50,824 bases of DNA. Origin: Candidatus Heimdallarchaeota archaeon. Lineage in GTDB: Archaea; Asgardarchaeota; Heimdallarchaeia; JABLTI01. The DNA is taken from contig DXJV01000078.1 of the NCBI GenBank assembly GCA_019056785.1, forward strand, positions 1-50,824, given 5' to 3'. Of this stretch, positions 1 to 50,824 are shown piece after piece. The notes beneath the pieces are model-generated. The model was not told the origin of the DNA and searched no databases. It worked only from the letters and a program-made list of their open reading frames with translations. Positions within the stretch are counted from its first letter, which is position 1, and the number at the start of each line of letters is the position of its first letter. The position numbers were made by a program, and so were the translations under genes.

Positions 1-738
1 ACCCTCGAGGTCTAGGAAGGTTATTTTCTTTTCCGGCCACAGTGCCAGCAATTTTTCCGCCCAGTCATGCCAGTCTAGTTTCCTTTTCTTTTTTTCTTCC
101 GGCGGCATTTTTGTTATTTCATCTACTTTTTCCCCGAATCTTATGGCTGTTCTTATTCCGAATTTTTCGCTAATAGTAGCTTCTATTTTCAGTGCTTCTT
201 TTAACGTTGCCACTCCCTTCATTATTATTGCTTCGTCCAATCCCTGTTCTATTAGCCGGTAATATTTTCCTTCGCTTCTTTTTCTCGAGGTTATGCCTAC
301 TTTGATGATCGTTCCAAATCTTCCGATATAGACCAGGTGTTCCCCATAGCATCTTATTATGTTCTCCCTGTTCCCGCACGGGGGGTTTTCTTTACTACAT
401 TTTTTCCCATAAGGCTCTCCCGGTCCTTCGAAGATGCATCTTCTGGCTTTGTATGCTTCTTTGTTGTAGCATTCTATGCATACTGCTTCATAGCTCTCTC
501 GTGGTATTCTTTTCCCGCAACGCTCACAAAATTTCTCCCCTAGTTTCAGATAGACTTCTCCTTCTAGTGCTATGCTATAGCTTGTTCCATCGCCATTATC
601 GACTAATAGTAGCGGCTTGATCTTGTTCTCTGTCATTTTTAACCAGTAGCGTCTTATTATTTGCCTGGGATATTGGCATTGTTCTTCTATTGTAGTTCTC
701 AGGGTTCTGTTTTTTGTAGTGATAGTTATTAGGTTCAT
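1..738 (-). CDS. DUF2797-like protein (Cys-rich Zn-binding region plus GIY-YIG-like KVGIT motif); runs off the left end
   Basis: Not in the ORF track. Translated by hand from ATG 738 (GGAGAGGAG upstream) and open to position 1. Contains CERCG..CIEC..C..C..C and HLVYIGRFGTIIKVGIT..RLIEQG, the DUF2797 pattern. Confidence 0.75.
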   Translation of the reverse strand, partial: MNLITITTKNRTLRTTIEEQCQYPRQIIRRYWLKMTENKIKPLLLVDNGDGTSYSIALEGEVYLKLGEKFCERCGKRIPRESYEAVCIECYNKEAYKARRCIFEGPGEPYGKKCSKENPPCGNRENIIRCYGEHLVYIGRFGTIIKVGITSRKRSEGKYYRLIEQGLDEAIIMKGVATLKEALKIEATISEKFGIRTAIRFGEKVDEITKMPPEEKKKRKLDWHDWAEKLLALWPEKKITFLDLEG

Positions 739-1087
739 TGCTGATCTCCTCTCCAAGTAATAAGAGTGTTTTTTAGAATATTTTAACAAATCATTCCCAG
801 AAAAGGTCTGTTCTTCTGTTCTTTTTTTCCTTTTTGTCTTTTCTTTGCCCTTAATTTTAGATTTTAATGCTGTAGGATTTTCATTTTCTTTTCTAAATAC
901 CACTAGTAAGGACTGTTTTGGTTGAGTTTTTTTCCTTATCCCCTCCCTTCACCAAAAAAACTCATTTCGTCCAATAACTTAGGTCTATTTTTTTATTCCA
1001 AAACCTTGCTTTTGGTTAATTGCGCTGGTAGTTTCTCTGAAGAAAGCCAATTTTTAGTTCTCTTACCTTCTTTTTTTCCTTCCACAA

Positions 1088-2560
1088 TCAGGATTTAGCT
1101 GGTTGTTTTTCTACTTCTTTAAGCGCTCTGTACTCTTTTTCTTCGCTTTCTGCTGTTTCCCTTTTAGTTTCTTTCAGCTTCTTATCTGTGCTCAATTCAT
1201 AACCAACCATTACCATTAGAAAGGCTAATTCTATGATGGTTATGCTATTTGCAATTCTAAATAACCTAATGAAGTTGTCCAAATCATATTGTGTTCCCCA
1301 TAGGAGCCATGCTACTATTATTAAGAAGATCACTGAAGCGATCATTGTTAAACTAGGGATGATTACCATCCAGCTGTTTTTTTTCTTTTCTTTTTTCTCT
1401 TGCCATTCGCTGTAGCCTATGCCTAGTAGAAATGCTGCTATTGGTAATAGGTCTGTTAGTATCAGTGTAAATGGTTTTGCTTTTGTGTACCAGCTGGTTA
1501 TTCCTGGTATGGCGCTGTTTTTTATCAACCAGTTCCAAATGAGCCATATTCCTAATACTTTTAGCGGTATTATTATGCTGATAGTTATTATTGTCAAATA
1601 GTGTGAGTATTTTTGTTTCTCTCTTGCTTTCTCTTTTTTCAGCAGGCTATAGGCTATTATTGTTGTTCCAAAGGTGTATAGCGCTAATTGTGGCAGGTCG
1701 GATGCCGGCAGTATTCCTCTACTACTGACGACTAATTGTGAATTCTTGACCGTTGCTATTAACCAGATCATACTTGCACTTATCACTGCTGCGCCAATAA
1801 TTGTCATTACTTTTGCGCTTTCTTTTTGCATTTGTTTCTGTTCTAGGGTGCCTTCTGGTTCTGGTAGTTCTATTTCTTGTAGAATGAAGTAATAACCTAC
1901 AAGGTTTATTCCGGCAAAAAGTACACTCGCCCCCCAGAACATCTTAACTCCCAATGCATACTGGGCAACTTTTTGTAAGAGCGCTCTCCCAATTATCTCG
2001 AGTAGTAGGAGTAGCAAGTTTAACGCGGCAAGAACGATGATTGGGCTGTTTTTTCTTCCCTCTTTTTTTCGCAGTTTCATTATTGCCGGCGTCACTATTA
2101 TAGTGGCTATTAAAACACTACAAATTAATAATTGATTGGTTATTTTCCACATTCGTTTCTGAAAAACAGCTGTATATGCTTCCACCAATGCATAGTGGTC
2201 TTTAAATCCGTATAATACCAGATATCGATAGAACAAAGCTGCCGGGATGATTGCCACCACTATTGGGATTGTTATTAGTAGTATTTCGGTGATTTTTTCT
2301 TTTGTTTTTCTTTGCAAAGAAATTATCGCCCCCGGGATCAGCGATCCTCCTGCAACTATTAGTGCTATTAGCATAATCAAGTACCATACTTCATCCAGGT
2401 AGACTGCTTTTAAAGCAATAATAGCTGTCACAATTACTAATGTTACAAATATTGTAAAACTCGCAAAACTTACTGTTAGAAACGCTTGCGACAAGTGCTT
2501 CTTTTTTGCCCCTGTTAATTCTCTTATTGAACCATTCATTATTTTATCGACCCTATTCAT
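1088..2560 (-). CDS. Polytopic membrane protein (about 12-13 TM), unknown function
   Basis: 490-aa ORF of hydrophobic helices alternating with Lys-rich loops. Confidence 0.75.
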   Translation of the reverse strand: MNRVDKIMNGSIRELTGAKKKHLSQAFLTVSFASFTIFVTLVIVTAIIALKAVYLDEVWYLIMLIALIVAGGSLIPGAIISLQRKTKEKITEILLITIPIVVAIIPAALFYRYLVLYGFKDHYALVEAYTAVFQKRMWKITNQLLICSVLIATIIVTPAIMKLRKKEGRKNSPIIVLAALNLLLLLLEIIGRALLQKVAQYALGVKMFWGASVLFAGINLVGYYFILQEIELPEPEGTLEQKQMQKESAKVMTIIGAAVISASMIWLIATVKNSQLVVSSRGILPASDLPQLALYTFGTTIIAYSLLKKEKAREKQKYSHYLTIITISIIIPLKVLGIWLIWNWLIKNSAIPGITSWYTKAKPFTLILTDLLPIAAFLLGIGYSEWQEKKEKKKNSWMVIIPSLTMIASVIFLIIVAWLLWGTQYDLDNFIRLFRIANSITIIELAFLMVMVGYELSTDKKLKETKRETAESEEKEYRALKEVEKQPAKS

Positions 2561-2833
2561 AATTTTTGTTTGGAGTAAGATACAACTGTGGTTAACATTA
2601 GGTGTTGTTTTTATTTATACTCTCTCCAACAACTGTTTACCAAATAGTTTAGCTACTTATAACGATCGATTTTTGTTTTTTTTCTGCTTTTTTAGTCAAT
2701 TCATACCTCGAGATACAAGTTGAAACTTTCCTTGCTCTTCAGCTTCTTTTCCCTTCTTTCGATATCCTTTTCTCTTTTCATTTTCACGCAAAAAGTTAAA
2801 AATCGTTAAGAACTGCAAAATAGCCACGAATCT

Positions 2834-2879
2834 AGTGCTCCCTAAGGCCTCCTCGCCAGGTGACGCGAGGACCAGCACT
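2834..2879 (+). promoter_or_regulatory. GC-rich stem-loop in the leader of rpl14e
   Basis: AGTGCT/AGCACT outer stem and TCCTCGC/GCGAGGA inner stem, in AT-rich intergenic DNA 35 nt before the ATG. Confidence 0.45.
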
Positions 2880-2914
2880 TCGAGCATTCCCAATTTAAGG
2901 AGTGAATAACTAAA

Positions 2915-3190
2915 ATGATTGATATTGGACGCATTGTCGTTAAAATTGCTGGAAGAGAAGCCTTACGAAAAGCAGTTGTTGTTGATATTATTGACAAGAA
3001 TTTCGTCTTAATCACCGGTCCCCCTACTTTGACTGGTATTAAGCGCCGCCGTGTCAACATCAAGCACATCGAGCCCACTTCGAAGAAGTTGGAGATCACT
3101 CGCAAAGCGACTGACGCTGATGTTCTTGCTGCGGCAAAAGCTGCTAATCTTGATGGCTTCATAAAGGAAAAAGTCAAGCTGAACGTTTAA
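2915..3190 (+). CDS. rpl14e: 50S ribosomal protein L14e
   Basis: [46 protein letters not shown]; upstream of cbf5 as in many archaea. Confidence 0.95.
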
Positions 3191-3304
3191 TCGTTTTGTC
3201 TTCTCATTTTTTCTTTTCTCTCCCCTTTTTTTAAGCAAAGATTTTATTTTTCTATATACTGATGTATGTTAAGTTTTATCTTTCAGTTCCTCCATGGTGT
3301 CTTT

Positions 3305-4315
3305 ATGTCTCGAGAGCATCTCTTACCTTCAGAGCAAAAACGCTCGTTCATTGTTAAATCAGACGACTTTGAAATTACCTCCTACGGCAAGCGTCCTGAG
3401 GAGCGAACCGTCCCAGAGCTGCTTCGCCTTGGCGTTATTAATGTTGATAAACATCCTAACCCCACGAGTCAGGAAATTGTTGCCTATATCAAGAAGATTT
3501 TCGGTCTTACGAAGGCGGGCCATTCTGGTACCCTTGACCCTGCCGTTAGTGGCGTTCTCCCTGTTGCTCTCGAAGATGCCACGAAAATCACCAAGGCTTT
3601 GCTTACTGCCGGCAAAGAGTATGTCTGTATTATGCATTTGCATTCTGAAGCCAAAGCAAGTGCTATTAAGAAGGTCATGCAAGAATTCGTCGGTGAGATC
3701 TATCAGAAACCGCCTGTAAAGTCTAGTGTAAAGCGTGTCCTTCGTTCCCGGACGATTTACTATCTTGATGTTCTTGAGATCGACGGGCAAGATGTCCTCT
3801 TCCTTGTTGGGTGTGAAAAAGGAACATATATTCGCAAGCTCTGTCACGATATTGGTCTGGTGTTAGGTACCGGTGCCCATATGAAAGAGCTTCGCCGGAC
3901 AAAATCCGGTCCTTTTAAAGAAGATGAAACCCTTTCTTCTCTAACCCGTATTTATGATGCCTATGCCACTTATACGGAATCTGGCGACGAGACTGAGCTG
4001 CGTAAGGTTGTGCTCCCGATGGAGCGCGGATTAATTCATTTACCTAAGATTATCATTCGTGATAATGCCATTGGTGCTATTTGTCATGGTGCGAGTCTTG
4101 CTATTCCTGGTGTGTTAAAGCTTCATGATTCGATTGTGAAAGGCGACCTTGTCTTACTTGAGAGTCTGAAAGGAGAAGCTGTCGCCCTTGCTATTGCTGA
4201 GTTAAATGCCACCGAAATCGTTGCTGCCAGTCATGGTCTTGCCGCTCGAACAACTCGTGTGTTAATGGATCGGGCAGTATATCCGAAAGTGTGGAAGGAA
4301 TCGACCAAGCGATGA
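3305..4315 (+). CDS. cbf5: H/ACA RNA-guided pseudouridine synthase Cbf5 (TruB family plus PUA domain)
   Basis: GHSGTLDP catalytic motif, YQKPPVKSSVKR, GTYIRKLCHDIG, C-terminal PUA domain. ATG 3305 preferred over 3266. Confidence 0.95.
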   Translation: MSREHLLPSEQKRSFIVKSDDFEITSYGKRPEERTVPELLRLGVINVDKHPNPTSQEIVAYIKKIFGLTKAGHSGTLDPAVSGVLPVALEDATKITKALLTAGKEYVCIMHLHSEAKASAIKKVMQEFVGEIYQKPPVKSSVKRVLRSRTIYYLDVLEIDGQDVLFLVGCEKGTYIRKLCHDIGLVLGTGAHMKELRRTKSGPFKEDETLSSLTRIYDAYATYTESGDETELRKVVLPMERGLIHLPKIIIRDNAIGAICHGASLAIPGVLKLHDSIVKGDLVLLESLKGEAVALAIAELNATEIVAASHGLAARTTRVLMDRAVYPKVWKESTKR

Positions 4316-4917
4316 CCGGCCATTATTTCTCAGAACATCCTCAAAGCTCGGGTAAAACTGTCCTTCTCCGGACTTTTCAATTGGGCAATCATTTAACCTT
4401 CAACAGCCAATCTGGTGTTTTTAGCTGGCGAAAAATCGATAACGGGAGCGAGCTTCTTCTGAATAATCTTACCTTGCCTTCCAAGGGTACTGTTTTAGAC
4501 CTGGGTTGTGGCTATGGTTTTTTGGGCATTGCTCTTGCTAAAGCTTATCCTGAGCTTTTTTTCGTTTTAACAGACGTTAATGTTTTAGCTGTCAAACTTG
4601 CGAGAAGTAACTGCAAATTAAATGGCGTTACAAAAAATACTCGTGTTCTTCAAGGGAATCTCTATGAACCTGTTCGAGAGCAAAAGTTTGCTGCCATTAT
4701 TACCAATCCACCTTTAATGGCTGGTAAGAGTGTCTTGCAATCGTTCATCACCGGTGCAAAACAGCATCTCCTTCCCGGAGCGGCTCTTCAGCTTGTGGTT
4801 CCAAAAAAGAAAGGTTTGCTTTCCATTCAAAAAATGCTTGTTGCTGTTTTTGGTTCTTGGGAGCTTGTTGCTAAGGGTTCTGGTTTCCGGGTTCTCAAAG
4901 CAATTAATGATCAATGA
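4312..4917 (+). CDS. Class I SAM-dependent methyltransferase (RsmC/MTS-like)
   Basis: HYFS N-terminus, GVFS, VLDLGCGYG, ITNPP motifs; ATGA overlap with the cbf5 stop. Confidence 0.88.
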   Translation: MTGHYFSEHPQSSGKTVLLRTFQLGNHLTFNSQSGVFSWRKIDNGSELLLNNLTLPSKGTVLDLGCGYGFLGIALAKAYPELFFVLTDVNVLAVKLARSNCKLNGVTKNTRVLQGNLYEPVREQKFAAIITNPPLMAGKSVLQSFITGAKQHLLPGAALQLVVPKKKGLLSIQKMLVAVFGSWELVAKGSGFRVLKAINDQ

Positions 4918-4924
4918 TATGGTC

Positions 4925-4997
4925 ATTTTTGTTACAAAAGTTTACTCCCTCACTCACGAGTCTCCCTCTCACAGATTTTTGTTACAAAACTTGACTC
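4925..4997. repeat. Two direct copies, 50 bp apart, of a palindromic TTTTGT-T-ACAAAA element
   Basis: ATTTTTGTTACAAAAGTTTACTC (4925-4947) and ATTTTTGTTACAAAACTTGACTC (4975-4997). Confidence 0.7.
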
Positions 4998-5170
4998 ACG
5001 ACTAACTCTGTTGTTTAGTGCACCTCGAGTAAGAAAGTCTTGTAAAAGATTTGTTGTTGATTTTTATTCACAATTTTGCTTCTTCCTTTTCTTCTTCATT
5101 AAAAATCATTCTTAGCGGAAAACTAAAAAAAGGGTAATCCCGCAACATATGTTGTTTATCTTCAACAACA

Positions 5171-5321
5171 GCTGAGGTGGCCTAGAAACCGAAACCTGTC
5201 TGGCTTTGGTTTGGGCATCCTGGTAGGGCGGTAGCCTGGAAATTTGGTTTTCCTTAATTTCCACTACCGGTCAGCTACTGTGCGTCAGCACGCGCGAGTT
5301 CAAATCTCGCCCTCAGCACCA
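5171..5321 (+). tRNA. tRNA-Ser(GGA) with two introns (5186-5218 at 15/16; 5242-5272 at 37/38) and encoded CCA
   Basis: Acceptor GCTGAGG/CCTCAGC, anticodon stem GTAGC/GCTAC with CT-GGA-A|A loop, long variable arm GTGC-GTCA-GCAC, T-arm GCGAG-TTCAAAT-CTCGC. Removing both inserts gives an 87-nt class II tRNA. Confidence 0.92.
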
Positions 5322-5461
5322 TTTCTTTTCTTTTTCTTTCCTGGTTCTTGTAGTTCTTCTTTGAATACTTTCGTTCTTCTCTTGTCTTTCTCTTTTAAAA
5401 AGAATGCAATTAGGTGTTTTTATAGAAAATTTCCTTACTAATTATGAGTATATAGTTTGAG

Positions 5462-5782
5462 TTGACAGCTATGACTATTGATAGTAAAACCACCCCCAAA
5501 AGAGACTACAATAATGGTAATAAGAGCACTCGCGTTTGTGACATTGTGCATTTTTATAATAAGCAGCGTTCTAACAGTCTGCAAGTCTATGTTGAAGACC
5601 CCTATTTAAAGGATGGTCGCTGGCTCACCAGTGGCGCTATTCGAATGGTTCTCACGAAATACGGCGACCAGCAACAAGTTAATGCCATCAAATTGACCTT
5701 TGCTGAGGCAACCGAGCTGATTTTCCGTCTTCAAAAAGCTCTTTCTACTGCAATTGAGAAAGAATTCGCCTTACAGCAATAA
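5462..5782 (+). CDS. Small hypothetical protein, possible PC4/Whirly-like beta-sheet plus helix fold
   Basis: 106-aa ORF followed by a T-tract. Several predicted strands, then AIKLTFAEATELIFRL helix. Confidence 0.65.
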   Translation: MTAMTIDSKTTPKRDYNNGNKSTRVCDIVHFYNKQRSNSLQVYVEDPYLKDGRWLTSGAIRMVLTKYGDQQQVNAIKLTFAEATELIFRLQKALSTAIEKEFALQQ

Positions 5783-5903
5783 TTACCGTCCTTTTTTTTC
5801 TCTTTTCAGCTCTTTTTTTCCATTAAATTGATGGAAAGAATAAAATAATCAAATTAGTTATCTTTTTCCAGAAATAATTAGTAATTCATTAATTTACAAG
5901 GAT

Positions 5904-6809
5904 TTGGACATTGTGAGACGCTCGAATGGTGGTGTTATCTGGCTATTAATTGCTGGCGCGGCGCTAGCTTTTGGTTTTAATCAAGTAGTTGCTTATCTTT
6001 TACAGGTGAAATTTTTCATCCCTTCCTTTCTTCTCCTGGTATTAAGTGGGTATGTTGTTGCGCGTATTATTGGTCGTGTTGGCGGTGAATTTTCTGCCGG
6101 CGCGAAGCCTTATTCCATTCTCCTCGAAGGTTTTGTTTTCGGGTTAGCATTCGATCTTTTACGTATGCGGTATGATTGGATTATCAATATCTTCAAACAT
6201 ATTGCCCTTGGCACCTTTTTCATTCTCATTGCTCTTGCGTTTAAAAGCAATCTCGAGAAATATACGGACAAACATCCAAAAGATGGCCCGCATCTGGGGT
6301 TACTACGTGTTTCTCTTCTCTATATTTTTGCTGGCGTTTGCTTTGGTTTCACAATCAATAATTTAGTAGAAGCCTTTTTACAGGACCTTTATTTTATTGC
6401 TTTACTTCCCTTTCTTCTGACATTGGCCGTTCTTATTATGATCACCGCTAAGGCGGATTTTGACTTGCTTTCAGACAGGTCCGGCACCTGGCAACAACTT
6501 CTTGCTGGTGGTGCTCTTGGTGTGACCGTCGACCTTCTCCTCTTCAAAATTGTTACCTGGTGGGACCTTCTCAATGTCTTCGTTGTTTTTGCAATATTTG
6601 TGATTACTGCCTCTGTGATCCGTATGAAAGAAGCTACAGCAATCTCTTCAGAGGGAGTTGAACTTTCCCTCCCAGCGAAAAAGGGTAAGAAAAAGAAGAA
6701 GGTGGTAGGCACCATTGAACTGACAAAACGCCCCTCTTCCTCCACGAAGAAATACACTCGCCCTAAGAAGGAGCGTTCTTCGAAATATAAAACAAAGCAA
6801 TCCAAATGA
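5904..6809 (+). CDS. Polytopic membrane protein with Lys-rich C-terminal tail
   Basis: About 8 hydrophobic segments and a basic tail. Confidence 0.75.
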   Translation: MDIVRRSNGGVIWLLIAGAALAFGFNQVVAYLLQVKFFIPSFLLLVLSGYVVARIIGRVGGEFSAGAKPYSILLEGFVFGLAFDLLRMRYDWIINIFKHIALGTFFILIALAFKSNLEKYTDKHPKDGPHLGLLRVSLLYIFAGVCFGFTINNLVEAFLQDLYFIALLPFLLTLAVLIMITAKADFDLLSDRSGTWQQLLAGGALGVTVDLLLFKIVTWWDLLNVFVVFAIFVITASVIRMKEATAISSEGVELSLPAKKGKKKKKVVGTIELTKRPSSSTKKYTRPKKERSSKYKTKQSK

Positions 6810-6824
6810 GGGAGTGAAGAATCA

Positions 6825-8195
6825 ATGAGAAAAAGTCCTCTTTTGACTATCTGTATTGTCTTCCTCTTCAGTTATTCTACGGTACTGTTCTCTCCTGCTG
6901 TCACGCAAACTGTGAGTGGTTATGCTGAGAACGTTCAAATCGGTTTTTCTTGGATCAATGGTATTGACGGCGCTTCCGAGATGGTTGGGGCAGGCTATGC
7001 TAAAGCCATAGAGATGGGCGCCCAAATCGAGCATCGAGAATACCGTTGGGATTACTTAGACCTTACTATGACCTCTCTTAGTGAGTGGAGTGACCTTTAT
7101 CTCTCTAAAAACCCGGAAATAGCCGTCTCTTTAGCTTTGTCTGTTATCAATGGTAATTCCACTGCTTTACCGTTTAACATTACTACCTTTAGTCGTTATA
7201 CTTCTCCGGCAACAAACGGCACTCGTTTCAATGACACGCTTATTTTGAATACCTTGAGAAACATGACCATCAAAGTATTTGACGTTCTTAATCTCACCTA
7301 CATTAGTTTTGGTAGTGAAATCAATGGCTTTTTTGAAAGTTATTTTGATTATGACACCAAGACTTTCACCAGCACTGCAATGCTAGAAGACTATGTTGAT
7401 TTGCTCGAAAAAATGTATGTCTTCATTCATTCCCGTTTTCCTGCCACCAAAGTTTTGACCATTTTTCGCTACCAGCTTCCAATGGATATTGATACCATTC
7501 AGGCTCTTATTCCCTATTTCACTAATACCTGTGATATCTTTGGCATTTCGGCTCGAATTTTCACTGATAACTATGGTCGCTTGGCATATCTTAGTGATCA
7601 GGATGTTTTCGAACGTTTTTCTGCTGTGGCAAACTTAACTTCCAAGCAAATCGCTATTACTAATACATATACCATTTCTGACAGCCGGGCTGGAGGGTCC
7701 GAACTCTATCAAGCAAATTATATCCATTATCTTTTCAACACCATTAAAAAACTCGATAATCGCTTGGCATTTGTTTGCTGGTACACCATTTACGACTACC
7801 CACCTGGTTACCTGGGCACCTTTTTCAGCCCCTTCTTGGAGGTCCATGCGACCGCCGGCCTTCTGTCTTACACCGGAAATGTGAAACCAGCCTATTTTGC
7901 CTGGATCGAAGAGATGACTGCTGCAGGAAAATTGCCCTCATATTACTCTGCCTGGAAAATTAGCTTGATCTCGCTTTTCATTGCAGCCATTCTTGGGTTC
8001 CTTATTTTTGTTTATGTCAAGGAATTTCCGGAGTTTAAAAAAGACTGGCCGACTCGAGTTAAAGCGCCTAAAGCCGAGAAAGTTGAAGAGCCGAAAGTAA
8101 TTCAACTCGAGGAAAAGAAGCCTAAGAAGAAATCGTCGCCTCCGATAAAAGAACCGGAACAAGAAAAAGGGTCAAGTGAGGAAAGCAATACGTAA
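6825..8195 (+). CDS. Secreted, membrane-anchored GH-A clan glycoside hydrolase-like protein
   Basis: Signal peptide; YISFGSEING; IAITNT; GLLSYTGNVKPAY; C-terminal TM and charged tail; many N-x-S/T sequons. Confidence 0.7.
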   Translation: MRKSPLLTICIVFLFSYSTVLFSPAVTQTVSGYAENVQIGFSWINGIDGASEMVGAGYAKAIEMGAQIEHREYRWDYLDLTMTSLSEWSDLYLSKNPEIAVSLALSVINGNSTALPFNITTFSRYTSPATNGTRFNDTLILNTLRNMTIKVFDVLNLTYISFGSEINGFFESYFDYDTKTFTSTAMLEDYVDLLEKMYVFIHSRFPATKVLTIFRYQLPMDIDTIQALIPYFTNTCDIFGISARIFTDNYGRLAYLSDQDVFERFSAVANLTSKQIAITNTYTISDSRAGGSELYQANYIHYLFNTIKKLDNRLAFVCWYTIYDYPPGYLGTFFSPFLEVHATAGLLSYTGNVKPAYFAWIEEMTAAGKLPSYYSAWKISLISLFIAAILGFLIFVYVKEFPEFKKDWPTRVKAPKAEKVEEPKVIQLEEKKPKKKSSPPIKEPEQEKGSSEESNT

Positions 8196-8235
8196 CCTTT
8201 CCTCTTATTTTTCGTTTTTTCATTCTTAGAGATGG

Positions 8236-8961
8236 TTATCTTCCGCCTAAAGCGGGGAAATAGTACTTCTTTCCTTCTGCATAACTGGCATCTATGCGGG
8301 CTATGCCGGCTTCGCGCATGGCTTCAAGAACGCGCTCGCATCGTTCTTGCGTCCAGCTTGTCTTTAGCATCAGTTCCTCGATGGAAATCCAGCCTTTTCT
8401 TGTTGAGATAGAAAGCACTTCTTCCTGGTCTTCTGTTAAGTTTGCTGGAATGAATTCAACCAAAACAACGCCACTCTTTAATGTCCTTGGTTTTGGAATG
8501 AGTTTTGCGTCCACTAATTTTTCAATTGCTTTCACGACATCCTTTGCAGCGATTATTTTCCCTGGCCGTTCTTTATTTACCAGCAGTACAACTTCTCCGA
8601 GGGTCATTAACCCCCCTGTCTGCTCTTGTACCTCTTTTGCTTTCTCGAGTATTTCTACGCCTAGCCGTTCAAAGAAATCTCCCCCACCAACTCTATCCCA
8701 GAAGGTGGCGCTTTCTTTCCATTCATAGACGCCTATCTCATTTGGCAAGCCCAGTTCTTGTCGTAATTCCACTAATTTTTTGTAAGTATCTTCATTCTTC
8801 TCGAGGTCTTTCTTCCACTTCTTTTCGAATCGTTTCAATTGTCCTCGAAGTTCGCGTATGTTTTCTAACATCCGCTCTAAGTCTTTAATCATTAATTCTG
8901 CTTCTTTCTTTTTGTAGGCTGATTTCACGCCGATTTTTTTCTCGATTTCTCTTAAACCCAT
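8236..8961 (-). CDS. vps22: ESCRT-II EAP30-domain subunit (Vps22/Snf8-like)
   Basis: GDFFERLGVEILE..GGLMTL.E, DVVKAIEKL and WTQERCERVLE.M..GIARID..YYFPAL match the tandem winged helices of Snf8/Vps22. Confidence 0.88.
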   Translation of the reverse strand: MGLREIEKKIGVKSAYKKKEAELMIKDLERMLENIRELRGQLKRFEKKWKKDLEKNEDTYKKLVELRQELGLPNEIGVYEWKESATFWDRVGGGDFFERLGVEILEKAKEVQEQTGGLMTLGEVVLLVNKERPGKIIAAKDVVKAIEKLVDAKLIPKPRTLKSGVVLVEFIPANLTEDQEEVLSISTRKGWISIEELMLKTSWTQERCERVLEAMREAGIARIDASYAEGKKYYFPALGGR

Positions 8962-9023
8962 TGCTATTCAATCCTCAGATGATTTTTAGTTCAACACTCA
9001 ATTTAACATTTCGAAATTGATCG

Positions 9024-9326
9024 TTATATTGGCGGTTGTTTATAATATTTTTTTAACCAATCATAGATTTTTTCTCTTAATTTTCGTTCGTCTTTTCCCT
9101 CGAGTGGTAAGGCTTTTCGTTCGATGTACTTGGCATGCAATCCCCTGAATTGTTTTCTTAATTGATTGGTTAATTGATGCTTCTTGCCAAAAACGGTTTC
9201 ACATTCATATAATGCATTACTTAATTCTTCAAGGACAAAATCGGAATCCAGTGATATTTCGAGGAAATTTAGCAATTCCCGTAGGTGTTTGTAGAGATTT
9301 CTATAACCAACTGGATTACCACGCAT
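9024..9326 (-). CDS. Small helical protein in the ESCRT cluster, possible stand-alone Vps28 C-terminal domain
   Basis: 100-aa ORF with ATG and GAGGT upstream; four amphipathic helices resembling the neighbouring Vps28 CTD. Confidence 0.6.
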   Translation of the reverse strand: MRGNPVGYRNLYKHLRELLNFLEISLDSDFVLEELSNALYECETVFGKKHQLTNQLRKQFRGLHAKYIERKALPLEGKDERKLREKIYDWLKKYYKQPPI

Positions 9327-9396
9327 TTTTGTACCTCTTATTATTTGCTTCTTTTTTCTTCTTGTTGCTTTATTTAAAAGGAAAAATCAAGGAACA

Positions 9397-10035
9397 CTAT
9401 TGGTTCCTTAACGATCTCCTGAAGCCATTGAGCCAGCGGACAGCTTCAAATTCAAGTCGTTTTGCTAAGCCCTCTTCTAGGACTTCATCCGGCGGCTTCA
9501 CTTCAAGCATCTCTTTCCAGTTCTCGAGTTCTTTGATGACTTCAGAATCTTTGCCATAACCCGGGAATTTACTCAAGATATCGATCATTTCCTCGAGATT
9601 AGGGACAATTAATTCCACCCTGGCGACTGAGCCCAAGCGCAATAAATCGATGAGCTCGATTGCTGTTGCCACAAAATCTGCGGTCTTTGCGGGGAGGTTT
9701 CGCATCTCAGCAAAGGGCATGGCAATAGTTTCTTCTGATGAACCTTCACTTACTGGTGCCACTCCTTCTGCGAATCGAAGTTTTTCTGCCCCATATGGAT
9801 ATTTCTTTACGATCTGTTCCCGCTCTAAAAAGCCGTCTAAATTGAACCCTTTTTTCTGCAGCAAAAATCGTGCTTTGAATGCATCTCGAATTAATGCTCG
9901 GAGTTGCCGTCGGTACATTCCAGGGTCAAGTATGCCGTCAGCAAAGCTATGGCTTAAATTATCAATTGTTGCTATGCACGAGAACAATTCCGCTTCTAAC
10001 TCTAATTGTGATTTATTTTTTGACGAGTATGACAT
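9397..10035 (-). CDS. vps28: ESCRT-I subunit Vps28
   Basis: ELEAELFSCIATIDNLSHSF.DG.L...Y..QL..LI N-terminal hairpin and a four-helix CTD (FVATAIELIDLLRL...LENW...RLEFE). Confidence 0.85.
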   Translation of the reverse strand: MSYSSKNKSQLELEAELFSCIATIDNLSHSFADGILDPGMYRRQLRALIRDAFKARFLLQKKGFNLDGFLEREQIVKKYPYGAEKLRFAEGVAPVSEGSSEETIAMPFAEMRNLPAKTADFVATAIELIDLLRLGSVARVELIVPNLEEMIDILSKFPGYGKDSEVIKELENWKEMLEVKPPDEVLEEGLAKRLEFEAVRWLNGFRRSLRNQ

Positions 10036-10045
10036 TTTTCCTACC

Positions 10046-10813
10046 TCATTTCTTTTCTAGCTCTTTTTCTACCATGTAGAGCTCTTTGGTGTACTTGCGA
10101 TATAGTTTTGCAAAGTCAACCGGGCTAATTTCACCATCTTTGAATTTTTCATCCAAAGTTGAGAGCAAATCTGCTAAGGCAACTAGTTTTGCCTGTAAGA
10201 CGAGTTTTTCATTTTCCTTATCTTTGCCAAAAAGCAAGACATCCATATCAGCTACTTCTTTTGCCGAACCGCCGGTCGTTCCTTTAACTAATTGTGCCCG
10301 CAGTTTCCGGAGCTCGTCGTCTCGTTGTTTGATTTTCTCTTGAAGTTTTGTTATTGTTTTATTTATCTTCTCCATCTCGATTTCTTGTGGGCTTTTTGCT
10401 GTTTCAAGTGATTGTAAGCGTGGTTTTTTCCGGGCTGTTTTCACTGCCCTTGTGCCATCAAGGAATTGTGGCGGCACTTTAGCGAAGAGCCGTTCTAAAT
10501 GTTGTACCACTTGGAAGACATGGGTGTCCGGTCGCCAATCATGAGTTATGCGTAACAAAACATTTCCATTTTTTTCGATGTTTGGGTGTTGGATGTTTTT
10601 CGTTAATACTCTTATTTTTGGTGGATATTGCGGGAATTTTAAGGGGATAAATACCTCTACCGGCACTTTCCGTTCGCCTTGGGGTGTGTTAATGATAATA
10701 TCTCCTTTCCATCTATTCAATTCATTTCCAATTGGTGAAAAGCCTTGCGCGTTTGAGAACATGAGCTGCGCTTCTCGAGCTATTGCCAAATCATTTATTG
10801 CATTCCGTGACAA
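10046..10813 (-). CDS. vps23: ESCRT-I UEV-Vps23/Tsg101-like subunit (UEV, coiled coil, steadiness box)
   Basis: FPQYPP and HPNIEKNGNVLL (E2 fold with the catalytic Cys replaced by Leu), central coiled coil, C-terminal LDEKFKDGEISPVDFAKLYRK steadiness box. Confidence 0.88.
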   Translation of the reverse strand: MSRNAINDLAIAREAQLMFSNAQGFSPIGNELNRWKGDIIINTPQGERKVPVEVFIPLKFPQYPPKIRVLTKNIQHPNIEKNGNVLLRITHDWRPDTHVFQVVQHLERLFAKVPPQFLDGTRAVKTARKKPRLQSLETAKSPQEIEMEKINKTITKLQEKIKQRDDELRKLRAQLVKGTTGGSAKEVADMDVLLFGKDKENEKLVLQAKLVALADLLSTLDEKFKDGEISPVDFAKLYRKYTKELYMVEKELEKK

Positions 10814-11246
10814 AGTCTTCGATTTCTCCTCTATTACTATCTATTACAAACACTAATTTAAACATTAATAATTGACCAAAGTTTATTTTTTTCGGGGAAG
10901 AACTTTTCCTTCCATGTTTTTATTATGCTCTAATATGCTAAAAATCTGTCTTTTTTATTTCTTCTTTTTTTCTTTTGAGTTTCTCTCTTGTGTTGTGCGT
11001 TTGGCGCTTAGTTTGCTGTCATTTCTTCTTTACGTTTTTAGCGGAGATAAATTACAGATAATTTTCTTTTAAACCTTCTTTTTGCTGCCACTTCTGAATT
11101 TTCATATACTAACAAAATTATTATAAAGTAATCTTCTTAAAAGGTGTTGTTTAACAGCGTAGAAAAGCTTAGCTCTTAATTAAATGTGTTATGCATGTTA
11201 AACTTAATAAACGAAAAACAGTAAGCATAGTGTAGTACAAAAAAGA

Positions 11247-12350
11247 GTGATTACTATGAGTGAATTTTCATTCTGGGACCGTGTTAAGAAAAAATTAGGA
11301 ATCTACAAAGAACCAAAAGAAGTGGAAACTGCAGAAGCTTTTGAGCTGCCTGACGATCCCAATCTTTTAATTGCTGTGAGAAATCTCAAGAAGCATTTTC
11401 TCGTTGCCGGTGGGGGACTTATTTTCAATCGTACGCCAATTTTTCTAAAAGCCGTTGATGGCATCTCCTTTGATGTCCGAAAAGGCGAAACTGTTGGCAT
11501 TGTCGGTGAGTCTGGTTGTGGAAAGTCAACTGCTGCAAGAGCTATCCTCCAATTGTTAAAACCAACCTCAGGCCATGTTTTCTTTAGAACCGAATCTGGT
11601 GAATTTGTTGATCTTGTTGGGCTTGATAAAAAAGAATTGCGAGATATGCGAAGACAGATGCAAATCGTCTTTCAAGACCCCTCTGCTTCCTTAAATCCGA
11701 GAATGACTGCTTTTGACATTATCTCCGAACCGTTAATTATTCATAATGTCGCTTCTGGCGATGAATTGAAGATTCGAACCATTGAGTTAATGGAAAAAGT
11801 TGGTTTAATGATTCATCACGCTTTTCGATTTCCGCACGAATTCTCTGGCGGGCAGAAGCAGCGTGTAGGTATTGCTCGTGCCTTAGCACTTAACCCAGAA
11901 TTCGTTATTCTTGATGAGCCCGTCTCAGCATTAGATGTCTCGGTCCGTGCTGCTGTTTTAATGCTCTTACGAGACTTACAACGAGAATTTAATCTTGCAT
12001 ATATTTTCATTGCTCATGACCTTTCTGTTATTCGTATGATCTCTGACACAGTCTGTGTTATGTATCTTGGCAGATTAGTGGAAGTCGGGACAGTCGAAGA
12101 AATTTTTGAAGACATGCGTCATCCCTACACCCGGGCACTGATCTCCGCCATTCCGATCCCAGATCCTACTGTTAAACCTGAGCGTATCTTTCTTGAAGGC
12201 GATCCTCCCTCTCCAGTAGCGCCTCCTCCAGGTTGCAACTTCCATCCACGCTGCCCGATAGCAACCTCTATTTGTACACAAGAGGAACCACCGAGAATTC
12301 AAGTTTCTCCCACTCACTTTGTTGAATGTCATCACGTTACAACAAAATGA
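11247..12350 (+). CDS. Oligopeptide/dipeptide ABC transporter ATP-binding subunit (OppF/AppF-like)
   Basis: GESGCGKS, FSGGQKQR, ILDEPVSALD, HPYT and GCNFHPRC C-terminal domain. Confidence 0.93.
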   Translation: MITMSEFSFWDRVKKKLGIYKEPKEVETAEAFELPDDPNLLIAVRNLKKHFLVAGGGLIFNRTPIFLKAVDGISFDVRKGETVGIVGESGCGKSTAARAILQLLKPTSGHVFFRTESGEFVDLVGLDKKELRDMRRQMQIVFQDPSASLNPRMTAFDIISEPLIIHNVASGDELKIRTIELMEKVGLMIHHAFRFPHEFSGGQKQRVGIARALALNPEFVILDEPVSALDVSVRAAVLMLLRDLQREFNLAYIFIAHDLSVIRMISDTVCVMYLGRLVEVGTVEEIFEDMRHPYTRALISAIPIPDPTVKPERIFLEGDPPSPVAPPPGCNFHPRCPIATSICTQEEPPRIQVSPTHFVECHHVTTK

Positions 12351-12381
12351 GCGTCGCTGTAAAGAACCCGTTAGGTTTCCC

Positions 12382-13704
12382 CTAACACTCTTTTTTTCTC
12401 TTTTTAGTTTTTACAAGTACGAGGGGGATAATTGTTATAAGCATTATTGCTGCAGCAAGCAGAAACACCCACGGGTAGCCGCCTAGTTGTTTTATTGTTT
12501 CATTACTTTCTTTTCCTTCGAGAATAATGCCTTGAATGATTGTTGCAACCGGTTTTGCCATTGAGGCAAATGCGAAAAACAGCCCGAGATAGGTTGCTTC
12601 TTTTCCTTGCGGAACACTTTCTGCTGGGAGCGTGAACTGGAAAATGCTCAAGAGGATATTCCCAAAAGCGCCAAGAAATACGATGAAATAGATCCAATTG
12701 AATGTCTTCATAACTGTGAGTAATAAGCAAAAGAGGGCATAAATTCCACTTGTGAGTATACTCCCTGAAATTTTCTCTAACTTCGTTGTCAGTAAAAAAG
12801 TAGGAATAAGAAGAAAAACAACAAATCCCCCCATCAGGATGTTGCTGCTAACTGCTGCCATCGTATTAGAAACGGAGAAGCGTTTTGTCAAAGAGTCTAT
12901 AAGTCCTGTTTCTACAAGGTGCGAGCTAAACGCCCACAACGAACCAACGAGAAAGAGTAAGAGCCACGAGCTTTTGGCGAAAATCTCACCATTGTTTTCT
13001 CTTTCAACTTCTATTCTTGTTTCTAATTGCTCTTTGTCCATTTTTTTTCTGATTGGCTGAGAAATTGCTGTCAGTAGTGCCGTGCTTAGTAGCGCACTTC
13101 CAATTATCAACCAAATTATCCAGGGGATCTTTTTGTCTATTAATCTTGAAAAGCTAACTGTGGCAATTGCTGCGCCAAAGGCACCGATAAAATTGACACA
13201 GATTGCAGCTGCTACTTTTTCATTTCTATTGAATAATTCCGGAAAGAACGCCAACCAGGGTGCATAAGCGCATCCTATAAAGAAATGTCCCAAAACTAGG
13301 AGCAACATTATTAACGAGAATCGTAGCTGCTGTTCCTTAACAACGCTGGTTGCTAATGGCAAACTAAAAATAAACACACAACTGACTATTGTCCCCAGTA
13401 AAAGCATTTGTTCTCTTGTAAACTTATGCTTAAGGCTATCACTTAATATCCCCCCGCCTATCGTTCCTATCCCGAGCGCGACAAGTGCACCGGCTAAAAG
13501 CACTGATTCTTTAATACTAGAGGTAATGCCGGCAAATTCCATGATCGCTCGAAATTGTACGTAATCTGCCGTGATCAGAAAATTCATTCCAAAATTAAAA
13601 AGGCCAACGATTACAAAAAGCCTAATTATTCCTTCTTGTTTTGAAAGACGCTCCATGATGCTTGCAAAGTTTTCTTTACTCATGTCTTTCCATCCAAAAG
13701 GCAA
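12382..13704 (-). CDS. MFS transporter
   Basis: 12 TM pattern, GILSD motif A-like, PELF and PAESVP loops. Confidence 0.8.
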   Translation of the reverse strand: MPFGWKDMSKENFASIMERLSKQEGIIRLFVIVGLFNFGMNFLITADYVQFRAIMEFAGITSSIKESVLLAGALVALGIGTIGGGILSDSLKHKFTREQMLLLGTIVSCVFIFSLPLATSVVKEQQLRFSLIMLLLVLGHFFIGCAYAPWLAFFPELFNRNEKVAAAICVNFIGAFGAAIATVSFSRLIDKKIPWIIWLIIGSALLSTALLTAISQPIRKKMDKEQLETRIEVERENNGEIFAKSSWLLLFLVGSLWAFSSHLVETGLIDSLTKRFSVSNTMAAVSSNILMGGFVVFLLIPTFLLTTKLEKISGSILTSGIYALFCLLLTVMKTFNWIYFIVFLGAFGNILLSIFQFTLPAESVPQGKEATYLGLFFAFASMAKPVATIIQGIILEGKESNETIKQLGGYPWVFLLAAAIMLITIIPLVLVKTKKRKKEC

Positions 13705-13863
13705 ACGTTCTCTACTTATTGGCTTCTCAAATCATAGAGGTTCGATTTTTCCTTATCTTACTCTTCAAGCTTTTTTCTTATAAAGCTCTAAATGTTGTTT
13801 TCGTGAGAGAAAAGTTAATTATTTATGAATCGTAATTACATTTTATCTCTATAAGAACTAAAT

Positions 13864-14322
13864 GTGATATTAATGGCGTTTGAAAATTTCAATCTTTGGT
13901 ATTACTGGCTGATTCTGGTGGTTTCCCTTCTCCTCCTGACATTAGCTCTCTATCTTGGCGTTCGAATTATTTGTGGGCGGAAAAAATTGGATGCCAGTTA
14001 TTTCTTCCGGCTCTTTTTTGTCTCCATTATCCTTCTCGTTGCTGTTGAAGCGGTTGCTCAGGCTTTGGCGACGATTACTGATATACTTGTTTTTTCAACC
14101 ATGTTTTACATCTTCTTGACTATTGGCTTCATCTTAGTTATCCGCTATCTTCTTATGGTCCCCGCTGTTCTTCCGCATGCTGCCGGTTCGGGCGATAAAT
14201 ACTGGCAATGGTCTATTTGGATCACCATTATCTCGTTGTTTTTAATATTGGCAATTGCTTATATTATCTATGCAATTTCTAGTGCTTTTGGCCAACCCCT
14301 CTACATCTTTGTTCCGGGTTAA
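13864..14322 (+). CDS. Small 4-TM membrane protein
   Basis: Four hydrophobic helices; T-tract after the stop. Confidence 0.7.
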   Translation: MILMAFENFNLWYYWLILVVSLLLLTLALYLGVRIICGRKKLDASYFFRLFFVSIILLVAVEAVAQALATITDILVFSTMFYIFLTIGFILVIRYLLMVPAVLPHAAGSGDKYWQWSIWITIISLFLILAIAYIIYAISSAFGQPLYIFVPG

Positions 14323-14406
14323 CCGCCCTTTTTCTTTTTTTCCCCTCGAAATTTATTAAAAAATAGATAAAAAATATAAACTCTTAAGTTATCCTCATCT
14401 CTAAAG

Positions 14407-14841
14407 GTGAAAAGTTTGACAGCTGAGCAGCCACGTGGTGTTTCGAATGCTATATTAGATTCCACTGTTTTAGTTCTCGACTCCGGCGAATTATTATGGT
14501 CGCCTAATCGGGGAACACAAGAGAAGTGGGAAGAAGATGTATTATTTGCTGGGTTGATGGTTGCTCTAAATCAATTGTTTTCTTCACTTTACAATGAGAA
14601 TATTTATACTATTCAGAGCAAGGACCAACGCTCAATCATTGTGATGTATTCCAAGCCTGAAAACAATTGGTATTTAATTGCCCGAAGCCGGTATACGGAA
14701 AAGTCTGTTATCTATGATTTGATGGAAGAGTTAGGGGACACGCTTTCAATTGGTCTTGGGCCCACTCTCTCACATGATTCAGCAAATCTTGACATGATTG
14801 ATTACGTCATTGATAACGTCATCAGCTCCTTCTCAGGGTAA
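14407..14841 (+). CDS. Longin-like domain protein (Asgard type)
   Basis: VLVLDSGELLW strands, DVLFAGLMVALNQLFSSLYNENIYTI helix-strand, then two strands and a helix: the longin order. Confidence 0.65.
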   Translation: MKSLTAEQPRGVSNAILDSTVLVLDSGELLWSPNRGTQEKWEEDVLFAGLMVALNQLFSSLYNENIYTIQSKDQRSIIVMYSKPENNWYLIARSRYTEKSVIYDLMEELGDTLSIGLGPTLSHDSANLDMIDYVIDNVISSFSG

Positions 14842-15001
14842 TTTTCCTCTCTTTAAAAAAACCTCTATTCTCCTTCTTTATGGCTCAAACCAAATAATTT
14901 TAAATTGATGTTGAAGTTATTATTTAATAGACAATTGAATTTCTTATTCATCATTGTTGAGTGCTCAATAATAGATGGATAATTCGGAGGTCTTAAATTA
15001 A

Positions 15002-15622
15002 ATGTCAGAAGAAGAACCACCAAAAACTCCCGAAGTTGAAGAAGAGACTCAAGCTGCTTCGGCAGAAGCCGCTGCACAACCTGATGCCTCTGCTGAAGAG
15101 CTTGCACGCGTTAAAAATGAATTGGCTGCTAAAGAAGATGAGATTGCAGCCTTAAAAGATAAGATTAACCAACTTGAAGCTGCTGCTACGGGCTACGAGG
15201 AGAAGATAAATAAGCTAACCAGTGAACTTGAAGAGCTTAAGAAAGCGGATGTTGCAAGTAAAGAAACAATAAAAGATCTGGAACATCGCTTGTCTCAGAA
15301 AGAACTCGAAGTAACCCGCCTAGAAGGCTCTGTAGAAGACTTAAGCATTGCCAAAAAGAAAATAGAAGACCTTCAAGTAGAATACAAAAAACTCGAAGAA
15401 AAACTTCGTGCTTTCCAGAAAATCGCTGAAAATGAGCCTCGATTTATTATTCTTAACGACTTGGAAGAATTTGGGGAAATGCGCTTAAACCAGGTTGCTA
15501 TGAAAGCAGGCGTTTCTCCTGCCCAAGCAAAGAAATGGCTTGATGAGCTAGAGCATGCTGGGCTCGTAGAAATTCATGGCGAAGGACGCGATAGCAATCC
15601 TCTTGTTTCCAAGAAGAAATAA
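15002..15622 (+). CDS. Coiled-coil protein with C-terminal winged HTH
   Basis: About 110-aa heptad region, then RFIILNDL..GEMRLNQVAMKAGVSPAQAKKWLDELEHAGLVEI. Confidence 0.8.
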   Translation: MSEEEPPKTPEVEEETQAASAEAAAQPDASAEELARVKNELAAKEDEIAALKDKINQLEAAATGYEEKINKLTSELEELKKADVASKETIKDLEHRLSQKELEVTRLEGSVEDLSIAKKKIEDLQVEYKKLEEKLRAFQKIAENEPRFIILNDLEEFGEMRLNQVAMKAGVSPAQAKKWLDELEHAGLVEIHGEGRDSNPLVSKKK

Positions 15623-15642
15623 GCAGTAAAACTTGTCCCATG

Positions 15643-15689
15643 GTATCCAAAAGATCGGCTTTTTTTGGATACTTCTCATTCTTTTTTTT
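15643..15689 (+). terminator. Hairpin plus T-tract after the coiled-coil gene
   Basis: GTATCCAAAA/TTTTGGATAC 10-bp stem followed by a T-rich run. Confidence 0.55.
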
Positions 15690-15830
15690 GCAAAGGGCAA
15701 CTTTTAAAATTCATTAAACATTAAAAAATAAAGACAAAGAAGTTTTAAATTTAAACAGCTATAATAATTTATCAAATATCTCCAGTAGGAGAAGTTATAG
15801 TGTCGGTCATTATCAATGGCCCTGGCTTGA

Positions 15831-18197
15831 TTGGAGGTTATCCATCTGCGCGAAAAAAGGTTTGCTTTAAAATTATCACGAAATTCTTTTTGCGGCCTTT
15901 TACTTGTAATTCTTATACTTCTCATGCAGTTTGGTGTAACGGCTGTTGTCTCTGACCCTGATTATTCCTTTTCCTATGATGATTTCTCTAATGTTGAACT
16001 GGTGGAAGAAATTAAAATTTCAACCGGGAAGCTAATTGGTCTTTATAATGAAAAATTGGGCATTTTCTTATGGAATGTCCAGAACCCTTTGAATTTGTCT
16101 CGCTATGGAAATCTCACAGATCTTACCAATAGTGATGAATGCTTAAAACAGCTGGATGCACAGAAATGGCTGGAAGGTCTTGCACAGGATATCTCCTTGC
16201 AATACATGATTCTTAAACGGAATGTTCAAATTGCTTTTGATACGGTTGGTTCTGTAGAAGAGGAAAGCCGGTTTAATCGTGAATGGGTCTTCATGACTGA
16301 AGGCATTATTTCTTGGATTTATTATCGGGTAGCTACCAATGATGAACTTATTGATATCTTAAGTTCCATCTCCGCGAACCATGATGGCTTCAGTGAGTTT
16401 TGGGACAGTTTAATCCGCCCGAAATATAATCCCATTATTGGCGAGCGTGTTGCTCTTTTGCCTGATACTCTCGAGTTGGGGGCAAAAATCCTTCGAGCAG
16501 TAGAATTTATGCCCTATTTCACCTCCTATGAGCGTTATTCCATTCTCCTTCTCTCTGAGATTGCGAGCAGATGGTGGCAGTTAGTAAATCAATATGCTTT
16601 GTTTGACCCTGAATTTGCTGTCGCCGGTTTGGGCGATTCTTATTTACACTCTTATTCGGAAAAGTGGCTTGGTTGGAAAACTCTTCAATTGTTATTTGAG
16701 AACGGCACGTTCGCACCCATTGATGTGTTTCTTCCAGAGCATCAAGACTTCCAGAATTATCTTTATACTTCGCCTCAAATCGCTTTATTATATGTAAAAT
16801 ATATGCGGAAATATTCCGCCGGCAGTGCCATAAATTGGCTTGAAGAACGTTCTTCAGAATATCCCATTAACAACGTCGTCCTTGCACGCTCATTTTCGAA
16901 GATTTTGAATGCTTATGCTGACCACATTGCTTGGGTTGACAAGCAATTGCTCTATATCTTTAACCCATTTGGAAATAACAGCTGGCTTTCTCTTGACAAA
17001 CGATTTTCAGGTTATTCTTATGTTTGGTCGAAGTATTTCATTGGCTCACAAGATTCTGATAACGATCTTAATCAATACAAAGTCGACGATTCTCCCCTCA
17101 AGAAGACCGGCCTGCGGACTTTTCAAGGTGCAGGTGATATCAGAGGGTTGATGGATATTTATGCATTACTTTCTGAAGGGTTCATCCGAGATTCGAGCAT
17201 TCAAGTAATTGAAGAAAAAGCCCTCTTACTCCTTAAAGAAATTTTACGCGCAAAAAGAGCAGACAATTCATTCCTTTTCAGTCCCTATTTTGGCACTGCT
17301 CTCGGAATGGATATTGTTAATAGTCCATTAATTAACGATGCCGAATTAATTCATCCGGATATTTTACCTCAAGGCTTGAAACGTTTCACAGGCACAATGT
17401 CTGTTTTATCATTTCTCTTGAATGCCTACCGAGAGCTACTTACCATTGGTTCGTATCAGGATAAAATTTTGGCCCGAGAATTTGCAGCCTTCCAAGAAGA
17501 CTTTAAAGAGACAATTATGAGCATCGGGGAGTTTTTACTCTCAAAAATTAATAAAAAGACGATGGGCATTCAAAAGCAAGTGATTATTGGAAATGTCCTT
17601 GGTGGTCATGAGACTTATCCCTATTACAAAGTTAAAAGTGTAAAGGTTACAGTTGATCTTAGGCATATTGGTATGCCTTTTAATGAATTACCTGACTGGC
17701 TTTACATTTTTGATAGCTTTAATGTAAAGGGGAAAACCCTCCTCTATCAATGGGATTATCTCTTTCTCTTGAAAGAGCTCTTCCTTTTATTTAATGAAAA
17801 ACGATTCATTGACCCTGCTTTTGAAACGCTTTTGACTTTTAAGCAGGACTACTCGGAAGATGAGCAATACCAATTAACTGCTATCTGTGAAGCAAAGGAT
17901 GCTGTTGCTCATTATTTCTTTGAGCCTACTTATTTTGTGGATACTGTTGAGCTTTGTGATAATACAGGCTATTTTGACCTCATTCCCTATTCTTATCGTG
18001 CAGAAGTTTTGCCGGTCACAAGTGCTTTTGCTACTGAAACGCCGCAACAAGTCACCGGTTTGATCTTAACTGTTCTTCCTTCTCTTCTCAAGGACCTCTT
18101 CTATGATCCTATGAACAGAGTCATTCTTATTGGCTTTCTCACGGGATTCGTCTTAACAGTTATTGTTATTTATCTCAAACGGCCAAAATATCAATGA
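15831..18197 (+). CDS. Large exported, C-terminally anchored hypothetical protein
   Basis: 788-aa ORF with N-terminal signal/TM and C-terminal TM followed by KRPK. Start uncertain. Confidence 0.75.
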   Translation: MEVIHLREKRFALKLSRNSFCGLLLVILILLMQFGVTAVVSDPDYSFSYDDFSNVELVEEIKISTGKLIGLYNEKLGIFLWNVQNPLNLSRYGNLTDLTNSDECLKQLDAQKWLEGLAQDISLQYMILKRNVQIAFDTVGSVEEESRFNREWVFMTEGIISWIYYRVATNDELIDILSSISANHDGFSEFWDSLIRPKYNPIIGERVALLPDTLELGAKILRAVEFMPYFTSYERYSILLLSEIASRWWQLVNQYALFDPEFAVAGLGDSYLHSYSEKWLGWKTLQLLFENGTFAPIDVFLPEHQDFQNYLYTSPQIALLYVKYMRKYSAGSAINWLEERSSEYPINNVVLARSFSKILNAYADHIAWVDKQLLYIFNPFGNNSWLSLDKRFSGYSYVWSKYFIGSQDSDNDLNQYKVDDSPLKKTGLRTFQGAGDIRGLMDIYALLSEGFIRDSSIQVIEEKALLLLKEILRAKRADNSFLFSPYFGTALGMDIVNSPLINDAELIHPDILPQGLKRFTGTMSVLSFLLNAYRELLTIGSYQDKILAREFAAFQEDFKETIMSIGEFLLSKINKKTMGIQKQVIIGNVLGGHETYPYYKVKSVKVTVDLRHIGMPFNELPDWLYIFDSFNVKGKTLLYQWDYLFLLKELFLLFNEKRFIDPAFETLLTFKQDYSEDEQYQLTAICEAKDAVAHYFFEPTYFVDTVELCDNTGYFDLIPYSYRAEVLPVTSAFATETPQQVTGLILTVLPSLLKDLFYDPMNRVILIGFLTGFVLTVIVIYLKRPKYQ

Positions 18198-18271
18198 TTT
18201 TTGGCACTGTTACCGCTCTTTTTTTTACTTTCATTAACCATACCAAGACTTAAATATTATATAAACCAATA

Positions 18272-18865
18272 TTGTTTAGTAATCTCTACCAAACAGAGGA
18301 GTTCCCCCCCTTGCAATCCTTTGAGAATAAAATAAATGCTTTTTTGAAAACAATAACAAAAGCAAAAACACGTTACCCTGCTGAAATTTTGAAACTAAAT
18401 GATGACAAATATGCTTTTGTTAGCACTCATTCCATTAAGATTCTCACTGAAACTCAAAAGGAGTTAGTCGAGCTATTAATTGATGGCCCCCGGACAGGGG
18501 CTGATCTTGCGCGGCTTACCGAAGAACTCCCCCATCTAACGAAAAAGTCACCACAATTCATTTCCAAATACATGACGGATCTCATTAAATGGGGAATTGT
18601 GGAACATATAGAAGCTCCGTTTGGTCGCTCTAAATTTTATGTCTTGAAATTTGATATTAAGAGTGAAGAAGAAATCAAAAAAGTTCACAATCAAGTCATC
18701 CCTGCCTCTATTAAAAAAGAAATTGAAAAGCGAGGGGAAGTGGGGAGTTTGATGTCACTCTCATTCAAAGAAATCCTGGACCTCATCCGGGAGCTCAAAG
18801 ATACCGAAAAACAAAAAGTCCTTGACTTCATAATAGACTATTGTCAGGAAGTCGAGGAGGACTAG
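18272..18865 (+). CDS. Winged-helix DNA-binding protein
   Basis: LTETQKELVELLIDGPRTGADLA..SPQFISKYMTDLIKWGIVE..GRSKFYVL. Start uncertain. Confidence 0.7.
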   Translation: MFSNLYQTEEFPPLQSFENKINAFLKTITKAKTRYPAEILKLNDDKYAFVSTHSIKILTETQKELVELLIDGPRTGADLARLTEELPHLTKKSPQFISKYMTDLIKWGIVEHIEAPFGRSKFYVLKFDIKSEEEIKKVHNQVIPASIKKEIEKRGEVGSLMSLSFKEILDLIRELKDTEKQKVLDFIIDYCQEVEED

Positions 18866-19671
18866 AAACACTGCAAGGTGAGAAGAAGCAGCTATCAGCT
18901 AAAATACCGGTCTCTGCAAGAGTTGTCAAAGAATCACTTAAATCGATCATCTTAGACGGTGAGAGCGAGCTTGATAGGTTTGTCTCTCATCGTCTTCTCT
19001 ATATCTTCGGTTTTTTAACGGGTTGGAACCCCCGACTGTTCTCCCTAGAGCTCTTACCTATCGGTTATTTTTTCATTTGGGCAATAGTCCTTTTTAGTTT
19101 GCGTGATTATTTTCATTATGCGTTACTTTTCCTTGCCTCGGGTGTTTTTGTGATGGCTTATTTTATCTTTTTACACACCTTCATTTCGAGCTGGGATAAG
19201 ATTAAGCGTTGGTTCATTAAACGTGCTCGTAAATGTGGCGGCGTGAAAAATATGACTTTAGATGATGTTCGCTTTCTTTTGGTCTATACTCGCAAGGTTT
19301 TTAGCGTGAAGGCGACCATTCGTGAAGAAGAAAAGGTTGCGCTGGATCCTGACCGTTTTCGGAAGCTTTTAGTGAGTAATAAACGCTGGCAGTATGCTTT
19401 AAATGCAACGATCATTTTAGAATTGTTTCTTATTTCTGGCGGCGGGATTTATGGTTTTATCCGTGATATTGAACTTATCCCCTGGCTGTCTCATTATTGG
19501 TTTCTCGTTATTCTTCTTTTTCTACCGATCATTATTGTCGCTATAGGCCTAAAAATTTCCAAATTGCGAGTGAAAATGCTCATAAATCGAGTTCCAATAG
19601 ACGATCTTGACCAAGTTCTTACTATTTTGAATGAATTTCGTTTGTTTGGTTTTAGAAAAAGACGAGATTAA
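18841..19671 (+). CDS. Membrane protein (about 4 TM)
   Basis: Two pairs of hydrophobic helices. Start uncertain. Confidence 0.65.
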   Translation: MSGSRGGLETLQGEKKQLSAKIPVSARVVKESLKSIILDGESELDRFVSHRLLYIFGFLTGWNPRLFSLELLPIGYFFIWAIVLFSLRDYFHYALLFLASGVFVMAYFIFLHTFISSWDKIKRWFIKRARKCGGVKNMTLDDVRFLLVYTRKVFSVKATIREEEKVALDPDRFRKLLVSNKRWQYALNATIILELFLISGGGIYGFIRDIELIPWLSHYWFLVILLFLPIIIVAIGLKISKLRVKMLINRVPIDDLDQVLTILNEFRLFGFRKRRD

Positions 19672-20136
19672 TTATTGTTCTTCTTTTTGCTTTTCTTGGT
19701 ACCAAGCAACTAATGCTTCAATGGAGTTTTGCATTTTCTTCTGTGCAAGTTCCATCAGTACTTTATTAATTCGAGCTCGATCTAAATTGTCGAAGAAGTT
19801 GTTTTTCCGTGGCGCTTGGAGAAATTCATAGAGTGGCAAAATTGCTCGTTCATCGCCGAAATTGCCCAAACTTATAGCCGCGCTTTTTCTTGTTTCTTCA
19901 TCTTTATCAGTGAGCATTGCTTTTGCAAGTGCTTCTTTGCTCTGTTCATCGCCGAGTCGCCCCAAAGCTAATGCGGCTCGTCGTCGCACGCTTCCTTCTT
20001 TGTCATGTTGGAGGACATGAATAAGGTGTGGAATTGCAGAAAGATCTTGTGCTAAAGCTAGTTGGTCAACTGCTTTTTCCCTGGTTTCCTTCTTTCGTGC
20101 CTTTAATTCTTCAATTAATTTTTCTACTTCCAACAT
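19672..20136 (-). CDS. HEAT (PBS lyase-like) repeat protein
   Basis: Repeated VRRRAALALGRLGD and TRKSAAISLGNFGDERAI units. Confidence 0.9.
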   Translation of the reverse strand: MLEVEKLIEELKARKKETREKAVDQLALAQDLSAIPHLIHVLQHDKEGSVRRRAALALGRLGDEQSKEALAKAMLTDKDEETRKSAAISLGNFGDERAILPLYEFLQAPRKNNFFDNLDRARINKVLMELAQKKMQNSIEALVAWYQEKQKEEQ

Positions 20137-20139
20137 CTT

Positions 20140-20907
20140 TCACCTTATCATTGGGTCCCCATGTAATGTCTCTTGTTCCATTTGATGGAACAAGCTAATG
20201 ATTATTTGGAGCATTTCGCGTGGGTCATCAATTATATAATCAGCATCAAATTCCTCTCGAGATGAAAAGCCCCATGTAACTCCAATGGTATAAAATCCAT
20301 TGCTCTTTCCTAACTCGAGGTCAAATTGTGTGTCGCCCACAAAAATGGCTTTTTTAATTCCTTTTTCTGCCACGAAATTCTTGAACACTTCTTCTTTATT
20401 TTTCTTGTTAGAAATAACTTCTTCAAAGACAGAGGGCAAGCCAAAGTGTTGAAGTATTTCTTCGCGCTTCTCTTCGTCTTGAATTTCCGTATCGTGTGTA
20501 ACAATAGCTATTTTGGTTTTCGTAAGTTTTTTTAGCCGCATAAGAACTTCTGCAATACCCGGGAAAGCTCGTACTTTTTCCCAGAATTTCTCCTTCCGAA
20601 TTGCTTCAAATTTCTTGTTTCCTCCAAAGAGGTACTTTAAAGGATTAATTTTGTATTTCCGCATGATGGCAAGTTTAGCCATTTTTGGATAATCCTTGTA
20701 AAGGCTCTTGACTTCTTCGGTTGTAAATTCTCTACCAAGGACAGCCGTATAACTTTCCGCTAATGCACGAACAGTATCGACTAGTGTGCCTGAATAATCG
20801 AAAAAGATCCATGGTGTGGTATCGATTTGTTCTTCCTCTTGCTGCTTAGCTGACTTTTCTCCTTCTTCCTCTGTTGCTATCATCTCTTCTTTTTTTAATT
20901 GGCTCAT
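20140..20907 (-). CDS. HAD-superfamily hydrolase (phosphoglycolate phosphatase-like)
   Basis: FFDYSGTLVDT motif I, FVGDTQFD motif IV, GVTWG. Confidence 0.85.
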   Translation of the reverse strand: MSQLKKEEMIATEEEGEKSAKQQEEEQIDTTPWIFFDYSGTLVDTVRALAESYTAVLGREFTTEEVKSLYKDYPKMAKLAIMRKYKINPLKYLFGGNKKFEAIRKEKFWEKVRAFPGIAEVLMRLKKLTKTKIAIVTHDTEIQDEEKREEILQHFGLPSVFEEVISNKKNKEEVFKNFVAEKGIKKAIFVGDTQFDLELGKSNGFYTIGVTWGFSSREEFDADYIIDDPREMLQIIISLFHQMEQETLHGDPMIR

Positions 20908-21069
20908 AACATTCCCAACAGTTCAATGTTCTGACTTTTTCTCATCATTTTCTAAAAATAAATCATTCGCTAGAAATGATTTTACGAAAAATTGCTTTTA
21001 GTACTCTTGTTGAGGTTTTGTATCTTTTTAAAGAAAATATCTGAGGAATTAGTTAGAAGATAAATAAAA

Positions 21070-22377
21070 ATGAGTGTGATTGATTTGCCAGTCAAGAAAA
21101 ATATTGAAACAGCTATTGAGAAATTTATTGATAAGAATATGAAAAAATATTCTCTCCCCAAAACCGCTTTAAAGGCGTTAAAAGATTTTGGGATTTTTGA
21201 CGCCCGAGTTTTGAGTGTCTTAACAGAAACCGAAATTGCTGCAATACCGGGTATTAGTGAAAAAACTGCCAGTGCACTTGTTCGAGCTGCGGACGATAAT
21301 TTCCGTGGTCCACTTTTCCAGAAAGCAGCTGACCAATCTGAACGTCTTATGGAGAAGAGAAAATATTTCACTACAGGTTCAGCAAACTTGGACGCTATTT
21401 TAGGTGGCGGCATGCCTACAAGTGCAATTGTTGAGATTAATGGAGAGTATCGGACAGGGAAAACACAAACATGTTTAACGTGTTCTGTTACTGCCCAGTT
21501 GCCTGAAAATGAAGGTGGTTTAGGTAGACCGGTCATTTATTTTGATACTGAAAATTCATTCCAAGCTGAGCATTTGCAAAAAATCGGCGAAAGATTTGGC
21601 TTTGAAAAAGATGAGATCTTGGAAAATCTCTTCATTGTTGAAGCAGAACAATTGCGTTATCTAAATCAAGCCATTGACCGTTTGCCAGGCTATGTTCAAG
21701 CCCTTGACCCTGGTTTGATAGTGATTGACTCTTTAATGGCGCCATTCCGAACCGAATTCCACGAATTAAATCTTTTAGCTGTCCGCCAGAAAAAGCTTGG
21801 GCGCCTCATTGGACTATTGAAACGTATTGCAATTGCATTTAATACCTGTGTTATTTTCACCAATCAAGTAATGGCTAACATCGGGACATATGGTGCGCAA
21901 TTCAATCCTGTTATAGCCACTGGCGGTCATGTTGTTGCTCATGCATCTGATATCCGGATAACCATGCGAAAAAAGAAGGATGACAAACGGGAAGCAAAAA
22001 TCCAGGATTGTGCTTGGCTTCCGAGCAATGCCGCAGAGTTTTATATAACAAGCAAAGGTATTTCTGATGTTGAAGAAAAGAAGAAAGATGACAAGAAAAA
22101 AGACGAAACAGAAGAAGTAGCTGGTGTTAGCCCTGTGAAGGAGGGTTTAGAGGCTGTTGCTCAATCGAAAAAAGCCAAAAAAGCAGAAAAGCTTTCATCT
22201 CCCCCTCCTGAAGAAGGAGAAGACCCCCAAGTACCATCTTCCCAGCCTGTGAAAGCTGCTACGGCTGCTTCAGAAGAAGCAAAGGTTGAACATGAAGAGA
22301 AAGCACCCATAAAAAAATCAGCCACAAAGAAAAAGGCGCCAAAAGCATCAGCAAAAAAATCAAAAGTTCCCGCTTAG
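21070..22377 (+). CDS. radA: RadA/Rad51-family recombinase with long charged C-terminal tail
   Basis: N-terminal HhH (IPGISEKTA), GEYRTGKTQ Walker A, YFDTENSF, LIVIDS Walker B, TNQV, GGHVVAHAS. Confidence 0.9.
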   Translation: MSVIDLPVKKNIETAIEKFIDKNMKKYSLPKTALKALKDFGIFDARVLSVLTETEIAAIPGISEKTASALVRAADDNFRGPLFQKAADQSERLMEKRKYFTTGSANLDAILGGGMPTSAIVEINGEYRTGKTQTCLTCSVTAQLPENEGGLGRPVIYFDTENSFQAEHLQKIGERFGFEKDEILENLFIVEAEQLRYLNQAIDRLPGYVQALDPGLIVIDSLMAPFRTEFHELNLLAVRQKKLGRLIGLLKRIAIAFNTCVIFTNQVMANIGTYGAQFNPVIATGGHVVAHASDIRITMRKKKDDKREAKIQDCAWLPSNAAEFYITSKGISDVEEKKKDDKKKDETEEVAGVSPVKEGLEAVAQSKKAKKAEKLSSPPPEEGEDPQVPSSQPVKAATAASEEAKVEHEEKAPIKKSATKKKAPKASAKKSKVPA

Positions 22378-22433
22378 AATCGCCTGCTCTCGTAAAAAAA
22401 CGTGCCATCAGTGCTAATGAGGGACTTACGTCT

Positions 22434-23741
22434 ATGTTTTCAAATCCAGTAGAACGAGGGCATTTTTTCCACGCGCGAAATGTCGCTCTCATTTCTTTTG
22501 GTGCCTTTATTTGGTCAATTTATCTCGCAGTTCAGGGCCAGTTTCTAAATGATTATTTGCTCGATTTGCAGCAATTTTCTCCTTTGATCATTTCTCTTCT
22601 TGTTAGCCTTGTTTCTTTGACCGGTGCTATTGTAAGTGTTTTTACCTCTTCACTTAGCGACCGGTTGCACCTTGCTTTTGGAAGGCGAAAACTCTTCATA
22701 ACAATTGGTGGGTCCACTTCTGCACTCCTCCTTTTACTTTTGCCATTGAATTATTCTTTACTTTTCATTTTTACATTAAATGTCTTGATGAGTGTCTTTA
22801 ATACTGCTGCCTTTGTTTGCAATAATTCCCTGATCCCTGATATTACTTCAAAAAAACGTCTTGGTCGAGTAAATGCTATTGCTTCTTTTGGCTCCTCGAT
22901 TGGCACTATTGCGGGGTTTGCATTAATGCTCCTTTCAGATTCGAGTGTTTTTTATGTTTCTGGGGCCATTTGTTTGTTTGGCTTTCTTGTCCTTGGACTC
23001 TTTTTTCAAGAGCCCGTCCCACAAGAACCTTTTACAAAGCAACCATTTCAGTGGCGTGTTCTGCTGGACTTTTCAGTTTTAAAAGAGCCCCATTATTTAC
23101 CCTATTTACTAAGTTATTTCTTTCTTCACCTGGGAATTAATTGTTATCTGCCTTTTCTTTTAATCTTTTTAACCCAACAAAACAATCCCTCGAGTGGTGA
23201 ATCAATTGGTTTGGGTCTTTCCACCCAAAACGGTGAGGTGCTTATCGTTTTTACTGTTATGACTCTTATTTCCCTGGTCAGCACCCCGCTAATTGGTCTT
23301 GCTGTTGATAAAGTGCATGCCGGTAAATTTTTGGTTCTCTCGCGGGTCTCTTTTGCAGTGACCACAGCGGTGATTACTCTTACACCCCTCCTCGGTAGAA
23401 CAAGACCTCTCCTAATTGGAACATTATTCATAATTCCATTTGGCTTAAGTAATACTGCTGATATTATTTCACGGTCTGCATTTGCTCATAAGCTTGTTCC
23501 TGAAAAAGACCGCGGCCGGCTGCTTAGTATCTTATTTTTAGCCAAAACGTTTGCTCAGATTCCCGGTGTCATTATAGGCGGTTTGGTAGCTCATTTCTTT
23601 CAACGGGGGTATCAATATTCTTTCTTGATTAGTGGGTTTTTCCTTCTTCTCTCTGTGCCCTTTCTTTTAGTAGCAAACAGATTCGCCTTCCCACAAATCG
23701 AAACGGGGCAACATGCTGCAACCCCTCCTACTGGTTGTTGA
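22434..23741 (+). CDS. MFS transporter
   Basis: 12 TM, SLSDR..FGRRK motif A, LIPD and LVPEKDRG loops. Confidence 0.88.
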   Translation: MFSNPVERGHFFHARNVALISFGAFIWSIYLAVQGQFLNDYLLDLQQFSPLIISLLVSLVSLTGAIVSVFTSSLSDRLHLAFGRRKLFITIGGSTSALLLLLLPLNYSLLFIFTLNVLMSVFNTAAFVCNNSLIPDITSKKRLGRVNAIASFGSSIGTIAGFALMLLSDSSVFYVSGAICLFGFLVLGLFFQEPVPQEPFTKQPFQWRVLLDFSVLKEPHYLPYLLSYFFLHLGINCYLPFLLIFLTQQNNPSSGESIGLGLSTQNGEVLIVFTVMTLISLVSTPLIGLAVDKVHAGKFLVLSRVSFAVTTAVITLTPLLGRTRPLLIGTLFIIPFGLSNTADIISRSAFAHKLVPEKDRGRLLSILFLAKTFAQIPGVIIGGLVAHFFQRGYQYSFLISGFFLLLSVPFLLVANRFAFPQIETGQHAATPPTGC

Positions 23742-25935
23742 AAATTGCATCGGTTAACAAGAAAGCCAATTGTTCAAATCGCTCTTTTAATGAGAGCAAC
23801 CCTAGAAATTCTGCCAAAGGAATAAGGCCGGCGATAAATTCTCTTAGGCGCATTTCGACTCGAAATAAGTCGCCTTCAAAAAGCTCATTCTTTCGCAGAA
23901 TGGCCTTAAAATCTCTTCTTAAAATAATGTGTTCGTAAATTGGTTGCAAAAATTCTCTATTGTCTCCGAAAATCTCTTCTTCTAAGTTTGGTTGTTTTTT
24001 CAAGCATTCAATAAGTAAAGAAGTAATCGTGGGTTTTTTTCGTTGAAGGGTATAAATTAGCCAGTCACGAAGCATCTCAAAACGTTCCTTTGAAACATTT
24101 AATTCTGCCATAATCGTTCCTTTTGTTGTAGTCGTCAGTCTCTTTCCAGGGATCTCTTTAAGATATCCTTCAGCTACTAATCTGTCCAGGATTGCGTAAT
24201 TTTTATAAAAAATCTTTTTCCGTAGCTCTCGGGGCATTTTTTGCATGACAAGAAAAGCGTGTTTACAAAGTATTTTACTCCCGTTACAATTACAATTAAT
24301 AATGCCACCCTTCAAAAAGAGCATAACTGTTTCTTGTCCATCTCTAAAAGTGATCCGCTGAAAATTTTCGCCTTCAAACTGATCCACAATTTGTAGATTC
24401 TCTAGTTGAAATTTTCTCTCGAGGTTTTGGAATAATTCCTCAAAAGGTTCGGGTGTCGTTTTACCTCGTAAAAGTAATTCGAAAAAGGCTCTCCCACTCT
24501 TTCCTTTTCTTTCGTTTTCTTCTCTGAAATTAAAGTAGCTCCTTCCCAAGATTTCAATCAATTCCTTAAAAGTCGGTTTACTTGTATAGATAACCCCAAT
24601 AACCATCTTCTCAAGTGTAGTAAGGGTTGTAATTTGACTTTTAACAACATCAAATTTCAGCTTGTTCTCTCGAGTCCAAAAGCGTTTAATGATTGCGTTT
24701 TTTTCCCGCTGATCTGAAGTAAAAATTGTGCATTTGCCATAATCATCATATCCTGGTCTTCCAGCTCTCCCGGCAATTTGATGGAAAATATTTCGGGACA
24801 ACCATTCATTATTCCATCGTCGTGTATCAAGGATTATCACTTCTCTTGCCGGTAAATTTACTCCTGCCCCTAGCGTTTCCGTGCAAAATAAGACCTGTAT
24901 TTTTTTTCTTTTAAACAAGTCCTCAATCGCTTTTTTTGCCTCTCTACTTAAGCCTGCATGATGAAAAGCCGTCCCTTTTTGTGCTAGTTCATAAATCAAT
25001 GCATTTCCTGGCGTTTCTTTTGGGAGTGCGAGTCTTTCCAGATAGTCTTGTATTTCTGTTCTATCAAATGTTTTACTAAATTGATAGCATTGCCTGGCGA
25101 TAAAGTCGGCGTACTCTTTGGCATTTTCCTCTGCTTTCTTTCTTGTGCCACTAAAAATCAACATTTGAGCTTGTGCTCTTACGTTTTCTCTAATTATCTT
25201 TTTTATCTCATTTTCTGGTGTGAGTGTTGTGATTATGGTATACTCGAGGGGAACAAGCCGTTTTTCGCTTAAGAGAAGTTTGGCGTGGAGCCAGCTAGCT
25301 ATTTCAGCAGGGTTAGCAATTGTTGCAGACAATAGCACTAAGCGCACTTTCCCTACCAAGTGAGTCAGGAGAGTCTCAAGTGTTTCCCCGCGTGATTTGT
25401 TTCCTAAAAGATGAAACTCGTCTACAACAACGTTTTCGACGAAGTCTAATAGTTGGGGGATTCTATTAAGAATAACTTTGAATCGTTCATATGTTGAAAT
25501 GATGATCTCGCTGTTAAGGATTTCTTCTTCATTAAAATCAACATCAGACATTGAAAGATGAACCTTTAGTTTGAATGGCTTATATGTAGTTAAAAAATCC
25601 TTAGTTTTCTCTTCAGCTAAGGCTCGTAATGGCACCAAAAAGATACTTTTTTGAGAGGGTGATTCATTGTTTTGTTTTTTGTTGGGATAGTCTCTGGTTG
25701 TGCTGTTTCCTCCTCCATCTTTTTTTCGTTCATATAAAGTACTTCTCAAAACGATCAATTCAGCTATTAGGCTTTTCCCGGCACCGCTTGGAGCAACAAT
25801 TACAAGATTTGCTTCACTTTCGATTTCTTTGAAGGCTTTTTTCTGAATGTCCGTTAACGTAGTAATTTGCTTTAGTTTCAAAATTGCTTTTATTAGTGAG
25901 GAGAAAAAATCTTCTTCTTGCTGAAGCAAAGTCAT
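23728..25935 (-). CDS. Ski2/Hel308-like SF2 helicase with inserted SWIM-type Zn finger
   Basis: APSGAGKS, VPLRALAEE, DEFH, LSAT, AFHHAGL, TETLGAGVNLPA, QIAGRAGRPG; CNC-x6-CKH near the C-terminus. Confidence 0.88.
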   Translation of the reverse strand: MTLLQQEEDFFSSLIKAILKLKQITTLTDIQKKAFKEIESEANLVIVAPSGAGKSLIAELIVLRSTLYERKKDGGGNSTTRDYPNKKQNNESPSQKSIFLVPLRALAEEKTKDFLTTYKPFKLKVHLSMSDVDFNEEEILNSEIIISTYERFKVILNRIPQLLDFVENVVVDEFHLLGNKSRGETLETLLTHLVGKVRLVLLSATIANPAEIASWLHAKLLLSEKRLVPLEYTIITTLTPENEIKKIIRENVRAQAQMLIFSGTRKKAEENAKEYADFIARQCYQFSKTFDRTEIQDYLERLALPKETPGNALIYELAQKGTAFHHAGLSREAKKAIEDLFKRKKIQVLFCTETLGAGVNLPAREVIILDTRRWNNEWLSRNIFHQIAGRAGRPGYDDYGKCTIFTSDQREKNAIIKRFWTRENKLKFDVVKSQITTLTTLEKMVIGVIYTSKPTFKELIEILGRSYFNFREENERKGKSGRAFFELLLRGKTTPEPFEELFQNLERKFQLENLQIVDQFEGENFQRITFRDGQETVMLFLKGGIINCNCNGSKILCKHAFLVMQKMPRELRKKIFYKNYAILDRLVAEGYLKEIPGKRLTTTTKGTIMAELNVSKERFEMLRDWLIYTLQRKKPTITSLLIECLKKQPNLEEEIFGDNREFLQPIYEHIILRRDFKAILRKNELFEGDLFRVEMRLREFIAGLIPLAEFLGLLSLKERFEQLAFLLTDAIFNNQ

Positions 25936-25959
25936 TTTCTTTTTCTCCTCCTCAGACTT

Positions 25960-26289
25960 TTAGCTATAATAAAGAGCTACCTTCCCCCAATTGGTACTCC
26001 AGATTTTTTGTGTTTGCTCTTTGGCTTTCTTATAATCGTTTAAAGCAAAGTCAAAAAGTCCTCGATTTAGCAGCTCCTCTGAGAAAAGCTCTTCGAGAAA
26101 TAATGTTTGAGGGATTTGGCAGTTGCTTCTCTGAAGCCGTTCTTCTAATTGTTCCTGGCTCAGTTGCTCGTTATTTATCCGGACACTTAACCACTCTTTA
26201 ATCAGTCGTTTGTTTGGCATTGAAATGAGTTTTAATTTAGTTACACCTTTTATAAGTCCTGTTTTTCCACTTTTCATTTTTTTATTCAT
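25960..26289 (-). CDS. Hypothetical protein upstream of the helicase
   Basis: 109-aa ORF with GAGG before the ATG; co-oriented, 25 bp from the helicase start. Confidence 0.5.
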   Translation of the reverse strand: MNKKMKSGKTGLIKGVTKLKLISMPNKRLIKEWLSVRINNEQLSQEQLEERLQRSNCQIPQTLFLEELFSEELLNRGLFDFALNDYKKAKEQTQKIWSTNWGKVALYYS

Positions 26290-26413
26290 CCTCAGATTGA
26301 CAGCTGCCTTCTAATTAGCATCGTTTATAAGCTGTTATTTTTGGCATTTGTCAGTCAAAAGTACATCCCCAATTTTTCTTTAAAAAGAAATAAATGCCTT
26401 CCAGGATTATCTT

Positions 26414-26974
26414 TTATCTTTTTCTTACTTTTTGCACAATTATCAGTAAACTAAAACCTAGAATGATCGTAAATAAACCCGTAACAGTAAGGGGCCTCCA
26501 AGCAATGTTGGTTGTTATTGGAATAGTCTCTGACCCCACTACAAATGGATACCCCAGTTTTAACCATTCGTTAAACCCTTTCTCTATGTTTGAAACATTT
26601 GTATAGCCATAGCTCAATAACTTTTCCGCAGCCGTTTGTGAGCGGAAGCCATTGTCACAATAAACAATTATCCCTCTACTGCTTTCTTCAGGGAAAACCG
26701 GCAATAAAGAATGGTTCGACACCAGGTAATAGACATTAATATTTACTGCACCCATAATGTGTCCTTTATAAAATTCTACACTTGAGCGAACATCCAGAAG
26801 AAAAATAGTCGGGTCCGTTTCAAGTCGTCTCTTAGCTTCGTAACAGCTAATATTCTCATAAGCGTCATCAGCTCCCCGCAGCTGTTGCATTGTTGGTGTT
26901 GCAACAATTGTTATAAGTACCAAAGCCACTATCCACGGGGTTATCAGTTGCTTATTAGCGGGCATTTTCATCAA
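26414..26974 (-). CDS. Exported, membrane-anchored rhodanese-domain protein
   Basis: Signal peptide, LLDVR..EFYKGHI.GA, IVYCDNGFRS active loop, GFNEW, C-terminal TM. Confidence 0.88.
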   Translation of the reverse strand: MMKMPANKQLITPWIVALVLITIVATPTMQQLRGADDAYENISCYEAKRRLETDPTIFLLDVRSSVEFYKGHIMGAVNINVYYLVSNHSLLPVFPEESSRGIIVYCDNGFRSQTAAEKLLSYGYTNVSNIEKGFNEWLKLGYPFVVGSETIPITTNIAWRPLTVTGLFTIILGFSLLIIVQKVRKR

Positions 26975-27107
26975 TATTCTCGCATTTTTTTATTAGGTAG
27001 AATTATTAATTTGCCTTTAATTTTTAATAGATTTTTGCAATTTAAAATATATTATTAAAACAACAAAATTATTAACTTGTGTAATTATCTTTGCAGTGTG
27101 AAATATT

Positions 27108-27554
27108 ATGTCCTATACAATCCATTCTTTAGTAGAAGCTATCATGGTTCCTCCTGCAATGGTTGAAGAGAACGATGGCATCACTGTTGTTGCCAAGGTT
27201 CTTTTGCAGACCAATAAAGGGTGTGTGTTCGTTACAAGCATTGGCGAAGTTGTTGGAATCATCACCGAACGCGATATTTTGCGTGTCATTCTTCGAGAGG
27301 GCGGCATGCTCACCCCTGAACTCAAAGCAAAAGACTTCATGGTTCAACCTGTAATTACTATTCCTAAAACTGCTACCTTAGCCCAAGCTGATGATCTCAT
27401 GGCTCAAACAAATGTTAATCGCCTAGCTGTTGTTGATGAGGAGGATTCTCTCATAGTTGTTGGTTTGATAGATGCTGAAATGATCCGAACTTCCATAAAG
27501 ACTGAATTGTTGAAAAATTTAAAGAAACGACAAAAATACTTCGACGAGAAATAA
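27108..27554 (+). CDS. CBS-pair domain protein
   Basis: VVGIITERDI and RLAVVD..VVGLI CBS motifs. Confidence 0.9.
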   Translation: MSYTIHSLVEAIMVPPAMVEENDGITVVAKVLLQTNKGCVFVTSIGEVVGIITERDILRVILREGGMLTPELKAKDFMVQPVITIPKTATLAQADDLMAQTNVNRLAVVDEEDSLIVVGLIDAEMIRTSIKTELLKNLKKRQKYFDEK

Positions 27555-27569
27555 GTATCGTCCGTTTCT

Positions 27570-28508
27570 TCACCCTTCTTTTTCTTTTAAATAATCCCGC
27601 AGGTAATATTCACATTTATCCGTGAATTGGCAGAATTTACATATCCATTTTTGTGGGCTTCGATTTGGTTCCCGCTTTCCCTCCCAGTAGCCCATCGCCC
27701 ACTCCATATCAGTTTCGAAGCTCTCTTCGTGAAAAAAGGTTCGTTCAACATAGACAATAGTTCGATCCTTTTGGTGTAAGTAGATCGCCTGAAGTTCATC
27801 AGAAAGTTTAGGAAGTTGTTTTAATAGTTTAAAGTTTTCTTTCAGCAATTCTTCTGGTGTTTTTTCTGTCAATAATTCTGTCAGGTTTTCCGGGAGTTGC
27901 TTTAGCAATTCTGTTGAGGGTTTGAGTTTTTCTTTAATTCCCAAGAATTCTTTAAACATTTCTCTCGTGAATTTTCCTGTCAATAAATTATGCAATGTGT
28001 ACCAATAAACTTGTAGCTGGATATTATTTCGTCGTTTTTGTTCGTAGGATGGTGCGCGTTTTGACTTTCTGGTCTTATAGTCTGTGATTAGCAATCGCTT
28101 TTCATTTCCAACTTCAATTATTTCCAGCTGATCTATTATACCAATTACCGGAAAACCTGATAAAACGCCTAAAACAGGCAGCTCTCGAGTTAGTCCATGA
28201 TCCTTTAGCATTTTTAATTTCAAATATTGCTGTAAAATAAAGGTTATAAGCTCGTCATCTCTGGTTTCCACCGAAACTTCGACGACAGGTCCTAATTCTT
28301 CCTCGAGTGACCGGTGGATATCTGCGCCGGCAATCATTACTTCTGTTGGTTCCATTCCCAAAAGAAGTCTGAAGTGAAGCTGCATTTCGCACCAAAATTG
28401 ATCGGCGATTTTGGTAGGTGATAGGTTTCTCACCTTAGGCGCGTGATTGGTTTCGGGGGTTTGTTCTTCTTTCGTTGTCTCTTCTTTTTTAAATTCTTTT
28501 TTAGTCAT
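27570..28508 (-). CDS. Exonuclease V (Exo5/Dem1)-like Fe-S PD-(D/E)xK nuclease
   Basis: LSPTKI..QFWCEMQ, M.AG.DIH..LE, REL.V.G, GIIDQL, ITDYKTR, QLQVY, C-terminal CKFCQFTDKC (1+3 Cys staple). Confidence 0.8.
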   Translation of the reverse strand: MTKKEFKKEETTKEEQTPETNHAPKVRNLSPTKIADQFWCEMQLHFRLLLGMEPTEVMIAGADIHRSLEEELGPVVEVSVETRDDELITFILQQYLKLKMLKDHGLTRELPVLGVLSGFPVIGIIDQLEIIEVGNEKRLLITDYKTRKSKRAPSYEQKRRNNIQLQVYWYTLHNLLTGKFTREMFKEFLGIKEKLKPSTELLKQLPENLTELLTEKTPEELLKENFKLLKQLPKLSDELQAIYLHQKDRTIVYVERTFFHEESFETDMEWAMGYWEGKREPNRSPQKWICKFCQFTDKCEYYLRDYLKEKEG

Positions 28509-28579
28509 TGCTGTGCTTCCGGCTTGTCAACCATAATTGCTACTTACCTTTCCCTCTTAATTAAAAAACTTTCATTTTA

Positions 28580-28912
28580 GTGGTCTTTTTATCTTTTTGT
28601 TTTGCTTTTCTTGTGGGGAATATTAAAATGCTTGCTACACAAAAACCTCTCCTCTTCTTACATTTATTAGATGTTTTTTTTGATTTTTCTTCTAAATTCA
28701 ATCAATGGCTAAGCTATACCTATATTGCTGTTGTCTTATTTCTATTTGTTCTTGGCGCTGGCTTTTTACTTTTCGGGCTAATTCTTTGGGTCACAGACAG
28801 AGATAAAAACAAGGGACGAAAAGCCCTATTCAAAGGTGTTATCTTCATCTCTCTTTCCCTTGCTCTTGGTGGTTTTAGCTTTATAATCGCGAATGCTTTC
28901 CACATTCTTTAA
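28580..28912 (+). CDS. Small 2-TM membrane protein
   Basis: Two hydrophobic helices around a charged DRDKNKGRK loop. Start may be ATG 28628. Confidence 0.55.
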   Translation: MVFLSFCFAFLVGNIKMLATQKPLLFLHLLDVFFDFSSKFNQWLSYTYIAVVLFLFVLGAGFLLFGLILWVTDRDKNKGRKALFKGVIFISLSLALGGFSFIIANAFHIL

Positions 28913-28981
28913 CGCATACTTCACGAGTATAAAATTAATATTAGTAAACATCAATCATTATATGCTAAAGGAGAAAGTTCT

Positions 28982-30286
28982 ATGTTTCAAATAACATTAC
29001 CAAGAAAGTGGTTTATTGCTATTATTGGTGTTGCCGATTGGCGAGAAAAGGCAGTGGACTTGCCATATAAGGAATTTGTTGAGCTGCAAGAAATTATTGA
29101 TGCCTTTCTCTCGAGGACATATAAAGAATTCCGAAAAAGAGGTGCTTTGCTTGGGAGTCTTTTATGGTCACATGAAAATTTAGCTCCTCTGTTTCTCCTT
29201 GAAATTTCTAGAGAAAATGAACAGTTTCTAAAAGAGCAACGAGCTATCTACGACAATCTTCCAGAACAGATTCTAAAGACGCTTTCAAGCGACGAAGAAA
29301 AAGGCTCGTTAGGTAGGAATCTCATGAAAGTCTCACCTGAAGGGAAAAGTCTTCTCCTTCAAGGCACCATTCCTTTTAATGTTGAGCTCTTTCCAAATGA
29401 CCATCAAGTACTAAGCGCTTTTTGTGATGCTTTTAATGCTGAAGTTATAGCTATCAAACGTTCGGAGCATGATTTTGCTGGCCGCCGACAGTGGTTGGCT
29501 GGGCTTGATAATCTCTTGCATCGGAAATTCATCCGTGATGTTGGTCCTGTTAGGAAATTGCGTGCGGCAAAAGACGTTGAAGGACGGAAACAATATGAGA
29601 AGAAATCGCCGGGGGATTTTGAAAAAATCGTTAAAATTCTCTCAGAAATGGTTCCTTTCCGTCCCTCGTTATTTGAGCTTGAAAAACCACAAACAGGAAT
29701 GATGGCTGGAGAGAAACCGTTAGGTCACTTGCTAATTCATTATCTTGCTACTGGTGGCGATTTTCCGGTTAAATTGTCCGAGCGTTCGACAACTTTTGAC
29801 CGTCTCGGACGAAAATTCGAGATTTTCCAATGGATCCTTGCCAACCATGTGGAATGGAAAGAATTAGATAAATTACTGACACATCTAAATGAACTTGTCT
29901 ATGATAAAATCGAGCGAAAGATCGCTGACACTGGAGGGATAAAATTCGACAATTTCTGGACAGATAATGACTTGTCAAATAATGCTTTCTTTTTAACGAA
30001 TTTCGCTTTCTCCGAAGATGTGCTGAAGGACTTGAAGCAATTTATTAATCACCCTGAAGAGCATTTTGAGCTACAAATTGGTCCTGGGACAACAGCTCTT
30101 ACTGAACTGTGGCGAAAAACCGGATTGCATTTTAATCTCCTTATCTTTGAGATCAGTGGTTTCGATTTAGATGAAGAAAAGAAATTAGTTCAATGGGTTA
30201 ATGCATTGAAAAGCAGAGAGCTTCCGGGCCCAAGTTATTGTGGCGATAAGTTTTTACTGGAGCAACGACATTATCGTCCTTTTTAA
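28982..30286 (+). CDS. Hypothetical soluble protein
   Basis: 434-aa ORF with AAGGAG upstream and a T-tract downstream; no motif recognised. Confidence 0.75.
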   Translation: MFQITLPRKWFIAIIGVADWREKAVDLPYKEFVELQEIIDAFLSRTYKEFRKRGALLGSLLWSHENLAPLFLLEISRENEQFLKEQRAIYDNLPEQILKTLSSDEEKGSLGRNLMKVSPEGKSLLLQGTIPFNVELFPNDHQVLSAFCDAFNAEVIAIKRSEHDFAGRRQWLAGLDNLLHRKFIRDVGPVRKLRAAKDVEGRKQYEKKSPGDFEKIVKILSEMVPFRPSLFELEKPQTGMMAGEKPLGHLLIHYLATGGDFPVKLSERSTTFDRLGRKFEIFQWILANHVEWKELDKLLTHLNELVYDKIERKIADTGGIKFDNFWTDNDLSNNAFFLTNFAFSEDVLKDLKQFINHPEEHFELQIGPGTTALTELWRKTGLHFNLLIFEISGFDLDEEKKLVQWVNALKSRELPGPSYCGDKFLLEQRHYRPF

Positions 30287-30400
30287 TCATACCTTTTCTT
30301 TTCTTTTTTTTCTACAGTACCGCCATTTTTCGTGCTTTTTTATTTTAGAATCTGTCATTTAAATGTAATTTTGTCGCAATATTGTTTGAGTGATGCATAA

Positions 30401-30655
30401 ATGATATCCCAATTTGAAGCTATTGAAGAACGGCTAATTGATGACATTTGGGGTCGAAGCTGTATTGAATGTGACAGCCTTATGAAACCTCGTGTTCATC
30501 TTTACCGTATAAAAAATGAAGAAATTGCAGTTCTAACTTGTCCTGTCTGTGATTTCACCATTGTTGTGGTCGAAATAGAAAAGCTGCGTCCTAAAGAGAT
30601 CGAAACTTCCTCGAGTGAGAATATTAAACTAACCCTGACGCCTCCTTCTCAGTAA
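30401..30655 (+). CDS. Small Zn-ribbon protein
   Basis: CIEC..CPVC pair. Confidence 0.7.
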   Translation: MISQFEAIEERLIDDIWGRSCIECDSLMKPRVHLYRIKNEEIAVLTCPVCDFTIVVVEIEKLRPKEIETSSSENIKLTLTPPSQ

Positions 30656-30836
30656 TTTGTCACTTTCAGCTGCTCACAGGTGCTACAAGTAAAAACTGCT
30701 CGTTAAAAAAAATTGCTTGCCTCTTCAAAAAAGGCTTGAAAGTAAAAATTTAAAAAAAAGTATGAGAAAAAAGCCTAAAAACAAAGGATTTAATATAGGA
30801 ATATCACAATTATTCTTAGGTTAAAAATAATTATAG

Positions 30837-31400
30837 GTGAAAAAATTGGGAAAAGCTATCGTAATTGTATTCGCTGCCATATCATTTTTACTTGTGCCCA
30901 TAAGTTTATTTTATGTTGCTGACACTGCTACTGATACTTTTATCTTAGATTTCCAAGGGCGGTTTTATGACATAAAAATGGGCGATGAGAAAGGTTTTGG
31001 TTTCTTTAAATTTGTACCTGGGGGGTCCAATTTCTTTAGTCCCAGTGCTTGGAATACGGCTTTTCCAAACACTACTATTTTTGGTATGCAAGTTGGTACA
31101 ATACTTATGATTTTATGGTATGTTGGTATTGCCGCTCTTTTAATAGGCATTATTGTTGCCTTCTTTAAAACCAAGCTGTCCGGCCTTTTCTTTGTATTGG
31201 CATTTCTCATCGACGGTCTACAATCCATAGTCTGGTATTTGGGCATGAAGGGAGATGCAACCAACCCGTATGACCTTTACTTCCCAATCCCGGTAAGTGT
31301 TTTATTCCTCTTGATAACATTCATTCTTGCCTTTACTTCTAAGAAGAAAGAATCTTATTATTATTCTCCAGGTTACTCGTATGGATATGGTCGAAGATAA
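30837..31400 (+). CDS. 4-TM membrane protein with Tyr-rich tail
   Basis: Four hydrophobic helices; ESYYYSPGYSYGYGRR tail. Confidence 0.75.
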   Translation: MKKLGKAIVIVFAAISFLLVPISLFYVADTATDTFILDFQGRFYDIKMGDEKGFGFFKFVPGGSNFFSPSAWNTAFPNTTIFGMQVGTILMILWYVGIAALLIGIIVAFFKTKLSGLFFVLAFLIDGLQSIVWYLGMKGDATNPYDLYFPIPVSVLFLLITFILAFTSKKKESYYYSPGYSYGYGRR

Positions 31401-31601
31401 TTTCTCCCTTCCCTTTATTTTTCTTTCAATTATTGCTTGGTTGTCTTTGAGAAGTCCGTTCTCTTTTTTTGCAATTCTCGCTTCCCATTATTCGAGTGGT
31501 GTCGATTACTTTCGGCAATCTCCTTCTCGAGTTTGTTCTTTTTAAAGAAAAAGTTCAGAGATAATTAATAGAGTGCAAACTCTAAAGAATTAAAGGGTCG
31601 G

Positions 31602-31943
31602 TTGAATGATAAGATGGCAAGTGAAGTAAGTGAAATCGCAATAGAAGAAGGAAAAAGAGCTCTCCAATACCGGGATTTCAGCACTGCAACGCAGATTTTT
31701 TCAAATGCTCTTATAGAAGGAAAAATAGACGAACCTGAGTATTGGTGTAATTTAGCCAAGGCTTTGTTCTATCAAGCTCAATTTGAAAGTGCCCTCAAAT
31801 GCTGGCATGAAGCTGCTACAAGAGATCCTACCAACAAAAAGATCTGGGTCCGAATCAGTGCTCTTTATGCATTGATGGGGGATGATGATCTCGCCATTTA
31901 TTATTACAAACTAGCTGAACAGCTCCCCGTGCCAGAAGAATGA
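31602..31943 (+). CDS. TPR repeat protein
   Basis: YWCNLAKALFYQAQFESALKCW and DPTN..IW..LY...G....AI.YY TPR patterns. Confidence 0.8.
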   Translation: MNDKMASEVSEIAIEEGKRALQYRDFSTATQIFSNALIEGKIDEPEYWCNLAKALFYQAQFESALKCWHEAATRDPTNKKIWVRISALYALMGDDDLAIYYYKLAEQLPVPEE

Positions 31944-32055
31944 CCCTTTTGCTTGCCCACCCAGAAGGACTTTACAAGAGGGAAGTTATTTATTTTAGTT
32001 GTTTAATTATCTACTTGGTTATAAAGTCGTGAATAGTTTACTGAGGAAAAAAAAC

Positions 32056-32622
32056 ATGCCATGGAGCATTACATTCAAAGTGATCGAGAAATATGATCTT
32101 GCACGAAAAGAATTGGGGTTACGAGTAGCCATTGCTGGTTTTAATGCTTATAAAGGCCTGAAAATCCGCTTCTCGGCTTTCCCAAGTATTGAGAAAACTT
32201 TCACAAAAACTGGTGCTTTAACGTTTGAAGCGATTGGAACACCCGGTACAAACATTCTTGAAGTAATTGAGCCGAAAAGCGGGAGAATTATCCAGGCTAT
32301 TGGTTCTGTCAATAGCAATCTCTTCACGGAAGGGCCAACCAATCAAGAAATTAAGATTACACATTACGGGCAAAAAGCAACCATCACTCTAACCAAAGTG
32401 CCAAAATTAAAGGAAGAATTTATCCGGTTGGATGCTTCTCCAAAAATTTCCCTCTTCTTTGGTGTCAACCCTGAAACGAAGCAACCAATTTACACTAAAA
32501 AAGTTGATAAGAAAGGTAACTTCCAAGAAACGATCACTGGCCCTCTGAGCGAAAAACACGAAGTACGTGTTTTAACAGGCCAAATGGTGAAAATTGTATC
32601 CATTAAACCGCCGGAACCATAA
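32056..32622 (+). CDS. Hypothetical beta-rich protein
   Basis: ORF 31999-32622; ATG 32056 (GAGG upstream) preferred as start. Confidence 0.65.
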   Translation: MPWSITFKVIEKYDLARKELGLRVAIAGFNAYKGLKIRFSAFPSIEKTFTKTGALTFEAIGTPGTNILEVIEPKSGRIIQAIGSVNSNLFTEGPTNQEIKITHYGQKATITLTKVPKLKEEFIRLDASPKISLFFGVNPETKQPIYTKKVDKKGNFQETITGPLSEKHEVRVLTGQMVKIVSIKPPEP

Positions 32623-32782
32623 AGCTCCTTTCTTCTCTTTCTTTCTCTTTGTGTTGGTTAGAATATGGTCAGTTTTTTGCAGCTCTTTTTTATATTTTAG
32701 CTAATATTAAAAGGGAAGAGAGTCAATTTGAATTACAGAAAGATATTTTTCTTACATACTAAATAGATGGTGGTAAACAAGT

Positions 32783-34248
32783 TTGGATGAAGATCTTTAC
32801 CAGAAAATTTTCGAGTTAGCTGCCAAAGAACAGGTCAGCTATGTAGACGTCCGAGATGAAGACTCCCTCTATACTGTTATAGAAGTTGTAGACGGGAAAG
32901 TTCAGAGGTCTTCGGTCGGGTCTGAGGCAGGTATTGGTATTCGCCTTCTTAAAGACGGTGCGTTTGGCTTTGCCTACGGCTCAAAAAAGAGTTTCAAAGA
33001 GGTTCTAGCAATGGCGTTAGAAAGCCAAATTGTCGCTAAAAAGATGGCCAAAAGTGATATCACTTTGGCTGAAGTGAAACCAATCAAGGACAAGGTAGTT
33101 ATCTCGCAAAAAAAACCCGCACAAGATGTTTCCTTCGAAGAGAAGATGAAACTTTTACTCGAGGTTGACAAGGAACTGAAAGACAAGGATAAGAAAATAA
33201 AATCCGCCCGGAGTTATTACTTCGACGTTTTGCGCCGACAAACTCTTGCAACTTCAGAAGGAACGCTGATTTATGAAGAACGACCATATACTTATCTCTA
33301 TGTCATACCAACGGCCAAAAAAGGCACTGATACCAATCAAGGTTTGGGCCGTGCCGGACATATCGGTGGTTTCGAACTCTTTGATGAAGTTGATGTGAAA
33401 GCACGAGCAATTGAAACACGCGAAAGAACCATCAAAGGTTTAGAGGCTAAGCGAGTGAAACCCGGAAAATATCCTGTCGTGATGGATGGCACCTTGAATT
33501 TTCTGTTTGCCCATGAAGCATTTCAAGAGTGGGTTAATTGAACTTCTCATCTTGTTTTGCATGGAGAGCAGCAGGACATTCAAGCGAAGGCGATTTCCTC
33601 CGAACGGCGGGCGTCTTCAAAGGTAAATTGGGAAAACGTCTTAGTCAACCCTTTGTAAACCTAATCGATGATGGTACGCTCGAGTATGTCCCCGGATATC
33701 CCACAAGGACATTTGGTTTCATGCGCTATGATGATGAGGGCACTCCTGTCCAGCGAACTGAAATCATTAAAAACGGTGTTCTTAGGACTTATCTCACCGA
33801 TCGTGCAACAGCTGCACATTTCAATTTAGCACCAACAGGCAATTGCCGTGCTGAGTTCTACTCCAGTTATCCCATAGTTAGGATGCGAAATACTTTCCTT
33901 AAGGCTACTAGTGGCTCTGCACTTTCTGAGGAGGAAATTCTCTCTTTGGTGAAAGAGGGCTTGCTTCTCAAATATGGTGGTGGTGGACAAGTTGACCCTA
34001 TCCGAGGTACCTTTAATTTTGGTGTTGGAGAAGTATATGAAATTCACAATGGAGAAATAGGCGAACTGCGAAAAGCTACTACAATCTCCGGCAATACTTT
34101 AGATACTCTGAGCAAGATTATTGGCCTTTCTAATAAAATGGCCGACCCCTCAGCGAATGTCGGTTTCTGTGGTAAAGATGGTCAGCGTGCTCCCACTGGC
34201 ACAGGTGCAGGATGGATGGCTGTCAAATTAATGACAATTGGAGGTTAA
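32783..34248 (+). CDS. tldD: TldD metalloprotease, join(32783..33516,33567..34248), 471 aa after removal of a 50-nt intron
   Basis: The N-half has YVDVR and GIGIRLL..GAFGFA; the C-half has YDDEG, GNCRA, PIVRMRNT, CGKDGQ..P.G.G. The HEAAGH motif forms only across the junction. Confidence 0.9.
33517..33566 (+). other. Candidate BHB (tRNA-endonuclease type) intron in tldD mRNA
   Basis: TGC-CCAT-GA|A-GCA...TGC-ATGG-AG|A-GCA: 4-bp helix CCAT/ATGG, two 3-nt bulges, flanking helices on both sides. Confidence 0.85.
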
Positions 34249-34253
34249 AAAGA

Positions 34254-35714
34254 ATGGCAAAAGAACTTACATTAGATGAGGCACTCAAATTTTCATTGAA
34301 GTTTGCAGAAAAGAAAGGTGCAACAGAGTTTGAAGCCTATGCCGTCTCCTCTCGGGAGATTTCAATTGGGCTTGAAAAGAGCATCCCACAAACAACTACA
34401 GGCATTTCAGAGGGGCTCTCAATTCGGGTGGTGGCGAACAAAAATATTGGCTTTGCTTTTACGAAAACATTGACAAAGGCCCGCCTTGAATCAACGATCA
34501 AAGCCGCGCTTCAAAATGCACGGTCCAAAGGACCTGACCCTGATTACCATTCTCTCCCTCAACCCGCCTTACCGCCACCGGTTAAATTCACATTTGACGA
34601 AGAGCTACTTACAGTTACTGCTGATTCACTTGCAGATGGCTTGGAACATGTCATTAAAAAAATCAATGCGGTAAAATCACTCAAATTTTTGCAAGGACAA
34701 TTGAGTTTAACAGTAATCAAAGACCATTTAATCAATTCAAATGGTGTTGATATTAGCTCACAAGGTGGTGGCATTGGGGGCTTTACAGCGGCAATTACGA
34801 CAAAAGGCCTAATCCCCAATTATTCGTATGGCATTCATGGCTCTCCAACTCTGAAAGGATTTAATTATGACATTTTAGCCCAAGAAACGATAAAACAGAC
34901 ACTTCGCGCAGCAGGACCAAAGACCATGAATTTCAATAAGGAAGTCCCAATCATCCTCGAACCGGAAGCCTCTTTTGGCCTTCTTGGAGGGTTGTTTTCT
35001 TTGTTGTTCACTCAACTCCAAGGAAACAATGTCGATCGTGGTGCAACTCCTTATTCAGATCAAGTTGGGAACCAGATTGCCGTGGAAAATTTCACTTTGA
35101 TTGATAATGGTTTGAACACTGAAAAAATCAATCGGAGCCTTTTTGATGCTGAAGGAACGCCTCAACAAAAGACAGTTCTTATTGAGAAAGGCGTGCTACA
35201 AACATACCTCTTGGACAGTTATTACGGCCATAAACTTGGTCTCGAGTCAAATGGTAAAAGCACACGAATGGGCATTTTTGGCTTTGGAGGTGACCCAGTG
35301 AAAACCTATCCTTCAATAAGTCAAACCGTCCCAGAAGTTGCACCGGGTGATTCATCAAAAGAAGAGATGTTCGCCGAGACGAAAGAAGGGTTCCTTCTCC
35401 GCTCACTTATGGGTATGCATATGTCCGACTCGAGTTCCGGACGCTTCTCAGTGACGGGCTTTGGTTGGTACATTAAAAACGGAGAAATCCAATATCCCGT
35501 CCAGGGTATAAATATTTCTGGTTTTCTCCCTGAGTTGCTCAAAAACATTGACCTTATTTCCAAAGAGCGGGAAGCCTTACTTTTGGCAGACAGTCCATAT
35601 ATTCGTTTCGCCTTAGTTCCTGTGACTGCAAAGAAGTTTGACTTTAAGACCCGTTTTGGTCTAACTCTCCTCAAAATCATCTCTGTTCTTACTGGAAAAC
35701 ATCCCATGATATGA
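34254..35714 (+). CDS. pmbA: PmbA/TldE family protein
   Basis: GLSIRV..NIGFA, FDAEG.P....LIEKGVL..YL, SGRFS; lacks HExxH as expected; directly after tldD. Confidence 0.9.
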   Translation: MAKELTLDEALKFSLKFAEKKGATEFEAYAVSSREISIGLEKSIPQTTTGISEGLSIRVVANKNIGFAFTKTLTKARLESTIKAALQNARSKGPDPDYHSLPQPALPPPVKFTFDEELLTVTADSLADGLEHVIKKINAVKSLKFLQGQLSLTVIKDHLINSNGVDISSQGGGIGGFTAAITTKGLIPNYSYGIHGSPTLKGFNYDILAQETIKQTLRAAGPKTMNFNKEVPIILEPEASFGLLGGLFSLLFTQLQGNNVDRGATPYSDQVGNQIAVENFTLIDNGLNTEKINRSLFDAEGTPQQKTVLIEKGVLQTYLLDSYYGHKLGLESNGKSTRMGIFGFGGDPVKTYPSISQTVPEVAPGDSSKEEMFAETKEGFLLRSLMGMHMSDSSSGRFSVTGFGWYIKNGEIQYPVQGINISGFLPELLKNIDLISKEREALLLADSPYIRFALVPVTAKKFDFKTRFGLTLLKIISVLTGKHPMI

Positions 35715-35842
35715 TGGTTTTCCATCTCTCTCTTTTTTTTCTTTCTTTTTTCATTTTTCTCTCTCGAGAATCTTTTGTATTACCTCATCAATAAACTATA
35801 AAAAACATAAATTAGTTAGTTGGTTATTCTGAGGTTTGGAAG

Positions 35843-36424
35843 TTGAGTGATGAACAACCCGTTCTAACAACTGAGCAAAAAGAATTGCTCTATTTAATTG
35901 CTCGATTGACAGATTCCTTGAATTGCCCAACATCCTGGATAAAAGAGACGCCTTTACAAGCACTGATCTTTCATGGCATCCGAAAGGGGCTATTCAATGA
36001 ATATGACTATGCACCAATTTCTACTTCCTTCTTGGGGCAAGGCAGGAAATTTGTTAATATTTCCAAGGAGTGTGAGGACGACTTGGGAGATCTTCGTGAG
36101 TTGGGTCTCTTAGAAACCATTCGTGTTTCTTCAGAGAAACATGATTATATTACCGGCTATAGACCAACAAAGGATTCAGTAAATGTTATCAAATCCCTTG
36201 AGAACGATATTCGAAACCGTGTTGATACTCTCTTTCAATGCCCCTTCTGTAAAAGCCCTAATTACAATTTGAACATCAACGTTGAAAATTCAGCTTTTAT
36301 AATGAAATGTGCGGACTGCAAATATGTTGAAAACATCCCGCTCATTATTCCGGAGGATGTCTCTTACAACACTCAACCTTATTTCTTCCCATTTCTCATT
36401 AAAAAAGACACAAAGGAGCAATGA
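35843..36424 (+). CDS. Winged-helix-like protein with C-terminal Zn ribbon
   Basis: EDDLGDLRELGLLE..GYRPT wing; CPFC..CADC. Confidence 0.7.
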   Translation: MSDEQPVLTTEQKELLYLIARLTDSLNCPTSWIKETPLQALIFHGIRKGLFNEYDYAPISTSFLGQGRKFVNISKECEDDLGDLRELGLLETIRVSSEKHDYITGYRPTKDSVNVIKSLENDIRNRVDTLFQCPFCKSPNYNLNINVENSAFIMKCADCKYVENIPLIIPEDVSYNTQPYFFPFLIKKDTKEQ

Positions 36425-36427
36425 AGA

Positions 36428-38221
36428 ATGACAGCAGTTGGAAATATTGACGATGTATTAAGCGAGCAAATCAAACTTAAGAATCCAAAAATTGTTCTTG
36501 TTGAATGGTTGCCTTTTGATAGAAACCAGATGTCTGCTCTTAATATTAAGCTGGATAGTTTTCATCGTCGCCGGGGGCACATTGTCACTGCTTATAAGGA
36601 TAAGTTTCCAAATGAAATGATTTTTCGCGATGAAGGGATTTCCTGTCATGTTATTGTAAAAGATTTCGCACAATCGGAATTTGTTTCTTTTGTTGCCAAG
36701 TTAAACTATCCTGAAGATGAAGGTATTGTTCAAACAGAGATTCTTAGCGGTTATATAAACTCGTGGGGACGCGTTGTTTATGGTGCAGAATTAACCGAGG
36801 TTGAAAAATCAGAGGATGGTTGGGTATCTTTGGATGTTCTCACAAGGATCATTGTGGATCTCACCCTTGATACAACAAAAATGATAGATTCACTTCTGAC
36901 TGAATACCAGCGGAATCTTCTTGAATTAACCTACATGGGGCAAGCTTCAAAGAGAACGAAATATGTCTTACTGCTGGCTGAAGATATCTCTGTTCGACCT
37001 GAGATGCCCGAAGATTTCCTAGATGGGGAAGAGCTACAAAATGAACTCGAACAAATTCTGAATATTATTTATAAAGTGGAAACATTAGATGATGGTTATT
37101 GCTTCTTCGGCAGTATGGCGATTATTGCTGTTACTTCACATCACCAAAAATACGAACAATCACTTCTTGAACGCTCTTTTTCCCATGCCATTCGTATGTT
37201 TTTAGATGACTACTCTGCAATTATTTGGCATCTATGGGACGAGTCGCGTTATATCGAAAAGGATATTGATAAGGCAATGCTTGGTGATATCACCAGTTTA
37301 ACCCGCGCTCAAAATTGGATTACTCGAGCAAGTTCCGATGCAATTATGCTTCATGATATTCTTTCCTATCTTCGTGACAGTATAAATGAATTTAGCAATG
37401 ATTTATTACAACATGCTCCTTCTCGTGCTCCTGATGATCCTGTGCTTTTAGAGCTTCAAGAGCTGCGTAATGACTCTTTAATAACAACAAAGCGTGTAAA
37501 CGACACCCAGAAAGTCATCCAAGGATTAGAATCCAAAATGGTTGCTCTCCGAGACTTTTCAAATGCCTTGGCTGAAAAACACATGCGTCAGATGTCAGAT
37601 TCTATGGCCCAAAATCAAAAATCGATGGCACAAATGACCGAATCCAATAATCGTGCAAGTGATGCCCTAAGTATTATTGAATTGATCTTGGCCGGTTCGG
37701 TAATTATTGAAATTGTTTTAATGTTATTCGGTGAATACTCAATACCTAATAGTTGGGTCACTGCTCTCGGCTTAGATCGTTTTGGTGGCATTGTTGTTCT
37801 TGCAATTACCGTCATTTTATGGTTCCTTGTCTTCCTTTTCTTGCGTATTGGAAAAACGCGTCTTGAGTCCTCAGCAGTCCGACGCCAAAGGGGTGCTTAT
37901 ACTATTGGTAAGAAATGCAATGTCCAAAAACTCGAAGATTACCTTGCAACAAAGCATATTATGATTCGTAACATCGAAAGGGAGGGTACGTCTGAAATCA
38001 TCACAGTCACTTTTGAGAATTCCGAGAAGAAAAATAAAAAGACGAAACCACACATAAGTCAAGTGATCTTGGAATATGACAAGATCGAGGAATTCATCAT
38101 ACATCTTGAACTGGAAACGCCAGATATGACTATCAACATCAAAGATTGTTTTGACTTTTTGATTGATGAAATGGAGGCTGCTGGTGTTTTCACTATCGTT
38201 AAGGAAGGTGAAATATGCTAA
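36428..38221 (+). CDS. Membrane protein with CorA-like architecture (soluble domain, long coiled stalk, 2 TM, C-terminal domain)
   Basis: Long helical stalk leading into two TM helices at about aa 410-475; starts 3 bp after the previous gene. Confidence 0.65.
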   Translation: MTAVGNIDDVLSEQIKLKNPKIVLVEWLPFDRNQMSALNIKLDSFHRRRGHIVTAYKDKFPNEMIFRDEGISCHVIVKDFAQSEFVSFVAKLNYPEDEGIVQTEILSGYINSWGRVVYGAELTEVEKSEDGWVSLDVLTRIIVDLTLDTTKMIDSLLTEYQRNLLELTYMGQASKRTKYVLLLAEDISVRPEMPEDFLDGEELQNELEQILNIIYKVETLDDGYCFFGSMAIIAVTSHHQKYEQSLLERSFSHAIRMFLDDYSAIIWHLWDESRYIEKDIDKAMLGDITSLTRAQNWITRASSDAIMLHDILSYLRDSINEFSNDLLQHAPSRAPDDPVLLELQELRNDSLITTKRVNDTQKVIQGLESKMVALRDFSNALAEKHMRQMSDSMAQNQKSMAQMTESNNRASDALSIIELILAGSVIIEIVLMLFGEYSIPNSWVTALGLDRFGGIVVLAITVILWFLVFLFLRIGKTRLESSAVRRQRGAYTIGKKCNVQKLEDYLATKHIMIRNIEREGTSEIITVTFENSEKKNKKTKPHISQVILEYDKIEEFIIHLELETPDMTINIKDCFDFLIDEMEAAGVFTIVKEGEIC

Positions 38222-38272
38222 GGACCTTTCCTCTACTTTTTCTTTTTCTCTTTAAATACAGGGTTTGTTTTA

Positions 38273-39334
38273 TCATTTTTTCGAAAAAAAGAAGGCATCA
38301 AGAGTTGGTTGTTGTTTTCGTTCCTCAATAGTCTTGATCGTTTTTTCTAAAGCATTTCGTACTCTCGTTTCGCTAAAACCTCTTTGTCCACAGAGAAAAT
38401 CAACTATTCCTTCGATATCGGGTGTGTGCCATTCCAATAGATAATCAGTTGAAACTTTGGGTTTGAGAAACAAGTTGCGTATGGTTTGAAAGTCCAAATC
38501 TTTTTGAGCTGCACTCATTGAAGGCAATTCGAGTATTTTTTCGATGGTTTTATGTTCCTTTATCAATTTTAATGCGGTTTTTGGCCCTATGCCTGAGACA
38601 CCTATGCCATCAGGATTAAAGTCTGTCCCTAAGAGGATAGCAAGATCGACGAGTTGTTCCCTTGTAATTTCCAGAGCGTTAAGCGACTGTGCAAGGTCGA
38701 TTAGTTCTGGTTTGACTTCAATATAGACGTTTTTACGGGGGAGTTTGCGTTTTCCTGAGACCGTTAGATTCCTGACGAGTTTTGGTGCACCAAAAAGAAG
38801 GCTGTCATAATCTTGAGAGCAGCTTGCCCATACATCGCCTTTATTTGCCATAAATGCTGCTTGCCCTTCTCCTTCCATGGGTGCTTGAATGATAGGAATA
38901 CCCATCAAGATAAGGAATTTTACAGCATCTTCAATCATTGGTGACGTTAATCTTGCGGTTCTTTGAGCATAGCGTTGAGCTAATTCCATGTCCCCACGTT
39001 CTAAAGCTTCAACATATGCAATCTCAGCTTCTTTTTTGACTTTTTTACGGCGAACTAATTCTTTCATCTTTTCCTCTGGTGGTTGCCCATCAAAAATGAA
39101 CACAGCTTTAATTCCTTTCTCAACAATACGTGTCAAACGATAAAGTAAACCAGAGAGATGGCTTGTAACATTACCATTCTCATCGGTTAATAAGCTCCCA
39201 TCAGATTGTCTGATTCGTGTCAAGAATTGATATAGAATGTTGTTACCATCAAAGGCAATGGCTTTCTCGTGCAAATCATCGAAGGTAATTTCCTCTCTAT
39301 CTGGGAAAAGATCTCCAAGTTTGGTCACACCCAT
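38273..39334 (-). CDS. fen: Flap endonuclease 1
   Basis: MGV, AFDGNN.LYQFL, TSHLSG, FDG.PP, APMEGEGQ, SQDYDSLLFG, GTDFN, GIGPKTA, PIP box QPTLDAFF. Confidence 0.97.
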   Translation of the reverse strand: MGVTKLGDLFPDREEITFDDLHEKAIAFDGNNILYQFLTRIRQSDGSLLTDENGNVTSHLSGLLYRLTRIVEKGIKAVFIFDGQPPEEKMKELVRRKKVKKEAEIAYVEALERGDMELAQRYAQRTARLTSPMIEDAVKFLILMGIPIIQAPMEGEGQAAFMANKGDVWASCSQDYDSLLFGAPKLVRNLTVSGKRKLPRKNVYIEVKPELIDLAQSLNALEITREQLVDLAILLGTDFNPDGIGVSGIGPKTALKLIKEHKTIEKILELPSMSAAQKDLDFQTIRNLFLKPKVSTDYLLEWHTPDIEGIVDFLCGQRGFSETRVRNALEKTIKTIEERKQQPTLDAFFFSKK

Positions 39335-39476
39335 TAGGACGTTTCCTCCATCATTAGCTATCTTTAGCTGCTTCGAAAACTATTAATCTTTCTAAGTCTT
39401 TTGACCGAAATGCAAACTCCTGAAAATAGTTTTTTAATTAATGACTTTACTTAGCTAGAGTATTCATAAGATTGGG

Positions 39477-39800
39477 TTGGCGAAAATGACTGTAATCCAT
39501 AAACTTGTCCGAGACCAGATCCCGGAGATTATCAAGGCTGAGGGGCGTAAAGTAAAGGTGTCAATAATTGAAGACGATAATGCGTTTCTTCAAGCTCTGA
39601 GTGAAAAATTAATTGAAGAAGCAAAAGAATTTCAGGAGAGTAAGAAAATCGAAGAATTGGCCGATATCCTTGAAATCATCCTGGCAATCCTGGACCTAAA
39701 AGGTCTCTCGATGCCTGCTCTTGAATCCCTCCGCAAACAAAAACGAGCCTTACGTGGTGCTTTTTCTCGGCGCTTTTATTTAGAGACCACCTCTCCTTGA
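39477..39800 (+). CDS. MazG-like nucleoside triphosphate pyrophosphohydrolase
   Basis: KLVRDQIPEII, KLIEEA.E, EELADILE, KR..RGAF. Confidence 0.88.
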   Translation: MAKMTVIHKLVRDQIPEIIKAEGRKVKVSIIEDDNAFLQALSEKLIEEAKEFQESKKIEELADILEIILAILDLKGLSMPALESLRKQKRALRGAFSRRFYLETTSP

Positions 39801-39952
39801 CACTTTCAATTTTTTTGCTTTTCATAATAGTTTAAGTTATCTCTCCTAACCTCTTGGTTTTTTGATGAGATTGTATATTGCTGTTATCCCTCAAATCAAA
39901 GTACTCTACCGCTACAGCAAGGAATCTGCTGCTTGAGTTTCTACCGGAGATT

Positions 39953-40309
39953 TTACAATGGCCCTTCAAAAACATTGGAATGCGTTTGTAACTCTTCGAG
40001 AAAATCCCTTAAATAACGATTCACTTTCACTTGGAACTGTTGCCAACTTAAGCCCTCATCATGCGGGACGTCTTCCCAAGAGATCACATATTGAATTGTT
40101 TCAGGTCGATGTTCTGCTTTGAAATTGTACAATCGCATATTTACTGCCTTTAATAGTCGCTTGTCGTCGAGAAAACAACTGGAGAAATACTCTAAAGAAT
40201 AGGCCACTAATTGACTATTTCGTACTTTCTCCAAGAACGCAGCTTTACCATCCATCACTCGTTGTGTCTGTCTTGAATACGCCTTCGAGAATTCCACAAT
40301 AGTTGTCAC
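39953..40309 (-). CDS. Hypothetical protein
   Basis: 118-aa ORF, GTG start with AGGTGA upstream. Confidence 0.6.
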   Translation of the reverse strand: MTTIVEFSKAYSRQTQRVMDGKAAFLEKVRNSQLVAYSLEYFSSCFLDDKRLLKAVNMRLYNFKAEHRPETIQYVISWEDVPHDEGLSWQQFQVKVNRYLRDFLEELQTHSNVFEGPL

Positions 40310-40351
40310 TTATTTCACCTGCTCTTATCATCTGTCTGGTTTCAGCTAAGT

Positions 40352-40378
40352 CCCCCTCCCCTTGATTTCCACTGGAAC
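40352..40378 (-). promoter_or_regulatory. ORB-like (Orc1/Cdc6 origin recognition box) sequence with G-string
   Basis: Minus strand reads GTTCCAGTGGAAATCAAGGGGAGGGGG; an AT-rich tract follows at 40430-40570. Confidence 0.55.
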
Positions 40379-40576
40379 TTTCATTCAGGGGAGAGCGGAC
40401 GCTACTACCAGCTAGACCTATATTCGTTACTAATAATGTATAACTAATCATCTATAAAGTTTTTGGTTCATCTAAACAATTAGGGTAATATCTAAATATT
40501 ACACAGATAGTCTATACTTTTAAATATGTGATTCATAGAACGTATATTCAACAAAACAAATATGGTGTGAGAAAAA

Positions 40577-40885
40577 ATGATCACAATACAAGAAACCCAA
40601 GAAAAACTCTTGGACCTGATAAATTCCCGCTTATCTGTAAGACAGCTAAGTACGCCCGGAGTGAACAATCCTTTACGAATGCTTGGTGAAAAAATGCTCA
40701 ATATGTTTGCCGGACAAATGATCAATGATTCAATCTTAGCAGAACAAAAAGAGGATATCAAAGAAGAACTTCTTGAAACTGTAATGAGCTCCCTTGCTTT
40801 GGCAGGATTACTGGGAATTGATCTCGAGCGTGAATTATTAGATGCCATAGCTTTACTCGAGCAAGTGACCGCTGAAGGCGCTTAA
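40577..40885 (+). CDS. Small helical protein, degenerate MazG-like fold
   Basis: MTI.E.Q-like start and IKEELLETV...LALAGLLGIDLE resemble MazG, but the EE..E/EELAD acidic set is incomplete. Confidence 0.55.
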   Translation: MITIQETQEKLLDLINSRLSVRQLSTPGVNNPLRMLGEKMLNMFAGQMINDSILAEQKEDIKEELLETVMSSLALAGLLGIDLERELLDAIALLEQVTAEGA

Positions 40886-41108
40886 GCAATTAACATCTTG
40901 TTTTGCCTTTAGCTCAGGTCATTTCTTTCTTCAGATAGTTATGTGACTTTTTGGCCGGGCTCTCCCTCGGAGTTTTTTGAACGGGTGGTAGTGTTTTTTA
41001 TGCAACAAAAAGCTTTTAGAATTTGGAAACAATACTAAATACTACTTAAGAGTTTAAACCTTTCATAGTAAATAATTTGATAGAATAAAGTGGTTATTGT
41101 GAGTTATC

Positions 41109-42605
41109 ATGTCTGAAGATATTAACGTTCCAATACGAATGCTTGTTTTTACTTCCCCTGATTGTTATGCCTGCCCGAATGTCGAACGTATCGTTCATAA
41201 GCTGGTTGGAACCTATTATTCGGATATGTGTCACATAAGTACTGTTAATGTTTTAGAAAACCCCAAGATAGCCGAAAAATACCATGTGATGCATCTCCCA
41301 ACTGTTATGATAGATGACGAAATTGTTCTTCAAGGATTGGTCACAGAAAGTGATATTCGAGATCTTTTATGGCAACGTGTGACCGGCTCCATCATGAGCC
41401 GTGTGAAAACATTTGACACTCGCAAAGAGACGCTCTTAACTATCAGTAAAAACAGCTTCGATTCAATTATGAATGAGGAATTCATTCGCCCCAATATTGG
41501 AGATTACATTCATGTTGGGGTCATGCAACAGATGATGGTCTCTCTAATTGCCCTTGACAGCCTTGTGCCCCACCTGCTCTACCAGGCTGGGCGTGATGTG
41601 GGGCTCTATGGTGTGGGAACTTACCTTATGATAACCCTTAACCCAAATATTGGCACAGAATTTCGAGCAAAGGAACGTTTTGAAGAAGTAATAAAAGGGT
41701 TGGTGAAATATTTCTCAGACAATGAAAGCATTAACATACCAATGAAATTGGCCGAGTCAGCAGAGATCATCAAAATCGAAAATGACTTGGCAGTTTTACG
41801 TATTTATGGTCTTGCCAGTGCTTGTGGTGCACCTTTTGTCGGTGAACCATTGTGCCATTTTTCAGCTGGGGAAATGGCTGGTTTGATCGAAGCCTTGACT
41901 GGCCGGAATGCTGTTGTTCATGAAACAAAATGCATCGGAACTGGGCATGAATTTTGCGAGTTTGAAATTCAAGTCTCAGATGAACGTATCACTCGCAATA
42001 TTGCAGAATACCAAGAACAATATGTTATCGAAGACCGTAACCAGCACTTTCAAGGGATCCTTCATGACATTTCCACACGCTTACATGAATCCTTCATTAG
42101 TCCGAAGGATGTTTTTAATCGCGGTAATATTGGCAATGAGGTGCATTTCACCAAGTTGCAACAAGCTATTGTTAATTTAAAGATGACAGATCCCTTCTCC
42201 GGATCCCTTCTCTATGCAGCAGGGATGCAATTAGGGATTTTCGGCCCCGGTCGGGATATTCTTCAACGATACCTTGAAGATGAGAATTATTCTTGGCCCT
42301 TAAATCTCAAACAAACCCTCTATGTGCTCAATAAATTCTTCCATTTCGGTATGATTCAAGCGGCAAAAGAGCGCGCAGATGTTGCTATCATTGAAGAAGG
42401 TGATGAGCTTAAAATTCGCGTATTTGAATGTGCAATGTCTTCAGGGGCGAAAAATTCAGGGACAACTTTCTGTGACTTTATGGCTGGCTATTTAGCTGGT
42501 CGCATCCAAATTCTCACCAGCCGAGATTGCGTTGTCACGGAAACAAAATGCCATGGGTTAGGAGACAAATATTGCGAGTTTGAGATTTCGTTTGTCGATG
42601 AATAG
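41109..42605 (+). CDS. Thioredoxin-fold plus tandem V4R domain protein
   Basis: FTSPDCYACP and LPTV thioredoxin motifs; two V4R repeats (C..LCHFSAG..ETKC..G..CEF and C..FCDFMAG..ETKC..G..CEF). Confidence 0.85.
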   Translation: MSEDINVPIRMLVFTSPDCYACPNVERIVHKLVGTYYSDMCHISTVNVLENPKIAEKYHVMHLPTVMIDDEIVLQGLVTESDIRDLLWQRVTGSIMSRVKTFDTRKETLLTISKNSFDSIMNEEFIRPNIGDYIHVGVMQQMMVSLIALDSLVPHLLYQAGRDVGLYGVGTYLMITLNPNIGTEFRAKERFEEVIKGLVKYFSDNESINIPMKLAESAEIIKIENDLAVLRIYGLASACGAPFVGEPLCHFSAGEMAGLIEALTGRNAVVHETKCIGTGHEFCEFEIQVSDERITRNIAEYQEQYVIEDRNQHFQGILHDISTRLHESFISPKDVFNRGNIGNEVHFTKLQQAIVNLKMTDPFSGSLLYAAGMQLGIFGPGRDILQRYLEDENYSWPLNLKQTLYVLNKFFHFGMIQAAKERADVAIIEEGDELKIRVFECAMSSGAKNSGTTFCDFMAGYLAGRIQILTSRDCVVTETKCHGLGDKYCEFEISFVDE

Positions 42606-42667
42606 CTCTCGTAGAAAACAAAGAAGAAAGGTGCATTAACATTTCCTCCAAAAATAAGAAGACAAAA

Positions 42668-43117
42668 GTGGTTGTAGGGACGAAAGCGCCCCTATTTTCC
42701 CTTCCAAATCAAGACGGAAAGGAAATTAGCTTGAAGAAATTCCTGAAAAAGAAGATAATCGTTCTTTTCTTTTATCCCAAAGATGAGAGCCCCGGTTGCA
42801 CAACTGAGGTTTGCAGTTTCCGCGATCGATATGAATTATTTACCAAAGTAGGTGCAGAGGTCATCGGCATTAGTGGCGATTCTCTCGCAGCTCATCAACG
42901 ATTTGCAGCTAAACATAACCTGCCATTCCTCCTTTTAAGTGATAAGGACAACACCGTTCGCAAGTTGTATGGCGTTCGTGCCACCCTGGGACTAATTCCG
43001 GGAAGGGCAACATTTATTATTGACAAAAAGGGTATTATTCGGCATATCTTCGTTTCACAGTTTAACCCGAAAAAACATGTGGACGAAGCATTAAGGATCA
43101 TTGCAGAGCTTAAATAA
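42668..43117 (+). CDS. bcp: Peroxiredoxin BCP/PrxQ
   Basis: FFYPKDESPGCTTEVC, LLSD, RATFIIDKKG. Confidence 0.93.
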   Translation: MVVGTKAPLFSLPNQDGKEISLKKFLKKKIIVLFFYPKDESPGCTTEVCSFRDRYELFTKVGAEVIGISGDSLAAHQRFAAKHNLPFLLLSDKDNTVRKLYGVRATLGLIPGRATFIIDKKGIIRHIFVSQFNPKKHVDEALRIIAELK

Positions 43118-43227
43118 GAAAAAGAATAAATAGTCCCTAAATAGTATAATAAATGATTTAAAATATCCTTTCAAGAAACAAAAGCGAATATTTAAAACTT
43201 GAGAGGATAGTCACATAAAAACCAAGG

Positions 43228-43875
43228 ATGAAAAAATTGATGTTAGCTAAAGGCTCCGAACCAATTATTTTAATCTCTTTACTCTTCTTTGCTACATCAA
43301 TGATTTTTGTACCATTATCGTGGTTTTTGCTCATTCCTGTTGCTGCTTTTGGGATATTGCTTGGCTTTAGCCTGTTCTTTTTCAGAGACCCAGAACGCAT
43401 TGCCCCGGAAGAAGAAGGTGTAATGGTCGCTCCCGTTGATGGTCGCATTGTAGCTATAGATGAACTGGATAACGGCAACTACCGCATTCAAATCCAAATA
43501 TCCATTTTTAATGTTCATATTAATCGTACGCCCTTAAGTGGAACAGTTATTAATGTGCAAAAGCAGCATGGTGCTTTCTGGCCTGTGTGGTATAAACGGA
43601 AATATGAAGATAAAAATGCTCGGCAACATGTCGACTTGAAAACTGATGAAGGGTTCGAAATGCGAGTCACTCAAATCTCCGGGATTGTTGCTTGGCGATG
43701 TGTGAGCTATGTCTCACCAGGAACCCACTTAGAACGCAATCAGCGGTTTGGCTTAATCCGTTTTGGATCTGCGATGCGTGTTGAATTTCCCAAAAGTTCC
43801 GGCTATAAACCTGTAGTGAAGTTAAACGATAAAATTAGATCTGGTGAAATGATCATTGCCAGGAAAGAGCAATAA
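43228..43875 (+). CDS. psd: Phosphatidyl/archaetidylserine decarboxylase proenzyme
   Basis: FFFRDPER, APVDG, NVHINRTP, KNAR, FGLIRFGS autocleavage motif. Confidence 0.92.
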   Translation: MKKLMLAKGSEPIILISLLFFATSMIFVPLSWFLLIPVAAFGILLGFSLFFFRDPERIAPEEEGVMVAPVDGRIVAIDELDNGNYRIQIQISIFNVHINRTPLSGTVINVQKQHGAFWPVWYKRKYEDKNARQHVDLKTDEGFEMRVTQISGIVAWRCVSYVSPGTHLERNQRFGLIRFGSAMRVEFPKSSGYKPVVKLNDKIRSGEMIIARKEQ

Positions 43876-43882
43876 TACAGAA

Positions 43883-44770
43883 ATGTTGCACCAAGAACCT
43901 ATTTCTAACGAAAAAGTTAACCAAGAAGAACAGCAAGAACGTGGCGAGCAAACCCGGTCGTGGACCATACCTGAATTTTCTCCTGGTGTGCGACTTTTCT
44001 TTAAAATTCTCGCCAATTTCATAACAACATTGAATTTTGCTTCAGGAGTCATTGCTATCATTCTGGTTGCAATTGCCCCTCGAAACCCCATATATGCTCT
44101 TTGGGCTGCAAAATTAATCCTCCTCGGGATAATTTTCGACTTTTCAGATGGTATCCCGGCGCGCCTTGCCCAGAAAAAGCCGGGCTTCTTTGGTACGGTA
44201 GTGGATTCTGTCGCAGACACAATAACTTTTGGTCTTGCTCCGGCAGTAGTCATTGCACTAAGCCTGCCTATTTTAGGCACTTCTGGAAGTGCCCTAGCTC
44301 TTGCAATTGTGACTGTTATTGTTGGTTGCTATTTTGCTTTTTGCACCATTTTTCGATTAGTAAGGTTCACTAAATCACCGAGTAAAAAGTGGTTTCATGG
44401 TATCCCCGCCCCTGGAGCCGGGAGTGCGGCAGCAAGCTATATTATCATTAAGCTTTACCTCGAGGAACAGCTGGGACTAGTGGATACTATTGCAATTCCT
44501 GCTGTAGGCCTAATTTTTATGGTCATAACAGCAACACTAATGATCATTCGAACCAAATATCCTACAACAAAACTACGGAAAAATGCGCTGGAAATTTTCC
44601 TCTTAGGGTTGGCTGCAGTAACTATTGTTACAGTGGTGGCTATGCCGTTCCAGTTTATTATTTATCCTGCAGGATTAATGGCTGCTTTAACTGTTTTCTA
44701 TATTTCTTATGGGCCATTTTATATGATTAAGCATATGATGGAACGCGCCAAAGAAGTAGAGGACTATTAA
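43883..44770 (+). CDS. pssA: CDP-alcohol phosphatidyltransferase (archaetidyl/phosphatidylserine synthase)
   Basis: FDFSDG..AR....FG..VDS.AD.ITFG.AP signature, RL.RF, F.GIP.P; follows psd. Confidence 0.9.
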   Translation: MLHQEPISNEKVNQEEQQERGEQTRSWTIPEFSPGVRLFFKILANFITTLNFASGVIAIILVAIAPRNPIYALWAAKLILLGIIFDFSDGIPARLAQKKPGFFGTVVDSVADTITFGLAPAVVIALSLPILGTSGSALALAIVTVIVGCYFAFCTIFRLVRFTKSPSKKWFHGIPAPGAGSAAASYIIIKLYLEEQLGLVDTIAIPAVGLIFMVITATLMIIRTKYPTTKLRKNALEIFLLGLAAVTIVTVVAMPFQFIIYPAGLMAALTVFYISYGPFYMIKHMMERAKEVEDY

Positions 44771-44848
44771 TTGCCCCCATAACAAAGATTTTCAAATGGT
44801 TTCGGTTAAAATTAATGAGAAAAATTTCCAAAGGAGTTCTAAAGAAAG

Positions 44849-45622
44849 ATGGATTTTAAAAGAATACCCACAAAGTCTCCGATAGCGGAAGCATTTCAAG
44901 GTAAGTTTGTTTCGAGTGGGATAGCCGGTTTTGATGTTGCAATTGGTGGGAAAGGTGTCCCAGATGGCTCTTTAATTTTGTTATTAGGAGAACCTGGTTC
45001 AGGGCATGAGATCTTTGCCATGCAAATGTTGTATGCTCAAGCAAAAGCAGGCAAAAAAGTCTTTTATGTTTCTGTTGATAAGCCTCCATCAGAAATAGAT
45101 CTTGAGATGATGACATTTGGGTGGAATCTTGAAACTTTTAAATCATTAGGCACGTGGACATATGTAGATGCCTATGGGGCAAAATATGCTCAAGAAGATT
45201 CTTCACCGGTCATTGCCTGGGATAAAGGTTTGATAAATCTCTTAAGAACGAAATTTATTAATGCTGTTGCAAAAACCATTCAACCCTTCACGATCATTGA
45301 TTCTGTATCGCATCTCTTACTGGATTATGATGAAAACCAGGTGAGAGAGCTGATTGAGAATTTCACTACGAAAGTTGTACGAAAGACTGGTGGTGTTCAT
45401 CTCTTACTTATGGTTAAGGGAATGCATGACCCTAAAACAGAGGTCCTTTTCAGTCATATTGCTGATGGTGTTATAGACTTCTATTTGCGAGAGCGATCGG
45501 ACCAATTACAACGAACATTCCGCGTAAGAAAATTACGCAAGGCGATTTATGACACACGCCTTTATCCGGTTAACCTTGAAGAAGATGGTTTACAAATCGA
45601 AACTGCCAGAAGATTGGGGTAA
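44849..45622 (+). CDS. KaiC/RAD55-like RecA-fold protein with degenerate Walker A
   Basis: SGIAGFD..IGG.G.P, GEPGSGHE, IIDS, HIADGVI, RTFRVRKLR. Confidence 0.85.
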   Translation: MDFKRIPTKSPIAEAFQGKFVSSGIAGFDVAIGGKGVPDGSLILLLGEPGSGHEIFAMQMLYAQAKAGKKVFYVSVDKPPSEIDLEMMTFGWNLETFKSLGTWTYVDAYGAKYAQEDSSPVIAWDKGLINLLRTKFINAVAKTIQPFTIIDSVSHLLLDYDENQVRELIENFTTKVVRKTGGVHLLLMVKGMHDPKTEVLFSHIADGVIDFYLRERSDQLQRTFRVRKLRKAIYDTRLYPVNLEEDGLQIETARRLG

Positions 45623-45759
45623 AAAACCCCCTTTGCACTTTCCTCTTTTTTTCTCTTTGTTTTTATTTGCCGTTAAGCTTTTATGTTGAAGTTAAAAATA
45701 ATAATCAAGTTTAATAAGAACACTCCTAATAACTAGTAGTTGAATATAGAGGTCGAACA

Positions 45760-47352
45760 TTGAGCGTAGACATCACTCCTTGGACAGAGTTATACCGCCC
45801 CAGTAATTTAGGGCAAGTTGTTGGAAATGCTGAAGCAGTAGAATCCCTTCGGAAATGGTTTGACTCTTGGTCAGTTAATGCGAAGCGGAAGGTGGCCCTC
45901 TTACATGGGCCGGCTGGAACGGGGAAAACCAGTAGTGTTATCGCACTGGCAAAAGAACGCTCATATGAACTTGTGGAAATGAATGCCAGTGATACCAGAA
46001 ACAAAAATTCTGTCTTGCGAATTGCCGGAAGCTCTGCTAAAGAGGGCACATTAACAGAAGGTGCTCGAGGGAAACGCATCCTGTTAATTGATGAAGTTGA
46101 TGGCTTGGCTGGGCGGGAGGATCGTGGTGGTGTTCAATCATTAATTACAGTAATAAAAGAAGCATCAATCCCCATAATCTGTACGGCAAACGATGCTTAT
46201 AGTAGCAAGTTAACCCCATTGCGCAAATTGGCGAAAGTTATCGCTTATCGACCATTACCAACAGAGGACATTTTGAAAGTTTTGAAATCCATTTGTTACA
46301 AACAAAAAGTTCAACTGGATGTTGAGGACCTTATCTTCATTGCTGAAAACGCCGAGGGGGATTTACGAAGTGCCATCAATGACTTACAAGGAACAGTTCT
46401 CCAATTAAAGAAAGGGCAAGTAACAACAATTGAGCTGTTGCGTCCGAATAGGGACAAAGCAAAGGATATTCAAGAGGTTCTTAAAGATCTTTTCATGGCA
46501 CAAACATTCCTTGAAGGGAAACGTGCAATAGATGGCGTCAATATGCCCTATGATGAATTACTTCTCTGGGTGTTTGAAAATGCTGAGAAACACACCTCTA
46601 CAAAGCAATTGGCAACAGTTTATACCACAATTGCTGATGCTGACAGATACCTTGGAAGAATCATTCGCCGGCAAAATTGGCGATTGTTGTCGTATTTTTT
46701 TGATTTGATCACTGGCGGGGTAAGTGTCACCGTTGATAACAAATCAAGGACAGTAAAACAATACACTTACCCACAAAAAATTGCTCTCTATGCTCAAACC
46801 CGTTTTTCTAGGGGGCTACGGGACTCCATTGCAACGCTCGTGGCAGAAAAAACCCATGTCTCAAAGCAAATCGCTAGAAATGACTATCTGTTCTTAGTGA
46901 AAGAAATTCTCAATGGAAAAGTTGGAGATGCTGCAAGCCTTGCCTACTGGTTAGAACTTGACAATAATCAATTAAAAACACTGGTAGAGGATAAAACAAA
47001 ACTAGCTCGAATTCAGAAAGTACTAAATGCTATGGAAGAAGAACGGATCAGGCGCCAAACATTGATGAGTGGTTTGCAACACTCGAGTTTTGATAGACCG
47101 GGAGAGGATTGGACAGACATCCTGATTAAATGGCAGCAAAAAAAGGAGAAGGAGTTAGAGGAAGAACGAAAACGAAAAGAAGAAGAAAAAAAGAAAAAAG
47201 CCGCTGCAAAAGCAGCCGCAAAAGCGGCGAAGAAAGCAAAAGCTAAAAGTGGTGCTAAAAAGTCAACTAAAAAAACCACACCGCCTAAATCATCATCCGA
47301 CGAAGAAAAGAAAGAAAAGAATCAAGTGTCGCTTGATCAATTTTTCAAATAA
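45760..47352 (+). CDS. rfcL: Replication factor C large subunit
   Basis: PWTELYRP, GPAGTGKT, EMNASD, DEVDG, GDLRSAINDLQ, Lys-rich tail with PIP box QVSLDQFF. Confidence 0.95.
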   Translation: MSVDITPWTELYRPSNLGQVVGNAEAVESLRKWFDSWSVNAKRKVALLHGPAGTGKTSSVIALAKERSYELVEMNASDTRNKNSVLRIAGSSAKEGTLTEGARGKRILLIDEVDGLAGREDRGGVQSLITVIKEASIPIICTANDAYSSKLTPLRKLAKVIAYRPLPTEDILKVLKSICYKQKVQLDVEDLIFIAENAEGDLRSAINDLQGTVLQLKKGQVTTIELLRPNRDKAKDIQEVLKDLFMAQTFLEGKRAIDGVNMPYDELLLWVFENAEKHTSTKQLATVYTTIADADRYLGRIIRRQNWRLLSYFFDLITGGVSVTVDNKSRTVKQYTYPQKIALYAQTRFSRGLRDSIATLVAEKTHVSKQIARNDYLFLVKEILNGKVGDAASLAYWLELDNNQLKTLVEDKTKLARIQKVLNAMEEERIRRQTLMSGLQHSSFDRPGEDWTDILIKWQQKKEKELEEERKRKEEEKKKKAAAKAAAKAAKKAKAKSGAKKSTKKTTPPKSSSDEEKKEKNQVSLDQFFK

Positions 47353-47432
47353 ACACTCCTCCCTCAGTGAATTAGCTCTTTTTATAAAAAAACTGTCGAG
47401 TTTCTTTTGAGCAACCAGTCGAAAAGAGGGAC

Positions 47433-49262
47433 TTGATAATTAATCTTGAAACAAACATAGCAGAAGATGAAGATTACATTACGTTTTGGGAACGGCTAAA
47501 TGACATTTTCCCTTACCAATCCTACCGTAAAGAACAGTTCTCCATTATCTCTGCTATCCAAAAAGCAACTAATAAAGCTCTCTTAATTGACGCTGAAACA
47601 GGTGTAGGAAAAACTGCTGCTGTAATATCGGCCGTGTTAAGTAGGAAAGAAAAGGATGAACGCATTTTGATTTTCACAAAAATGCTGGGGCAAATGGATG
47701 CTTGGTTTCGCGAATTGGGATTAATAAATGACTATAATAGAAAAATAAAACGGCCGGCTTATACTCTGCTACCTTTAGTGGGGAAAAACCATGTCTGTCC
47801 GCTCGTCACGAGAAAAACTCAAAAACAATTTTCACAGATAGGTTGCCAACTCTTTGATTGTAATCAACCTGCTCGATACCATTCTTTTAAGAATTCTTTT
47901 GAAGAGAATGTCACCTTCCCCAAGAGAATCTTAGAAGCAATTGGCGAACAGATCAAAGGTGGCGTTGACCTTTCAGAAATACTTTGGCTACTGCAGAACA
48001 AACTTTCCCCGGAGAGTTGCCCCTATCAGTCTATAAAAATGGCTTTAAAGCAAGCCGATTTAGTAATAACAACTTATCCATTTCTTTTGAACCCTCCATA
48101 TCGGGAATTTCTCTTCGAACAAATGGGATTGGATCTTGCAAATACAACAATAATCATTGATGAAGCCCATAATTTGGCAAAGGGAACCTTCGGTGAGCTT
48201 TCCTATCGCACACTTTCGAAAGCCATTGGTGAAATTGGCCCACATCCTCTCTTTGATTTGTTATTAAATTATAAAGAAAAAACAGGTTTGCATTCACTCT
48301 CTATCCCTGAAGTGTTAAAAACGGACCTTCTAACAAAGGGAAAACGGTTTCTAAAAGAACAGTTCAAGAAGGGTTCAATTGACATTAGCTCCAGCTTGCT
48401 TGTTTATGATTTTGTAAAAAATTTGAGCTATTGCTATCTGGCTACAGACAGGAAATTCTTACTCTATCTAAAGGACCCTCGAGAGATTCTTCAGCCTTTT
48501 CAGTGGGTAAAGCAGCTGATTCTCCTTTCTGGTACCTTACGCCCCCTTCGATATTTTGCTGATTTTTTCGGAGTCCCAAAAGCAAGCAAAATATCCGTGG
48601 TCTCAGAAAAGGCAAATATTAGTAGGATAATTCTGACGACAAGTGACCCCTTAATGAACATGCGTTTTAAAGAACGAACACGAAAACGTTTTCTTTATTA
48701 TACGCAAGCAATTAAGCAATTGCTAATGGTCATCCCTGGCCATACACTCATTTTCACTCCAAATTATGAACTGACCGCTGTTTTTGCAAATACCTTAGAG
48801 ACGACTTTTGTTGAAGAACCGGCACAACCAATATCGAAATTGATTGCCCAAGTAAAAGAGTCTAAAAAACCTGCTGTGATTATTGCTCCTGCTCGAGGGA
48901 AAATCTCTGAGGGAATAGAATTCGTCAAAGATAACAAATCAATCATTTCAGCAGTGATTATTGCAGGATTGCCTTTCCCACCGCCTTCTCGTTCCTTGTC
49001 CGAAATAATCCAAAAGTACAGTCGCTTTTGGGGAGAATATCGTGCAAGACATTTCATGACAACTTTACAAGCAATTGTTACCGTTAGGCAAGCGTTAGGG
49101 CGGATGATCCGTTCCGAAAAGGATCGTGGTGCATGGATTATCCTCGATAGCCGAATCTCTTCTATGGGGGTTTTTCCCCGGGCAATAGATTGTAAAAATA
49201 CTCGCAAAATGGTGGAACACTTGGCCTACTTTTATTCCAAAAAGCACGGGAACGAAAAATGA
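47433..49262 (+). CDS. xpd: XPD/Rad3-family Fe-S DNA helicase
   Basis: Q motif YRKEQ, AETGVGKT, GKNHVC..C..C..CPY, DEAHNL, SGTL, SEGI, QALGRMIRSEKDRG. Confidence 0.9.
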   Translation: MIINLETNIAEDEDYITFWERLNDIFPYQSYRKEQFSIISAIQKATNKALLIDAETGVGKTAAVISAVLSRKEKDERILIFTKMLGQMDAWFRELGLINDYNRKIKRPAYTLLPLVGKNHVCPLVTRKTQKQFSQIGCQLFDCNQPARYHSFKNSFEENVTFPKRILEAIGEQIKGGVDLSEILWLLQNKLSPESCPYQSIKMALKQADLVITTYPFLLNPPYREFLFEQMGLDLANTTIIIDEAHNLAKGTFGELSYRTLSKAIGEIGPHPLFDLLLNYKEKTGLHSLSIPEVLKTDLLTKGKRFLKEQFKKGSIDISSSLLVYDFVKNLSYCYLATDRKFLLYLKDPREILQPFQWVKQLILLSGTLRPLRYFADFFGVPKASKISVVSEKANISRIILTTSDPLMNMRFKERTRKRFLYYTQAIKQLLMVIPGHTLIFTPNYELTAVFANTLETTFVEEPAQPISKLIAQVKESKKPAVIIAPARGKISEGIEFVKDNKSIISAVIIAGLPFPPPSRSLSEIIQKYSRFWGEYRARHFMTTLQAIVTVRQALGRMIRSEKDRGAWIILDSRISSMGVFPRAIDCKNTRKMVEHLAYFYSKKHGNEK

Positions 49263-49351
49263 ACCCATTTTTTCTTCATTTAGAGTTTTAAAAACAAAAT
49301 TTCCCGAGAGATCTTGTGAGATACATCAAAAAACTGTCAGAGGTTGGAAAA

Positions 49352-50824
49352 ATGAAAAAGAAAGTAATGATTATCCTGGCATTTTACCTCTTCATGAGCA
49401 TGAGCTATCCGTGGCAATACCAGATAGCCTTCCTAACAGATCAAAGTACATTTGCAGTTGAACATCCTTCCATATCAAAGGCTGGTTTGCAAGGAACTAT
49501 CGATGACACCAGGTTGAGACTCCAAGCTGCAAGAGATGATGAAAGCGGTACCATCGTTATCAATGATATCATTTCGCCATCTTACACTAGCCTGACAACA
49601 ACGGCGAACAGTTCACTTTCAGAGGGAAGTGACGCAACTTTCACCAGCCAAACAACATCCGCCGGCACTGGGGTTTCTGAAGGGCGAGTGGATTTTCTTG
49701 ACCTAAAACTCCTCAAAATAGACGATGATCCAACTTCTGATAGCATCTATTCGAATCGTTATGCCATAAAAATTTCTCTCCCGACAGAAACCTCCTTAGC
49801 CGGTTTTGCTGTGGATATCACTCCTACAATTCGTGAGGACATCAATTTTTATGTTAAAACAGGTCTAAATGGAGCTGTCTTAACAGAAGGGCTCATTTCA
49901 GGTTACATTGCTAGCAGTGCGCACACAACAGGGCAATTGTTGTATGTGCCTTTTAGCTATTGTGGTGCTGCGACAACTATTACTTTGAGCGCAGGAATGA
50001 ATTATTACTTCATTCTCGAACCGACAGTTTCAACAAGCAATACTTTCTTCGAATTTCACCAATCAGCTGACAATCCTGATAATATGGCAGTTTACAATTG
50101 GTGGAATTCGAATTACGAACCGGTATATACAGATGTAAATTTCTATCTCTTAACCAATGTTTCAGCAATTACAGAAAATGTTCCCGTAAATAGTGTGGGG
50201 GTGGCTTCAACTACATGGATTGCTTCGAACCAGGGAGACCATACTGTCCTTGCATGGTACGAGCGTTCAACATTCTATGGAGAAAGCTATGGTACAATTG
50301 AGCTTACTGTTTGCCCCTCTCAAGATCCCTATCAAGTATTTTTTGAACCCATACGGACTGCCTATCTGGATGAAACGCCTGTAACGGCAACAGTTTTAGA
50401 GCTGACAGATAATCCTGCTGTGGGAAAAACGGTCTTCTATTCAATTAGTTTAGACGACGGGGCAAATTGGGAATTGATAGGTTCTGCTTTAACCAATGCG
50501 TCTGGAGTTTCAGTCCTCCTACATCAATTTGATCAAGCCCCGGGCAACTATTCTTTAAAAGCTTGGGTGAATGATCTTTCATACAAAGAAGGTTATTTGT
50601 TATTGAGTGCAGAGCCTTTGTCCTGGTACGGCATTAATTTTATAGGGCAATATCGAAATAATCCCGGTGCAGAAAATTACACGAAACTCACAACAACTGT
50701 ACTCGTCTTAGATGATGAAAACCAACCCGTCAGTGGGTTAGATTTTGAATTGTGGTACAAAATCAACGGGACATACAAACACATCCCTCATATTTTCACT
50801 ACAAACAGTAGCGGACAAGCAGAC
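49352..50824 (+). CDS. Large secreted surface protein with Ig-like repeats; runs off the right end
   Basis: Not in the ORF track. Hand translation from ATG 49352 (MKKKVMIILAFYLF signal) is open to the window end. Ser/Thr-rich with repeated PV.G..V.F and TN.SG.A Ig-like motifs. Confidence 0.8.
   Translation, partial: MKKKVMIILAFYLFMSMSYPWQYQIAFLTDQSTFAVEHPSISKAGLQGTIDDTRLRLQAARDDESGTIVINDIISPSYTSLTTTANSSLSEGSDATFTSQTTSAGTGVSEGRVDFLDLKLLKIDDDPTSDSIYSNRYAIKISLPTETSLAGFAVDITPTIREDINFYVKTGLNGAVLTEGLISGYIASSAHTTGQLLYVPFSYCGAATTITLSAGMNYYFILEPTVSTSNTFFEFHQSADNPDNMAVYNWWNSNYEPVYTDVNFYLLTNVSAITENVPVNSVGVASTTWIASNQGDHTVLAWYERSTFYGESYGTIELTVCPSQDPYQVFFEPIRTAYLDETPVTATVLELTDNPAVGKTVFYSISLDDGANWELIGSALTNASGVSVLLHQFDQAPGNYSLKAWVNDLSYKEGYLLLSAEPLSWYGINFIGQYRNNPGAENYTKLTTTVLVLDDENQPVSGLDFELWYKINGTYKHIPHIFTTNSSGQAD

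Follow-up and report, generated by a model that had tools for sequence, protein, structure and literature searches.

The stretch of DNA that was analysed, referred to below as the window, is an entire contig of 50,824 nt (50.8 kb) from a metagenome-assembled genome (MAG) of 2.87 Mb, which comprises 102 contigs and has an estimated completeness of 82.5%. As judged from sequence comparisons, the organism is an Asgard archaeon, since its relatives are labelled Candidatus Heimdallarchaeota or Asgard group. Two open reading frames (ORFs) on the plus strand of the window, of 252 aa (32783..33541) and 236 aa (33538..34248), share the domains of a TldD metallopeptidase between them: a Pfam search places PmbA/TldD domains 1 and 2 on the former and domain 3 on the latter. 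The first-pass annotation of this DNA had proposed that tldD is interrupted here by a bulge-helix-bulge (BHB) intron, removed from the mRNA by EndA and RtcB, and that such a gene would be mis-annotated; public gene calls do indeed give 252-aa and 236-aa products. The features of the locus, with the intron limits as predicted from the motif, are the following.

32783..33516, plus strand: tldD exon 1, 244 codons and the GA of the catalytic Glu codon, with Pfam domains PmbA_TldD_1st and PmbA_TldD_2nd
33517..33566, plus strand: predicted intron of 50 nt within the Glu codon of HExxxH, without a counterpart in orthologues outside its clade
33567..34248, plus strand: tldD exon 2, which completes the Glu codon with its last base and continues through 226 codons to the stop codon, with Pfam domain PmbA_TldD_3rd (E = 1.6e-48)
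33501..33576, plus strand: complete hBHBh' splicing motif, as in the minimum-free-energy fold
33524..33554, plus strand: intron hairpin with a stem (33524-28/33550-54), a distal stem (33530-33/33546-49) and a variable apical loop (33534-45)
34254..35714, plus strand: intact gene of a PmbA/TldE-type partner, 486 aa as called, with Pfam PmbA_TldD domains 1st and 3rd (public gene calls)

The TTG start of tldD at position 32783 is putative and was taken from the public gene calls. Exon 1 is collinear with 26 orthologues. Exon 2 bears the second His of HExxxH together with the region of the conserved Cys ligand, and can be aligned to the Escherichia coli TldD structures 5NJ5 and 5NJC from AVGH through the C-terminus, including the GxCGK[DE]GQ Cys-ligand region. 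The partner gene, which starts 6 nt past the tldD stop codon, lacks the HExxxH motif. The attributes of the TldD family, namely PmbA_TldD domains 1-3, HExxxH, a C-terminal Cys ligand and a PmbA/TldE partner, are all present at the locus, and the complete HExxxH of tldD exists solely after splicing. Four more TldD-like paralogues, 27-33% identical, are encoded in the genome (contigs C2, 9043-11654; C84, 137256-139933; C49, 48390-49793; and C25, 42543-43892). HExxxH is clear in three of them, the motif of the C25 paralogue being gapped in the alignment, and two of the four are followed by PmbA-like partners, which points to an expanded TldD/PmbA repertoire. Because further HExxxH-bearing paralogues are present, this copy of tldD need not be essential.

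The region in which the two ORFs meet has the geometry of a strict hBHBh' motif, i.e., two 3-nt bulges on opposite strands (GAA 33515-17 and AGA 33565-67) at 4-bp spacing, with an outer and an inner helix. The outer helix pairs TGC 33508-10 with GCA 33568-70 and is extended by the fold to 9 pairs (33501-07 and 33509-10 with 33568-76), the central helix pairs CCAT 33511-14 with ATGG 33561-64, and the inner helix pairs GCA 33518-20 with TGC 33558-60; further inside, CAAGA 33524-28 pairs with TCTTG 33550-54 in the intron stem. All 10 pairs of the 3+4+3 core are Watson-Crick pairs. The motif is the minimum-free-energy fold, its ten core pairs having probabilities of 0.58-0.96 across contexts of 83-863 nt, and it is the best fold in 3/3 haplotypes. 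Every element proposed in the first-pass annotation was recovered at its proposed position. The fold energy as such is unremarkable when compared with shuffled sequences (z = -1.09) and is not discriminating.

The frame of exon 1 runs into an in-frame TGA at 33539-41, inside the intron. Cutting after the second base of each bulge, which is equivalent to the deletion of 33517-33566, yields a single 471-aa frame with FAHEAAGHS at the junction, as had been claimed for a 50-nt excision that restores AHEAAGH; the same rule gives the correct product for the 49-nt intron of a sister lineage described below. The predicted sequence of the joined exons is ...GCCCATGA/AGCAGCAGG..., where the slash marks the junction, and the predicted peptide across it is ...NFLFAHEAAGHSSEGDFLR. 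The spliced product aligns gap-free to 26 orthologues of full length: gaps are absent from the 40 residues on either side of the junction, and the NFLFAHEA[AV]GHS block is invariant. Over the N-terminal half, identity to these orthologues amounts to 60-75%, and most of them have exactly 471 aa. In about 25 insert-less orthologous loci that were read at the junction (congeners, remoter relatives and metagenome contigs), the DNA reads CATGAA/GCAGC without interruption, and no insert was seen in any such orthologue outside the intron-bearing clade.

An interrupted gene may simply be a broken one. The insert could have inactivated this copy of tldD, with the paralogues compensating for the loss and the resemblance to a splicing motif being coincidental or non-functional. 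The confinement of the intron to one small clade, the other HExxxH-bearing TldD paralogues of the genome and the lack of RNA data are all compatible with this possibility. The decisive evidence in this respect comes from the sister lineage L069 (JGI 3300033149), represented by a 137-kb contig with the same gene neighbourhood as the window. Between L069 and the window, 22% of exon bases differ, with pS of 0.75, i.e., saturated, and a non-synonymous proportion of 0.056, and the spliced proteins are 91% identical. L069 carries an intron at the identical site (49 nt, approximately locus positions 2391-2439), which differs from that of the window at 10/50 positions (20%), while synonymous sites differ at 75%; the intron thus evolves far more slowly than synonymous sites, which speaks against a dead insert. 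Its changes are confined to the apical loop (including a 1-nt deletion), the distal stem, a spacer and a single base of one bulge. The CAAGA/TCTTG stem is kept, as are the outer, central and inner helices, and the motif is again the best fold. The length of 49 nt alters the frame relation of the unspliced sequence, and splicing as defined by the structure would still lead to 471 aa.

Comparisons of the window with other intron-bearing alleles give dN/dS values of 0.03-0.08 (about 0.03 for L069, 0.037 for L070, 0.077 for L074 and 0.055 for L036), and the exons behave alike (about 0.02-0.07 in exon 1 and 0.03-0.08 in exon 2). Relaxed selection in both halves, named in the first-pass annotation as a sign of a pseudogene, is not indicated. 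Every spliced allele is an open 471-codon frame with no additional stops or frameshifts, and faster evolution of the host protein was not seen, its root-to-tip distance being mid-range. The within-species comparison, in which 16/19 differences between two haplotypes are synonymous, was set aside in favour of L069 because these differences may predate a recombination event (see below). Since L069 keeps the motif at saturated synonymous divergence and both exons evolve at low dN/dS, these comparisons argue that the intron-bearing tldD is not a pseudogene.

Results of the comparison with L069 also bear on the RNA motif itself. Third codon positions differ at 52% gene-wide, and the longest stretch of the gene without any third-position change, which comprises 10 codons (241-250, LFAHEAAGHS), coincides exactly with the arms that the exons contribute to the motif. 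In relatives without the intron, the arm codons vary freely (GCT/GCC/GCA, GCA/GCT/GCG and GGC/GGA/GGT). The core pairs are invariant in three distinct haplotypes of two lineages, and the changes observed include the loop indel, one U-A to C-G compensatory double change and one G-U to A-U compatible change in the distal stem, and one G-U to G-C change in the outer helix, which is synonymous. On this pattern, the motif appears to be kept by selection that acts on the RNA besides the protein. The support from covariation is limited: it rests on one pair of the distal stem because the motif core never varies, its statistics are weak because there are only three distinct intron sequences, and a shuffle control of the pair count was not significant (171/500). 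Thus, of what an alignment of related tldD genes had been expected to provide, the conservation of the motif was obtained in L069, but covariation amounted to a single compensatory pair and the presence of the intron proved to be limited to one clade.

The resemblance to a splicing motif is also hard to ascribe to coincidence. In this genome, the all-Watson-Crick 3+4+3 motif occurs at 2,445 of about 1.07e9 site-length combinations, i.e., with a frequency of about 2.3e-6 each. The tldD motif sits on a register that is fixed independently by homology, and a 4-nt repeat permits five equivalent registers. We put the probability that a strict motif falls into exactly this register by chance at about 1e-5, and a coincidence is very unlikely. 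Set against intact frames, low dN/dS in lineages that share the insert, synonymous sites frozen over the motif arms and this chance value, the inactivation of tldD by the insert is already close to refuted, and we consider it improbable.

The genome encodes the host enzymes that splicing of this type would involve, namely two PF01974 genes and one RtcB gene (locus L003). The former two, and an intron-bearing tRNA gene of the window, are listed below.

Locus L001, 1474-2064, minus strand: EndA alpha-like gene, with candidates for the Tyr, His and Lys residues present
Locus L002, 1177-1800, plus strand: EndA beta-like gene, with the His missing
Window, 5171-5321, plus strand: tRNA-Ser(GGA), which ARAGORN detects only with two introns removed

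An (alpha-beta)2 EndA with a broad-specificity loop has been reported for Asgard archaea (PMC5829648), and the EndA pair of this genome matches the published type. The alpha-like gene adjoins a radical-SAM-like gene; the beta-like one encodes an N-terminal extension rich in Lys and Glu and overlaps an ORF of 266 aa at the start of the latter. The introns of tRNA-Ser(GGA) have 33 nt (5186-5218, in the D-loop) and 31 nt (5242-5272, at position 37/38). In the whole 82%-complete genome, ARAGORN finds just 16 tRNA genes, 9 of them with introns, which implies that many tRNA genes are hidden by non-canonical or multiple introns.

We interpret the 50-nt insert as a genuine BHB (tRNA-type) intron in the coding sequence of a Heimdallarchaeota tldD, and estimate the probability of this interpretation at about 0.86. 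In the transcript, base pairing between the two exon flanks, and between these and the 3' end of the intron, would produce a helix-bulge-helix-bulge-helix structure, in which the (alpha-beta)2 EndA would cut after the second base of each 3-nt bulge. Joining of the exons by RtcB would restore the GAA (Glu) codon of HEAAGH and the 471-aa frame, and the intron would be released as a 50-nt molecule, probably circular. Unspliced mRNA is predicted to give only a 252-aa fragment without the catalytic domain. Because the sister lineage keeps the insert while both halves of the gene are under strong selection, the tldD mRNA very probably has to be spliced, although there is no RNA-level or protein-level evidence of it. 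The proposal of the first-pass annotation that an intron is removed from this mRNA by EndA and RtcB is thereby supported by the recurrence of the insert in separate assemblies (see below), L069, dN/dS, the frozen arms and the enzyme genes. Cleavage, ligation and their efficiency remain inferences, as distinct from motif geometry, exact frame restoration, conservation, purifying selection and the presence of the enzyme genes, which are observed. Transcription-coupled translation could compete with the folding of the motif, and for this reason we leave the efficiency of splicing uncertain.

Selection on both exons would also be explained if ribosomes skipped the 50 nt without any RNA splicing. 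Translational bypassing of this kind is exemplified by gene 60 of phage T4 and by the mitochondrial 'byps' elements; we know of no description of it in archaea. The take-off codon would be GCA 33518-20 and the landing codon GCA 33568-70, and the match of these codons, both conserved in L069, the 50-nt hop and the hairpin in the gap fit such a scheme. However, the two GCA codons match simply because the motif has two-fold symmetry. The take-off codon is followed by TTT and not by a stop, the first stop lying 6 codons downstream, so that the arrangement characteristic of T4 gene 60 is not met. Moreover, bypassing has no need for two 3-nt bulges at 4-bp spacing, which are nevertheless strictly conserved, and the organism demonstrably relies on EndA for its tRNAs. 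We find this explanation weaker than that of an inactivated gene.

Still less probable, in our opinion, is that the 252-aa and 236-aa ORFs are translated separately to form a two-piece TldD. The stop codon of the first ORF and the TTG start of the second overlap at 33538-41 (TTGA), and public gene callers annotate two genes; yet the break between the two products would lie inside the HExxxH helix, and the tails encoded by the intron differ by lineage (FQEWVN, FQEWEN and FQERCN). In L069, a TGA located 5 codons ahead of the junction closes the frame of exon 2, and the first codon at which translation could start (ATG, GTG or TTG) comes only 20 codons past the junction. The first 31 codons of exon 2 nonetheless show 14 synonymous and only 2 non-synonymous codon differences between the window and L069, so that the codons ahead of that start, among them the one for the second His, are under purifying selection. 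It is this conservation of the beginning of exon 2 in L069, behind a stop and without a start, that excludes a gene split into two polypeptides.

No fewer than 14 independent assemblies, obtained from ENA, NCBI, Logan and JGI, carry the insert; they were made with different assemblers from different samples and show allelic variation. Those deposited in NCBI include GCA_029856855.1, GCA_029932625.1, GCA_021498085.1 and GCA_054387015.1, the third of which is Heimdallarchaeota AC18 (PMC10833476). The carrier contigs encode exact or close alleles of the 252-aa and 236-aa products, and the insert is ungapped in all of them. Although the source is a fragmented and incomplete MAG, an assembly or sequencing artefact, against which the first-pass annotation had advised a check, is ruled out and the insert is real, because it recurs with allelic variation in independent samples, assemblers and archives. 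A group I or group II intron and an intein were also considered and rejected, as the insert has only 50 nt whereas a ribozyme core takes up hundreds, its length is not divisible by 3, and it gives no Rfam match at E up to 1.

With the BHB intron as the preferred reading, the published system that comes nearest is the intron in the cbf5 pre-mRNA of Crenarchaeota (Watanabe 2002; Yokobori 2009, PMC2738675). In both cases, a short BHB intron lies in a coding sequence, cutting by the tRNA-splicing endonuclease and religation are predicted, and the distribution of the intron is patchy, with gain and loss among relatives in the case of cbf5. The hosts differ, cbf5 encoding an RNA pseudouridine synthase of Desulfurococcales and Sulfolobales, and the present gene a TldD metallopeptidase of Heimdallarchaeota (Asgard) with the insertion in its catalytic Glu codon. 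For cbf5 there is experimental evidence of splicing, whereas for tldD it is inferred from comparative data. In the case of Haloferax volcanii HVO_1309, a BHB intron in the 5' UTR of the mRNA was demonstrated both in vitro and in vivo; as late as 2020, the authors of that work considered cbf5 the only other such mRNA example (PMC7714728). HVO_1309 likewise extends the substrates of the archaeal splicing endonuclease beyond tRNA and rRNA to an mRNA, but its intron resides in an untranslated leader and breaks no frame, while that of tldD interrupts a coding sequence. The non-canonical BHB introns in tRNAs and rRNAs of Asgard and TACK archaea (PMC5829648; bioRxiv 10.64898/2026.10.13.758758) have the same motif and the same predicted enzymes. 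Asgard tRNA introns have been described as orphans (bioRxiv 10.64898/2026.10.13.758758), and the tldD intron is similarly without sequence relatives in its genome or family. It differs from them in that its host is an mRNA and the arms of its motif are made of codons, which results in a constraint on synonymous sites. No published BHB intron in an Asgard protein gene was found in the literature that could be searched, where cbf5 is the only archaeal coding sequence with documented tRNA-type splicing. The tldD case adds a new host gene, a new lineage, a split catalytic Glu codon and unusually complete comparative support.

If splicing takes place as proposed, interrupted protein genes whose RNA must be cut and rejoined can persist in the archaea most closely related to eukaryotes, and the need to form a splicing motif can constrain codons. 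Such genes are currently reported by gene callers as two fragments. With its length of about 80 nt, the motif could also serve as a small substrate on which to examine the specificity of Asgard EndA, and in which the exon arms, the loop variation and the natural 49/50-nt variant can be compared.

Outside the prokaryotes, HAC1 and XBP1 are examples of non-spliceosomal mRNA splicing, in which the endonuclease Ire1 cuts, a tRNA ligase (RtcB in animals) joins, and the reaction serves as a regulated stress switch. The similarity to tldD consists in the non-spliceosomal removal of a short frame-changing intron from an mRNA and in the use of a tRNA ligase. The cut in tldD is attributed to the tRNA-splicing endonuclease and not to Ire1, no regulation has been shown, and no homology of the introns is implied; the regulatory gate suggested in the first-pass annotation is thus without support in the present data. 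A more far-reaching reading is that splicing is a switch that makes the production of TldD depend on tRNA-splicing activity or on the motif being folded ahead of the ribosomes, and that introns of this kind form a recurrent, unannotated layer of Asgard gene expression. If true, this would be a prokaryotic counterpart of HAC1/XBP1-type unconventional splicing. We regard this reading as rather doubtful.

The first-pass annotation had suggested that further such introns would be found genome-wide, which our scan did not bear out. The strict 3+4+3 search of the genome gave 92,683 hits, and those joining ORFs numbered 250 as compared with 244-254 in shifted-boundary controls, i.e., there was no excess. 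Strict motifs with a length of up to 110 and no more than 2 G-U pairs numbered 16,608, and 14 of them are present in the local best fold. Only the tldD motif among these joins two frames of at least 80 codons, with 0 such cases in the shifted-boundary controls; the remaining 13 are antisense to genes or would break open frames. No second ORF-joining mRNA intron was thus found in this genome by a strict scan, the sensitivity of which is low, as it misses the genome's own relaxed tRNA introns. Introns that are in frame would leave no broken gene to notice. Two in-frame strict motifs that form the best fold lie within long open frames (contig C3, 26797-26850, plus strand, 54 nt; contig C85, 10153-10245, plus strand, 93 nt) and are probably due to chance.

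The intron-bearing tldD alleles fall into a single clade (support 1.0) that branches from within the intron-less orthologues. Since the insert is absent from all other congeners, the simplest history is a single gain on the stem of this small clade, followed by retention, which we ascribe to selection on the RNA motif as well as on the protein. No other species with a split allele was identified, the only carriers belonging to the window's own cluster and to that of L069, and among full-length proteins on record no intron-less allele or spliced-form protein is more than 75% identical. A donor or a second copy was not detected in the genome, where a short-word BLAST search with the 50 nt gave chance matches of 11-15 nt only, and a search with 62 nt in 12 genomes of the family returned nothing below E = 0.03. 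C/D-box motifs are absent from the intron, as far as can be judged by eye.

Two minor observations concern individual alleles. The intron-less orthologue of one congener (L007, G001:C406) has a single in-frame TAA at a position where the others have Glu (FGVG*VYEIH), attributable either to a nonsense mutation or to an error in the sequencing of that MAG. The strains represented by the window and by L036 (GCA_029932625.1) show about 2% differences over 6 kb, but only 3 differences in the region of about 1.65 kb around the intron (window positions ~32250-33900), and this tract of low divergence suggests that the intron-bearing segment underwent recent recombination.
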